Assembly (NCBI GenBank): GCA_037380845.1
Contig: JARRRI010000022.1
Span: forward strand, 73,289-137,288
DNA length: 64,000 bases
Origin: Candidatus Sulfobium sp.
GTDB lineage: Bacteria; Nitrospirota; Thermodesulfovibrionia; Thermodesulfovibrionales; UBA6898
Direction of reading: 5' to 3'
Shown here: positions 1 through 64,000 of the stretch, in pieces
Position numbering within the stretch: the first letter of the stretch is position 1
Layout of the letters: every line of letters begins with the position of its first letter
Translations under genes and position numbers: made by a program
The notes under the pieces: model-generated
Database searches by the model: none
Told to the model about the DNA's origin: nothing
What the model saw: the letters and a program-made list of their open reading frames with translations, nothing else

Positions 1-177
1 TTCTTTCCTGATCCACATATCGCCTACCTCGGTAAGTCCTGCGGCCAGGCCTTTCACCACAATCTGCAGTGGATCCATACCCGCATCGAGAGCTTCCCTG
101 GTGGCAGCCTCCGTGTTGGCAACTGACATCGAAACGATAGACTGATGAATCTTGTCCAACAACTCCTCTTTTGCCAT
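1..177 (-). CDS. Corrinoid (B12-binding) methyltransferase protein, N-terminal part; runs off the window
   Basis: Not in the ORF track. Manual translation MAKEELLDKIHQSIVSMSVANTEAATREALDAGMDPLQIVVKGLAAGLTEVGDMWIRKE resembles the B12-binding cap domain of MttC/MtbC-type proteins; strong RBS AAAGGAGGAG upstream. Confidence 0.8.
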   Translation of the reverse strand, partial: MAKEELLDKIHQSIVSMSVANTEAATREALDAGMDPLQIVVKGLAAGLTEVGDMWIRKE

Positions 178-214
178 CTTTCTCCTCCTTTCCCGGGACA
201 CCTGTGATATATTT

Positions 215-274
215 AAATGTTATCAAATGTTAGAATATGTTGTCAAAGGCTAAAATATAGCAGAATATGTTAAG
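215..274. promoter_or_regulatory. 10-bp-phased direct repeats (AWATGTT) in a divergent promoter; putative operator
   Basis: aaatgttatc/aaatgttaga/atatgttgtc/aaaggctaaa/atatagcaga/atatgttaag; ATGTT at 217, 227, 237 and 267. Confidence 0.6.
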
Positions 275-345
275 ATAGGGTATTTGGTTCGGTATTTTGG
301 AATTAAAAAGATGAAAGCTGTTAATATAACGCGAGGTTGTATGAA

Positions 346-797
346 ATGGAGTTTCTGACTATAGAAGAAGTAGCAAGGATCCTGAAGATGCACACCAATA
401 CGGTATATAAAATGTGCCGCGAGGGAAAGCTGCCTGCGGTCAAGATCGGAAAGGAATGGAGAATCAGCGCTGCCCGCTTTTCGCAATTCCTTGAGAGGGG
501 AACCGGTGCAGGGAGCACTAATGCCGGGGAGGGTATCTTTCGGGACATTTTCAGAGGTGGACATGTCCTCGGCGTTTTCACGGAGAAAGAAGATATCCTG
601 CCCTTATGGAGTTCGAAGATGCCCTTGATAAGGGCCTGCAGGGCCTGCCGGTGACAGGTGTCTGCTCGTATCACATGGACTGCAGCGTGGCTGACAGCTT
701 TGCACGGCTGGCAGACCTGGTTTCGCGCCACGACCGTCTTTTCATCCGGACGCCCGAAAGATGGGTCGCTGCCCGCGACATCCGCACGTCCTTCTGA
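346..797 (+). pseudogene. Excisionase-like HTH (HTH_17) + MEDS-like sensory-domain regulator, internally deleted/frameshifted near 600
   Basis: MEFLTIEEVARILKMHTNTVYKMCREGKLPAVKIGKEWRI is HTH_17; GHVLGVF resembles the MEDS start; a second frame ALMEFEDALDKGLQGLPVTGVCSY...LVSRH resembles the MEDS end; the middle is missing. Confidence 0.65.
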
Positions 798-819
798 TCA
801 AAAAAAGCACAATGAAGAT

Positions 820-1947
820 ATGAAGACCGCCTTCATTTACTCCGGAGACTTCGCGAAGTACGACTACGGTCAGGATCATCCGCTCAAGCCCTTCAGGTTG
901 AAGCTTACCCGCGACCTGATAAATGCATATGGTCTCCTCTCTCGACCGGACACCATCCTTGTCGAGGCGAAGCCGGCCGCGGACGCAGACCTGCTCCTTT
1001 ATCACACGAAAGAATATATTGACCTCCTCAAGTCTGCAAACGCCGGCCTCCGCATGCCGGAACAGGAACGTTACGGACTGGGCGCAGGGGACAATCCCGT
1101 ATTCAAAGGCGTTTTCGACTGGTCAACACTGGTGACGGGTGCAACTCTCCAGGCTTCCGACCTCGTGGACAGCGGTCAGGTACAGGCCGCCTTCAACATC
1201 TCGGGCGGTCTCCATCATGCCCTCTCCTCCCGCGCTTCCGGATTCTGCTACATAAACGACCCTGTAGTCGCCATCTCCTCCCTTGTAAGAAAGGGAAGGA
1301 GGGTTGCCTATGTCGACATCGATGCCCATCACGGCGACGGGGTGCAGGATGCTTTCTACCGTACCAACAGGGTGCTGACGATATCCTTCCATGAATCAGG
1401 CCGGTACCTCTTCCCCGGTACGGGTTTCGAAAATGAAACAGGCGAAGGTGAGGGAGAAGGCTACTCCGTTAACGTTCCAATGCCACCTGCGTCCGACGAC
1501 GAGCTTTTCGTTTCCGCCTTCGACGAGCTGGTACCGCCGCTGCTCGAAAAGTTCAGGCCTGACGTCATCGTAAGCCAGCTCGGCGTCGACTCGTTCGTGG
1601 GCGACCCCCTGGCGCACCTGAACTATACGACGAACGGCTTCTGTGAAGTCATCGGTAAGATGACAGCGCTTTCTCCAAAATGGATCGCCCTCGGGGGCGG
1701 AGGATACGAGATAACCAACGTGGCCAGGGCGTGGACCCTCGCCTGGGCGATCATGAACGGCGTCGAGCTGCCCGATGAGCTGCCAGCTCCGTTTCTAGAA
1801 CAGTATCCCCTCGACGGATTCAGGAGCGGAAAGCTGAGGGATGCGAAGCATCAAGAAAAAAGGACGAAAAAAGAGATGAGAAGGGAGGAGGTGGAAAGGG
1901 CAGTAGCGGTGATCAAGGAAAAAGTGTTTCCTCTGGTGCACTTTTAA
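820..1947 (+). CDS. acuC: Acetoin utilization protein AcuC / histone deacetylase family
   Basis: HPLKPFRL, GGLHHA, SGFCYIND, DIDAHHGDG, LGGGGY motifs; start moved to ATG 820. Confidence 0.9.
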   Translation: MKTAFIYSGDFAKYDYGQDHPLKPFRLKLTRDLINAYGLLSRPDTILVEAKPAADADLLLYHTKEYIDLLKSANAGLRMPEQERYGLGAGDNPVFKGVFDWSTLVTGATLQASDLVDSGQVQAAFNISGGLHHALSSRASGFCYINDPVVAISSLVRKGRRVAYVDIDAHHGDGVQDAFYRTNRVLTISFHESGRYLFPGTGFENETGEGEGEGYSVNVPMPPASDDELFVSAFDELVPPLLEKFRPDVIVSQLGVDSFVGDPLAHLNYTTNGFCEVIGKMTALSPKWIALGGGGYEITNVARAWTLAWAIMNGVELPDELPAPFLEQYPLDGFRSGKLRDAKHQEKRTKKEMRREEVERAVAVIKEKVFPLVHF

Positions 1948-2015
1948 GACCCTCGGCCGGCAGACCCTCACACTGCCCGGCTTTCTTATCTGCGGCTCGT
2001 TGTTTCCTCGAGATG

Positions 2016-3422
2016 TCAGTGACGTGCCAGTCCGGTCCGCTTCGCCACTTCCTCCACGGCGCGGGCCACGGAAGAGACGACGCTCTTGTCGAATATGCTG
2101 GGCACTATGTAATCTTCATGCAATTCATCGTCCCTGACTGTATGGGCAATGGCCTCGGCAGCGGCGAACTTGATCTCCTCGTTCACGCCTTTCGCCCTTG
2201 CATCCAGGAGCCCCCTGAAAATGCCGGGGAATCCGAGCATGTTGTTGATCTGGTTGGGGTAGTCGGACCTGCCTGTGGCCAGGACCCTCACCAGCGGCAG
2301 CGCATCCTCCGGACAGATCTCCGGTTCGGGGTTGGCAAGGGCGAAGACAGCCGGCTGGGCCGACATCAGCATCACGTCAGCGGGGGTAATGATTTCCGGG
2401 ACTGAAAGCCCTATGAACACATCGGCGCCCTTCATGGCGTCGGATATGGTGCCTCTTATCTCCCCGCGGTTCGTTTTCCGCGCCAGTATTTTCTTATAAG
2501 AATTCATGTGCTTCCTCCTGCCCTGATAAATAACACCCTCGCTGTCGCAGACGATTATATCTTCCACCCCGTAGGCGGAAAGCATCAGCGCGTTTGCCGT
2601 TCCTGCGGCTCCGGCTCCCGATATGACTATCCGGAAGTTCCTTACGTTCTTTTTCATGAGCCTGGCGACGTTGATCAAGGCGGCCAGCACAACTATCGCC
2701 GTCCCGTGCTGGTCGTCGTGTATGACAGGCATGCTCAGCCTTTTCCGGAGCTCGGCCTCGATCCCGAAGCATCTCGGGGCGGATATGTCTTCCAGGTTTA
2801 TTCCGCCGAACGGGACTGATATGTTCTCAACGGTGCGTATTATCTCATCGGGCTCCTTTGTTGCCAGGGCGATCGGGAATGCGTCGATGTCGGCAAACTC
2901 CTTGAATATCATGGCCTTTCCTTCCATCACCGGCATCGCGGCCTCCGGTCCGATGTCCCCCAGGCCCAGAACCGCAGTCCCGTCGGTAATTACGGCTACG
3001 GAGTTGGCTTTTATGGTATACCTGTAGGCGTGCTCCCTGTTTTCATGGATGTCCATGCAGACCCTGGCGACTCCCGGCGTGTATACCTTTGAAAGGTCGT
3101 TACGGTCCCGCAGGGGGATCTTGTTGTGAATCTCGATCTTCCCTCCCTGATGGACCGAGAAGGTACGGTCCATGACCCTGAGTATCCTGACCCCTTCCAG
3201 ATTTCTGACGGCCTTCACTATCTCTTTCTCATGCGCCTCGTCCCTGGCGTTGACCGTCACGACCCTTACTACCTTCCCGGGTTCGGCGCGCACGATGTCG
3301 ACCGCACCGAGATCGCCGCCGGCCTGTCCGATCGCGGTTGCGACCGCGGCGAACATGCCTATCCGGTTTTCCATCTCTATCCGTATGGTTATGCTGTAAC
3401 TGGGACCCGGTATGTGGAACAT
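2016..3422 (-). CDS. NAD-dependent malic enzyme with N-terminal ACT domain
   Basis: VYTPGVA, TDGTAVLGLGDIGP, EGKAMIFK, NLEDI, HDDQHGT, GAGAAG, ATGRSDYPNQINN; RBS GGAGG before ATG 3422. Confidence 0.92.
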   Translation of the reverse strand: MFHIPGPSYSITIRIEMENRIGMFAAVATAIGQAGGDLGAVDIVRAEPGKVVRVVTVNARDEAHEKEIVKAVRNLEGVRILRVMDRTFSVHQGGKIEIHNKIPLRDRNDLSKVYTPGVARVCMDIHENREHAYRYTIKANSVAVITDGTAVLGLGDIGPEAAMPVMEGKAMIFKEFADIDAFPIALATKEPDEIIRTVENISVPFGGINLEDISAPRCFGIEAELRKRLSMPVIHDDQHGTAIVVLAALINVARLMKKNVRNFRIVISGAGAAGTANALMLSAYGVEDIIVCDSEGVIYQGRRKHMNSYKKILARKTNRGEIRGTISDAMKGADVFIGLSVPEIITPADVMLMSAQPAVFALANPEPEICPEDALPLVRVLATGRSDYPNQINNMLGFPGIFRGLLDARAKGVNEEIKFAAAEAIAHTVRDDELHEDYIVPSIFDKSVVSSVARAVEEVAKRTGLARH

Positions 3423-3575
3423 CACCGTAACCTCCGCCCTTGCCGTTATCTCCATTATCTCACACTCCAAAGCCGCGGAGAAGATGGTCGAAAAATTACG
3501 GGCGGCACCCTGCCTGCAGGCGTTGTGAGGTTTTCAGAAGACCTACGGTTACAAAAAGGCTTGAATTCCAGGTCC

Positions 3576-3715
3576 GTCATTCCCGGGGCAGCAGTCGGAT
3601 CGAAGCGACCCTGCGCGGAGACCCGCTTCAGGACTCGCATCGGGAATCCATTTTTCAGCCGGATTGGATGCCTGCCTGCCGGCAGGCGGCCCCGATTAAG
3701 GTCCCCGGTTATGAC
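3576..3715. repeat. GTCATTCCCG...CGGGAATCCA...ATGAC palindromic (REP-like) element with nested inserts
   Basis: Same termini as the copies at 6420, 20768 and 39035; contains nested cctgcctgccggcaggc. Confidence 0.75.
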
Positions 3716-3811
3716 GAATGATACTATGAGATCGTGACTGCCCAGGGCGATTTCACCGCAGAGGCGAGCTTTATATACAGCTCGCAGAGCGTGGTACCGC
3801 CCCAAGATTCC

Positions 3812-4129
3812 TCATCCCATAAAAGAGCAGCAGTAATCGGTGAGTGCCTTCACTTTCATTTTGAACTTCGAATTCCCATCCACCTCGAAGGACTCCCCCG
3901 CCTTTATGTCCTTCCACTCACTCTCTCCCGGCAGGAGCACAGACAGCTCTCCGAGGGTGATCTCCATAAGCTCCCGGTCGGAGGTGCTGAACTCATACTC
4001 ACCGGGCTGCATGATACCCAGCGTTTTCTTCGATCCGTCCTCGAAAAGGACTGTCCTGCTGGTTACATTGCCGTCAAAATAAACATTGGCCTTCTTGACG
4101 ACCGTTACATTTTTGAACTCCTCCGCCAT
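3812..4129 (-). CDS. ppnP: Pyrimidine/purine nucleoside phosphorylase (DUF1255)
   Basis: [39 protein letters not shown]. Confidence 0.9.
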
Positions 4130-4238
4130 AATGCCACCTCCTCAGCCTCAGATTATCGCAAGAAAAATTTCCACCATCGATTAACTCAGATGAACACGGA
4201 TAAAGTGGACTCCTCATAGAATTATACCCGGCCCTGCC

Positions 4239-5708
4239 CTATTCGTCCTCCACCACTTCAGGCCCGCACGCCCTGCCCTTCAGGCCGAAGAAAAACTTCA
4301 GGGCTTTTTTCACCTTTTCCGAAAAAACCTTTCCGGAAAAGAAGTTCCCGACAACCTTTTTGTTGATTTCCGCAAGCGTCGGGTAGGGGTGCACCGCAGA
4401 CGCAAGGGTCGAAAGCCTGACCCTGCCGTCCAGCATCGCGATCCATTCTCCTATCAGCTCCCCGGCATGAGGACCGAGGATCTGGATGCCCAGGGGTTTT
4501 TCCTTTCCGTCGAGGAGGAGCTTTATCTTTCCGACCTCCTCTGCTTCGGCAAGGCTCCTGTCATTGGACCGGAATTCCTCCGTCCAGACCGAATATTCGA
4601 TCCCGGCCTTTTTTGCCGCCTTCTCGTTCATGCCTATGCTTGCAAGTTCCGGGTCCGTAAAGGTGACCCAGGGGAAATTGGTATAGTCAACTTTTCTGGG
4701 CAGACGGAGGACGGAATTGCTCAGCACTATACTCCCCTCGTAGCCGGCCGCATGGGTGAAAAGATATTGTCCGGTCACGTCGCCGGCCCCGTAAATATGC
4801 TTGTGGTTGGTCCTCAGGCGGCTGTCGACCTTCAGGCCGTGTCTGTCGCAATCCACAGATATTTCCTGCAATCCGAAACGATCGATATTGGGCTTTCTGC
4901 CCGTCGCCACAAGTATGGCGTCGGCCTTCAGACTGTGTACCTGGCCTTCGCCGTTTCTGATGACGACCTCTTTTTGGCCGCCGAGGTCCCGGGTGCTGAG
5001 AGTAGTTGAATCCAGATAGAACGACATGCCCTCCCCGGCGAGGACTTTCATGATCCGGTCGGCCATGTCCCTGTCTTCCTTGTTGAGGATCTGATCGCCG
5101 CGCTCGATGAGCGTTACCTTCGTGCCCAGCCTGCTGAATGCCTGTGCAAACTCGATGGCTATCGGACCTGCGCCGATGGTGATCATGGTCTTCGGCAGGC
5201 TTTCGAGGGAAAATATTTCCTTGTTCGTGATGTAAGGTGTCCTGTCGAGGCCCTCTATGGGCGGGACAGAGGGGGAAGAGCCCGACGAGATGACCCAGTT
5301 CTTTGCGGAATAAGTCTTGCCGTTAACCCTGACTGAATGCTCATCGACGAAACAGCCGTCCCCGAACTCGACTTTCACGCCCAGTCCGCAGAAACGTTCC
5401 TTCGAATCATGCTTCTGTATAAGGCCGATTACGTACTGTATCCTCTTAGCCACTTCCCTGTAATCGACAGGCTTCGGATCGACGCGCGGAAGTCCGAACT
5501 TCTCCGCATTCTTCATCAGGTGGTAAACACGGGCCGTCCTGATAAGGGTCTTGCTGGGTACGCAACCGAAATGAAGGCAGTCGCCTCCCAGTTCTTTCCA
5601 TTTTTCGATAAGCAGCGTCCTGCCCCCGAACCGTGCGGCTCCGGCTGCAACCGTGAGGCCCGCCGCCCCTCCGCCGAGGATGCCTATATCAAAATCGTAC
5701 CCGGCCAT
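4239..5708 (-). CDS. FAD-dependent pyridine nucleotide-disulfide oxidoreductase (dihydrolipoamide dehydrogenase/mercuric reductase-like)
   Basis: GGGAAG, GGDCLHFGCVPSK, GAGPIAIE, FTHAA, HPYPT. Confidence 0.88.
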   Translation of the reverse strand: MAGYDFDIGILGGGAAGLTVAAGAARFGGRTLLIEKWKELGGDCLHFGCVPSKTLIRTARVYHLMKNAEKFGLPRVDPKPVDYREVAKRIQYVIGLIQKHDSKERFCGLGVKVEFGDGCFVDEHSVRVNGKTYSAKNWVISSGSSPSVPPIEGLDRTPYITNKEIFSLESLPKTMITIGAGPIAIEFAQAFSRLGTKVTLIERGDQILNKEDRDMADRIMKVLAGEGMSFYLDSTTLSTRDLGGQKEVVIRNGEGQVHSLKADAILVATGRKPNIDRFGLQEISVDCDRHGLKVDSRLRTNHKHIYGAGDVTGQYLFTHAAGYEGSIVLSNSVLRLPRKVDYTNFPWVTFTDPELASIGMNEKAAKKAGIEYSVWTEEFRSNDRSLAEAEEVGKIKLLLDGKEKPLGIQILGPHAGELIGEWIAMLDGRVRLSTLASAVHPYPTLAEINKKVVGNFFSGKVFSEKVKKALKFFFGLKGRACGPEVVEDE

Positions 5709-5732
5709 TCCACCTCCTTCGTTGAAATGATA

Positions 5733-6405
5733 TCATGCCTGCCTGTTCTTTTTCGATCTGAGCAGGGCGACTGTTTTCTTCGCCGCGATGGGGAATATTC
5801 CGAGCAGCGCAAAAGAGATGATCAGGCCCGGGGAAAAAATGCCTGAAAGCGACTCGATCTGTCCCAGTTCCTTGCCGGCATTGACATATACGATCGTACC
5901 CGGGATCATGCCCAGCTGCGAGACCCAGTAAAACCTGCGCAGGGGCATCCGCGTAAGCCCCATCACCAGGTTTATCAGCCAGAAAGGGAAAACGGGGACC
6001 AGCCTGAGGGTGAAAAGATAAAAGGCGCCTTCCCTCTCTATCCCTTCGTTCACGCGTTTCAGTTTTTCACCGAACCTGCTCTGCACCCAGTCCCTCAGCA
6101 CGAACCTGGCGGCAAAACAGGCCAGGGTGGCGCCGATGCTGCTGGCAAAGGACACGACGATCGTTCCGGTCCACAGGCCGAAGAGCGCGCCCCCGGCGAT
6201 GGTGAGCGCCGCGGCGCCGGGAAGCGAAAGGGAGGTGACCAGGATGTAGGCCCCCATGAAAGCTGCGATTACCGAAAAACGATGGGCGGCATAAAGGGTT
6301 TCGAACCTTTCCCTGGAGGACTTGATATAGGCGAGGCTGAAATAATCCTGCAGGTTCAGAAATTTAAAGAGGAGGATCGCCCCGATGATAAGCCCGAAAA
6401 TGCTA
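5733..6405 (-). CDS. TVP38/TMEM64 (DedA/VTT) membrane protein; 5' end lacks an in-frame start
   Basis: SLSLPGAAALTIAGGALFG, LRLVPVFPFWLIN, SQLGMIPGT; frame stays open ~50 codons upstream of ATG 6257 (SIFGLIIGAILLFKFLNLQDYFSL...) up to the REP element. Confidence 0.8.
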
Positions 6406-6419
6406 TAAGTCTCTGAGTC

Positions 6420-6518
6420 GTCATTCCCGAGGTATCAGTCGGGAACCCATTTTCATAACATCAAGAAAACATGGATGCCCGCCCCTGGCTGCCGGCAGGC
6501 AGGTTTGCGGGTATAACG
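6420..6518. repeat. GTCATTCCCG-family REP-like element
   Basis: gtcattcccgaggtatcagtcgggaaccca...tggatgcccg...gcgggtataac; nested ctgccggcaggcagg. Confidence 0.7.
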
Positions 6519-6703
6519 CACACAAGGTCTTCTTGATCCGCCCTCGTAATCATCCAGCCTTCCCTTTCCGTGGAAAGAAAATCTCTAATTCTCCCGGGAT
6601 AACGCTCCCGCTTTCGGCCCCTCTTCAGATAAGCGGGAGAGAGGGGAGTCATGGTCCGGACAGAGAGCAGGGAGATTTTCCGGAGATGTCGTGCAATGCC
6701 CGG

Positions 6704-7669
6704 TCATCCGCTCTTCAGCAACTGCCTCCCAAAAAAAGCGCCTCCCCACAGGCCGCTGTTTTCGTCCTTCACCAGAAATACCGGCACCTTGCTGAGCAGA
6801 TGGGCAAGAGTGTCCGAGCTTCTGAACTCCAGCTCGAAATCCTTGCCGGTGACCAGTTCAGGTATTCTTGCCGCAACCCCGCCCGCGATGTAAAGTCCGC
6901 CCAGGGCGAGGGTCTCCAGGACGAAGTTTCGGCAGGCCCGGCCGTAAAACTTCGACATCCATCCTGATGTCTCCGGATGCTCAACTATCCTTTCGGCCAC
7001 CTCCTCGGGCTTCAGCCTCTCCCCGTTCAGAAACTGGTGGATATAACTGAGGCCCCTCCCGGAGACGACGATGTTGCCCGTAATATATTTGTCTCTTCTT
7101 TCTCTCAGGAGAAACTCCTGGAACTGACACTCCTGCTGCGAGACAAAGGGAAAATTCGCATGCCCCCCCTCCGAGGGCAAGGCGATGTAGCCGCCCTTGC
7201 CGTCCTGTATGAGGACGGCCTTTCCCAATCCCGTGCCCGCGCCTATAGCACCGATTGCGGCCCCCGGCGCCGCTTCCCCCGGGAGTACCTCCTCGGCGGC
7301 CTCTCCGGCCGGGGTGCGGCAGGCATATGCCTGGGCCACGAAGTCGTTGATCAGCGCCGACCTTTTGAAATTGTGCTCCTCCCGGGCGTTCGAGAGGTCT
7401 ATGGTCCATGATATGAAAGGAGGAGAGCTCTTTACCCCGGCCTCTATCGGTCCGGCTATGGCAATAACGACTATATCGGCCTCCTCGGGTCTCAGAGACG
7501 CCCCGCTCTCCCGCAGCTTATCGAGCAGTTCTCCGAAGGACCGGACGTCCGTCGTTTTCAGCCATTTGACCTCAATCAGCTTCAGGCCGCCATCAGAGTC
7601 GGCAGTGAAGTGGGCAAAACGGCTGTGGGTGCCTCCGATGTCGGCGCTGAGAATATTCCAATCCGGCAT
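6704..7669 (-). CDS. glk: Glucokinase
   Basis: ADIGGTHSRF, INDFVAQAY, GAGTGLG, PSEGGH, VSGRGL, GGLYIAGG. Confidence 0.9.
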   Translation of the reverse strand: MPDWNILSADIGGTHSRFAHFTADSDGGLKLIEVKWLKTTDVRSFGELLDKLRESGASLRPEEADIVVIAIAGPIEAGVKSSPPFISWTIDLSNAREEHNFKRSALINDFVAQAYACRTPAGEAAEEVLPGEAAPGAAIGAIGAGTGLGKAVLIQDGKGGYIALPSEGGHANFPFVSQQECQFQEFLLRERRDKYITGNIVVSGRGLSYIHQFLNGERLKPEEVAERIVEHPETSGWMSKFYGRACRNFVLETLALGGLYIAGGVAARIPELVTGKDFELEFRSSDTLAHLLSKVPVFLVKDENSGLWGGAFFGRQLLKSG

Positions 7670-7792
7670 ATTGTTAATGATATCACTTTATCAGGGGGTT
7701 TAGAACCGGAAAGCCGCAGATCCGGGCAAAATTGCGGGTTATGCTAAATCCGAATGATGGAATTGTGACATGAAGTCGGCTCCTGGTCAGCC

Positions 7793-7801
7793 TGCTATAA
7801 T
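7793..7801 (+). promoter_or_regulatory. Extended -10 promoter (TGCTATAAT), likely leaderless transcript
   Basis: TATAAT at 7796-7801, 6 nt before ATG 7808; no RBS. Confidence 0.55.
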
Positions 7802-7807
7802 GTACCC

Positions 7808-8641
7808 ATGAGCATTTCGAAGAGGAGGCTCGGAAAGACAGGCGTCGACATCACCATTCTCGGCCTTGGAGGCGAAGGGGTCCTGAGGACGTATGGTTAC
7901 GACAAACAGGCGTATGAGCTGATCAACAAGGCCATAGACCTCGGCATTACCTATTTCGAATCGGCGAGGGCGTATTCCGGAAGCGAGTCTTATTACGGCA
8001 AGGCCCTCGGGAAAAGGAGAAAAGAGATCTTCCTGGCGAGCAAATCCCATGCAAGAGACAAAAAGGGGGCCCTTCAGCACCTGCGCGAGACTCTGGAGAA
8101 CATGAAGACAGACCATCTGGATCTCTGGCAGGTTCATGATATGAGGACCGAAGAGGAAGTAGAGGAGATATTCGGTCCCGGGGGAGCGCTGGAGGCATTC
8201 CGGGAGGCAAGGGAAAAAGGTCTGGTGAGGTTTATCGGTATCACGGGACACCACGATCCGGCCGTTCTTCTGAGGTGCATGAAACGTTTTCATTTCGATA
8301 CCGTGCTCATTCCCGTAAATCCCGCGGAGCCGGCCTACAGGAGTTTCATAGAGGAAGTAATACCGGTTGCCAAAGAAAAGGGAACGGGTATCGTCGGGAT
8401 GAAGGTCTATCTCCGGGGCCTCGCGACAAGGTCGCCCGGCTTTACGTCCCTTGAGCCTTTTTACAGGTACGCACTTTCCCAGCCCATAACCACGGCGGTC
8501 ATCGGCTGCGACGACATCGAACAACTGAAAGAGAATGTCAGGCTCGCCATATCCTTCGAGACCATGTCTGCCGGGGAACAGAGGAAATTGTCAGATGCGG
8601 TTTCCCCTTATGCCGGGCAACTAATGTATTACAAGCCATGA
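7808..8641 (+). CDS. Aldo/keto reductase
   Basis: RRLGKTG..ITILGLG, ESARAYSGSE, DHLDLWQVHD, RFIGITGH, GIVGMK. Confidence 0.9.
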   Translation: MSISKRRLGKTGVDITILGLGGEGVLRTYGYDKQAYELINKAIDLGITYFESARAYSGSESYYGKALGKRRKEIFLASKSHARDKKGALQHLRETLENMKTDHLDLWQVHDMRTEEEVEEIFGPGGALEAFREAREKGLVRFIGITGHHDPAVLLRCMKRFHFDTVLIPVNPAEPAYRSFIEEVIPVAKEKGTGIVGMKVYLRGLATRSPGFTSLEPFYRYALSQPITTAVIGCDDIEQLKENVRLAISFETMSAGEQRKLSDAVSPYAGQLMYYKP

Positions 8642-8708
8642 TCTGCAAAGGGAAGGATTCTCACCGTAGTCGGCGAGCAATGAGGAATAATTATGGTGAT
8701 GGAATTTT

Positions 8709-10034
8709 TCACAATCTCATGTCCTGAGCGCTATGTTTGCCATGGCCGGTCGCTCTTTTCAGGGGCTTAAGAAAGGCAAAGAACGCAAGGCCGGCGGCAA
8801 ACGGCAGGGCCGCCATCAGCAGAAAGAAATTCTCCTTCGGCATCTTCTCCCAGAATGTCCCCAGATAGCCCGACAGGTAGTTTCCAAAGAAGCTTGAAAG
8901 GAACCAGACACCCATCATCATCGATACGATCCGGACCGGAGACAGTTTGGTCACGAGGGAGAGGCCGATAGGAGAAAAATATATCTCCCCGATCGTGAGC
9001 ACAAAGGCGCAGGCTGCCAGCCACAAGAGACTTGCCCTGGGACTGACCGCCAGCTCCCGGGCCGGAGCAATCAGTACCAGGAAAGCGGCGGCGAGCAGCA
9101 TGCAGCCGGTTCCCATCTTGGCGATGCTCGAAGGTTCTTTCCCACGGCGGGCCTGCCTGCCCCAGAGCATGTTCAGCGCAGGAACGAAAATGAAGATCAT
9201 GAGCGGATTGAAGGATTGAAACCAGGAGGCCGGCATCTCCCAGCCGAAGATCATCCGGTCCGTATGGGCGTCGGCCCAGAGGGCAAGCGTGTTACCCTGC
9301 TGCTCGTATACACTCCAGAAGAGTATGCTCAGGGTCATCATGATAAAGATCGCTCCTATCTTCAGCCAGTCCTCACGCGTCAACGGATCCGAGGATTTAC
9401 GTTTTCCGGCTTCCCGTTTTTGCATTACGGGGTCGGGGGCTAGGTGCTTCCGGCCTCTCAGATAAATGAGGAGCCCGATCACCATGCCGACGCCCGCGGC
9501 ACCAAAGCCCCAGTGAAACCCGATCTTCTCTCCGAGGGTCCCGCAGACGAGGGGCGAAAAGAACGCTCCGAGATTGATGCCCATATAGAATATGCTGAAG
9601 GCCCGGTCGCGGCGATTATCGCCGGGAGGATAGAGGGCCCCGACCTGTGTCGAGATATTAGGCTTGAAGGCGCCGTTTCCGAGGATCAGAAAGATGAGCG
9701 CCGGGAAAAGCAGGCGGTCTGCCGTCATAAGGAAATGTCCGGCAGCCATCAGCACCGCTCCGACGATCACGGTCCGCCGCTGGCCAAGCAGGCGGTCCGC
9801 CAAAATGCCGCCCAGGAGCGGAGTGAAGTAGACAAAGCCGGTATAGAGTCCGTAAATTTCGGAAGACCGTTCCTGCGTAAACTGCAGGTGCTTGATCATG
9901 TAGTAGACCAGCAGCGACCGCATTCCGTAATACGAAAATCTCTCCCACATTTCGGTAAAGAAGAGGACATAGAGTCCGGTGGGATGTCTCGTGCGTCCTG
10001 CTCTTTGTCCGGTTAATTCGATCGTGTCGCGCAA
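8709..10034 (-). CDS. Proton-dependent oligopeptide (POT/PTR) transporter
   Basis: HPTGLYVLFFTEMWERFSYYGMR, FKPNIS, FYMGINLG, FQSFNP. Confidence 0.93.
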   Translation of the reverse strand: MRDTIELTGQRAGRTRHPTGLYVLFFTEMWERFSYYGMRSLLVYYMIKHLQFTQERSSEIYGLYTGFVYFTPLLGGILADRLLGQRRTVIVGAVLMAAGHFLMTADRLLFPALIFLILGNGAFKPNISTQVGALYPPGDNRRDRAFSIFYMGINLGAFFSPLVCGTLGEKIGFHWGFGAAGVGMVIGLLIYLRGRKHLAPDPVMQKREAGKRKSSDPLTREDWLKIGAIFIMMTLSILFWSVYEQQGNTLALWADAHTDRMIFGWEMPASWFQSFNPLMIFIFVPALNMLWGRQARRGKEPSSIAKMGTGCMLLAAAFLVLIAPARELAVSPRASLLWLAACAFVLTIGEIYFSPIGLSLVTKLSPVRIVSMMMGVWFLSSFFGNYLSGYLGTFWEKMPKENFFLLMAALPFAAGLAFFAFLKPLKRATGHGKHSAQDMRL

Positions 10035-10342
10035 AGCACCAAACCTGTGGCAATGACGTTAACAGCTCCGTCCTCCTGTAGAAAGAAGTGTGACCAAAAG
10101 AGATTGCCAGGATGTCTGTTTCAAGTATAGCACCGCTTTAAAAAAAGGCTGAGGGGTCTGACTTGTGTGAATACCCCGCGCTGGTGGGAATAAGAACTTC
10201 TGGGACAGGAGACCTACTTTCAGTTGAGGCATATAAGCGGCTCTTTTAATGAAGCAATTTTGACCGCAAGAACCGGATAGTGCCGGGAATGGCGGGCGCG
10301 ATATACTATCTTTAGAATTAGAATTTATTAAAGGAGGCCGGA

Positions 10343-11407
10343 GTGGACCCAGCGGTTGGCAAGGATTGGTGGAAGGCCGTGCAGTCGCGCGACAGACGAT
10401 TCGACGAAAGCTTTGTGTATGCAGTGCGCTCAACTGGTATCTATTGCCGTCCATCCTGCGCCGCCAAGCGTCCAAAACCGGACCAGGTGATCTTTTTCAA
10501 GGTTCCGGCGGAGGCTAAGGCTGCGGGGTTCCGCCCCTGTCTTCGCTGCAGACCTGATGAGGCGCCGATCCCGGACGAAAAGGCTGAGACGGCACGGCGC
10601 CTTTGCAGGTTCATTGAAAAATACGACTCAACTGACAGACCGCTTACACTGAAAGTCATGGGTGAGCACATGAGCATCGGACCCTGCCATCTTCAGCGCA
10701 TCTTCAAGCAGGTCATGGGCATCAGCCCCGGGCAGTATGCCGATGCATGCCGTCTGAACCGGCTGAAGGCGCTTGTCAGGAAGGGGAAGACGGTGACCCA
10801 TGCGCTTTACGAATCGGGATACAGCTCCAGCAGCCGCCTATATGAAGACGCTGCGTCACGGCTGGGGATGACGCCGGGTACGTATCTCCGAAGAGGCGAG
10901 GGCGTCGAGATCGGATTTACGCTCGTCGATTGCCCCCTCGGCAGGATGCTTGTGGCCGCCACGGACAAAGGCCTCTGTGCGGTAAGCATCGGAGACTCCG
11001 ATGAAGCGCTCATAACCGCTCTTCATGATGAATATCCTGCGGCCGGGATACACAGAGACCGGGCAGGTCTTTCCGAATACATTACCGCCCTCCTCGGATA
11101 CTTTGGTGGAAAACAGCCGAGTCCTGGCCTCCCTCTTCACCTTCAGGTCACCGCGTTTCAGTGGAAGGTCTATGAAGTCTTGAGGGCCATTCCTTTCGGT
11201 CAAACCCGTACCTACGAAGAGATTGCCAGGGCGATAGGATCTCCAGGAGCGGCCCGTGCCGTTGGCCGCGCCTGCGCGAGAAATCCCGTGGCTGTCGTGA
11301 TTCCCTGCCACCGGGTTGTCAGAAAAGACGGAACCCCCGGCGACTATCGCTGGGGCATCAAAAACAAAAAGGCACTTCTTGGAAGGGAACGCGGGCGAGC
11401 TTCCTGA
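10343..11407 (+). CDS. ada: Bifunctional transcriptional activator / O6-methylguanine-DNA methyltransferase Ada
   Basis: STGIYCRPSC, GFRPCLRC Zn site, AraC HTH, IPCHRV active site. Confidence 0.93.
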   Translation: MDPAVGKDWWKAVQSRDRRFDESFVYAVRSTGIYCRPSCAAKRPKPDQVIFFKVPAEAKAAGFRPCLRCRPDEAPIPDEKAETARRLCRFIEKYDSTDRPLTLKVMGEHMSIGPCHLQRIFKQVMGISPGQYADACRLNRLKALVRKGKTVTHALYESGYSSSSRLYEDAASRLGMTPGTYLRRGEGVEIGFTLVDCPLGRMLVAATDKGLCAVSIGDSDEALITALHDEYPAAGIHRDRAGLSEYITALLGYFGGKQPSPGLPLHLQVTAFQWKVYEVLRAIPFGQTRTYEEIARAIGSPGAARAVGRACARNPVAVVIPCHRVVRKDGTPGDYRWGIKNKKALLGRERGRAS

Positions 11408-11580
11408 ATTAGCATTCGCGTCTTACATGTACTGGGTTCAGACAGGATCACTGCTTGCCCCTGCTCAGAAGAAAGACATCGCTTCTCACAGTATCCCTCA
11501 CGGGGAATAAGGCTGAGAACGCTGAGGAGTACAGATGAAAATTCTTGCCGATGGATAGAGAGGAGGTTAATGGAAATCTG

Positions 11581-12596
11581 GGGGACGTTGTTGCTAATTG
11601 TGCTTTGTGGCGTGATATGCCTTCTCCACCCTCTCAATCGCGCGGGTAATGCTCGATGTATTCACCCCGACGTGTCGTGCTATCTCCGCCGAGGATAGCC
11701 CAAGTTCATCCCTGCTCCTGACCGCGATGAGTGACCGAGCGTCACTTACCTTGCGCCGCTTGCTTCCTCCCATTAATTCCGCAGGGCTTATTCCAGCCTC
11801 GCGACACTCTTCGTTGATTATCATCTGAATTGTTCGACCGGCCCGTCTGTGTTTAAGTTGCCTCAACTGTCGATCTTCCGCCTCTTTAAGGACCTTGCTG
11901 ACAAAGTCACCCCCGCCCAAGATGCGTTCATCGAATTCTTCTATCTGTCCCCTCCTTCGCAAGGCCAGAACCTGTGACCATCCCCCCTGGCTCCTGATGA
12001 GTCCCCCGCCCGTCAGTTCCTTACTCTCTCCCTCGCTGCTTCCTTCTCTCATGAATTTCCGATATGCATGAAGAGCCTTCCGACGGGAACTGCCAAACTG
12101 GGCCAGAACGTGGTCGGTATCCATCCAGGGTCTATCGGATTTACCAACCATGTCACGATGGCCGCCCCACGGATAATGGTCCAATTCTTCCATGGTCTTG
12201 ACGACCTTAGTCCTAAGAGGATTCAAATGGATGTAGCGGACAAGGGCCAAAAGGTAGTTGTCTTCTTCGCAGAGAACTGATTTGTATCTGTTTTCAAAGA
12301 GGTGTCCGGTGCGATGATGCCGGCGGTTATAGTACTGCGCGTACCACGTGAGCAGTCTTCTCATGACCGAGGATATCCCCTCTTTTCCGCTCTTAAAAAG
12401 AATATGAACGTGATTGCTCATGAGGACCCAAGCGTAGACTGTACATTTACCCTCAATTACATGCTGCCCCAGCCGCTCCAGAAAACGGGTCTTGTCCTCA
12501 GTGTCTTCGAAAATCTCGGCCTTATTGATACCCCGAACCATAATATGAATCCCCCTTCCTTGTCAAGCGAAATGCACTTATAGAAACAACGTCCCC
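11581..12596 (-). mobile_element. REP-associated Y1 (HUH) transposase element bounded by inverted repeats
   Basis: ggggacgttgtt at 11581-11592 is the exact reverse complement of aacaacgtcccc at 12585-12596; extends imperfectly to ~26 bp. Confidence 0.75.
11594..12541 (-). CDS. REP-associated tyrosine transposase (Y1_Tnp, IS200-like) with C-terminal HTH; probably 5'-truncated
   Basis: HIMVRG, AWVLMSNHVH (HUH), GHLFENRYKS, RYIHLNP, YPW; the usual MPR..R N-terminus is absent. Confidence 0.88.
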   Translation of the reverse strand: MVRGINKAEIFEDTEDKTRFLERLGQHVIEGKCTVYAWVLMSNHVHILFKSGKEGISSVMRRLLTWYAQYYNRRHHRTGHLFENRYKSVLCEEDNYLLALVRYIHLNPLRTKVVKTMEELDHYPWGGHRDMVGKSDRPWMDTDHVLAQFGSSRRKALHAYRKFMREGSSEGESKELTGGGLIRSQGGWSQVLALRRRGQIEEFDERILGGGDFVSKVLKEAEDRQLRQLKHRRAGRTIQMIINEECREAGISPAELMGGSKRRKVSDARSLIAVRSRDELGLSSAEIARHVGVNTSSITRAIERVEKAYHATKHN

Positions 12597-13032
12597 TTTA
12601 TCCTAACTGCGATTAAGTCGGTGGACCTGAGATCAACGGCGCGGCAGAATTGCCTGCCAGGAATTTCGCTTGTTATAGGACATAACACACGTCGTCGATT
12701 AGATGAGCTCTTTTTATAGAATGCCAGTTGAAACAAACGTCACAGCGATGTCCTGTGGCCCCGAGTTCAATACGCTATCTCTGTAATGGCCGCATCTGCA
12801 TGTCCGCGCATTTGGGGATAAACTCTTCAAGAGTTGCAGTTCCAGATAACTGAGGACTCTCAGTCAGAACATCCCTTACACTTTCCAACATGTCACACTT
12901 GATTGAGGATCAGGAAAATATGGGCCGTGTATGGGAAGTTGCCAACTTAAACAACATATCCGATGTCTTCGTATGGAGTCGGAGACACTGCTATCAAGTG
13001 TCCTCCAACCCTATTCTCTCTTCGCTAGCTGC

Positions 13033-13341
13033 CTATCCAATTGTCAGATTGACAACTTTGTCGACCTCGCATATTTCCCTTGAGGGCTCAGAGGCGAAGT
13101 TGTCACTCAGCCTGGCCACCCATTCTTTGTAATATCCGCTTGCTTCGCTGGCTATAATGTCTTCTTCCGTCTCCCAAAGGGCGACCGACGTGGCTTTCCC
13201 CGTGTTGGGGTCTGTGAGCAGCATGCCTGCCTTGAACCCCTTGAGTTTCTTTGCCCCGGGGACAACGAACTCATCAAACAAACGAACGACGTTATCTCTC
13301 CTGCCCGGCTTGATTTGAAATGTTACGACTTTTGCATGCAT
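13033..13341 (-). CDS. Antibiotic biosynthesis monooxygenase (ABM)-like protein
   Basis: MHAKVVTFQIKPG...GFK...ALWET dimeric alpha/beta barrel pattern; RBS AAAGGAG. Confidence 0.75.
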   Translation of the reverse strand: MHAKVVTFQIKPGRRDNVVRLFDEFVVPGAKKLKGFKAGMLLTDPNTGKATSVALWETEEDIIASEASGYYKEWVARLSDNFASEPSREICEVDKVVNLTIG

Positions 13342-13569
13342 TGCCCCGTCTCCTTTACTGCATGGTTAATTAAATAGAAAAGGAACCTTCCTGCTTAATC
13401 CATAACACAGAACCGGCCTGTTGTCCAGTGACTTTCGAGCAGCCAGGCTTACAGGGAACAGGGAATAGAGAACCGAAAAAGGGGACAGGGCTGCCTCATT
13501 GCAGCTCGGATTGCCATGTCACGCATCATAAGTTAAACTGGTCGAGGGCAGCGTGCAGGGGGCCGAAAA

Positions 13570-14109
13570 ATGTCTCAATATACAGGAAGAAAGAAAGAGA
13601 TCGTGTTGATCGGGGATTCTCTTACCGAGTTTTTCGATTGGCAGGGAAGGTTCCCCTCTCACCGGGTCCTGAATCTCGGGATTGCGGGGGAGCCGGTGGA
13701 AGGTCTCCTCGGCCGTATGTCCGATATACGCACCGCCATAGTGCGGGCCGACCTCGTCTTCGTGATGACCGGGATAAACAATATCGCGATGGAAGATTAC
13801 GACATAATTCCCAGATACGAGAAGGTGCTGGACACACTCGTTTCCGATTCTGCCGGTGCGGAGATCGTTATCCAAAGCATTCTCCCTGTGCGCCTGCCCT
13901 GGGTGGATAACGCAGAGATAGAGAAAATCAACTCGGATCTTGAGAAGACTGCTCGAGGGATGAAGGTCCGTTACTTCGACATATACCATCTCTTTGTCGA
14001 TGCAGGGGGCAACCCTGTCAGAGAATACCTGTCCGAAGACGGGGTGCACCTCAGCGCCCGCGGCTATGAAGTCTGGTCAGGCGCCATCGAAAAAGAATTT
14101 TCATTATAG
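13570..14109 (+). CDS. GDSL/SGNH hydrolase
   Basis: IGDSLT, NLGIAG, GINN, DGVHL. Confidence 0.9.
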   Translation: MSQYTGRKKEIVLIGDSLTEFFDWQGRFPSHRVLNLGIAGEPVEGLLGRMSDIRTAIVRADLVFVMTGINNIAMEDYDIIPRYEKVLDTLVSDSAGAEIVIQSILPVRLPWVDNAEIEKINSDLEKTARGMKVRYFDIYHLFVDAGGNPVREYLSEDGVHLSARGYEVWSGAIEKEFSL

Positions 14110-14138
14110 GCAGAAGGAGAAGTGCGGTAAAATGAAAT

Positions 14139-15953
14139 ATGAGGAGATTGGCAGCAGCCGTTCTTGCCTTCTTTGTCTTCGGCGCACAGGCAGCGCCGGC
14201 GGCCGATTTCAGGTTCTCGCCCCGGCCGAACAAGGCCGGCCTCATACACTGGCGTCAATGGAGCCAGGCCCCCTTTTCAGATGCGAAGAAGCTGCGGAAG
14301 CCCGTCCTGCTTGCTCTGAGCGCGGTGTGGTGCCACTGGTGCCATGTCATGGACGAGACCACATACTCCGAGGCCGACGTCATAACCTTTATCAATGAGA
14401 ACTTCATCCCTGTGAGGGTCGACGCCGATATGCGGCCGGATATCGACGACCTTTACAACCAGGGCGGGTGGCCGAGCACGCTCGTTCTTACGCCGGAGGG
14501 GAGGATCATCAGGGCAGGTACATATATACTGCCCGATGACATGGTCGACTGGCTGAAGAAGGGCCTCGCGGAATTCAGGAATAACAGGCAGGGCATCGGG
14601 GAAAAGGGAGAAGAGCGGCCCGAACGGGCGGGGAAAAAGACGACGGCGGAGGCCGACCTTATAATGATGCTCCGCATTTTACGGTCGGACTTCGATAGCC
14701 AGCACGGCGGATTCGGGATGCCGCAGAAATTTCCCAACCCGGAGAGGATCTATTTCCTCCTCTCCGAATTCACGAGGAGCGGGGACGAAGAGATCAAGAA
14801 GATGATCACCCTGACGCTCGACGGGATGGCGTCGGGGGCGATACACGACGATATCGCCGGGGGTTTCTTCAGGTACGCAACCCGGCCCGACTGGTCGTCG
14901 CCGCATTACGAAAAGATGCTCGACCTTAACGCGGGGCTTGCCCGCAACTACGCATATGCATATATGGCCTTCGGCAAAGACACATACCGGAAGGTCCTCA
15001 TTGGAACGATAGGCTATATCATGAATAATCTCTACGACCCGAAAACGGGGGCCTTTTACGGCAGCCAGGACGCCGACGAAGAATATTATACCGCGAAGAA
15101 GCGGTCCGGACCCCCGCCCCGCGTCGATACCAACATATACGCCGGTCCGAACGCACGGATGATCGCCGCCCTCGTGGCGGCCTCAGGAGCCACGGGATCA
15201 AAGGAATATCTGAAACAGGCGGAGAAGACAGCCGCCTTCATGCTCCGGCATCTCTACACCGAAAAGGAAGGGGTCTATCGATATTATCGCGGGGGGGAGA
15301 AGCACCTGCCGGGACTGCTCGCAGACAACGTCCTGTTCGGAAGTGCCCTCATCGATCTTTACAATGTTACCGGGGACGTCAGGTTCGTAGAGACCGCCCG
15401 GAACATTGCCCGCCTCCTTGCGGCCAGGTTCTTCGACCGTAGACAGGAATTGTTCAGGACAAGTATCGAGGCGGCAGTTGTCATGCCTTCCAAGCCGGGA
15501 GGGCTCATGGAATATAACGCCACCGCTTCAAATCTCAATGCGGCTGTATTTCTGCGCAGGATTTCCGGGTATCGGGAGGAGGCCGGACTTAAAGCTCTGG
15601 CCGCCAGTGCGATTGCAAAGGAAGACTACAATTGCGAAACGGTCAGACCTGCCTCCGCGTTTTGCGGCGAGGCCTTTGAATGGCAACTCCGGCCGCCCCT
15701 GGAAATAGTGCTGGTCACCGCCGGGCGACCTGGACCGTTCCTTAAAGCGGTGAACAGTGTCTTTGTCCCGCTCAAGGTGGTCAAGGTGCTTTCACCGAAG
15801 AAAGACAAGGCCGCCATCGCGCTTCTGGGATATCCCATGGAGGAGCGCCTGTACCTCTGCTCCGGAAAGAGATGCTATGCCGCCGTCACAAAGCCCGGGG
15901 AGGTAGCGGCTCATATGAAAAAGTATCTGGAGAGTCTCAAGCAGAAGAAGTAG
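14139..15953 (+). CDS. Thioredoxin domain-containing protein (DUF255/YyaL/SPATA20-like) with signal peptide
   Basis: WCHWCHVMDETTY, GGWPST, GGFG.PQKFP, GGFFRYA..PDW..PHYEKML; N-terminal MRRLAAAVLAFFVFGAQAAPA. Confidence 0.85.
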   Translation: MRRLAAAVLAFFVFGAQAAPAADFRFSPRPNKAGLIHWRQWSQAPFSDAKKLRKPVLLALSAVWCHWCHVMDETTYSEADVITFINENFIPVRVDADMRPDIDDLYNQGGWPSTLVLTPEGRIIRAGTYILPDDMVDWLKKGLAEFRNNRQGIGEKGEERPERAGKKTTAEADLIMMLRILRSDFDSQHGGFGMPQKFPNPERIYFLLSEFTRSGDEEIKKMITLTLDGMASGAIHDDIAGGFFRYATRPDWSSPHYEKMLDLNAGLARNYAYAYMAFGKDTYRKVLIGTIGYIMNNLYDPKTGAFYGSQDADEEYYTAKKRSGPPPRVDTNIYAGPNARMIAALVAASGATGSKEYLKQAEKTAAFMLRHLYTEKEGVYRYYRGGEKHLPGLLADNVLFGSALIDLYNVTGDVRFVETARNIARLLAARFFDRRQELFRTSIEAAVVMPSKPGGLMEYNATASNLNAAVFLRRISGYREEAGLKALAASAIAKEDYNCETVRPASAFCGEAFEWQLRPPLEIVLVTAGRPGPFLKAVNSVFVPLKVVKVLSPKKDKAAIALLGYPMEERLYLCSGKRCYAAVTKPGEVAAHMKKYLESLKQKK

Positions 15954-16000
15954 GTACTTGATCCCTCGTGCGCGAGAAATGGGGTCAAATCTCATTTGAT

Positions 16001-16049
16001 CTTGATTTGAAATGTTACGACTTTTGCATGCATTGCTCCGTCTCCTTTA
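16001..16049 (-). repeat. Truncated duplicate of the ABM gene 5' end and RBS (copy of 13309-13357)
   Basis: 49 bp with one mismatch; encodes MHAKVVTFQIK, then diverges and stops. Confidence 0.85.
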
Positions 16050-16362
16050 ATGACGTGGTTAGATTAAACCGAAAAAAGGGGGGACAAGCTATATTATCGC
16101 AGAGCAACCTTGCAACGTTTGGCGAAAAGATGGCTGACTTCTATGAATCGCCACCCGGTGAGCAGAAATTGCAATCTGAAGCGGACTCCCAATATGCACG
16201 GATGACGATTAATGCTGTTGCGGCGAAGTGATAACGATGATAGCATGTAATAACCGGCGTTGCTGACAAACAGCGGACTTCGCTCTGTGGCTGACTGTTG
16301 CCGGTTTCTCTCTGCACCGGGATATTGAGCGACGGCGAATATGTCGTACAAGAGGTGATGAC

Positions 16363-17781
16363 ATGACTCAGCAATATGAGATAGGTATGGTCGGCCTCGG
16401 CGTGATGGGCCGGAACCTGCTTTTGAACATGGCGGACCACGGCTATGCGGTGGCCGGCTACGACAAGGATTTGAGCAAGGTCGAGGCCCTGAGGAAGGAG
16501 GCGGAAAACAGGGCCATTTACGGAGCCGAAAACATGAAAGACTTTATCGGCAGCCTGCGGCCTCCCAGGGTAATCATGATGCTGGTTCCGGCGGGGCGGG
16601 TGGTGGATTCAGTGATCGGAGACGTCCTCCCCCTTCTTGAGAAAGGAGACCTCATCATCGACGCGGGAAATTCCCATTTCACGGACACTGATCTGCGGGC
16701 CAAAGATCTTTCCGAAAAGGGCATAAACTTTCTTGGCGTCGGCGTTTCGGGAGGGGAGGCCGGCGCACGCCATGGTCCGAGCATGATGCCGGGCGGTCCC
16801 CGGGAGGCATATGAAAGGGTAAAGCCCCTTTTCGAGGCGGTATCCGCAAGTGTAGGCGGTGAACCCTGCGTCACCTATCTCGGTCCCGGCTCTGCAGGTC
16901 ATTATGTCAAGATGGTCCATAACGGCATCGAATACGGGATCATACAGCTCATAGCCGAGACCTACGACCTGATGAAACGGGGAATGGGTCTGTCCAACGA
17001 CGAATTGCGCGAGGTCTACGGGAGATGGATGAAGACGGAAGTCAACGGATATCTGGTGGAGATCACATCTGAGATATTCACGCGCGAGGACAAAAAAACC
17101 GGCAAGAGGCTCATCGATGTTATCCTCGATGAGGCGAAACAGAAGGGCACAGGAAAATGGACCTCCCAGGACGCCATGGAACTGCAGGTGCCGGTGCCGA
17201 CAATCGATGCGGCCGTATCAATGCGTGACATGTCGGCCCTGAAGAGTGAACGTGAAGTGGCCGGCCAGCTGTTCGAGACGCCCGCAGGCTCTTTTCACGG
17301 CGACAGGGAAGGCTTCATTAACCAGCTCCGCGATGCGCTTTATGTCTCCATGATCCTGACATACGCACAGGGCATGGCCCTTCTCGGGAAGGCGTCTGCG
17401 GCCTATAACTATGACCTCGACCTGCAGGAGGTGGCTCGCATCTGGCGGGGCGGCTGTATTATCAGGGCGCTCCTGCTGGAAGATATCCAGGCCGCCTACC
17501 GGGCCAAGACGGACCTGCCCAACCTCCTGATGGACCCTCACTTCAGCCAGGAAGTGATGACCGGGCAGGATGCCCTGAGGGCGACGGTGACCACTGCCGT
17601 CGAACTCGGCATACCGCAGGCATGCATGACCGCCGCCCTGGCCTACTTCGACAGTTACCGGAGCGCGTGGCTGCCGGCCAACCTGGTTCAGGCTCAGCGC
17701 GACTTCTTCGGCTCCCATACCTATGAGCGGGTGGACGAAAAGGGCGTTTTCCACACCGAATGGAGAGAGAAGAGTAAGTGA
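16363..17781 (+). CDS. gnd: 6-phosphogluconate dehydrogenase (decarboxylating)
   Basis: GLGVMG, GVSGGEAGA, VKMVHNGIEY, QKGTGKWT, WRGGCII, QAQRDFFGSHTY. Confidence 0.96.
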   Translation: MTQQYEIGMVGLGVMGRNLLLNMADHGYAVAGYDKDLSKVEALRKEAENRAIYGAENMKDFIGSLRPPRVIMMLVPAGRVVDSVIGDVLPLLEKGDLIIDAGNSHFTDTDLRAKDLSEKGINFLGVGVSGGEAGARHGPSMMPGGPREAYERVKPLFEAVSASVGGEPCVTYLGPGSAGHYVKMVHNGIEYGIIQLIAETYDLMKRGMGLSNDELREVYGRWMKTEVNGYLVEITSEIFTREDKKTGKRLIDVILDEAKQKGTGKWTSQDAMELQVPVPTIDAAVSMRDMSALKSEREVAGQLFETPAGSFHGDREGFINQLRDALYVSMILTYAQGMALLGKASAAYNYDLDLQEVARIWRGGCIIRALLLEDIQAAYRAKTDLPNLLMDPHFSQEVMTGQDALRATVTTAVELGIPQACMTAALAYFDSYRSAWLPANLVQAQRDFFGSHTYERVDEKGVFHTEWREKSK

Positions 17782-17974
17782 CCTTTCCGGCGTTAAGCCG
17801 TTAGCAATAAGCTGTAAGGGAAAAGCTCAATATTCGAAGCCGATGGACAAGTCCCTGGGTGCCGGGACGGCTCTGCTCCCGGTTCCTTAAGCTGATCGCT
17901 TATGGCTGAATGCTTAGAGCCCGGTTACTTTTAATTGGACTTATGAATACAAGAGAAGCAGCGAGGCCCTTTTA

Positions 17975-18826
17975 GTGACGCCGGTTTCGGCGCTGGTATA
18001 TTCCCTTTTTTTCGGGCTGCTCCACGGGATACTGCCGGACGAGCATACGTGGCCCATCACGTTCAGCTATGCCATCGGGGGGGCCGGAGGAAGGGAGGGC
18101 ATGAAGGCGGGGCTCTACTTCTCCGCCGCATTCACGGTGCAGCGTATGATCCTCTCGGAAGTCGCCTATCTGGCACTTGCCCCGTTTCTTCTTTCCCGAA
18201 CGGTCAACGGCTACGTCAACATGATAGTGGGCGTTACAATGTGCGTTGCGGGGGCCATAGTGCTGAAGAGGAACCTTTATCCCCACTTCCACCTCTTCGG
18301 ACATTGCCACGGCGAGGAATGTGACATGGAGGACTCTAAGAAGGTTTTGACAACAAGGCACGAAGAACCGGCCGGCGGCCCGAAGGCGCCCCCGGTGCGA
18401 TGGACCGTCGTACACGGGTTCATAGCGGGCTTCGGCTTTGGCGGATTTTCCCTGTTCATCAACACCGTCGCAGCCCCGGCCATGAAGACCCCCTGGCTGG
18501 GGTTCTTGCCGGGACTCCTCTTCGGCCTGGGGACCATGGCCATGCTCATGATCATCGGCGCCCTGTTCGGGGCCTCTCTTCGCTGGACGCATTCGCTCAC
18601 TGAAGATGAGGTGAAAAAGATCGGCTCACAGACCGGGGGCAGGACCCTCTTCTTCGGCGGCCTACTTTTCGGGGCGTTCGGGCTTTCGCTGCTCCTTGGT
18701 CTTGACCGGAGTCTGCCGGTTGACGCGGGCTATGTCCTGATCGGCCTCTTCATGGTGCTGGTTGCGGTTCCGGCGTTCATCTTTTCGTGGAGGCAGGTGC
18801 TGGCGGCAAGGGAGGGCGGAGGGTAA
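17975..18826 (+). CDS. Membrane protein, possible Ni/Co transporter (UreH/RcnA-like)
   Basis: LLHGILPDEHTWP in TM1, His-rich loop HFHLFGHCHG, VVHGFIAG, FGLGT; start uncertain. Confidence 0.55.
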   Translation: MTPVSALVYSLFFGLLHGILPDEHTWPITFSYAIGGAGGREGMKAGLYFSAAFTVQRMILSEVAYLALAPFLLSRTVNGYVNMIVGVTMCVAGAIVLKRNLYPHFHLFGHCHGEECDMEDSKKVLTTRHEEPAGGPKAPPVRWTVVHGFIAGFGFGGFSLFINTVAAPAMKTPWLGFLPGLLFGLGTMAMLMIIGALFGASLRWTHSLTEDEVKKIGSQTGGRTLFFGGLLFGAFGLSLLLGLDRSLPVDAGYVLIGLFMVLVAVPAFIFSWRQVLAAREGGG

Positions 18827-18866
18827 TCACTTAGATGGGTTCTTTAAAATGACATTTATAATATTT

Positions 18867-18893
18867 CACCACGGAGACACAGAGGGCTCAGAG
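18867..18893. repeat. caccacggagacacagag-type short repeat
   Basis: Matches the left arm at 27724. Confidence 0.55.
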
Positions 18894-18932
18894 AATATAA
18901 ATGGAAAAGACAGGCGTGAGCTGACAAGACCG

Positions 18933-20693
18933 ATGCGGCTTTGCCGACTTCTCCTGCTGGCCGTCGTCACGGGGGCGCTTGCCGGACTGGGGGCCGCGGT
19001 GTTCAGGGCCATGGTCGGGCTTTCCCACAACCTCCTTTTTCTGGGCCGCCTGTCGGTAACCTATGATGCCGGACGCCATACCGCGGCCGGACCGTTCGGG
19101 TGGCTCATTATATTCGTTCCGGTTGCAGGCGCGGCGGCGGTGACCTTTCTTGTGAAGAACTTTGCACCGGGCGCGCGGGGCAGCGGTGTGCCGGAAGTTA
19201 TGGATGCGGTCTATTATAACCGCGGTGTCGTGCCGCCCACCACCCCGGTCGTAAAGGCGCTGGCGTCGTCAATCTCGCTGGGAAGCGGGGGGTCCATCGG
19301 CCGTGAGGGTCCGATCATGCAGATAGGAGCGTCGCTGGGCTCTTTCCTCGGCCAGATATTCCCCGTCTCGGTCTGGGAGCGCAATACTCTGATAGCCGCC
19401 GGCGCCGGCGGAGGGATCGCAGCCACCTTCAGCACGCCTATCGGGGGCCTTCTCTTCGCGGTGGAACTCCTTCTCTTCGAGGTAAGCGCCCGCACGGTGA
19501 TACCCGTCGCCATATCCACGGCCACGGGGGCATATGTCGGGAGCGTCCTTCTGGGCGCCAGTCCACCTTTTGTTGTAACCGGCGTCGAATCCTTCACCTT
19601 CCAGGCGATCAGGCCGACGGTGCTCCTTGGGTATGCCGGCCTCGGTGCGTTGACTGGCGTGCTCTCCGCCTTCTTCATAAAAGCCGTATACGGTTTCGAA
19701 GACGTTCTCGGGAAATACACGCCGCAAAATTACTACCTGAGACACATGGCGTCCATGTTTGTCGTGGGTCTGTCGCTCTACCTGCTCATCAGGTTCACCG
19801 GGCATTATTACATAGAGGGGGTGGGCTATGCCACGATACGCGACGTGCTTTCCGGCCTGCTCTCTCGCCCGTATCTGCTCGTTGCCCTCTTCCTCCTTAA
19901 GCTTTTGGCCACCGCGATGACGCTGGGCTCGGGGGCATCAGGGGGCATCTTCTCGCCGTCGCTTTACATGGGGGCGATGGCGGGGGGACTTTACGGCATG
20001 GCCGCGCTTGCACTCTTCCCGGCGGTTTCCCCGGATGTCTCAGCCTTTGCCGTGGCCGGCATGGCGGGAATGGTGGGGGGTTCGACAGGAGCGGCCATGG
20101 CTACGGCTGTGATGATCTTCGAGATGACCCTGGACTACAGCGCTATTGTCCCCATTATCATTACCGTCGCGGTCAGCTACGGTGTCAGAAGGCTGTTTAC
20201 CTTCGAAAGCTTTTACACCATGAAGCTTGCTAGACGGGGGCACGGCGTTCCGGACTCCTTTCAGACGAATATGCTCAGGCTCAGGAAGGCCCGGGAGGTC
20301 ATGGACACAGGTGTTAAGACTATCCCGGCAGAAACAACGCCCGATGAACTGGGGCGCATCGCCTCCGGGGAGCCGCTGATCGCTTATTTCCTCGTCGAGG
20401 ACCGGTCCGGCCGGATCACCGGAGTAATAGAAAAGGTCGCCTCCCCGGTCCTCCTCGAAAAATGCGGTATGGGAATGAGTATGGGTGAACTGGCGCAGAG
20501 AGATTTTGCCTTTGTGGAGGAGGATATCTCAGTATCCGAAGTTATCACAATGCTGCACGGCGGCAAGGTCTCCGTCGCACTGGTGACATCGTCAGGGCTC
20601 AGAGGGACCGGGACGCCGGAGGTCAAGGGAGTGATTACCAACAGGCAACTCGGCGCAGCAGCCCTCGAATCGGCCGCCAGTTTTTCCGAGTAA
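18933..20693 (+). CDS. CLC chloride channel/antiporter with CBS domains
   Basis: GSGVPE, GREGP, GGIFSP; C-terminal CBS-like pair. Confidence 0.9.
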   Translation: MRLCRLLLLAVVTGALAGLGAAVFRAMVGLSHNLLFLGRLSVTYDAGRHTAAGPFGWLIIFVPVAGAAAVTFLVKNFAPGARGSGVPEVMDAVYYNRGVVPPTTPVVKALASSISLGSGGSIGREGPIMQIGASLGSFLGQIFPVSVWERNTLIAAGAGGGIAATFSTPIGGLLFAVELLLFEVSARTVIPVAISTATGAYVGSVLLGASPPFVVTGVESFTFQAIRPTVLLGYAGLGALTGVLSAFFIKAVYGFEDVLGKYTPQNYYLRHMASMFVVGLSLYLLIRFTGHYYIEGVGYATIRDVLSGLLSRPYLLVALFLLKLLATAMTLGSGASGGIFSPSLYMGAMAGGLYGMAALALFPAVSPDVSAFAVAGMAGMVGGSTGAAMATAVMIFEMTLDYSAIVPIIITVAVSYGVRRLFTFESFYTMKLARRGHGVPDSFQTNMLRLRKAREVMDTGVKTIPAETTPDELGRIASGEPLIAYFLVEDRSGRITGVIEKVASPVLLEKCGMGMSMGELAQRDFAFVEEDISVSEVITMLHGGKVSVALVTSSGLRGTGTPEVKGVITNRQLGAAALESAASFSE

Positions 20694-20767
20694 GGCGCGG
20701 GGGGCGCTCAGGAAACATAATGAAGGTTCACCGCAGAAAGCTACCTCCAGATTGCAGTCCTTTTTCC

Positions 20768-20844
20768 GTCATGCCCGAAGTTCTTAATCGGGCATCCAAT
20801 CTCTCTGAAAACCCGGATTCCCACCTGATAACCGCGGGAATGAC
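20768..20844. repeat. GTCATYCCCG-family REP-like element
   Basis: gtcatgcccg...cgggcatcca...cggattccc...cgggaatgac. Confidence 0.8.
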
Positions 20845-21096
20845 GGATCTGAAAACCGGGTTTTTTGCAACATTATGGCTTATTTCGCCTCTGCTTCCCG
20901 TAACTACTTTGACTATATAAGTTGACCTATGTGAGGAATGCGATCATGGTTGCATGTAGGCGGCATGACACCGAGGGCCGTTTCAAAGATCAGGAGGAAA
21001 GCAGGTAGTCACTAATTCATCTACGTCCCTCTCAGCCTATCCACAATTTTGTTAATTATGAGAAGCGGCACATATGCCGTACCGACCAAAATCTCT

Positions 21097-21125
21097 TTGA
21101 GAGTTAAATTGTCATTGGCTATAAT
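21097..21125 (+). promoter_or_regulatory. Sigma70-type promoter of the efflux operon
   Basis: TTGAGA-17 nt-TATAAT. Confidence 0.6.
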
Positions 21126-21138
21126 TGTATAAACACGG

Positions 21139-22515
21139 ATGCGCGATTCTGACAAAGTGAAAGATATCTCAATGTCTGCACTGAAGGACTACCTCGCCCT
21201 TGTGTTGATTTTTCTTATTGGGTCAGGTCCACCCGCCATTACCTATGGCAAGGACCTGCTTGCGGTTTACCGGCAAGCGGCATCGACCAATCCCATTTTG
21301 GGGAAAGCGCGGTCCCAGCTTCAGGCAGAGAAGGCTTCCGGATCCGCGACGCGTGCAGCACTTTATCCTAAAGTGAATGCAGGCGCCGGTGTAAGCCATT
21401 ACCACACAGACATGAGGGGTTTCCCCGGGCTTACTGTGGATGAGGGTTATACAGCGACCAACTACAGCGTTACACTCATACAGCCTGTTGTCAACGGTCA
21501 GGACTGGGTTTCCGTAAGGGCTTCGGAATCCAGGATCAGTGCGGCGGAAAGCGCGGTGGCTGCTGCCGAACAGGACATCATCCTTCGGGTTTCTGAAGCA
21601 TACTTTGGCGTCTTGCGGGCCAGGGCGGATGAGCGTGTCGCCGCCGGACAGAGGGATTTACTGAAAAAGATACTTGATCAGGCCGAGGCTTTTCTCAAAG
21701 TCGGCGCGGGTGACATCGTTTCCGTCCGGGAGTCGAAGGCGCGCTTTGACGAAGCCGATTCAGACCTGATCAACGCCAAGAACGCGGTACGAATAGCCGA
21801 ACAGGCCCTCGTGCGTCTCACTCATAGCCCGGTCGGGGAACTCGATGATCTCGGAAATATCAGACCTCGGGGACCCGTTCCCGATGAAATCTCACCCTGG
21901 ATAAAGACGGCATTCGAAAGCCAGCCTTTGCTTTTGCAGGCCCAAAAACAGTTGCAGGTCTCAATGGATCAGGTCGAGATCGCCCGCCGTGCTCGCTGGC
22001 CCCGTCTCGATCTTGATGCCGGCTATGGTTACGCGAAGGGGCAGCTCCTTCCCGAGATAAAGCGCACCGACATCTGGGCAGGACTGACCTTTGTCCTTCC
22101 TATTTATGAAGGTGGAAGGATCAGCGCCGGGATCAGAGAGGCGGAGGCACTTGCGTCGGCGAACCGTTACGGGATGGAAGATCTTCGGGACCAGATACGG
22201 TTTGACACGGAACGCAGTTTTCTGACACTTAAGGACAGCGTGGCCCAGCTAAGAGCGGCGACGCAGGCTGCGGAATCAGCCCGCATCTCAATGGAAGCAA
22301 CAATGAAGGGTTACGAAGTGGGAACGCGCTCCATCACCGATCTTCTTGACAGCGTCCAAAACTATACAAAAATGAGGCGCAATAAAATCATTGCTCTTTA
22401 CAATCACATCCTGGCCAGGATAATGCTGAAGAAAGCTGTGGGAGTTTTAAATATCAAGGATGTTGAAGATGTCAACAGTCTGCTGACAGTTCGGCCAAAC
22501 GGAGCGCGAAGATAA
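21139..22515 (+). CDS. TolC-family outer membrane efflux protein
   Basis: Signal peptide, DLLAVYRQA..NP, LPIYEGG, GYEVGTRSITDLLD; true start may be a few codons downstream. Confidence 0.9.
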   Translation: MRDSDKVKDISMSALKDYLALVLIFLIGSGPPAITYGKDLLAVYRQAASTNPILGKARSQLQAEKASGSATRAALYPKVNAGAGVSHYHTDMRGFPGLTVDEGYTATNYSVTLIQPVVNGQDWVSVRASESRISAAESAVAAAEQDIILRVSEAYFGVLRARADERVAAGQRDLLKKILDQAEAFLKVGAGDIVSVRESKARFDEADSDLINAKNAVRIAEQALVRLTHSPVGELDDLGNIRPRGPVPDEISPWIKTAFESQPLLLQAQKQLQVSMDQVEIARRARWPRLDLDAGYGYAKGQLLPEIKRTDIWAGLTFVLPIYEGGRISAGIREAEALASANRYGMEDLRDQIRFDTERSFLTLKDSVAQLRAATQAAESARISMEATMKGYEVGTRSITDLLDSVQNYTKMRRNKIIALYNHILARIMLKKAVGVLNIKDVEDVNSLLTVRPNGARR

Positions 22516-22533
22516 GGGGAAGGGGGGAGAGGG

Positions 22534-23571
22534 ATGAAGAAAAAGAAGATTGCGGTTTTCATAATACTTGTCCTTATTGTTTGCGGTGTCGGTGTGGCTG
22601 TCTACCTGTCGGTCCACCATAAGGCAACGGAAACTCTGCGACTTTACGGCAATATAGACATTCGACAGGTAGAGCTTGCCTTTCATGCGACGGGCAGGGT
22701 CAGCCGGCTTTTGCTGCAGGAAGGCGATCCCGTAAAGCCTGGAGAGCTTGTGGCCGAACTCGACCCCATCCGCTATGAGGCTTCGGCCGGACAGGCTGCC
22801 GGCGAGCTGGCGAACCAGAGACAGATACTTGCACGTCTTCTGGCGGGAAGCCGTCCCGAAGAAATCGAGCAGGCGCGGGCGCGAGTTAAGGCTGCCGAGG
22901 CGGCACTTAAGGACGCCCAAGCGACTTATCACAGAACGGAGGCCCTCGTTCGCGACCAGTACATGTCGCAGCAGAAGCTTGACAATGACGAGAAGGCTTT
23001 TAAAAGCGCTGCTGCCAACCTTGACGAAGCACGCCAGGAGCTGAAACTTGCCGTCGAGGGGCCCAGAAAAGAGGACATAGCAGCTGCTAGGGCGAAAGTC
23101 AGGGCAGATGAGGCGGCGTTACGTCTGGCCGAAAGACAACTGCAGGATACGAAGCTCTACACCCCCTCTGCGGGAGTAATACAGAACCGCATTCTCGAAC
23201 CTGGCAACATGGCGTTTCCGGAGACTCCGGTTTATACACTTGCGCTTACCAATCCGGTTTGGGTCCGGGCATATGTCTCCGAGCCCGACTTGGGAAAGAT
23301 CAGACTGGGAATGTCTGCTCAGGTCACGACAGACAGTTATCACGGCAAAGTCTATGAGGGATGGGTGGGCTTCATATCTCCTACTGCCGAGTTTACTCCC
23401 AAATCGGTCGAAACCACGGAAGAAAGAACGAAGCTTGTATATCAGGTAAGGATATACGTCTGCAACCCGCAGAACGAGCTCCGGTTGGGCATGCCCGCGA
23501 CCGCTGTTGTTCCCCTCAATCAACCCCATACCGGTACAACTTCCGAAGAAGACCGCTGCAAGGGCCAATAA
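22534..23571 (+). CDS. HlyD-family membrane fusion protein (YbhG-like)
   Basis: LYGNIDIRQVELAF, ISPTAEFTPKSVET, LRLGMPAT. Confidence 0.9.
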   Translation: MKKKKIAVFIILVLIVCGVGVAVYLSVHHKATETLRLYGNIDIRQVELAFHATGRVSRLLLQEGDPVKPGELVAELDPIRYEASAGQAAGELANQRQILARLLAGSRPEEIEQARARVKAAEAALKDAQATYHRTEALVRDQYMSQQKLDNDEKAFKSAAANLDEARQELKLAVEGPRKEDIAAARAKVRADEAALRLAERQLQDTKLYTPSAGVIQNRILEPGNMAFPETPVYTLALTNPVWVRAYVSEPDLGKIRLGMSAQVTTDSYHGKVYEGWVGFISPTAEFTPKSVETTEERTKLVYQVRIYVCNPQNELRLGMPATAVVPLNQPHTGTTSEEDRCKGQ

Positions 23572-25406
23572 TGCCGTCTCCATCATCGACCGGCCGACTT
23601 CTTTCAGGCAAAGAAAACGTAGTTGTTGCCAGGGATATAAGCAAGAGCTTCCGGCCGGCGGGCCGTCTCATTGAGGCATTAAAGATGGTAAGCATCGAGA
23701 TGGCCCCCGGTGTCGTCACGGGCCTCGTCGGACCCGACGGTGCCGGAAAGACCACTCTCATGAGGATCCTGACCGGAATGGTCGTCCCCGATTCAGGGCA
23801 GGCGACTGTCCTTGGAATGGACGCGACCCGTGAGTCTCTGAAGGTACAGGCTTCCATAGGTTACATGCCACAGAGGTTCGGCCTTTATGAAGACCTCACT
23901 GTAGAAGAAAACATGGAACTCTATGCTGACCTTCAAGGGGTGCCGAAGAAAACAAGAGCGGGGCGATACCGGGATTTGATGCATATGACCGGTCTGGGCC
24001 CGTTCACATCCCGTCTGGCGCGTCGCCTTTCAGGAGGCATGAAACAGAAGCTCGGCCTGGCCTGCACTCTCGTACGTCCGCCGCAGCTCCTGCTCCTTGA
24101 CGAACCTACCGTTGGCGTTGACCCGGTCTCCCGAAGGGAACTCTGGGCGATAGTAGATAGCCTAGTAAAAGAGGAGGGAATGACGGTCCTTCTGAGCACC
24201 GCCTATCTCGATGAGGCGGAACGCTGTGGAGAGGTTGTAATACTACACGAGGGGGAAGTCCTCGGCTCAGGCCTTCCGGATAACTTCCGGAGGCAGGTGA
24301 AGGACCGCACCTTCGAGGTGAGGGCAAAAGGGATGAAAAAAAGGGAAGTGCAGGAGAGGCTTTCGGGAGTCCCAGATGTCATTGACGCCATCATTCAGGG
24401 TGACCACGTACGTCTCGTGACCGGCACCGCCGGGACTCCGGATCCCGGCACAATGCTTCCCGGCACAGAGGATGTCTCGATTCAGCCCGTTGCGCCCCGC
24501 TTCGAGGACAGTTTCATCGCGATGCTCAGGAAGCGCCTGGCTGAAGAAGGCATAAAAGCCTCATCACCCTCCCCTTCATCCCCCCTTCCCAGGGGAGGGG
24601 AAACAGTGAAACCTTCTCCCCATGCGGGAGGAGGTGAGGGAGAAAGGGCTTCAATAATTGAGGTGCACGATGTAAAGCGCCGTTTCGGAGATTTTTATGC
24701 CGTCAAGGGCATTACCTTCGATGTGAAAAGGGGAGAGGTCTTCGGATTGCTTGGTGCAAACGGGGCCGGGAAGTCAACGACATTCAGGATGCTCTGCGGC
24801 CTTCTTCCTGCCAGTGGCGGAAGTCTGCTGGTAGACGGCACGGACCTGAGGCATTCGGCCGCGCCGGCCCGCGCAAGGATCGGCTACATGTCCCAGAAGT
24901 TCTCTCTTTACGGGAACCTCAGCGTGCATCAGAACCTGGATTTCTTCAGCAGCGCCTACGGACTGACAGGCCAACGGCGGGCGGAAAGGATGTCCCTGGT
25001 CATTGATCAGTTCGAACTCTCGGGTTTTGACGACATGAAGAGTCTGGACCTTTCGCTAGGCCACAAGCAGAGGCTGGCAATGGCCTGCGCCCTCATGCAC
25101 GAGCCCGCCATTCTCTTCCTGGACGAGCCGACATCGGGCGTCGATCCGCTTGCAAGGCGTGAATTCTGGCACCGCATCAATGATCTTGCCGGTAAGGGTG
25201 TCACAGTCCTGGTGACAACGCACTTCATGGAAGAAGCCGAGTATTGCGACCGTCTGGCAATCATGTCAGCAGGCAGAATTCTGGCGCTTGGTGAGCCTGA
25301 AGAAATCAAGGCCCGTGCCGTCACCGCCGAAAACCCTCAGCCCTCGATGGAGGATGCCTTCATAAGTCTGATCGTGGCGGACGAACAGGGGGAAGCCGGA
25401 CCATGA
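23571..25406 (+). CDS. Double-ATPase ABC transporter subunit (YbhF-like)
   Basis: GPDGAGKT/LSGGMKQ/LLLDEPT and GANGAGKS/LSLGHKQ/LFLDEPT; ATG overlaps the upstream stop. Confidence 0.92.
   Translation: MPSPSSTGRLLSGKENVVVARDISKSFRPAGRLIEALKMVSIEMAPGVVTGLVGPDGAGKTTLMRILTGMVVPDSGQATVLGMDATRESLKVQASIGYMPQRFGLYEDLTVEENMELYADLQGVPKKTRAGRYRDLMHMTGLGPFTSRLARRLSGGMKQKLGLACTLVRPPQLLLLDEPTVGVDPVSRRELWAIVDSLVKEEGMTVLLSTAYLDEAERCGEVVILHEGEVLGSGLPDNFRRQVKDRTFEVRAKGMKKREVQERLSGVPDVIDAIIQGDHVRLVTGTAGTPDPGTMLPGTEDVSIQPVAPRFEDSFIAMLRKRLAEEGIKASSPSPSSPLPRGGETVKPSPHAGGGEGERASIIEVHDVKRRFGDFYAVKGITFDVKRGEVFGLLGANGAGKSTTFRMLCGLLPASGGSLLVDGTDLRHSAAPARARIGYMSQKFSLYGNLSVHQNLDFFSSAYGLTGQRRAERMSLVIDQFELSGFDDMKSLDLSLGHKQRLAMACALMHEPAILFLDEPTSGVDPLARREFWHRINDLAGKGVTVLVTTHFMEEAEYCDRLAIMSAGRILALGEPEEIKARAVTAENPQPSMEDAFISLIVADEQGEAGP
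24564..24648. repeat. CCCTCTCCC/GGGAGAGGG-like palindromic doublet inserted in-frame in the ABC ATPase linker
   Basis: tcaccctccccttcatccccccttcccaggggagggg ... ccttctccccatgcgggaggaggtgagggagaaaggg. Confidence 0.7.
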
Positions 25407-26545
25407 AGAAAGATGAGTCATTACGGGGAGGCGCTTCAATGAGGATGCGCGGCTTGGTGCGCAAGGAGTTTTTGCAGGTGATGCGCGACCCAAGCAGCAT
25501 CGCCATAGCCTTCCTGCTGCCTGTAATTCTCCTGCTTCTCTTCGGCTACGGGGTGTCTCTCGATGCCGAGCATGTCCCTGTCGCGCTGGTCGTTGAACAC
25601 CCCGATGCCGACACCGCAGGTTTCACGGGTGTATTCCGGCGGTCCCGTTATTTCAGTCCAATTGACTTCTCCGGCATGAGGGCTGCTGAATATGCCATGA
25701 GAAGGGGTCTGGTCGAAGGCATCATCCATCTCAGATCGGATTTCAGCCGTCAGGTCAGGCAGGCCGGCGGTGCGCCCGTCCAGATCATAGTCAACGGCAT
25801 CGACGCCAACAACGCAAGGCTTATCTCGGGCTACGTGGAAGGCGCATGGTCGATGTGGCGCAGACACATGTCAGAGTCCCGCGGAATCTCTCTTGATATT
25901 CCGGTGCAGGTGGAACAGCGTATCTGGTTTAACAGCGAGCTCCGGAGCCGGGACTTCCTCGTGCCCGGCCTCATAGCGGTAATCATGACCCTCATCGGCG
26001 GGCTTCTTACGGCCTTGGTCATGGCCCGGGAGTGGGAGCGGGGAACCATGGAGGCCCTCATGGTCACTCCCGTCAGCATGAAAGAGATCCTGCTGGGTAA
26101 GCTTATCCCTTATTTTGTCCTGGGGATGGGAGGCATGGCCCTCTCGGTGGTCATGGCGGTATGGCAGTTCGGCGTGCCTCTGAGGGGATCCCTGCCGGTC
26201 CTCTTCATCGCCTCATCACTTTTTCTCCTCGTTGCGCTGGGCATGGGCCTTCTTATCTCCACCTTGGCTAAGAATCAGTTTGTCGCGGGGCAGGTTGCAA
26301 TCATTGTGACCTTTCTCCCCGCCTTTATCCTCTCGGGCTTCATCTTCGACATCAACAGCATGCCGCTTCCGATCCGGGTATTTACGCATGTCATCGCGGC
26401 CCGCTATTTCGTCTCGATCCTCCAGACGGTATTTCTTGCCGGTAACATATGGCAGGTGCTCCTTCCAAACGCATTCGCCCTCATCATTATGGCGGGAATC
26501 TTCTTCGGGATAATCAAGCGGAAATCCCGCAAGAGGCTCGAATAG
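25403..26545 (+). CDS. ABC-2 permease (YbhS-like)
   Basis: KEFLQVMRDPSS, WFNSELRS, AREWERGTME. Confidence 0.9.
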   Translation: MKKDESLRGGASMRMRGLVRKEFLQVMRDPSSIAIAFLLPVILLLLFGYGVSLDAEHVPVALVVEHPDADTAGFTGVFRRSRYFSPIDFSGMRAAEYAMRRGLVEGIIHLRSDFSRQVRQAGGAPVQIIVNGIDANNARLISGYVEGAWSMWRRHMSESRGISLDIPVQVEQRIWFNSELRSRDFLVPGLIAVIMTLIGGLLTALVMAREWERGTMEALMVTPVSMKEILLGKLIPYFVLGMGGMALSVVMAVWQFGVPLRGSLPVLFIASSLFLLVALGMGLLISTLAKNQFVAGQVAIIVTFLPAFILSGFIFDINSMPLPIRVFTHVIAARYFVSILQTVFLAGNIWQVLLPNAFALIIMAGIFFGIIKRKSRKRLE

Positions 26546-26553
26546 GGGAAAGC

Positions 26554-27663
26554 GTGGGAAAAAGAATATTCGCCCTCATGATCAAGGAATTCCTGAGCCT
26601 CCTCAAGGATAAGAAGAGCCGTGTCGTGGTGGTAGTTCCGCCCCTCGTCCAGTTGATCGTCTTCGGATATGCGGCAACATTCGACCTTACGCATGTCCCC
26701 TATGCGGTTTACAACGAAGACAGAGGGGCCGCGGGGCGGGACATTCTGGCAGGCTTCGGGGGTTCAAAAAATTTCAGCCGTTCGGCCGTCATAACCCATG
26801 AAGAGGAGATAAGACCTCTCATAGACAATAAGAAGGTGCTTCTGGTTCTCCATCTGGGTCCCACCTTCAGTCGTGACCTTCTCAGCGGAAGGACCGCTTC
26901 CCTTCAGGTGATTATCGACGGCAGAAATTCAAACACCGCCATGCTCGCACTCAGCTATATAAACAGCATCGTCCGGAGGTTCAACGAGCAATGGGCGGCA
27001 GAGCACGGACGGCGCGGCCCCCCTGCAATGCTGGTAACACGTGCATGGTTCAATCCGAACCTCGAGAGCCGCTGGTTTATCGTTCCGGGCATAGTGGGTC
27101 TCCTTACCCTTGTCGTAACCATGCTGGTAACGGCCCTCTCCGTCGCACGGGAGCGAGAGCAGGGCACCTTCGATCAGTTGCTGGTAACTCCCTTAAGACC
27201 AGTGGAGATCCTCATAGGCAAGGCCCTTCCGGGTCTCATCATAGGGATTTTCGAGGCGACGGTTATCATACTGATGGCCGTCTTTTGGTTCAGGGTGCCT
27301 CTTCTGGGAAGTTTGATAACCCTTTATACCGGCGTGGCACTCTTCCTTCTTTCAGCAATAGGGGTCGGTCTGATGATCTCGTCCCTCGCCGTAACCCAGC
27401 AGCAGGGCTTGCTGGGGGCGTTTCTGTTTCTCGTCCCTGCCATAATACTGTCAGGCTTCACCACTCCTATCGCCAACATGCCTCAGGTGATACAGTACAT
27501 CACGCTCCTCAATCCAATGCGTTACTTCATGGTCGTACTTCGCGGGGTGTTCCTGGAGGGAGCTCCATTTCATCTCCTGATCGGCCAGCTCTGGCCGATG
27601 GCCGTGATAGGTGTAGTGAGCCTGGCCGCCGCCGGCTGGCTCTTCCGGCATCGTATGTATTAG
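26554..27663 (+). CDS. ABC-2 permease (YbhR-like)
   Basis: RIFALMIKEF, WFNPNLES, AREREQGTFDQL; GTG start. Confidence 0.9.
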   Translation: MGKRIFALMIKEFLSLLKDKKSRVVVVVPPLVQLIVFGYAATFDLTHVPYAVYNEDRGAAGRDILAGFGGSKNFSRSAVITHEEEIRPLIDNKKVLLVLHLGPTFSRDLLSGRTASLQVIIDGRNSNTAMLALSYINSIVRRFNEQWAAEHGRRGPPAMLVTRAWFNPNLESRWFIVPGIVGLLTLVVTMLVTALSVAREREQGTFDQLLVTPLRPVEILIGKALPGLIIGIFEATVIILMAVFWFRVPLLGSLITLYTGVALFLLSAIGVGLMISSLAVTQQQGLLGAFLFLVPAIILSGFTTPIANMPQVIQYITLLNPMRYFMVVLRGVFLEGAPFHLLIGQLWPMAVIGVVSLAAAGWLFRHRMY

Positions 27664-27723
27664 TACCGTGGGAAGGTATAAATATTAACGCTGCGTAAAT
27701 CTTTTACAAAAAGACGAGAAAAA

Positions 27724-27816
27724 TCACCACGGAGACACGGAGACGCTGAGAAAAGACTATTTTCCTGTTTGTCTCTTATCTGTCTTTGGATTTTCTCTGT
27801 GCCTCCGTGTCTCTGG
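27724..27816. repeat. Inverted pair of caccacggagacacggag / ctctgtgcctccgtgtctctgg short repeats
   Basis: Arms are imperfect reverse complements forming a long hairpin after the efflux operon. Confidence 0.65.
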
Positions 27817-27946
27817 AGTAAAATTCTTTATTGTTTGTGGCTTACCGTTCCGGCTCCAGCACCACGCAGATGAATATCCGGGCCGATAAATGATATCTTA
27901 AGAATATCTTCTCTTCGGAAGTCATCCTCCGTAACCGGAGTATCTT

Positions 27947-29185
27947 ATGCGACAGTCTCTTGAAAGAATCGGTGCGAACAAGGTTGTCCTCGCCCTGTCG
28001 GCGGCGAGGATGGGCGATGCCGTAGGAAACAGCATCCTTTTTGTAATCATTCCCCTTTATGTCGCCAAGCTGCCGGCCCCCTGGTTCCCTCTCCCGGAAA
28101 CGGTGCGCGCAGGCCTTCTGATATCCCTCTACGGTCTCGTAAACGCCCTGCTTCAGCCCTTTGCGGGCGCCATGGTCGACAGATTCAACAGGCGGAAGGT
28201 CTTTATCCAGGGCGGACTCTGCCTGATGGGAGCCAGCACCTTCGCCTATGTCTTTGCCGGCAAGTTCACGGATATCCTCGTGCTCAGGATACTCCAGGGG
28301 ATGGGCCTGGCCCTCACGGTGACCGCCTCCATTGCCATTATGGCCATCTCCACGGACAGGAAAACACGGGGAGGATCGATGGGGGTCTTCAGCACCTCGC
28401 GCATGATGGGCCTGTCGGCCGGCCCGCTTCTGGGGGGATACCTTTACGATAATTTCGGCTTCAACGCGGCCTTCTATGCCGGCACCTTCTTCGTTGCCCT
28501 GGCGGTCGTACTGGTACAGCTGTGGATCAGGGAAGGGCGGGTGCCGGTCCACGCGGCTGTTGAGAGACCGGCATTCAAGGTGATCGACCGCGAATTGCTG
28601 TCCCCGGGAATCATCGGCGCGGGTCTCGCCATATTCATAATGGCAGCCGCCTTCTCAATGATAACGCCCCTCGAAAAACAGTTCAACATCCGCCTTCACG
28701 AGTCTGCCTTCAGTTTCGGGCTCGCCTTCAGCGCCGTCATGTTCAGCAGGCTTTTGTTTCAGATTCCGCTGGGACGGCTGTCCGACCATTTCGGCCGGAA
28801 GCCCCTGATTATCGCTGGACTGATCCTCATGGCCCCGGTAACCGGACTCCTGGGAGAGGCAGCGACCACTCTGCAGCTCATAGCCCTGCGAGCCGTGCAG
28901 GGCATCGGGTCCGCAGGCATTGCCGCACCGGCCATGGCCCTCGCCGCAGACCTGTCAAAGGCCGGGGGAGAAGGACGTCAGATGAGCATCACCACCATGG
29001 GGTTCGGCCTTGGCATTTCTGTGGGCCCCCTGCTGGCCGGGGTGCTGGCTGTCTTTTCCTGGAGACTGCCCTTTTTCATCGTGGGCCTCATGCTCCTGGC
29101 CGGTGTATGGATCGTCCATCGTTACGTTCCCGAAACGATCGTCCGCCACGCGGGTCCGCAAGAGCCCCCGGCAAAGAATTCATAG
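27947..29185 (+). CDS. MFS transporter
   Basis: GAMVDRFNRR and GRLSDHFGRK motif A; about 12 hydrophobic segments. Confidence 0.9.
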   Translation: MRQSLERIGANKVVLALSAARMGDAVGNSILFVIIPLYVAKLPAPWFPLPETVRAGLLISLYGLVNALLQPFAGAMVDRFNRRKVFIQGGLCLMGASTFAYVFAGKFTDILVLRILQGMGLALTVTASIAIMAISTDRKTRGGSMGVFSTSRMMGLSAGPLLGGYLYDNFGFNAAFYAGTFFVALAVVLVQLWIREGRVPVHAAVERPAFKVIDRELLSPGIIGAGLAIFIMAAAFSMITPLEKQFNIRLHESAFSFGLAFSAVMFSRLLFQIPLGRLSDHFGRKPLIIAGLILMAPVTGLLGEAATTLQLIALRAVQGIGSAGIAAPAMALAADLSKAGGEGRQMSITTMGFGLGISVGPLLAGVLAVFSWRLPFFIVGLMLLAGVWIVHRYVPETIVRHAGPQEPPAKNS

Positions 29186-29390
29186 CTTTCTGCGTCCGCT
29201 TCGATTGGCGTTATCGCGTTCCGGTCTTTATTGATGTCACCTGGCGATTTGATTGTCACGGACAGAAAAACGTGCCCGCTGGACATCGGAACATGGTGTG
29301 ATATAATTGAACCAGTTGTGGTTTTCGGTCGGGTATTTTCGTGTTGTGGCGGTATGGATTCGGGCAACGCCGCATGATACCGGGGTAAAA

Positions 29391-29813
29391 ATGCAAAGCG
29401 AAATCGAAAAAACATCTTCGCAAGAGGCAGAGGAAGAGGCAGGAGATACATCGATACTGGTTGCCGACGATGACGACGTCATCAGGGGCCTTGTCACGAC
29501 GCTGATCGAGAAGTCCGGGTATTCGGTTTTCGAGGCGGCCGACGGCTCCGAGGCGGTCGATAAATTCAGGGAACACCGGGACGAGATAGATCTTCTGGTC
29601 TTCGATGTACGAATGCCGGGAAAAGACGGCAAGCAGGCCTACGACGAGATAAGGCAGATCCGTCCCGACATCAAGGTCCTCTTCATTAGCGGCTACGGAA
29701 GCGACGTCCTGGAGAAATACGGCGTCAACCGTGAAGATTTTCAGGTCATATCGAAGCCGTTTATGCCCGGCGATCTCATATCGCAGATAAAGACCTGCCT
29801 GTCCGGCCCCTGA
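29391..29813 (+). CDS. Single-domain response regulator
   Basis: ILVADDD, DLLVFDVRMPGKDG, ISGY, SKPF. Confidence 0.88.
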   Translation: MQSEIEKTSSQEAEEEAGDTSILVADDDDVIRGLVTTLIEKSGYSVFEAADGSEAVDKFREHRDEIDLLVFDVRMPGKDGKQAYDEIRQIRPDIKVLFISGYGSDVLEKYGVNREDFQVISKPFMPGDLISQIKTCLSGP

Positions 29814-30016
29814 AGCGATTTGAGAAAGGGGATTTACGGTAACAGTCCCGTTGACAATAGCCAGGCCCGGCCACAAGGTGAAGAACATCTTTTTCTGATT
29901 TCCGCACTTGACAGACCCCCTCTTCCTAACAGGCGAAATTGATGATAAGATTTAGTTGTAGGATATATCAGACAGTCCCGGGTGAATTTTTTTCTGGCAA
30001 ATAACGGAGGTGGACC

Positions 30017-30776
30017 ATGAGAAAAGTCTTGTCGGGAGTTTTGATGCTCGGATTTATTCTGGCGTTGGGCGTGTACGGTGCGGATGCGCAGTCGCAGCCG
30101 CCGGGCGGAACGGGCGGAGGTGTTTCGGCCAGGTGCGCGGATATAATGGGCCCCGGAATGATGGGAGGTCCCATGAGGGGTGGCTACGGAATGAGGGGCA
30201 AGGGCATGATGGCACCGGGTATGGCGAGCGGTAACATGGGAGGCCGTTGCGGCTGCGGTATGGCGAGCGGTAACATGGAAGGCCGTTGCGGCTGCGGTAT
30301 GGTGCGGTATGATGGGCCGTCATTTTGGAATGATGGGCGGGAAGGGTAGTATGGGCGGTGTGCATCACCGCCTCTGGCACTATATCATGAGACTCGATCT
30401 TGACCAGAACCAGCGGGCCGAGATCTGGAAAACAAAGACCGACCTGATGAAGAACATGATCCGGAAGAAGGCCGACCTGCGCATCGCCATGCTGGAACTG
30501 GGTAATCTGGTCCATGCCGACAAAACCGACATGAAGAAGGTCGAGGCTAAGGTAAAACAGATAGAGAATCTGAGATCGTCCATGCTCATTTCCGGCATAG
30601 AAGCAATGGAGGCCGTTAAGTCGAAGCTGACCGCCGACCAGAGGAAGAAACTGGGCAACATGATGGAGAGCCCTGGGCGATGCATGATGATGGGTGATGA
30701 CATGATGAGCGGCGGCATGACCGGCGGAGACATGATGGGAGACGGTATGATGGAAGAAGCTCCGGCTGAAGATTAA
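30017..30776 (+). pseudogene. Spy/CpxP-like periplasmic Met-rich protein, frameshifted at ~30302
   Basis: Signal peptide in frame 30017; LDLDQNQR...KLTADQRKK helical domain in frame 30309; break lies inside a 39-bp tandem repeat. Confidence 0.75.
30218..30302 (+). repeat. 39-bp tandem repeat (2 full + 1 partial) encoding GMASGNM(G/E)GRCGC
   Basis: Units start at 30218, 30257 and 30296. Confidence 0.9.
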
Positions 30777-30787
30777 CTGACACGCGA

Positions 30788-30831
30788 CCGGCGGGAGGGG
30801 CAAAGCGTGACCCGCTTTCCCCTCCTGCCGG
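30788..30831 (+). other. GC-rich intergenic hairpin (no U-tract)
   Basis: ccggcgggagggg caaagcg tgacc cgcttt cccctcctgccgg. Confidence 0.5.
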
Positions 30832-30907
30832 CAGGCTCCGGGGCAAACTGAGAAGTTAGAGTTACTTGCCCGGTTCCTGAGCAATTCCTTAAAGAAGGAG
30901 GCTTATC

Positions 30908-31117
30908 ATGAAAAAGAACGTCGGAGGCATCGACAAAGCGATAAGGTTCATTATCGGGATCGTCCTGGGTCTTATCGGCTTTTTCGTGCAGATGAGCACC
31001 GGCCTTAGAATAGCTTTCTTCGCTGTCGGGGCCATAGCCCTCATCACCGCCTTTACCGGTTTTTGACCGCTCTGGGCGGTGCTCGGGATCAGCACCCACA
31101 AGGAACATTCAGGCTGA
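30908..31117 (+). CDS. DUF2892/YgaP-like small membrane protein with in-frame TGA (candidate selenocysteine, codon 53)
   Basis: Not in the ORF track. RBS AAGGAGG; MKKNVGGIDKAIRFIIG...ITAFTGF-TGA-PLWAVLGISTHKEHSG; family pattern NVG..D...R...G(F/W)CPLY..LGIST. Confidence 0.85.
31078..31096 (+). promoter_or_regulatory. Putative bacterial SECIS element
   Basis: GGTGCT-CGGGATC-AGCACC hairpin starting 11 nt after TGA 31064-31066; G-rich apex. Confidence 0.7.
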
Positions 31118-31126
31118 GAATACATA

Positions 31127-31735
31127 TCAAAGGGAGAGCCCGAATCTCGATAGCGCCCTGGCTGTCGAGGCGTGGTCAACATGGTGAATGCCGTTTATGC
31201 CCAAAGTGCGGGCGACTTCGACATAGAGTCCCCTGTCATCGATGTACACAACGTTTTCAGGCGGAACCTGGGCCGCATCGAGGGCGATGCGGTAGATATC
31301 TTCATCGGGCTTCCGGAAGTGGACAAAGCAGGACACTATGAAGAAGTCAATGAATTCTGCCAACCCGTGGTCCCTGACTCGCCGGTCTGTCAGCTCCCGC
31401 CCTTCATTGCTGACCGCGGCCACCTTCAATCCGTATTTCTTTTTCAGTTCCCGGAACAGACCGATCGTCTCAGGGTAAGGCGTTGTCCGGAACATGAACT
31501 CCTTTAGATCTTCCCGCGGGAAAGACCTTTCCTCATAAAAGATAACGCGGTCGAGGTAAGTATCGAGAGTAAGCTTGCCTTCCTCGTACGTATCGAAGGT
31601 CAGATGGTGCCTCTCGTTCAACTCGTCGATGTCAAAGCCGAAATGGTCGGCGGCTCTCTTTCGTTTCTCATGGCCCCAGCCGTTTTCGAGCATGACTCCG
31701 CCGATATCCAGAAACAGTGCCCTGACAGGTGGCAT
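31127..31735 (-). CDS. HAD-family phosphatase
   Basis: FLDIGGV, VSNE, RKPD..IY, YIDD. Confidence 0.9.
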   Translation of the reverse strand: MPPVRALFLDIGGVMLENGWGHEKRKRAADHFGFDIDELNERHHLTFDTYEEGKLTLDTYLDRVIFYEERSFPREDLKEFMFRTTPYPETIGLFRELKKKYGLKVAAVSNEGRELTDRRVRDHGLAEFIDFFIVSCFVHFRKPDEDIYRIALDAAQVPPENVVYIDDRGLYVEVARTLGINGIHHVDHASTARALSRFGLSL

Positions 31736-31822
31736 GGGAATCAGTCCTCCATTGCATGCAGACTCTGGTTAAAGTCTATCCGGTTTCCGGACAAAGTCAA
31801 GAAAGCCGTCCCCCAGATGAGT

Positions 31823-34249
31823 TCAGTCTGAAGCGTACCTGTAATCCTTCTTTACTTCCAGAAAGCCTACGACGCACAGCGTCACCAGGGCTACCGTCAG
31901 AAGCCTGACCGGCCCGATGGGGGCAAGATGGAACCGTTCCCTGAGGAAGGGGACGTAAATCCCCAGGAGGAGAAAACCGGTTGCCGAAACCGCCCACACA
32001 TTCATAATGCCGTTTTTGAAAAGGCCTATCGAAAAAACGGGTTCCGTGTCGGAGCGGGCGATAAAGGCGAGGATGATATGTCCGAAGATCCACGCGGAAA
32101 AAGCGAGAGTCTGGGTCTGCCCGAAACTGAAATCCATGTATCGCGCATAAAAATATGCGAACATGACGGAGCAAAAGAGAACAAAGCCGTTAAGGAGGAC
32201 CTTCTTCACCAGCCTGCCGCTGAAGACGTCCTCGCGGGGATTGCGAGGCGGCCGGCGGTAAATGCCGGACTCCTTCGGTTCTGCAACGAAACCGGCCGAT
32301 GCGGCAAGGTCCATGAATAACTCCAGTACGATGATCTGGATCGGGCTGAACGGCATGGGGACCCCCACTATGACCGGCAGCAGAAAGATCAGCACAAGTG
32401 CGGTCTTTACCGAAAGATAATACGTAATCCCTTTCCGGAGGTTGTCAAAGAATTTTCTTCCCTCGAATATGCCCTGGGTAATGGTAATGTAATTGTCGTC
32501 CGCCAGGACTACGTCGGCCGCGTCCTTGGCCACGTCCGTTCCCCTGACACCCATGGCTATGCCTATGTCGGCCCCCTTGAGGGCCAGAACATCATTGACA
32601 CCATCGCCCGTTACGGCCACCACTTCTCCGTTTTTCTGCAACGCCTCGACTATGCGGTGTTTGTGCAACGGAGTGGCCCTGGAAAAAACGGAGACGGCCT
32701 TCACCAGTTCCCGCAGCTCATCGTCGGTCGCCTCGTCGACCTCTTTTCCCGTTGCTATCCTGTCCGTCTTTATGCCGACCTCGCCGGCTATAAAACCGGC
32801 CGTTCCCGAATGGTCTCCCGTGACCATAATAGTCCTGATCCCGGCCGCCGATGCTGTCCCTATCGTCTCTTCCACCCCTTTGCGCGGAGAATCCTCGAAG
32901 CCTATGAGGCCTATGAAAGTCATGCCTTTCTCCAGTTCCGTGAAGTCCAGGTCTTCCTCCCCGGAGTGGAGCTGCCGGAAGGCGACTGCTATCACCCGCC
33001 TGCCTTTTCCTGTCTCGGCATCCAGCTCGTCCCCTATTTTTTCGGATATACCGTCGCAGGCGTCAAAGACCTCCTCCGGCGCACCGCTCAGGTATAGTTC
33101 ATACCGGTCCTCTTTTCTTCTTATGACGGCCTTCGTATTCCTGTTGCCCGCCCCCAGATTTCTCTGGCGGTATGCTCCGGAAAATGACGCGTCCGCATTC
33201 AGTCTGCCGGCGGCGTTCCTGACTTCCTTTTCCATGGGCTGCAGTATATGCTCCGACAAAGAACCGGCGGCCTTGCCGAGGATTTCTTTTTTCCGGTCCG
33301 CCGGGACGACCGAGACAATCCGCATCTTCCCCTCCGTAATCGTACCCGTTTTATCCGTAACGATCACGGTGGCATTGCCCATGGTCTCGGCCCCTTTGAG
33401 CCTCTTCACAAGGAATTTTTTCCTGGAAAGAGTATAGGCCCCGAGTCCGAGGACCATGGTTATGATGATCGGCAATTCTTCAGGGATGGTGGCAAAGGCG
33501 AGAGACAGGCCGGTCAGAACCATCGTCTTGATGTCCTCTCCCCTCAGGATCCCCAGGACCGGGATGAGAATAGAAAAAAAGACCGCCACAAAAACCAGCT
33601 TGCCCGCCAGAGATTTCATCGCAAGCTGCAGGGGCGTCCTGGGAGGTTTCACCTGTTTAAGAGTCCGGGCTATTTGGCCCAGTCTGGTATTTTCTCCGGT
33701 GGCAAAAACTTTTGCCTCGCCTTCCCCTGACAGGACAACCGTACCGGCGTAAATCATGTCGCCCTTCTTTTTGTCCTGGGGAAAAGACTCCCCCGTCAAG
33801 GCAGATTCATCCGCCTGCACGCCCACTCCTTTTTCTATTTCTGCATCTGCAGCGACATCGGTGCCAGGGGTCAGGACCAGGATGTCGCCGGGCACGACTT
33901 CCTCCTTTTCTATTTCGGCGACACCGCCGTCCCTGAAGACCCTCACCCCGGAGGCCGTTATTTTTTCGAGGGAGGCGATCGTCTTTTTTGCCCTGTACTC
34001 GTTGTTAACCTCGGCAAGTATCAGCAACGCGATAACGGTGAAGATGGTGACGCTGTCGAGAAGTCTGCCCCAGAAGCTGTAAAAGAAACCGACCACAAAC
34101 AACAGCAGGATCATCGGTTCGGTAACTTCATGTCCTGCGATGCGGAGGAAACTTATTTTTTCGGATCTGTAGATGCGGTTGGGGCCTGTCTCCGAGATCC
34201 TCCGGCGTGCCTCCTCCGAGCTGAGCCCGCGGATTTGTCGTTCGGCCAT
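31823..34249 (-). CDS. Cation-transporting P-type ATPase (type II-like)
   Basis: LTGES, IPEELP, DKTGTIT, TGDH, TGDGVND. Confidence 0.93.
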   Translation of the reverse strand: MAERQIRGLSSEEARRRISETGPNRIYRSEKISFLRIAGHEVTEPMILLLFVVGFFYSFWGRLLDSVTIFTVIALLILAEVNNEYRAKKTIASLEKITASGVRVFRDGGVAEIEKEEVVPGDILVLTPGTDVAADAEIEKGVGVQADESALTGESFPQDKKKGDMIYAGTVVLSGEGEAKVFATGENTRLGQIARTLKQVKPPRTPLQLAMKSLAGKLVFVAVFFSILIPVLGILRGEDIKTMVLTGLSLAFATIPEELPIIITMVLGLGAYTLSRKKFLVKRLKGAETMGNATVIVTDKTGTITEGKMRIVSVVPADRKKEILGKAAGSLSEHILQPMEKEVRNAAGRLNADASFSGAYRQRNLGAGNRNTKAVIRRKEDRYELYLSGAPEEVFDACDGISEKIGDELDAETGKGRRVIAVAFRQLHSGEEDLDFTELEKGMTFIGLIGFEDSPRKGVEETIGTASAAGIRTIMVTGDHSGTAGFIAGEVGIKTDRIATGKEVDEATDDELRELVKAVSVFSRATPLHKHRIVEALQKNGEVVAVTGDGVNDVLALKGADIGIAMGVRGTDVAKDAADVVLADDNYITITQGIFEGRKFFDNLRKGITYYLSVKTALVLIFLLPVIVGVPMPFSPIQIIVLELFMDLAASAGFVAEPKESGIYRRPPRNPREDVFSGRLVKKVLLNGFVLFCSVMFAYFYARYMDFSFGQTQTLAFSAWIFGHIILAFIARSDTEPVFSIGLFKNGIMNVWAVSATGFLLLGIYVPFLRERFHLAPIGPVRLLTVALVTLCVVGFLEVKKDYRYASD

Positions 34250-34474
34250 GTTTCGGTTGTTCTTCCTCCTTCGGATGAGATGGGATTTCTTCGGTCCGGC
34301 GTTTATGTATTACTTACCATATATCCTCTGTGCTTTCAATAAAATTCCTCCCTGAAATGCCGGAAAGAAGGAGGTGAATGCGGGCAGGCTTTGTGATATA
34401 GTGGAAGAAAAAGAGGACGCTTCGGCACATCGCCGTAAGGTCATGTGCCTTCATATCCGGAGACTGTAATCGTT

Positions 34475-36007
34475 GTGAAAAAGACGGCCTGGCTCACAGC
34501 ACTATTTTTACTTGTGACAACCCTGCAGGCCCCCGTCCCGGCGGCCGCAAAGAAGGCCGAAGGCCGACCGGTTCACGAACGGGAAGCGCCTCCGGATACC
34601 GGTCTTTCGACAACGGAACACTCCGTCAGGCTCAGGGGCGCGGTTCTTCGTTATAAGGCAACGGCCGGCTACATGCACACGGGAACCGGCGATAAAAAGG
34701 CCGACAATTTTTTTGTTTCTTATGTAAAGGAAGGCGTGACGGACAAAAAGGACCGGCCCGTCACTTTTGTCTTCAACGGAGGGCCCGGCGCGTCTTCGAT
34801 ATGGCTCCATCTGGGGGCCATCGGACCGAAGCGGATCTCTAAGTTTTTCACGGGAAAACCCCTTTCTCCTCCGTACTCCCTGGTCGACAATGAATACACG
34901 TGGCTCGACCTGACCGATCTTGTTTTTATCGACCCTGTCGGATCGGGTTACAGCCGCGCGGCAACCGGAGGGAAAGATTTCTACGGCCTGTCCGAGGATG
35001 CGAAGTCTGTCGGAGAATTCGTAAGGCGGTATGTAACGGAAGAAGAGCGCTGGCTTTCTCCCAAGTTCATTGCGGGTGAAAGCTACGGTACCGTCCGGGC
35101 GGTGCTTCTTGCCGACAGGCTGCACGAGGCGTACGGCATGGACGTGAATGCGCTCATGCTTATCTCTCCGGTGCTCAATTTTCAGACGTTCACCTTCGGC
35201 GCCGGCAACGACCTCCCCTATGTGTTGTTCCTTCCTTCCTATGCGGCTGCCGCCGCCTACCACAAGAAAACCTCCTTCGCCGCCATCGACGGCCGCGGGG
35301 CACTCCGTCAGGTCGAAGAATGGGCGGTAGGCGACTATATGGTATCACTGGCAAGGGGGTCGGCAATGAGCGACAGCGAGAGGCAAAGTGTTGCAAGAAA
35401 ACTTTCGGCCTATACCGGTCTCCCCAAAAGATATATCGAAAATCAAGACATGAGAATCAGCAATTCAGAGTTTATAAACAAACTGCTCTACGACCGCCAT
35501 CGCTTCCTCGGTCTCCTGGACAGCAGGTATACCGGAACGAAGCCGGCGGAGGACCTCTTTTACGACGATCCGACCATGGTCGGCACGCTCGGCTTTTATG
35601 TGGCGGCAATGAACGACTATGTCAGGAGGGAACTGGGTTACAAAAACGACCTTCCGTATGAGTATCTCTCCAAGAAGGCCAGCTGGTCATGGGACTGGGG
35701 GTCAGCCGCCCGGGGATATCCGGACGTCGCCGGGAAGCTCGGGAAACTGATCAACAGGACGCATTACCTTAAGGTATTCATCGCAGCCGGATATTACGAT
35801 CTCGACGCACCGTACTTCGCTGCGGTCTATACTGTAAACCACCTCGGTCTCCAACCCGATCGCAGGAAGAACGTCACTCTTGAACTCTACAAGGCCGGAC
35901 ATCAGATGTATACCGACCTCCCCTCCCTGAAAAAACTTCGCAGTGACATATCGGCTTTCATTGAAAACCTTTTTGCGGACGGTCGAAAGGAAGGGGCAGC
36001 CGACTGA
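34475..36007 (+). CDS. Peptidase S10 serine carboxypeptidase, exported
   Basis: FNGGPGASS, IDPVGSGYS, AGESYG, GYYDL, AGHQMY; signal peptide. Confidence 0.9.
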   Translation: MKKTAWLTALFLLVTTLQAPVPAAAKKAEGRPVHEREAPPDTGLSTTEHSVRLRGAVLRYKATAGYMHTGTGDKKADNFFVSYVKEGVTDKKDRPVTFVFNGGPGASSIWLHLGAIGPKRISKFFTGKPLSPPYSLVDNEYTWLDLTDLVFIDPVGSGYSRAATGGKDFYGLSEDAKSVGEFVRRYVTEEERWLSPKFIAGESYGTVRAVLLADRLHEAYGMDVNALMLISPVLNFQTFTFGAGNDLPYVLFLPSYAAAAAYHKKTSFAAIDGRGALRQVEEWAVGDYMVSLARGSAMSDSERQSVARKLSAYTGLPKRYIENQDMRISNSEFINKLLYDRHRFLGLLDSRYTGTKPAEDLFYDDPTMVGTLGFYVAAMNDYVRRELGYKNDLPYEYLSKKASWSWDWGSAARGYPDVAGKLGKLINRTHYLKVFIAAGYYDLDAPYFAAVYTVNHLGLQPDRRKNVTLELYKAGHQMYTDLPSLKKLRSDISAFIENLFADGRKEGAAD

Positions 36008-36028
36008 TCTTTCAGGGGGAGTGTTAAG

Positions 36029-36574
36029 ATGTTCCTTGTCATGAGAGGACAGTTTCCGGTCTTCCTTCAGATCCTTCTCGGGATCTTCGTACTTTTCCTC
36101 GGCAGAAAATTATTCTGGCTCTTTGTCGCGGCGGTCGGCTTCGTCGCCGGGGCGCTGCTGGGCGATCTTTTTTTCCATGCGGATTCAGGCTGGATAGTGC
36201 TCATAATCGCAGCTGTCTCCGGGGTATTGGGCGCACTATTCGCCGTTTTGTTTCAGAGGCTGGCAATAGCAGTCTCGGGCTTTCTCGCCGGGGGGTACGT
36301 CTCCGTCGTCATGCTGCACCACTGGGGATGGGGTACGGATATTCATTTCTGGGCCCCTTTTCTGATCGGCGGATTCCTCGGGGCCCTTTTGCTGTCGATA
36401 ATATTCGACCCCGCACTCATAGTGCTGTCCTCCCTGGTCGGTGCGGCCATGATAGTCCAGCCATTCCATTTGAGCCCCGGGGAAACCGGCCTGATCTTCG
36501 TCCTCCTGGCACTGTCGGGCATTGTCGTTCAGACCGTCATTCTCAAAAGCAGGGCTTCCAGGCGCCGGAAATAG
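36029..36574 (+). CDS. DUF4203-like membrane protein
   Basis: FLGRKLFWLFVAAVGF, LSSLVGA, GIVVQ. Confidence 0.7.
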   Translation: MFLVMRGQFPVFLQILLGIFVLFLGRKLFWLFVAAVGFVAGALLGDLFFHADSGWIVLIIAAVSGVLGALFAVLFQRLAIAVSGFLAGGYVSVVMLHHWGWGTDIHFWAPFLIGGFLGALLLSIIFDPALIVLSSLVGAAMIVQPFHLSPGETGLIFVLLALSGIVVQTVILKSRASRRRK

Positions 36575-36620
36575 CACGCTTTTTTCCCCCCTTTGTCTAT
36601 AATAGACGGGTGGTGAGAGC

Positions 36621-37268
36621 GTGACATACATCCTGCTTCTCATATCGGCATATTTCATGGGGTGCATTGCGGCAATACCGGCCGGACCTGTACAGATCGA
36701 GGTAGTGAGAAGGTCCATAAACGGTCAGCTGAAGTCTTCTCTTCTGGTGGTGCTGGGCGCGTTCCTCATAGATGTCTTTTACGGCCTCATCGCCTTTTTC
36801 GGCATAGCGCCTTTTCTCGAGGAGAAGAAGGTAATGGCGATATTCTGGCTGGCAGGAGGCGTCATCCTGATCGTAATGTCTGTCTTTGTTATCAGGCACC
36901 GCGCGAAGAAGGAAATTTCTTACGATAACGCGCCCCAAAAGAGAAAAAGATGGGCGCTGCTGGGAGGAATCTCACTTTCAGTCATAAACCCCATGATGAT
37001 ATTGTGGTGGCTGTCGGCGGTCCGCATCTTCGAGGACATAGGACTTATCAGCGAATTCAACGCCGATATCGCCCTTACGTTTCTCGCTGCGGCCAGTCTC
37101 GGACTCGCCTCCTATCTGACTGCTCTCTCTCTCTTTATCCACTGGGTTAAAAAATTTGTATCGGCTGCAAAGCTGCGGCGGATAAACCAGGTATTCGCGG
37201 TATTTCTCCTGCTTATAGGACTCTATTTCCTGTATACCTCGATCCACACTCTTTTCCTGCAAGGCTGA
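36621..37268 (+). CDS. LysE-family translocator
   Basis: AIPAGPV, D.FY, GISLSVINP. Confidence 0.8.
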   Translation: MTYILLLISAYFMGCIAAIPAGPVQIEVVRRSINGQLKSSLLVVLGAFLIDVFYGLIAFFGIAPFLEEKKVMAIFWLAGGVILIVMSVFVIRHRAKKEISYDNAPQKRKRWALLGGISLSVINPMMILWWLSAVRIFEDIGLISEFNADIALTFLAAASLGLASYLTALSLFIHWVKKFVSAAKLRRINQVFAVFLLLIGLYFLYTSIHTLFLQG

Positions 37269-37339
37269 ACCGACCCTCGAAAAAAGATATTGCAGCGGAG
37301 GGGAAAATGGATTATGCTATCTATATTCCAGGGGGGACC

Positions 37340-37609
37340 ATGCACTACCAGAACTGTTGGGAATTCAAACAGTGCGGAAGGGAAAGAACCGGTTCCGCAG
37401 GCATCTGTCCGGCCGCTCTCAGCCGCGCGGCAGACGGGGTCAACGGCGGCATCAATGCCGGCAGGGTCTGCTGGGCGGTGACAGGAACGTTATGCGACGG
37501 CAAGAGACAGGGCACTTATGCCGAAAAGGTCATGGAATGCATGTCCTGTGATTTCCGCCTGAAGGTCATGGAGGAAATGTCCTATAAATTCAAGCCGGTT
37601 TTCTTCTGA
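37340..37609 (+). CDS. Small Cys-rich 'two-CW' domain protein
   Basis: NCWEFKQCGRE...CPA...NAGRVCWAVTGTLC...CMSCDF. Confidence 0.8.
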   Translation: MHYQNCWEFKQCGRERTGSAGICPAALSRAADGVNGGINAGRVCWAVTGTLCDGKRQGTYAEKVMECMSCDFRLKVMEEMSYKFKPVFF

Positions 37610-37627
37610 AGTTCCGCGCAGAGAGCC

Positions 37628-38908
<1,281 letters not shown>

Positions 38909-39034
38909 TCATAGACATGGAATATACTATAGCCGAAGAAGATCAAAAAATGAACCACCCGACGCATAAACACGCAAGCGGGAGGGGCGGAGGTTAAATG
39001 CACCTTAATTTATCTGAAAAACCCTCTTTATGTG

Positions 39035-39110
39035 GTCATTCCCGGGGTGGTAATCGGGAATCCATTTTCTTTAAGGAAATAACCCGGATTCCCACCTTCG
39101 CGGGAATGAC
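39035..39110. repeat. GTCATTCCCG-family REP-like element
   Basis: gtcattcccg...cgggaatcca...cggattccc...cgggaatgac. Confidence 0.85.
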
Positions 39111-39157
39111 CGCCAAAAAAGCGCCAAACTATGCAACAAGGCATGTAAGGCAAATCA

Positions 39158-40144
39158 TCAGTAAAGCCCCATCGCTTCCCTGACGAGCCTCATGGTCTCC
39201 TGAGCAGCCTTCCTCGCCTTTTCGTTACCGTTTTCGGCTATCTCCCTGAGCAGCCCGGGATTGTTCAGAAGCTCCGCCCTTTTTGCCCAGATGGGTTCAA
39301 GTACCCTGAAGACATTCCTTATCAGGACCTTCTTGCAGTCGATGCACCCGATCCCGGCAGTGCGGCAGCCTTCGGCGACCTGCTCCTGCTCCTCTTTGGA
39401 GGAGAATATCTTGTGCAGCTGGAATACGGGGGAAAGCTCGGGATTGCCGACATCCGTGCGCTTAACACGCGCCGGATCGGTAGTCATGGTGAGTATCTTG
39501 CGCTCCACCTCTTTCGGTGTGTCCGAAAGGTAGATGGCGTTTTCGTAGCTCTTGGACATCTTCCTGCCGTCGACGCCGGGGACCTTCGGAAATTCAGTGA
39601 GGAGCGCCTCGGGCTCGGGAAAGACCTCGCCGTAGAAGTTATTGAACCTCCGCGCGATCTCCCTCGATATCTCGAGGTGGGGGACCTGGTCAACACCGAC
39701 CGGTACATATTTGGCCCTGTATATAATAATGTCGGCAGTCTGAAGCAAAGGGTAGCCCAGAAAGCCGTATGTCGCCAGGTCCCTCTCCTTAAGCTCCTGC
39801 TGTTTCTCCTTGTAGGTAGGAACACGCTCCAGCCACCCGAGGGGCGTGATCATCGAAAGAAGGAGATGCAGCTCGGCATGTTGGAGTATCCGGGACTGTA
39901 TGAATATCGTGCACTTCTCCGGATCAAGGCCGGCCGCGAGGAAGTTGAGCAGGAGGTCGGTGACCGATTCGCGGATTGCCCCGGGGTTGGCGTATCCGGT
40001 TGTGAGCGCATGCCAGTCGGCTATGAAATAATAGCATTCGTATTCGTCCTGGAGTCGCACCCAGTTCTGAATAGCCCCCACCAGGTTGCCGATATGGACC
40101 CTGCCGCTGGACTGCATCCCGCTTAATACTCTTTCCTTTGTCAT
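39158..40144 (-). CDS. trpS: Tryptophanyl-tRNA synthetase
   Basis: HIGN, VPVGVDQ, KMSKS. Confidence 0.96.
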   Translation of the reverse strand: MTKERVLSGMQSSGRVHIGNLVGAIQNWVRLQDEYECYYFIADWHALTTGYANPGAIRESVTDLLLNFLAAGLDPEKCTIFIQSRILQHAELHLLLSMITPLGWLERVPTYKEKQQELKERDLATYGFLGYPLLQTADIIIYRAKYVPVGVDQVPHLEISREIARRFNNFYGEVFPEPEALLTEFPKVPGVDGRKMSKSYENAIYLSDTPKEVERKILTMTTDPARVKRTDVGNPELSPVFQLHKIFSSKEEQEQVAEGCRTAGIGCIDCKKVLIRNVFRVLEPIWAKRAELLNNPGLLREIAENGNEKARKAAQETMRLVREAMGLY

Positions 40145-40185
40145 GAACCTCCCTGATTGGTCACCCGACCGCGAGGTCTCCCGTG

Positions 40186-40857
40186 CTAATAGTAAACCTG
40201 AAACAGCCTCAGGAAAAACCTTATAAAGGGCATGATGAACGAATTCGCGATGCCGGTATAGATAAGTATGATAACAATAATAAAACCGTAAGGTTCGATC
40301 CTGCTGAAAGAAATGGCCTGCCTCTGGGGAAGAAGGCCGGTGAGCACGCGTCCCCCGTCAAGCGGAGGTATGGGGATCATATTGAATACCGCGAGGACTA
40401 CGTTTATGACGATGCTCGAAGTAAATATCATCGCAAGGGGCCTCAAAACCGTCTCCACAAAAGATGGCGGCACGAAGGAGGCCAGGGGGGTAATGATGAC
40501 CTTCAGAACAAGGAAACTGAGGAAGGCGAGGACAAGGTTCGTCACAGGCCCGGCAGCAGCGGATACCGCCATATCCCTTCTGGGGTTTTTGAAGTTCATG
40601 GGGTTTATCGGCACCGGCTTGGCGTATCCGAAAACGAACTGCCCGTGCGTCACAACGATCAGCAGAAAGGGCAGCAGGATGGTCCCGAAAAGGTCTATAT
40701 GCGCTATCGGGTTCAGCGTGAGGCGGCCCAGCATCTTGGCGGTGGGGTCTCCCAGTTTGTTGGCGACCAGCCCGTGGGACACCTCGTGAAAGGTTATCGC
40801 TATCAGAATGGGCAGGGCCGATATCAGAAGCTGTCGTGCAATGTTTGCAGAATCCAA
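40186..40857 (-). CDS. Site-2 protease (M50)
   Basis: HEVSH, AAGPVTN, FNMIPIPPLDG. Confidence 0.92.
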   Translation of the reverse strand: MDSANIARQLLISALPILIAITFHEVSHGLVANKLGDPTAKMLGRLTLNPIAHIDLFGTILLPFLLIVVTHGQFVFGYAKPVPINPMNFKNPRRDMAVSAAAGPVTNLVLAFLSFLVLKVIITPLASFVPPSFVETVLRPLAMIFTSSIVINVVLAVFNMIPIPPLDGGRVLTGLLPQRQAISFSRIEPYGFIIVIILIYTGIANSFIMPFIRFFLRLFQVYY

Positions 40858-40936
40858 AATATCTTACCTTAAATTTGAAGTCTCTACGGATTGCCGATCA
40901 GACAGGGTGCGAAACACCGTCGGCCGCGTCTTGCCT

Positions 40937-42700
40937 CTATTCCCTCATGTCGTCGCATGCGAGGGCGCTCTGAGGGTACTCAACGCTATCGGAAATATTC
41001 CATATGAGTTCGAAATTACAGATGATAACTTCCGGTTCGCCGTAACTATTATTCATAATCTCCCTGTTGCTGTCAACGGCCAGCAGCACGTCGTTGGCCT
41101 TCAACAGAGAGCCGTCGTAGCCGGCTTCTCTCAACTTCCGCTTGACCCTGTCCAGAAGCGCAAGGCATGAGGAATCGTCTATAAGACCGTTGTATACAGC
41201 CTTGGACAGGTCCGTCGGCATGTAAAGGGGGCCCTGTTCGGCAACGGAACAATCGGGGCCGTTGTAATACCCGCGGATCGTGATATAGTTGCGGTTTTCC
41301 TGGAGGATGGGGTTGCCCTCGGGGTCCAGGATATGCTTGTGCGAGTCGTACCGCCTGAAATCGGCGGAGGGTTCTATCTTTGTGCTTCCGGTCATATATA
41401 TGGCCCTCACGTAAACCGACGGTATGCCTATCTGATTCAGCCTGTGGGCGATGGCAAATTCTTCAAAAGGACTGTTTATGCCGTATTTGCGTATCTTCGG
41501 GTCGTACCTGTCCTCGTCCTCCTCGTCCGGCATTTCTCCCACGCGCGAAGTCTTCCAGACCAGGTGGATATTGTCCTTCGTTATGGTATAAAACACTTCC
41601 TTTGTCGCGGACAGCTTCAGGGAGGGGGTCTTCCTCCACCGTTCCGGAAGGAAATAGTCGAACAGGCGGGCGTTTCTTCCTACCACCCACAGGTGTCCGC
41701 CGGTGCTCTCGGCATGTCCGTACATGTAAGGCACACCGAAGACCTCCATTCCGCTCAGATGATCGGGGAGCGGGGTCGGCTTGAAGCGGTCCCTCTGGTC
41801 ATCCAGATAGCAGTGCCTCCGCGACTGCTTCACCGCGTTCTCATGCTCGGCGGTCCTGAAAAGAAGCTCGTAATCTATCACGGCGTACCTGCCGTCGCGA
41901 ATAAGCCCGTACAGAAGGCCAACCTGCCGGCGGGGCACATCGACATCGTCCTCATCCCGGCCCATCTCCTCGATGACCAGCGTATCGTCTTCGTTGATTA
42001 TGATATGCTCCGGCTTCATGTCGGCCACCAGATAACCCTTTTTCTGGAGGTCGGCTATCACTTTGTAATTGATCACCTTAAGATGTTCGGTAATTTCATC
42101 GTCGTTGATGTCTATATGTTCGAAGACCTCGAAAAGGTTCTTCCCCTTTATCCATTCGTAAACCATTTTGTACTGTTTCAGGATGTCCAGGTTTATGCCC
42201 GGGTGTTTTGCCTGTATCCGGTTGATCTTTGACCGCGACCGGCCGCTCTGCCACGGCTGCATTTTTTCGGGAGGGACATAAATGGCCAGGGGTCGCTGGG
42301 TCCTTACCTTCATCTCCCTGGGACCGTACGTGCTCTCCCTCATTTCGGCAACCAGGGAAAACTCTTCCCAGGGGCTGTTGAACTCGGCGTCGCAGAACTC
42401 CTGCAGGGTGTGAGTGTCCAGCGGTACGTCTTCCCCCACCCTGCAGTTCTTGACCACCAGGTCGAGGCTCCTTCCGTTGACCTTCTTCGTAGGCACCCTG
42501 TAAACCGAGCTGGTACCTTTGAGTCTTATACGGTGTTCGTTGAACCACGCCTTTTCGTACCAGTTTTCGAGCTCGAAATGCTCGAGATAGGGCTCCGCAA
42601 AACGGGTGAGATAGAGGTCGCCGCCGTCGCTAGTTTTCACGTGGAAATATACCACGTGCAAGACGTTGACCAGGGATTTCTTTGAGATCAGGTGTTCCAT
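40937..42700 (-). CDS. Hypothetical protein with two tandem kinase-like halves
   Basis: Repeated V(V/W)K..RVGE and NSP(W/F)EEF; ADMKPEH and IDYEL in the first half. Confidence 0.7.
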   Translation of the reverse strand: MEHLISKKSLVNVLHVVYFHVKTSDGGDLYLTRFAEPYLEHFELENWYEKAWFNEHRIRLKGTSSVYRVPTKKVNGRSLDLVVKNCRVGEDVPLDTHTLQEFCDAEFNSPWEEFSLVAEMRESTYGPREMKVRTQRPLAIYVPPEKMQPWQSGRSRSKINRIQAKHPGINLDILKQYKMVYEWIKGKNLFEVFEHIDINDDEITEHLKVINYKVIADLQKKGYLVADMKPEHIIINEDDTLVIEEMGRDEDDVDVPRRQVGLLYGLIRDGRYAVIDYELLFRTAEHENAVKQSRRHCYLDDQRDRFKPTPLPDHLSGMEVFGVPYMYGHAESTGGHLWVVGRNARLFDYFLPERWRKTPSLKLSATKEVFYTITKDNIHLVWKTSRVGEMPDEEDEDRYDPKIRKYGINSPFEEFAIAHRLNQIGIPSVYVRAIYMTGSTKIEPSADFRRYDSHKHILDPEGNPILQENRNYITIRGYYNGPDCSVAEQGPLYMPTDLSKAVYNGLIDDSSCLALLDRVKRKLREAGYDGSLLKANDVLLAVDSNREIMNNSYGEPEVIICNFELIWNISDSVEYPQSALACDDMRE

Positions 42701-42758
42701 GTTTCAAGCAGCCCGTAATTCATCACATCCTGCGGGGGGCCATATTTCCTGCCGGCGC

Positions 42759-44564
42759 CTATCCCAGGCGCTTTCTCAACTCCTCAAGCTGTCTGGCCAG
42801 TCTTTCCGGCAGCCGCTCACCGAACATAGCGAAATGTCTCTCGATATCGGGCAATTCGGCGACCCAGGCCTCCCGGTCTATTCTCATCAGCTCCTCCATG
42901 TTTTCGGGCGGCACATCAAGCCCCGAAAGGTCCAGGTCACCGTCGTTCGGCAACAGGCCGATCGGCGTCTCCCGTGCGCCCGCCTTGCCGTCGACCCTCT
43001 CGCACATCCATTTCAGGACCCTGCTGTTGTCGCTGAATCCCGGCCACAGGAACGCTCCTTCCGGGCTCTTCCTGAACCAGTTCACATAAAATATCCTCGG
43101 CGCCTTATCGCCGAGCCTGTCGCCCATGTCGAGCCAGTGCCGGAAGTAGTCCCCCATGTGATAGCCGCAGAAGGGCTTCATGGCGAAGGGGTCGCGGCGC
43201 AGGTTGCCGACGGCGCCGATGTTCGCGGAAGTAGTCTCCGAAGCGGATGTCGAGCCGAGGAAGACACCATGGTCCCAGTCATAAGCCTCGTGTACCAGGG
43301 GGACGACACTGGCCCGGCGGCCGCCGAAAATAAAGATGTCTATGGGAACGCCGCCGGGGTTCTCCCAGTCCTTGCAGATAACGGGACATTGAGAAGCCGG
43401 AGCGGTGAAACGCGCATTGGGATGGGCCGCGTCGGCCCTGCTCTGAGGGGTCCAGTCCTTTCCCTTCCAGTCTATGAGGTGATCCGGCACGTCGTCGGTC
43501 ATACCCTCCCACCACACGTCTCCGTCGTCGGTAAGGGCGCAGTTGGTGAAGATGACATTTTCCCTCACCATGTCCATCGCCACGGGATTCGTGTCATACG
43601 ATGTGCCGGGAGCAACTCCGAAAAAGCCGTTTTCGGGGTTTATGGCGTGAAGACGGCCGTCCGGGCCGATCTTCATCCAGGCTATGTCATCGCCGATGCA
43701 CTCACATTTCCATCCCGGGATGGTGGGCCTCATCATCGCCAGGTTGGTCTTGCCGCAGGCCGAAGGAAAGGCCGCTGCGACGTGATACTGCCTGCCTTCG
43801 GGGCTGGTGAGGCGCAGGATGAGCATATGCTCGGCCATCCAGCCTTCCCGCTTCGCCATGGCCGATGCGATACGGAGGGCCAGACATTTCTTGCCCAGAA
43901 GGGCGTTCCCGCCGTAACCGGAGCCATAGGACCAGATCAGGTTCTCCTCCGGGAAATGACTGATGTACTTTTTTTCGATGGGGGCGCAGGGCCACAGCAC
44001 ATCTTCCTGTTCCTCGGTCAGCGGTGCTCCCACAGAATGAAGGCAGGGAATAAACTCCCGGTCCCCGGAGAGCATCTCGTAGATCCTCGCGTTCACCCGG
44101 GTCATGATGTGCATGTTGCAGACCACATACGGGCTGTCCGTCACCTCGACACCTATCTTCGAAATTGGAGAGCCGATGGGTCCCATCGAAAACGGGATCA
44201 CGTACATGGTGCGACCTTTCATGCATCCCTCGTACAACTCCTTCATCGTCTTTTTGAGTTCGCCGGGAGACAGCCAGTTGTTCGTGGGCCCCGCCTCTTC
44301 CCTGCTGGACGTACTGATAAAAGTACGGTCCTCGACGCGGGCCACATCGCTGGGGTCGGACCTGAAGAGAAAACTGTTGGGCCTCTTCGCAAGCGCGGTG
44401 GAGCCCCCGGCAGCCACCATCTTCGCCATCATCCCCTCGTATTCTTCCCTGCTTCCGTCACACCAGTAAATGCTGTCGGGCCGGCACATGTCGGCGACTT
44501 CCTTGACCCAGTTTTTCAGCTTTTCGTTGTTGACTTTCACCGCTCCTTTGACCAGACTCTGCAT
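42759..44564 (-). CDS. pckG: Phosphoenolpyruvate carboxykinase (GTP)
   Basis: [53 protein letters not shown] before ATG 44564. Confidence 0.96.
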
Positions 44565-44820
44565 AGGAATTTTCTCCTTCAAGAACTCTTTTTTTCTCGG
44601 CTGCACGACAGTCCCGGAGGACCGTCCGTCCGGTCCTCCACATTGGTTCAATAAGCCTTCGGATACAGGTTATTTTAGAATAATGTAAAGTGCCCAGTCA
44701 AAATAACCGCATTTATCTTCCCGGCCGGGTATGATATAATTTTCTGGGCGCTGAGCAGATGACCGTGGGAGGTTTTCGGTTTCCGCGGGGAATATTATAT
44801 AATTAAACTTTGATTAGGCT

Positions 44821-47240
<2,420 letters not shown>

Positions 47241-47463
47241 CGGTCGACATATTATTATTCAGAGCCCGATTTGAGACGCAGCCGGTTATCGGAAGGTCCG
47301 TCCCGGACGCATTTGCGGACTGCCCGGAATTTTCGGGGACTCCTTGGAAGAAGAAGGCCCGTTTCCGGCGGGATGAGGAGAATTTTCCGGGGATGACAAA
47401 TTGTGAGCGCATACACATACACCGACGGGGGTTTGCGTATAAAATATGATCTGCGTCACCGGT

Positions 47464-47492
47464 GATTCCCGTCTGAGCACTGCGGGAATGAC
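47464..47492. repeat. Half copy of the GTCATTCCCG-family REP-like element
   Basis: gattcccg...gcgggaatgac. Confidence 0.6.
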
Positions 47493-47547
47493 AGTTCGGG
47501 CAGCATTTACCATGAGACTGTTAATATAATACTCACTGAACTGACCT

Positions 47548-48375
47548 ATGGAAATAACGATTGGCAACAGGATAATCGTCGGCCGCGGCCGGCCTCTTGT
47601 GATCATTGCCGGACCCTGCGTGATCGAAAATGAGGAGGTGACCTTCTATACGGCGGAAAAACTGAGCGGCATATGCTCGGCCGCGGGCCTTCCTCTGATC
47701 TTCAAGAGCTCCTTCGACAAGGCTAACCGGACCTCTCTGGACTCTTTCAGAGGACCTGGCATCGAGCGCGGCCTCAGGATACTGGCCGACGTTAAGCAAA
47801 GATTCAACCTCCCCGTGCTGTCGGACATACATTCGGTTGAGGAGGCGGGCCCGGCCTCGGAAGTCCTTGATGTGCTCCAGGTCCCGGCCTTCCTCTGCCG
47901 GCAGACAGACCTGGTAATCGCTGCGGCGCAGACCGGAAGACCGGTAAATGTGAAAAAAGGACAGTTCCTTGCACCCTGGGACGTGAGGAACATCGTGGAA
48001 AAGTTTCTTTCGACGGGGAACCCGGGTCTGCTCCTTACCGAACGGGGCGCCTCCTTCGGTTATAACAATCTGGTGGTCGATTTCCGCAGCCTGCCGATTA
48101 TGCGTTCCTTCGGTCAGCCGGTCATCTTTGATGTGACGCACAGCCTGCAGCTTCCCGGCGGCGACGGGTCCTGCTCGGGGGGACAGAGGGAATTCGCGGA
48201 ACCCCTTGCCAGGGCCGCCGTTGCGGTAGGGGTCGAAGGTCTCTTCCTGGAAGTGCATCCGGAGCCGGGGAAGGCCCTTTGCGACGGACCCAATATGATG
48301 GTACTGGATTCCCTGCGGCCCTTCCTGGAGACCGTGAAGGCCTTCCATGAACTGGCGGCCGGGAGGGGGGCATAA
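47548..48375 (+). CDS. kdsA: KDO8P synthase
   Basis: [35 protein letters not shown]. Confidence 0.96.
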
Positions 48376-48376
48376 C

Positions 48377-49345
48377 ATGGACGACATTCTTGATATAGCA
48401 AGGAAGGTCCTCAGGACCGAAGCGGATGCCGTTGCGGGACTGATCGAAAAGCTCGACGGCAGCTTCGAACGGGCCGTGGAGCTCATTTCCGAAAGCCGGG
48501 GCAGGGTGGTGGTGACCGGGATGGGCAAATCGGGCCTGGTAGGGAAGAAAATCGCGGCAACCCTGGCCTCGACAGGCACTCCTTCCTTCTTCATGCATCC
48601 GGCAGAGGCAAGCCACGGAGACCTCGGCATGGTGACGGCCCTTGATGCGATCATCGCCATCTCCAACAGCGGAGAGACGGAAGAACTCGTCGGACTTATC
48701 CCCTTCGTAAAGAGGTTTAATGTCCGGTTGATCGCCCTCACCGGCAATCCGCTTTCCACTATTTCCCGCGCTGCCGACATAAGCCTCGACGTATCCGTCA
48801 GGGAGGAGGCCTGTACCCTGGGTGTCGTGCCGACGGCCTCCACGACCGCGGCCCTGGCGATGGGCGACGCCCTCGCCGTGGCACTCCTGATCAAGAGGGG
48901 GTTCAGGGAAGAAGACTTCGCCTTCTTCCATCCGAGAGGGGCCCTGGGCAAAAAGCTTCTCACCCGGGTGGAGGACCTCATGCACAAGGGAGATGCTCTG
49001 CCGCTCATATCCGCAGACACACCCATGACCCGGGCCGTTGTCGAGATATCCTCCAAGCGGCTGGGCCTGGCGGTAGTAGCAGGCGCCGACGGAAAGACGC
49101 TCGGTATCATAACCGACGGAGACGTGAGGCGGGGCATAGAAAAGTGGGGCAAGACCTTCTTCGATCTTAATGCGGAGGACGTCATGTCGAAAAACCCCAA
49201 AACCGTCACTGTCCACGAACTTGCCGCAAAGGCCCTGTCGATCATGGAGGAACTCTCCATCACCGCCCTCATCGTCCCCGACGAACAGGGCTGCGCGACA
49301 GGAGTGATCCATATCCACGATATCCTGAGACAGGGGATAGCGTGA
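48377..49345 (+). CDS. kdsD: Arabinose 5-phosphate isomerase (KpsF/GutQ)
   Basis: GMGKSG, HPAEASHGDLG, PTASTT, CBS pair. Confidence 0.94.
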   Translation: MDDILDIARKVLRTEADAVAGLIEKLDGSFERAVELISESRGRVVVTGMGKSGLVGKKIAATLASTGTPSFFMHPAEASHGDLGMVTALDAIIAISNSGETEELVGLIPFVKRFNVRLIALTGNPLSTISRAADISLDVSVREEACTLGVVPTASTTAALAMGDALAVALLIKRGFREEDFAFFHPRGALGKKLLTRVEDLMHKGDALPLISADTPMTRAVVEISSKRLGLAVVAGADGKTLGIITDGDVRRGIEKWGKTFFDLNAEDVMSKNPKTVTVHELAAKALSIMEELSITALIVPDEQGCATGVIHIHDILRQGIA

Positions 49346-49896
49346 GTTTGAAAAGACGGAACCGGGCCGGCATTTCCGCGGCGGAGGCTGCGGTCAGGAC
49401 CAGGCTCCTTATTCTCGACGTGGACGGTGTTCTCACGGACGGCAGCATCATCCTGGACAACGAGGGCAACGAGTACAAGTCCTTCCATGTGCGGGACGGC
49501 CACGGCATCAAGATGCTTCTTCACGCCGGGATACGGGTGGCCATCATCACCGGCCGTTTTTCGAAGGTCGTTGAGCGGAGGGCCAAAGAGCTCGGCATCA
49601 CCGAGGTACATCAGAAATGCATGGACAAACGGGCTGTTTACACCGCCCTTGCCGAAAAATATGCCTTGTCTGACGAGGAGATAGCCTATATGGGAGACGA
49701 CATTGTCGACGCCCCGGTCATGGAGACGGCCGGCCTGCCGATTGCCGTCGACGACGCCGATGAGGAGGTAAAGAAATACGCGCTGCACGTTACACACAAC
49801 AAGGGCGGCAGAGGAGCAGTGAGGGAGGTAAGCGACCTTATCCTGAAGTCCAGGGGCCTCTGGGAGGGGATTGTCCGTGAGTACTTTGAGACTTAA
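49342..49896 (+). CDS. kdsC: KDO8P phosphatase
   Basis: DVDGVLTDG, DGHG, YMGDD, GGRGAVRE. Confidence 0.93.
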   Translation: MSLKRRNRAGISAAEAAVRTRLLILDVDGVLTDGSIILDNEGNEYKSFHVRDGHGIKMLLHAGIRVAIITGRFSKVVERRAKELGITEVHQKCMDKRAVYTALAEKYALSDEEIAYMGDDIVDAPVMETAGLPIAVDDADEEVKKYALHVTHNKGGRGAVREVSDLILKSRGLWEGIVREYFET

Positions 49897-50419
49897 CGCC
49901 CCGACGGTCCTCACTCTGAGCAGGATCTTCCTTATACCCTTCTTCGTGCTCTCCGTTTACAGTTATCCTGTCCTGGGGGCCGCCGTTTTCAGCGTAGCGT
50001 CCACCACGGATTTTCTCGACGGCTACCTGGCCCGCCGCTCCGGACAGGTCACCAAGTTCGGTATTATCCTGGACCCCATCGCGGACAAGTTCCTGGTCAT
50101 ATCCGCCCTTATCGTCCTCGTCGACATGGAAAGACTTTCGGCATGGATAGCGATCATCCTCATAGTGAGGGAGTTCCTCGTCACCGCCCTCAGGGTGGTC
50201 GCCCTTTCCAGGAATATAGTGATACCCGCGGAGATGGGCGGGAAACTCAAGACGGGCGCCCAGATAACGGCGATACTCTGCCTCATCCTGACGGGCAGCA
50301 TATTCGACCACCTGCCCCTGGACCTCTATGATCTCGGTCTCATTTTTATCTGGATCGCCCTGGTGCTCTCCGTGGTTTCCGCGGTCAGGTATACCATAAG
50401 CTTCTGGAGACGCATTTGA
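49877..50419 (+). CDS. pgsA: Phosphatidylglycerophosphate synthase
   Basis: TDFLDGYLAR..GQVT.FG..LDPIADK, REFLVT, GKLKT. Confidence 0.92.
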   Translation: MSTLRLNAPTVLTLSRIFLIPFFVLSVYSYPVLGAAVFSVASTTDFLDGYLARRSGQVTKFGIILDPIADKFLVISALIVLVDMERLSAWIAIILIVREFLVTALRVVALSRNIVIPAEMGGKLKTGAQITAILCLILTGSIFDHLPLDLYDLGLIFIWIALVLSVVSAVRYTISFWRRI

Positions 50420-51000
50420 ACATATTCATTCTCTACGCAGCCGGCTTCCTTATCGGCTCCATACCGACCGGGCAGCTCATCGCCAGGAGCAGGGGCATCG
50501 ACCTGAGAAAAAAAGGAAGCGGCAACATCGGGGCCACCAATGTACTGCGCACCGCCGGCAGATGGCCCGCCATTTTCACCCTGGTCGGAGACATCGCGAA
50601 AGGTGCGGCGGCCGTCCTGCTGGGAAGGCATTTCGGAGCCGGTCCCGTACAGGCGGGGGTCATCGGGTTGTGCGCCATACTGGGACATAATTTTTCGCTC
50701 TTTCTTAAATTCAGGGGGGGCAAAGGGGTGGCCACCAGCATCGGCGTGCTGAGTGTCTACTCTCCACAAACCGGACTCTTTACTATTATAATATGGCTGA
50801 TGACGGTTTTTATCTCCAGATATTCGTCACTCGCTGCGCTGGTATCCTTCGGCATCCTGCCTCTGAGCATAAGTCTCCTCGACACCCGGGAAAAACTACC
50901 CGTAGCCCTGGTGATGACCGCCCTGATCTTTATCAGGCACAGGGAAAATATCGCCCGGCTTGCTCGGGGACAGGAACCTAAAGTGGGCTCGGGCCGATGA
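50416..51000 (+). CDS. plsY: Glycerol-3-phosphate acyltransferase
   Basis: GSGNIGATNVLR, GHNFS, GGKGVAT, RHRENIARL. Confidence 0.95.
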   Translation: MNIFILYAAGFLIGSIPTGQLIARSRGIDLRKKGSGNIGATNVLRTAGRWPAIFTLVGDIAKGAAAVLLGRHFGAGPVQAGVIGLCAILGHNFSLFLKFRGGKGVATSIGVLSVYSPQTGLFTIIIWLMTVFISRYSSLAALVSFGILPLSISLLDTREKLPVALVMTALIFIRHRENIARLARGQEPKVGSGR

Positions 51001-52688
51001 AGAGACTGCTCGCCGTCGCCCTCTTTTTGTTTGCGCTATGGCCCTCCCTTTCCCGCGCTGTCTCCTCCCCCGACGAACAGTTGAACAGGGGGGTCAGGAA
51101 CTCCGACGCCTGCGCCTACAATCTCATGGCAGAGGCTCGCCTGAACAGGCCTGACGAGCAGGCACTGCTTGAAAAGGCCCTCTCGTGTGCGCCGGACCTG
51201 CCGTCCGCCTATTTTGCCCTCTCCAGGGCAAGTTTTTCCCTTTCAGCTGCGGGGATACTGAAGAGTGTCGATTTTCTCATACAGGGCATGAACGCATATT
51301 CCAGAAATTTCTGGTGGTCTTTTTCGCTGAAGGCCTCATTGTTCTTCAGCCTTGCCCTTTCATTTATCATCGCCGTTACGCTGGTCGTCGTCACCAGGCT
51401 TTTCGGGGATGTCCCGCTGCTGACGCACGACATATCCGAGTCGGGAACGATGGCGGGGGTGCTGCCTCTTCTTCTCCTGCTGGCGCTTGCAGGACCGCTG
51501 GTCCTGATCGGATGCCTGCTGGTTATCCTTGCACTGTATATGAAGAAAACCGATAGGGTGCTCCTCTACATGTATCTCCTGTTTCTGCTGTTTTCCCCGC
51601 TCCTTTTCCGCACGGCATCCCTTTTTGTCAGTTCCTACTCGTCGGGCAGTCTGAAGGCGATCGTACAGACTAACGGCAACGGGGGCAACGGATATGCCCT
51701 TTCGGTCCTCGAAGGTCTTGACGACTATGACTCCCTGTTTACTTACGCTCTGGCCGAGAAGCGAGAAGGACATTACGAAAAGGCGATAAGCCTCTACGAA
51801 AGACTCCTGGAGAAAAAACCCGATGCCAGGGTTTATGTAGATCTTGGCAACTGTTATATAGGCCTTTACAATTTCAGGGAAAGCAGAAAATCATATCTGG
51901 ACAAGGCCGAAACCTTTTACAGGAAGGCGCTTGAGATCAAGCCGCTTGCATCGGCGTATTACAATATGTCTCAGGTCTCCCGGGAGCGGCTCGATTTTAC
52001 CGGGGGGAACGAATATTACAAATCAGCCCTCGGGCTCGACAGGGTGGCAGTGGCACTCTACAGCATGGAGTCGTCCAGAACCCCCAACAGGTTTGTGGCG
52101 GATGAGACACTCCCTGGGCCGGTCATCCGGAATTATATGAGGGCCCGGTACGAAAAAACGTCGGCCCTCGGCTTTACCCCTTTACCGGTGGTGCTCCTGC
52201 CTTTCTTCTCCTTACTGCTCTTCGGGGGGTTTTATCTGCTGAATACCTGGATGAGGGAACGGGCCTACCGGTGCAGAAAATGCAGTGCGGTCCTTTGCGC
52301 CAGATGTGGACAGAGTCTCGCCTGGGGCCAGATGTGCCCGGAGTGCTACGCCTCCCTTGTGAAGCTCGACGAGCTGGACGTAAAGGAGAGGGTCTCGAGG
52401 CTCCTTGCCATCTATGACCACGGCAGGAAACGGAGAAATATACTTAAAATCCTGTCGTTTACGCTGCCCGGCCTGTCCTATATATATGCAGGGAAGATGG
52501 TGACCGGATTCGCTTTTCTCTGGCCGTTCGTCTTTTTCGCCTTCTTGCCCCTGACACAATACGTGTTTTCCCCCGGAGACCTGTCGGGCTTCGGCTTTTT
52601 CAGCTGGCTGGCGGTAATCGTGGCGGCGGGGTTATGGATCGCCTCCAATCTTGTTACGAGAGAAAGGATATCGAGGGGATGGCTCTAG
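50997..52688 (+). CDS. Membrane TPR protein with C-terminal Cys-rich Zn-finger-like region
   Basis: Signal peptide, TM segments, TPR-like helices, CRKC..LCARC..MCPEC. Confidence 0.7.
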   Translation: MKRLLAVALFLFALWPSLSRAVSSPDEQLNRGVRNSDACAYNLMAEARLNRPDEQALLEKALSCAPDLPSAYFALSRASFSLSAAGILKSVDFLIQGMNAYSRNFWWSFSLKASLFFSLALSFIIAVTLVVVTRLFGDVPLLTHDISESGTMAGVLPLLLLLALAGPLVLIGCLLVILALYMKKTDRVLLYMYLLFLLFSPLLFRTASLFVSSYSSGSLKAIVQTNGNGGNGYALSVLEGLDDYDSLFTYALAEKREGHYEKAISLYERLLEKKPDARVYVDLGNCYIGLYNFRESRKSYLDKAETFYRKALEIKPLASAYYNMSQVSRERLDFTGGNEYYKSALGLDRVAVALYSMESSRTPNRFVADETLPGPVIRNYMRARYEKTSALGFTPLPVVLLPFFSLLLFGGFYLLNTWMRERAYRCRKCSAVLCARCGQSLAWGQMCPECYASLVKLDELDVKERVSRLLAIYDHGRKRRNILKILSFTLPGLSYIYAGKMVTGFAFLWPFVFFAFLPLTQYVFSPGDLSGFGFFSWLAVIVAAGLWIASNLVTRERISRGWL

Positions 52689-53728
52689 AAGGCTCTCTGA
52701 CCGATTTCGGGCTTGCCGACATCCTCCAGTTGATCTACTTTCAACGGAAGACGGGTATACTCGCCCTCGAGGGCAGGATGGACAGCGTAAAGCTGCTCTT
52801 CGTCGAAGGCAATATTACGGGGGCCGAGTCCAGAAGACGAAACGAAGACAACCGTTTAGGGAAGATCCTGATCAAGAAGGGGCTGATCGGTGAAGAGGAC
52901 CTCCGGACGGCCCTCGAAGAGCACCGAAAAACCGGCAACGGTCTGGGAAAAGTCCTGGCAGCGAAAAGACTGGTCGAAAAAGAGACGATAATCGAGATCA
53001 TCAAGGGGCAGATTACCGAAACCGTCATCCAGCTCTTCGGTTGGAAACAGGGCGCTTATGAGTTTACCTCCCAGGGTGTGCCCGTGGACAGGGAATTCTC
53101 TTTTTCGGTCGATACGCAGCATCTCCTGATGGAAGGGCTTCGCATACTGGATGAGTGGTCGGTCATAAAGGGAAAAATAAGTATTTATACCGTCTTCAGG
53201 AAGAGGTCGGCGGAAAAAGCGGGTCTCACAGACGAGGAAGAAGAGATGCTCCAATACGTCGACGGGGAAAACGATGTAAGCACCATCATAGACCTCACTT
53301 CTCACGACAGCTTTAACGTCTGCCGTATACTGCTGGGTCTGGCGGAGAAAGGGCTCATAGATGCAGTCGAGTCAGCGCCGGTCGCGGCGGGGGTCGAACC
53401 GGTGCGGAAACGAAAGGCGCTGCCGTTTCTGAATTACCTCGTCCCCGGCGCGATCGTCCTGTCTCTGGTGCTGGCTTTTTCCGTGGTGCTTGTAAACCGG
53501 GGAAATTACTTCAGGAAGTTGCGGGCTGCAGGACAGGTTTCGGAACTGAGGGCGAGGATAGACGCTTACCGTGTGGCAACCGGCGTATATCCCGACAGCC
53601 TCGAGGGGATGTCCCACACCGTGGACCCATGGGGAAGGCGTTTGGTCTACAGGGCATCGGGCAGTTCATATGCTCTCTGCAGCTCCGGCGCCGACGGAAT
53701 GGAGGGAACACCGGACGATGTTTACTGA
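52679..53728 (+). CDS. DUF4388 domain protein with TM segment and GspG-like C-terminus
   Basis: MALEGSLTDFGLADILQLI..RKTG, LLMEGLRILDE, DPWG..Y..SSGADG..GTPDD. Confidence 0.75.
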   Translation: MALEGSLTDFGLADILQLIYFQRKTGILALEGRMDSVKLLFVEGNITGAESRRRNEDNRLGKILIKKGLIGEEDLRTALEEHRKTGNGLGKVLAAKRLVEKETIIEIIKGQITETVIQLFGWKQGAYEFTSQGVPVDREFSFSVDTQHLLMEGLRILDEWSVIKGKISIYTVFRKRSAEKAGLTDEEEEMLQYVDGENDVSTIIDLTSHDSFNVCRILLGLAEKGLIDAVESAPVAAGVEPVRKRKALPFLNYLVPGAIVLSLVLAFSVVLVNRGNYFRKLRAAGQVSELRARIDAYRVATGVYPDSLEGMSHTVDPWGRRLVYRASGSSYALCSSGADGMEGTPDDVY

Positions 53729-53743
53729 AGAAGCCGGAGCGCC

Positions 53744-54403
53744 ATGAAAAAAAGATGCGTCGTCCTTTTGAGCGGCGGACTTGATTCGTCGACAGTCCTG
53801 TCCATGGCCCTCGCGGAAGGCTGCAGCGCCTGTGCCCTGAGCTTCGATTACAGCCAGAGGCACTCCATAGAGCTCGATTCGGCGAGGAAGGTCGCCTCGT
53901 CGCTGGGTGTCGAGAAACACCACGTAGTGAAATTCGACCTGCGCGAGGTGGCCGCTTCCGCTCTTACCTCTGACATGGCCGGTATTCCCGTCACGTACGT
54001 ACCCGCCCGGAATACGATCTTTCTTTCCTTTGCGCTTGCCTGGGCCGAGGTTCTCGGGGCGGAGCAGATATTCATAGGCGCCAACGCGATAGATTACAGC
54101 GGGTATCCGGACTGCAGGCCGGAGTACCTGGATGCATATGAGAAGATGGCCAATCTCGCCACAAAGGCCTCCGTGGAGGGTGCACTTCACTTCCGGATAC
54201 GCGCCCCCCTGATAGCGATGAAGAAATCCGACATCATCAGGAAGGGGACGGAGCTGGGTCTGGATTATTCACTCACCTGGAGCTGTTATGACCCCCAGCC
54301 TGTCGCCCGGCACTCCTTCAGGCCCTGCGGGCGCTGCGACAGCTGCGTACTGCGCCGGAAGGGATTCACCGAAGCGGGCATCCCGGACCCCTTAAATGTG
54401 TAG
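53744..54403 (+). CDS. queC: 7-cyano-7-deazaguanine synthase
   Basis: SGGLDS, TYVPARN, YPDCR, TWSCY..CGRCDSC. Confidence 0.93.
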
Positions 54404-54456
54404 AATGCAGGTCTGTTCTCTGATATTATAGATTAACTTTTTTAAGGAGGGGTGAG

Positions 54457-54732
54457 ATGGAAGAAAAACTGTCGCGTGAGGAATTTGTCAGGAAGGCCAT
54501 CGTAAGTCTGAGGAAAGAGGGGTATAAGGGCATCCATTCGGTGTATTCGGGTTTCAACGAGGCGTTCAAGAAATATTTTGAGGGTGAGAATCCGGTAGAG
54601 ACCACAAACAGGCTTTCACAGGAAGGCAAGATTGTCATCCGTCCGGTGAAGGGCGGGGTGATGCTCTACCTGCCCGAAGAGGCCCCCGGCGCCAGCACCG
54701 CCGATGAGACTTTGAAAAAGATGGGATTGTGA
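54457..54732 (+). CDS. Small hypothetical protein immediately upstream of selA
   Basis: Strong RBS AAGGAGG; 91 aa; stop 4 nt before selA. Confidence 0.75.
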   Translation: MEEKLSREEFVRKAIVSLRKEGYKGIHSVYSGFNEAFKKYFEGENPVETTNRLSQEGKIVIRPVKGGVMLYLPEEAPGASTADETLKKMGL

Positions 54733-54736
54733 TAGT

Positions 54737-56140
54737 TTGGGGCCTGCCGGAAAAGAGAGCCTGCTTTCGAGCCTGCCGTCCGTAGACGAACTGCTCAAGA
54801 GTCCCGAGGGCAACGAGTGGCTGTCGCGCTACCGGCGAAGGATCGTAGTTCAGTCGGTCAGGGACGTGATTGCATCCAGGAGGAAGGAGATTCTGGAGGG
54901 GCTGAGAACCGAACCCGCCGAAGACCTCGGTCCGGACATAGAAAAGCGCATCGCCGAACTGTCGTCATTCAGCCTGACGCCGGTCATAAACGCCACCGGA
55001 ATAGTAGTACATACGAACCTGGGCAGGTCCGTCCTCCCCGACAGGGTCCTGGACCACGTGCGGGAAATAGGCGCAGGCTATTCCACGCTGGAGTACGACC
55101 TCAAGGCCGGAAAGAGGGGACAGAGGCACACCCATACCAGGAGACTCCTGCAGGATATTACGGGGGCGGAGGACGCTCTCATCGTCAACAACAATGCCGC
55201 CGCCGTCCTTATCTGTCTTAATACCCTGGCAGCAGGCAAAGAGGTGATCGTCTCCCGGGGCGAACTGGTCGAGATAGGCGGCTCTTTCAGGATCCCCGAT
55301 GTAATGAAGGCAAGCGGCGCGGTACTTCGCGAAGTCGGCACAACCAACAAGACCCATCTCCATGACTACATGGACGCAATAAACGAAAACAGTGCCCTGA
55401 TCCTGAAGGTCCACCAGTCCAATTACAAGATAACCGGTTTTACGGAGGACGTACCGGTCGCCGACCTCGCGTCTCTCGGCAGGAAGGCAGGGGTACCGGT
55501 CATGTACGACCTCGGAAGCGGCTGCCTGCTGGACCTCAGGAAGTACGGCATCCACGACGAACCGTCGGTCCAGGAGACGGTAAAGGCAGGGGTCGATATC
55601 GTTACCTTCAGCGGAGACAAGCTTCTGGGGGGCCCGCAGGGAGGCATTGTAGCCGGCGGCAAAGAATACGTGGAGAGGATCAGGAAGAACCCGCTGGCCC
55701 GCGCCCTGAGGATCGACAAGCTAACCATCGCCGCCTTTGAGGCCACGCTCATGGAGTACATGGACCCAGAAAGCGCAGTTCAAGAAATCCCCGTTCTCAG
55801 AATGCTCTTCCAGCCTCCCGCAGAGATAAAGGCCCGGGCAAGAAAGATCGCCTCGGCCCTGCGGGCTTCCGTCAGAGACGAGAGGTTCGAAGTTATAGAG
55901 GACTCTTCCAGGGCAGGCGGCGGCGCCCTCCCCGAGACAGAATTCCCTTCGTTCGCCGTCTCCGTAAAGCCGTGTGGTATATCGGTCAACGAAATGGAAT
56001 CACGTCTCAGAAGAGGTTCGCCTCCCGTAATCGCAAGGATCAAGGGCGATTCTCTTCTCCTGGATGCAAGGACAATCGGGCAGGATGATATAAGAGGTAT
56101 CGTCCGGGCCGTATCGACGGCACTTTCACCGGCTCAATGA
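54737..56140 (+). CDS. selA: L-seryl-tRNA(Sec) selenium transferase
   Basis: INATG..HTNLGR, SRGELVEIGGSFRIP, EVGTTN, FSGDKLLGGPQ. Confidence 0.96.
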   Translation: MGPAGKESLLSSLPSVDELLKSPEGNEWLSRYRRRIVVQSVRDVIASRRKEILEGLRTEPAEDLGPDIEKRIAELSSFSLTPVINATGIVVHTNLGRSVLPDRVLDHVREIGAGYSTLEYDLKAGKRGQRHTHTRRLLQDITGAEDALIVNNNAAAVLICLNTLAAGKEVIVSRGELVEIGGSFRIPDVMKASGAVLREVGTTNKTHLHDYMDAINENSALILKVHQSNYKITGFTEDVPVADLASLGRKAGVPVMYDLGSGCLLDLRKYGIHDEPSVQETVKAGVDIVTFSGDKLLGGPQGGIVAGGKEYVERIRKNPLARALRIDKLTIAAFEATLMEYMDPESAVQEIPVLRMLFQPPAEIKARARKIASALRASVRDERFEVIEDSSRAGGGALPETEFPSFAVSVKPCGISVNEMESRLRRGSPPVIARIKGDSLLLDARTIGQDDIRGIVRAVSTALSPAQ

Positions 56141-56455
56141 TTAACCCGCGGCCAGCTTCTTCATCAGGACTGCCGAGAGCAGAAACTTCGGAAACTCTTC
56201 CTCCTTGACCTTCCTGTAGAATTCACATGTCTCGCAGTTCCTGTATTTCTGGGCAAAGGTGCCCTGTACCTGTCCGCCGCAGAGTGTGCCGGCCAGCACC
56301 CAGCAACTCCTCCCTGCATGACTTCCGTCATGGACCCCGTCGAGTCTTTCATCCGTAGTCGCAGGGCAGACCCCAAGGTCCTCGGCATGCGCTCCACCTT
56401 TTTCCCTTCCGCACTTCTTGAACTCCCAGCAGTTGAGTTTTCTGTCTTGTGTCAT
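56141..56455 (-). CDS. Small Cys-rich 'two-CW' domain protein, between selA and selB
   Basis: NCWEFKKCGRE...CPA...HAGRSCWVLAGTLC...CETCEF; RBS GGAGG. Confidence 0.85.
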   Translation of the reverse strand: MTQDRKLNCWEFKKCGREKGGAHAEDLGVCPATTDERLDGVHDGSHAGRSCWVLAGTLCGGQVQGTFAQKYRNCETCEFYRKVKEEEFPKFLLSAVLMKKLAAG

Positions 56456-56572
56456 CCCGTCTTACCTCCGGAAGAAATAAAGGTTCACCTTGGTCGGCGT
56501 CAGGAAGAATCAGCAGTCCGCGGACGCAGCGGCTGTCCTCACCGGTCATGTACTTTACACAAAAAATGAGCA

Positions 56573-58360
56573 AAGGAGGAAAAGGAGCGGGGCATCACCA
56601 TCGACATAGGCTTCGCCGACATCGCATACCCGGAAAGCGGCCTTACCGTGGGCATAGTCGATGTCCCGGGCCATGAAAAGCTGATAAAAAACATGCTCGC
56701 CGGGGCGGGGGGGATCGACATGGTCCTGCTGGTCATAGCGGCGGACGAAGGGGTCATGCCCCAGAGCCGCGAACACCTTTCGATATGCAATATCCTTAAG
56801 ATAAAGTCGGGGCTGATCGCGATCACCAAATCCGATCTGGTCGAAAGGGAGTGGCTCGAACTTGTCCGCGAAGACGTCAGGGGCTTTGTGAAAGGCACCT
56901 TCCTCGAAGACGCACCGATCATTCCGGTATCGTCAAAGACCGGCGAAAACGTGGAACTGCTCAAGAAAGAAATAGGCGAGCTGGCCCTTACCATAGCCCC
57001 CAAATCTTCAGACGGCTTGTTCAGACTGCCTATCGACAGGGTCTTCACCCTCAAGGGCTTCGGCACGGTCGTTACCGGTACGGCGATATCGGGCAAAGTC
57101 TCCGTGGACGAGCCGCTTGAAATACTGCCTGTCGGCATAAAAACAAAGGTCAGGGGTCTCCACAGCCATGGCAAGGCGATCAGAACGGCGTTTGCTGGTC
57201 AGAGGGTGGCCATGAACCTCCAGGCCGTCGAAAAAGAAGACCTGAAGCGGGGGGATGTTGCGGTGACCTCGGTGAGCTTCGACCAGGCAAAGAACCTCGA
57301 TGTCTTTATCGAACTCCTGAAGGACGCCCCGACCCTGAAGACCAGGAGCCTCGTCCATTTCTATACCGGCACGTCCGAGACCGTTGCCAGGGCGGTACTT
57401 TACGGCAGGGACGAGCTGAAGGCCGGTGAATCCTGCTACGGTCAGTTCAGGCTGAAAGATCCCGTGATAGCCCTGTCGGGCGACCGCTATATAATCAGGA
57501 GATTTTCCCCGCTGGAGACACTCGGCGGGGGGGAGGTGCTCGATCCCTCTCCGCCGAAGAGAAGAAGAAAGGAGGTCGTCTCCGACCTTGAAATCCTTCA
57601 CGGCGGGACACTCCGGCAGAAGGTCTCTCTTAAAATAGAGCATTCCCAGTCAGCCGGGATTTCGGTCCGGAGGCTTATGGGCTGGATCAATGCCGGCAAG
57701 GGCGCAGTCTCGGAGGCGCTGGAGAGCCTGACAAAATCGGGGGAGATCGTACGGTTTGAGGATGTCGTCCTTCACAGGAAGTCCCTCGTTTCCCTGCAGA
57801 AGGGGATAAAGGGACTTCTGAAGGCATTCCACGAAAAAAACCCTCTGAAGCACGGCATGCCCAAGGAAGAGGTCAGGAACCAGCTGAGGATAGATCCCAG
57901 GATGTTCAACTTCATATTATCCGGGCTGAACGGAATCGTCGTCGAAAAGAACCTGCTCAGACTGAAGGACTTCAGGATAGCACTTACCAGCAGCGAAGAA
58001 ACCTTTAAGGCAAGGATCCTTGAGACCCTGGATAAGAGCGGCTTTCAGCCTCCCTCCAGGGAGGAACTCGCAGCCGGTCTGAAGACGGAGGAGAAACGCA
58101 TTTCGGATATCCTCAATATCCTGGAAAAAGAAGGAAGCACGGTCAGGCTGAATGAGACGTTCTCTGTCTCCAGAAGGGTCTATGACGAAATGACGGCCCT
58201 TCTCAAAGATTTTTTTGCAGCCAACAAGGAGATGACGGTTGCCGACTTCAGGGACCTCCTCCATACGACAAGGAAATATGCCCTGCCTTTTCTTGAATAC
58301 CTGGACTCCCACAAGATAACCATCCGGACCGGGGACGTCAGAAAGTTGCTGGCCAAATAG
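56573..58360 (+). CDS. selB: Selenocysteine-specific elongation factor SelB; N-terminus (G1 P-loop) missing as assembled
   Basis: KEEKERGITIDIGFA, DVPGHE, TKSD, PIDRVF..GFGTVVTGT, TTRKYALPFLEYLD; in-frame TGA at 56567-56569 just upstream. Confidence 0.9.
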   Translation, partial: KEEKERGITIDIGFADIAYPESGLTVGIVDVPGHEKLIKNMLAGAGGIDMVLLVIAADEGVMPQSREHLSICNILKIKSGLIAITKSDLVEREWLELVREDVRGFVKGTFLEDAPIIPVSSKTGENVELLKKEIGELALTIAPKSSDGLFRLPIDRVFTLKGFGTVVTGTAISGKVSVDEPLEILPVGIKTKVRGLHSHGKAIRTAFAGQRVAMNLQAVEKEDLKRGDVAVTSVSFDQAKNLDVFIELLKDAPTLKTRSLVHFYTGTSETVARAVLYGRDELKAGESCYGQFRLKDPVIALSGDRYIIRRFSPLETLGGGEVLDPSPPKRRRKEVVSDLEILHGGTLRQKVSLKIEHSQSAGISVRRLMGWINAGKGAVSEALESLTKSGEIVRFEDVVLHRKSLVSLQKGIKGLLKAFHEKNPLKHGMPKEEVRNQLRIDPRMFNFILSGLNGIVVEKNLLRLKDFRIALTSSEETFKARILETLDKSGFQPPSREELAAGLKTEEKRISDILNILEKEGSTVRLNETFSVSRRVYDEMTALLKDFFAANKEMTVADFRDLLHTTRKYALPFLEYLDSHKITIRTGDVRKLLAK

Positions 58361-58499
58361 CTGTTCATATAAGCAGCATTTTTTTCTGTTTGCAGATTGA
58401 GGCTGAAACAGTCCCGACCGGAAAGAAATTCTGCCTGATCTAAATTACGGGTCCGTGCCGGACTGTTGTGCCGGTCCGACCACAAATGTCTCCTTCTCA

Positions 58500-58800
58500 G
58501 TTCACATTTTTTCTTTATTACTATCTCTTCTTTTCTTTATATATAAAATCAGTAGAAGTAGTAGGTGCTGTTGAAAAGTAAGAAAAGGAGATAATCCACT
58601 GATTTAAAATAATAAGTCTTTATCATAAGCTTTGGGAAAATCAGTGCCGGTAACTGACAGAAAGAGCCGAAAAGAAAACTTCACAGGATACTGACATCGG
58701 CGCCACAGGGGTGTTGTCTGGAATGTTAAATTGAGCTATAATAACCTACCTTCCGACCTGAAAGTTATTAACAATTGTTAGTAACTTGTTAATAAGGCCG
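58500..58800. other. Replication origin oriC (AT-rich unwinding region, DnaA-trios, DnaA-box-like sites)
   Basis: AT-rich 58507-58549; CAG TAG AAG TAG TAG GTGC TGTTGAAAA at 58550-58577; TTATTAACA-type 9-mers at 58765, 58776 and 58787; directly upstream of dnaA. Confidence 0.8.
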
Positions 58801-58803
58801 TTT

Positions 58804-60147
58804 ATGAAAGAGATGACTATAGAAGAAATCTGGAGCAGGAGTCTTTCGAAAATAGAGGGGAAATTGGGGAACAGCGTATTCGATCTCTGGTTCAAACCCA
58901 TCAAGCTCGCGCTTTTCAGGGAAAGAACGGCCACTCTTGAAATCCCCAACAGGTTTTTCAAGGAATGGATAGAAGACTCCTATCCCAACATTATCCGGGA
59001 GTCCATTGAGGACGTGGTCGGCTATCCCGTGAATTTACGTTACAGGGTGGAAGAAAAGCAGGCCGATACACAGAAGAAGATTAGCGACAGACTCGAACAC
59101 AAGAGGACCAGGCTGGCCAGCCGGGGGATCTATCTTAACCCCAAGTATACCTTCGGCAATTTTATAACCGGAAACAGCAACCAGTTTGCCCAGGCTGCGG
59201 CCACGGCGGTTGCGGAGGCGCCGGGAAGGACCTATAACCCACTCTTCATTTACGGCGGAGTCGGGCTCGGAAAGACGCATCTGATGAACGCCATAGGCAA
59301 CAGGGTCCTCGATGAAAGACATGATTTTTCGGTCATGTACGTCTCATCGGAACAGTTTACGAACGAGGTGGTTTCGGCCCTCAGGCACGACAAGATGGTC
59401 GAGCTTAAGGAAAAATACAGGAACCTCGATCTCCTCCTTCTGGACGATGTGCAGTTCATCGCCCGGAAGACCGCCACCCAGGAGGAATTCTTTTATACCT
59501 TCAACAGCCTGTATGAGAAGCAGAAGCAGATAGTCATCTCCTGTGACCGGCCGCCCAGGGAAATAAGCGAGGTTACCGACAGGCTGCGTTCGAGGTTTAA
59601 CATGGGGCTCATCGCCGATATCCAGCCCCCCGATGTGGAGACCAAGATCGCCATTATCCAGAAAAAGGCCGAGATGATGGATATAAGGCGACTGCCCGCT
59701 GACGTGGTGGAGTTCCTTGCAACGAAGATAAAATCAAACATAAGGGAGCTGGAAGGCTGCCTCATCAGGATCGCCGCGCAGGCGACGCTTTCCGGCGAGG
59801 AGATAAACATCGAGACGACCAGAAAGATCCTGAAAGACATAGTCAGTGACGTCGACAGGCCGGTGACCGTGGAGATGGTGCAGAAAATTGTCTGTGACTT
59901 TTATAATATATCGCTCAGCGATATAAAAGCCAAGAGAAGGACGAAGGACATTTCGCTGCCCAGACAGGTTGCGATGTATCTTTGCAAGCAGACGACCGGG
60001 GCCTCGCTGAACGACATCGGGAAGCATTTCGGCGGCAAGGACCACGCTACCGTCATTTACGCGTGCAAACAGATCGAAGACAGGCGGTCGAAGGATGAAA
60101 CCTTCAGCAGGGCGGTCGAGAACCTTTTGCAGAAGATAATAACCTAA
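58804..60147 (+). CDS. dnaA: Chromosomal replication initiator DnaA
   Basis: LNPKYTF, YGGVGLGKTHL, DDVQF, SNIRELEG, GGKDHATV. Confidence 0.97.
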   Translation: MKEMTIEEIWSRSLSKIEGKLGNSVFDLWFKPIKLALFRERTATLEIPNRFFKEWIEDSYPNIIRESIEDVVGYPVNLRYRVEEKQADTQKKISDRLEHKRTRLASRGIYLNPKYTFGNFITGNSNQFAQAAATAVAEAPGRTYNPLFIYGGVGLGKTHLMNAIGNRVLDERHDFSVMYVSSEQFTNEVVSALRHDKMVELKEKYRNLDLLLLDDVQFIARKTATQEEFFYTFNSLYEKQKQIVISCDRPPREISEVTDRLRSRFNMGLIADIQPPDVETKIAIIQKKAEMMDIRRLPADVVEFLATKIKSNIRELEGCLIRIAAQATLSGEEINIETTRKILKDIVSDVDRPVTVEMVQKIVCDFYNISLSDIKAKRRTKDISLPRQVAMYLCKQTTGASLNDIGKHFGGKDHATVIYACKQIEDRRSKDETFSRAVENLLQKIIT

Positions 60148-60156
60148 GGAGGGGCC

Positions 60157-61257
60157 ATGAAAGTAATCGTCTCGAAGGATGAAATACTTGCGAAGCTGTC
60201 GAATATCCAAAATATTGTGGAAAAGAGGAACACCATGCCCGTTCTGAGTCATTTTCTGCTGGATGCGAATACGCAGGGTTCGTTCGTTACGGCTACCGAC
60301 CTGGATACGGCGCTTAAAGAGCCCCTCAGCCTGAAAGTGGAAAGAGAAGGCAACATCTGCATACCCGCCAGGAAGATGTTCGAGATCGTACGGGAGGTAG
60401 AGGGCGACCTGACCTGTGAATCTGTTGATGAACAGTGGCTGAAGGTCAAGGCCGGTGCAAGCAGCTTCAGGCTGGCCTGCCTGTCTGCAAAGGAATTCCC
60501 GGCCTGGCCCGGCATGGAAGACATGGAGGAAGTGGAGCTCGATTCGAAGGTGGTGGCGGATGTCATAGAAAAGACTGTCTATGCGGCGGGCGAAAGCGAT
60601 ACCCGGTATACCCTTAACGGGCTGCTCTTCCACCTCAACCCCGGAGCGGGAATGACCGTGGTCGGTACGGACGGGCACAGGCTTGCCATCGTGCACAGGA
60701 GCACCGAGGGGGACGTGAAGGAAGAAAAGAAGCTTATAGTCCCGAGGAAGGCCGCGGTCGAACTGAGAAAACTTATAGACAAGGTCGAGGGAAAGGTCAA
60801 GGCGGTACTCTGCAAGAACCACATACTTTTCACGGTCGGGGACATGCAGTTCCTTACGAGGCTGATAGAGGGGACCTACCCCAACTACGAGCAGGTAATC
60901 CCGGCAAACAATGAAAAAAAGGTGACGGTGGAGCGGGCGGCTTTCGCAAAGACCGCGCGGAGGGTCTCCATCATGTCCAGGGAGCGCTCCAACGCCGTGA
61001 AGGTCGACCTTGAAGAGGGCCGTATCACGGTCTCTTCTTCCAACCCCGACCTCGGCGAGGCCCGGGACGAAATAGGGGTCGAATACAAGGGCGAGACCCT
61101 CTCGGTGGGCTTCAACGCCCGATACCTCATCGATATCCTCGATGCTATGGGGTCCGAAAAAGTAGTCATGGAGCTTGAGGCGCCCCTCAGTCCGGTCCTG
61201 ATCACAGAGGAGAAGGACCGGGATTACCGGTGCGTGATCATGCCCATGCGCATCTAG
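60157..61257 (+). CDS. dnaN: DNA polymerase III beta clamp
   Basis: ATDLD, GTDGHRL, RLIEGTYPNY, GFNARYL, IMPMR. Confidence 0.97.
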   Translation: MKVIVSKDEILAKLSNIQNIVEKRNTMPVLSHFLLDANTQGSFVTATDLDTALKEPLSLKVEREGNICIPARKMFEIVREVEGDLTCESVDEQWLKVKAGASSFRLACLSAKEFPAWPGMEDMEEVELDSKVVADVIEKTVYAAGESDTRYTLNGLLFHLNPGAGMTVVGTDGHRLAIVHRSTEGDVKEEKKLIVPRKAAVELRKLIDKVEGKVKAVLCKNHILFTVGDMQFLTRLIEGTYPNYEQVIPANNEKKVTVERAAFAKTARRVSIMSRERSNAVKVDLEEGRITVSSSNPDLGEARDEIGVEYKGETLSVGFNARYLIDILDAMGSEKVVMELEAPLSPVLITEEKDRDYRCVIMPMRI

Positions 61258-61316
61258 GACTCTGCCGCCGGTCCCCAAAAAAAGTGATCCACCTTGAAGG
61301 GACACTCCCCAACTGA

Positions 61317-63767
<2,451 letters not shown>

Positions 63768-64000
63768 GCCAGGGTTCTTATTTTTTTGGTTTTCGGAAGA
63801 GGTGAAGATCTTTTCAGATAAGTGAAAATATTAATGTTCCTCAATCCTCACAGAAACAAACACTAAAGGAGATGCTGCGCATACCGCTGAATAGGAGCGG
63901 AAATCTTCACGGCGAGCCCCATAAGTCAACTCAGTCTCACCGTTACCTCTTACCTTGATTATCACTGAACAAAGTAAAGAAGCGCTGGACGCTTTTCGTT

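Follow-up and report, generated by a model that had tools for sequence, protein, structure and literature searches.

The window analysed here is a 64,000-nucleotide stretch of DNA from Candidatus Sulfobium sp. It contains a short gene in which 52 sense codons, counted from an ATG at 30908, are followed by an in-frame TGA at 31064-31066 (plus strand). The question raised by this locus is whether that TGA is a stop codon or a codon for selenocysteine (Sec). The frame past the TGA runs on as PLWAVLGISTHKEHSG up to a second TGA at 31115-31117, and a Shine-Dalgarno-like AAGGAGG (30895-30901) lies 6 nt before the ATG. The initial annotation, which was made from the sequence alone, had reported the ribosome binding site, the start, the 52 codons, the TGA and the continued frame; all are present in the sequence as described. 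It had also proposed a 69-residue protein with Sec as residue 53 (GF-U-PLW). This proposal is supported by a domain match that runs through the TGA, the alternation of TGA and TGY in one column among relatives, conservation of the downstream peptide, constraint on a hairpin behind the UGA and co-occurrence with the Sec machinery. On this evidence 30908-31117 is very probably a genuine selenoprotein gene, with UGA 31064-31066 at the invariant Cys column of the YgaP-like_TM/DUF2892 family. In the table 11 list of open reading frames, only the 52-codon version of the gene at 30908 appears. The features of the locus are:

30309-30776, plus strand: upstream neighbour, coding for a Metal_resist protein (PF13801) whose C-terminal tail is rich in Met and Gly; as a neighbour it is kept only in loci L001 and L002
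30895-30901, plus strand: Shine-Dalgarno-like AAGGAGG, read directly
30908-31117, plus strand: predicted full coding sequence of the 69-residue selenoprotein, final TGA included, with Sec as residue 53; PF11127 match through the TGA
31064-31066, plus strand: in-frame TGA at the conserved Cys column, very probably read as Sec; TGA in 45 parsed relatives, TGC or TGT in 20 in-phylum and 80 out-of-phylum Cys forms
31067-31077, plus strand: 11-nt spacer from UGA to hairpin, made up of the Pro-Leu-Trp codons and two bases of an Ala codon; the same 11-nt spacing is found in fdhA2 of the same genome
31078-31096, plus strand: putative SECIS hairpin with 5' arm (31078-31083), loop (31084-31090) and 3' arm (31091-31096), overlapping the (A)VLGIST codons; 6/6 pairs in 43/45 Sec forms, fixed synonymous sites, RNAalifold consensus
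31115-31117, plus strand: terminal TGA, predicted to act as the stop codon; relatives have their own stop (TAA, TAG or TGA) within a few codons

A GC-rich inverted repeat is found at 30777-30850, after the stop codon of the Metal_resist gene; given its position, the Sec gene may have its own promoter.

Reading frame and the cysteine column

The read-through product belongs to the YgaP-like_TM family, formerly DUF2892 (PF11127; E 4.5e-21, 75.2 bits against a cut-off of 25.3). The match spans protein residues 1-66 and profile positions 1-65 of 66, running straight across the TGA, which bears out the assignment to DUF2892 that had been made by eye. NCBIfam models gave no match to the read-through protein beyond an unrelated model at E 0.21, and single-sequence and profile searches of PDB sequences with this protein gave no match.

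Relatives were surveyed in 390 genomes of the class; at a homolog cut-off of E <= 1e-5, 122 genomes were positive. An in-frame TGA is found at the Cys column at 46 places in 42 of the 390 genomes. Forty-five of these places were parsed, while the copy in G176 (L063) is cut by a contig end and is counted in the 46 only. The same genomes also yielded 20 parsed Cys forms, whose Cys lines up with the U in 45/45 parsed Sec rows. The same column holds Cys in 80 further forms from many phyla; the search pattern for this set had Cys in place of U and could return Cys forms only, so it serves as a control and not as a Sec survey. Both the placing of the UGA on the conserved DUF2892 Cys and the expected TGA/TGY alternation at this column (45 TGA rows versus 20 Cys rows) are thus confirmed. 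The motif reads G-F-U-P-L-W in Sec forms versus G-W-C-P-P-Y or G-W-C-P-L-Y in Cys forms, and identity among the Sec forms goes down to about 46%. One Sec form was found outside the class (L164 in G539). Its hairpin is identical; a Cys form from the same family, L166, makes three of the six pairs.

The peptide after the UGA, PLW.VLGIST, is conserved in the TGA homologs: across positions +1 to +10, P, L, W, V, L, G, I, S and T are kept in 38-42 of 42 distinct Sec forms. Over the same 42 forms the codons spread synonymously, with four codons used for Pro at +1, six for Leu at +2 and three for Ile at +8. Kept residues combined with synonymous variation are the signature of translation, not of an untranslated tail. 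This comparison shows that the 16 codons following the UGA are selected for the protein sequence they encode.

The ortholog in G001 (L013, G001:C8, about 1560-1640) is without the first transmembrane helix. Here AAGGAGG and an ATG lead directly into the loop, helix 2, the UGA and an intact hairpin; the product would have about 41 residues if made.

The initial annotation had also expected gene callers to truncate the gene, and public entries agree with this. A search against a 5.8-billion-protein collection retrieved 97 homologs, 44 of which cover at most 74% of the query, which means that they end at the UGA; 34 are exactly 52 residues long. The homologs are named 'hypothetical' or 'DUF2892 domain-containing protein', and 0/97 are called selenoprotein. 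Entries cut at the UGA lose the conserved motif; one profile could mend annotation pipelines.

The locus is present in marsh metagenome runs. Record 16 of X9, a contig from an independent 2022 run, spans 30917-31200 and shows 0 differences. This DNA may derive from X1 and X2, in which the TGA likewise has no other letter; TGC or TGT at 31064 was not seen in contigs from these three data sets. Summed contig depth over 31054-31089 rises from about 16 to 113 in X1 and from about 31 to 245 in X2. Several short contigs in these two runs match only about 31043-31105, with 1-5 differences, and then diverge. This gives a hint, with the depths summed over organisms, which suggests that co-occurring relatives share the UGA-SECIS stretch.

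The hairpin behind the UGA

GGTGCT (31078-31083) and AGCACC (31091-31096) form an inverted repeat around CGGGATC (31084-31090), starting 11 nt after the TGA. The hairpin GGUGCU-CGGGAUC-AGCACC is therefore present just as reported from the sequence, at exactly the stated distance from the UGA. Folding of the single sequence does not single it out, and for this reason was not used as support: the 66-nt fold prefers another structure, and 128 of 200 shuffled sequences fold as well (z 0.40). The ensemble probability of the hairpin in 60 nt is about 45%. A scan of 30800-31300 against Rfam returned no SECIS family, only sub-threshold snoRNA and sRNA noise.

The bSECIS model, as given in the available text of PMC13188914, requires a loop of 3-9 nt with G within its first two positions, a stem of 4-16 bp, a distance of 16-37 nt between UGA and loop, and a free energy of -7.5 kcal/mol or lower. 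The present element fits the geometry set out there, with a loop of 7 nt, a stem of 6 bp, G at loop position 2 and 17 nt from UGA to loop (PMC13188914). Against the model threshold of -7.5 kcal/mol, the energy is -7.3 kcal/mol for the 19-mer hairpin and -10.2 kcal/mol for a 45-nt fold constrained to keep the hairpin.

The stem overlaps the VLGIST codons, so conservation of the hairpin could be a by-product of conservation of the protein. Codon choice bears on this point. Codons +4 to +7, +9 and +10 are AAG, GTG, CTC, GGG, AGC and ACC in 95-100% of the 42 distinct Sec forms; in their flanking codons, the commonest codon reaches only 32-83%. In the 20 in-phylum Cys forms, the commonest codon at the same hairpin positions accounts for 31-70%, and Ser is mostly encoded by TCN. 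The 80 control Cys forms encode the same peptide, CPL[WY][KAS]VLGI, and use GTG in 46%, CTC in 26% and GGG in 20%. The GGG of the loop, fixed at a synonymous site, is found in 40 of 41 Sec forms.

Pairing follows the same pattern. All six pairs are present in 43 of 45 Sec forms; L011 makes four of six, and L064 makes one in this register. When folded into the fixed hairpin, 44 Sec forms average -6.7 kcal/mol versus +4.5 kcal/mol for the 20 Cys forms. Some tendency to pair comes with the peptide VLGI(S/N)T alone: each of the 80 Cys forms has 1-6 pairs, mostly four, and 4 of 80 reach 6/6. From 42 distinct sequences that reached from 6 nt upstream of the UGA to 45 nt downstream, RNAalifold recovered this hairpin unaided as the only consensus structure (-8.11 kcal/mol). 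The alignment contains one compensatory change, from G-C to A-U in L044; the hairpin breaks only in L011, and the covariation term is 0. Classical covariation is thin because the stem hardly varies, and the case rests on synonymous-site constraint. Among relatives, the hairpin is held at synonymous sites only in the TGA forms. Chance is excluded for the hairpin only through this comparison with relatives and not from the single sequence; as the comparison shows, selection also acts at the RNA level on the 19-nt stretch that begins 11 nt behind the UGA.

Similar elements are found in two fdhA-like genes of the same genome, each of which has one in-frame TGA. In fdhA2 a 7-bp hairpin with the loop GGGCU starts 11 nt after the UGA; in fdhA1 a 6-bp hairpin with the loop GGUCU starts 12 nt after it. 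The upper stem-loop of the E. coli fdhF SECIS also starts 11 nt after the UGA. These three, like the element described here, are hairpins within the coding sequence, 11-12 nt after the UGA, with 6-7 bp and a small loop starting with GG. The fdhA SECIS loops differ in length, having 5 nt, whereas the loop here has 7 nt (CGGGATC) and the element is drawn wholly from the codons of the VLGIST peptide. A SECIS made of conserved-peptide codons would be a clean case of dual constraint on protein and RNA, and an example of how a Cys codon can turn into a Sec codon.

Sec machinery and rival readings

Two genes for Sec synthesis and insertion, selA and selB, had been placed in the window by the initial annotation. 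This is correct for selA; selB is present but N-terminally incomplete, as the 5' part that encodes the P-loop is missing:

54737-56140, plus strand: selA (selenocysteine synthase); PF03841, E 1.1e-154
56570-58360, plus strand: selB, frame open only from 56570 because of an in-frame TGA at 56567-56569, without about 31 N-terminal codons including the P-loop; from comparison with selB of relatives

Besides the two fdhA-like genes, the genome also encodes tRNA-Sec and a selD with its own in-frame TGA. This selD (G000:C20:72213-73058) was matched by its model in two pieces, 1-173 and 200-308, with no gap between them in the DNA, so that about 26 positions of the model seem to have no counterpart; selD of G164, G168 and G368 match in one piece. 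Between selA and selB, on the opposite strand, lies a Cys-rich open reading frame of 106 codons (56141-56461, minus strand) with the motifs C-W-E-F-K-K-C-G ... C-E-T-C-E-F-Y.

Co-occurrence of TGA forms and SelA is uninformative within the class, since SelA is found in 354 of the 390 genomes; it is present in 41 of the 42 class genomes with a TGA form. The other, G368 (88% complete), is without SelA and has tRNA-Sec and a TGA-containing selD. Among 401 genomes sampled from the phylum, a TGA form is present in 12 of 195 with SelA versus 0 of 206 without it; the Fisher p of 1.5e-4 is overstated, as relatives are not independent. In families without any SelA, 76 of 192 genomes carry a homolog, none with TGA. 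In the genomes sampled, the TGA form is confined to those with Sec machinery, as had been anticipated. G164 was considered as a Cys form in a genome without this machinery and was rejected, since it has SelB, tRNA-Sec and a TGA-containing selD.

The selB frame of this genome starts within the switch-I region, behind the in-frame TGA. Loci L167-L171 were examined: selB has a full N-terminus with P-loop in G002, G003 and G205, and in G000 and G001 the model match begins only at position 29, with about 31 codons missing. A search for the missing SelB N-terminus in the 104 contigs matched only EF-Tu, IF2 and other GTPases. Over the remaining 595 selB codons, dN/dS between G000 and G001 is 0.079 at a dS of 1.04; this is like the values for intact pairs (0.062-0.087), so the gene is not decaying. 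Both fdhA ortholog pairs of G000 and G001 keep an aligned UGA, with dN/dS of 0.048 and 0.099 downstream of it versus 0.044 and 0.102 upstream; equal selection on the two sides indicates that Sec decoding is maintained in this lineage. Sec decoding appears to have been kept despite the P-loop-less selB frame. The state of selB could be explained by a SelB that has no P-loop, by two recent deletions or by an assembly error.

The incomplete selB bears on two other explanations of the locus. The UGA could be read through without Sec, by near-cognate or suppressor decoding as Cys, Trp or another amino acid, perhaps because of a defective SelB; the missing P-loop region in G000 and G001 would fit this. 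Such decoding is very unlikely. The gene itself ends with TGA, which therefore cannot be a sense codon in general; selection maintains the hairpin, whose spacing and GG-loop are those of the fdhA SECIS elements of the same genome; in the fdhA orthologs of G000 and G001 the UGA is retained, with the same dN/dS behind it (0.048 and 0.099) as before it; and tRNA-Sec, selA and selD are present. The other explanation, with which the incomplete selB would also agree, is that the UGA is a true stop, that the 52-residue product is real and that the hairpin is a regulatory or terminator-like RNA element. Hairpins behind stop codons are common, and 44 of the 97 database homologs are called in this way (34 at exactly 52 residues). 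We regard this as extremely unlikely, because the 16 codons after the UGA are kept as amino acids while free synonymous sites vary, and because these codons complete the PF11127 model to 65/66. Cys forms encode the same peptide uninterrupted, and a 52-residue product would be without the only invariant motif of the family; TGA forms are, moreover, found in 0 of 206 SelA-negative genomes.

Since the gene is short and comes from a draft genome of 104 contigs, its one in-frame stop could also be a nonsense mutation in a pseudogene, or an assembly or sequencing error. The probability of this is negligible: the same TGA is found at 46 places in 42 genomes with identity down to about 46%, the independent 2022 run is identical, and there are no frameshifts and no further stops.

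Under the favoured reading as a selenoprotein gene, SelB carrying Sec-tRNA(Sec) would bind the hairpin at 31078-31096 (6-bp stem, loop CGGGATC with its conserved GGG) once the ribosome reaches the UGA. Sec would be inserted as residue 53 and translation would go on to the TGA at 31115, which would act as a stop and has no such hairpin at the right distance. The product would have 69 residues and two transmembrane helices, with both ends cytoplasmic as in E. coli YgaP; the selenol would sit where helix 2 meets the cytoplasm, and a short amphipathic helix would follow directly.

Family, evolution and possible function

We could not find PF11127 catalogued as a family that holds selenoproteins in the lists searched. 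It is absent from Table 1 of a 2026 review, which covers 119 selenoprotein families or subfamilies (PMC13188914). YgaP, DUF2892 and PF11127 are absent from the main texts of BSepDB (PMC13326102), deep-Sep (PMC12013277) and Haft's 2022 preprint, and also from the supplements of PMC13326102 and PMC12013277 as far as their text is searchable. No literature linking DUF2892 or YgaP to selenoproteins or selenocysteine was found; subscription journals, BSepDB entries and live NCBI annotation lay outside this search. The gene would add one family to the bacterial selenoproteome, and a very small protein to the very few integral-membrane selenoproteins. The YeeE/YedE family, a putative mercuric transport protein and the SO_0444 family transporter, as they appear in the available text of PMC13188914, are likewise predicted membrane proteins with a single Sec in place of Cys. 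In contrast to the 69-residue two-helix protein described here, they are multi-pass transporters with unrelated folds and Pfam families (PMC13188914).

Small Cys-containing DUF2892/YgaP-like_TM proteins (PF11127) are equal in length to the Sec forms, share the two-helix architecture and the motif G-[FW]-x-P-[LP]-[WY]..LGIST, and adjoin the Sec forms in the tree. They differ in having TGC or TGT and not UGA, in having no fixed hairpin codons and in occurring in genomes both with and without Sec machinery. A maximum-likelihood tree was built from 86 proteins and 67 columns, with the Sec/Cys column masked and with L064 and 55 of the 80 distant Cys forms left out; many of its forks are not resolved. 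One clade holds 41 Sec and 4 Cys forms (support 99/94, branch length 0.77), and the Sec/Cys label needs four changes in all on the tree. The simplest reading, which depends on the root, is one gain of Sec and three returns to Cys. Of the six pairs, the nested Cys forms make four (L041), five (L049), three (L166) and six (L061); from these counts, the hairpin would have loosened in two of the three return lineages and stayed intact in one (L061).

L064 (G357:C40:24878-25681, minus strand) is a divergent copy, G-W-U-P-L-Y-R-L-A-G-I-S-T, with TGA at the Cys column. Its hairpin lies in another register, with 7 bp, one bulge, a start 10 nt after the UGA and the loop AGGUAUCA; a single copy was seen. 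L064 may be a second, independent Sec form. It is conceivable, though doubtful, that DUF2892 is a membrane-surface thiol/selenol relay in which the VLGIST codons act as a ready-made proto-SECIS; switching between Cys and Sec would be easy because these codons already give 4-6 of the six pairs at the right distance. If true, DUF2892 would be a natural system for the study of SECIS birth, and the existence of Sec forms would identify the Cys as the catalytic centre of a membrane sulfur or redox relay.

The predicted structure has helices at residues 5-26, 31-50 and 54-59 with a modest mean pLDDT of 64.5, and suggests two transmembrane helices. With K2, K3, K10 and R13 at the N-terminus, the positive-inside rule predicts that both ends are cytoplasmic and that Sec53 lies where helix 2 reaches the cytoplasm. 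In E. coli YgaP a cytosolic rhodanese domain is combined with a homodimeric two-helix transmembrane domain; the only cysteines of YgaP are C64 and, at the end of TMH2 (L142-G160), C159, according to the available text of PMC4730233. It is like the present protein in its two-helix C-terminal domain, which gives the Pfam family its name, with C159 at the end of TMH2, and is a homodimer with a cytoplasmic N-terminal side (PMC4730233). YgaP differs in having an N-terminal rhodanese domain of about 100 residues and Cys, while the 69-residue protein consists of PF11127 only and would have Sec.

To our knowledge, Sec almost always replaces a chemically active Cys; this marks the invariant Cys of DUF2892 as a key residue. 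The suggestion of the initial annotation that this Cys may be redox- or sulfur/selenium-active is a reasonable one. The Sec forms point to one invariant Cys of a widespread domain, presumably including C159 of E. coli YgaP. Neighbouring genes were scanned at 30 Sec loci (243 ORFs), taken from 34 Sec-form loci up to L051 with L004, L005, L013 and L026 skipped. The genes counted were those for SOD, peroxiredoxin, rubrerythrin/ferritin, MsrAB, DJ-1, cytochrome P460, DsrC-like protein, DsrE, rhodanese and TauE. At 17 of the 30 loci at least one such redox or sulfur gene lies within about 1.4 kb, a count made without a background control. The neighbours include Fe/Mn-SOD with a DsrC-like protein at five loci, cytochrome P460 at six, DJ-1/PfpI at three, ferritin or rubrerythrin at four, DsrE at two and TehB-like methyltransferases at two. 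Peroxiredoxin, an MsrA-MsrB fusion, Cu/Zn-SOD with cytochrome c peroxidase, and TauE are found once each. In this window the neighbours are Metal_resist, a HAD hydrolase and a P-type ATPase, a poor fit to the redox theme.

Because the counts are without a background control and the neighbours here are different, a redox or sulfur function is proposed only weakly. With roughly even chances, the Sec or Cys might act as a reactive nucleophile on the surface of the membrane in a response to oxidative or sulfur stress, either by reducing oxidants or by taking up sulfane sulfur and handing it on. A role in metal or metalloid binding is a second possibility, and an unlikely one.

At four loci an open reading frame of 83-88 residues lies directly upstream of the Sec gene; the gene order is SOD, DsrC-like, this frame, the Sec gene and DJ-1/PfpI. 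The copies are:

L007:1204-1452, plus strand: 83-88-residue open reading frame
L009:1244-1498, plus strand: 83-88-residue open reading frame
L011:1118-1381, plus strand: 83-88-residue open reading frame
L014:1265-1516, minus strand: 83-88-residue open reading frame

Its product may be a partner protein of the Sec protein. The copies have no Pfam match, are 69-82% identical and share the motif D-D-C-M-N-D-x-K-C.
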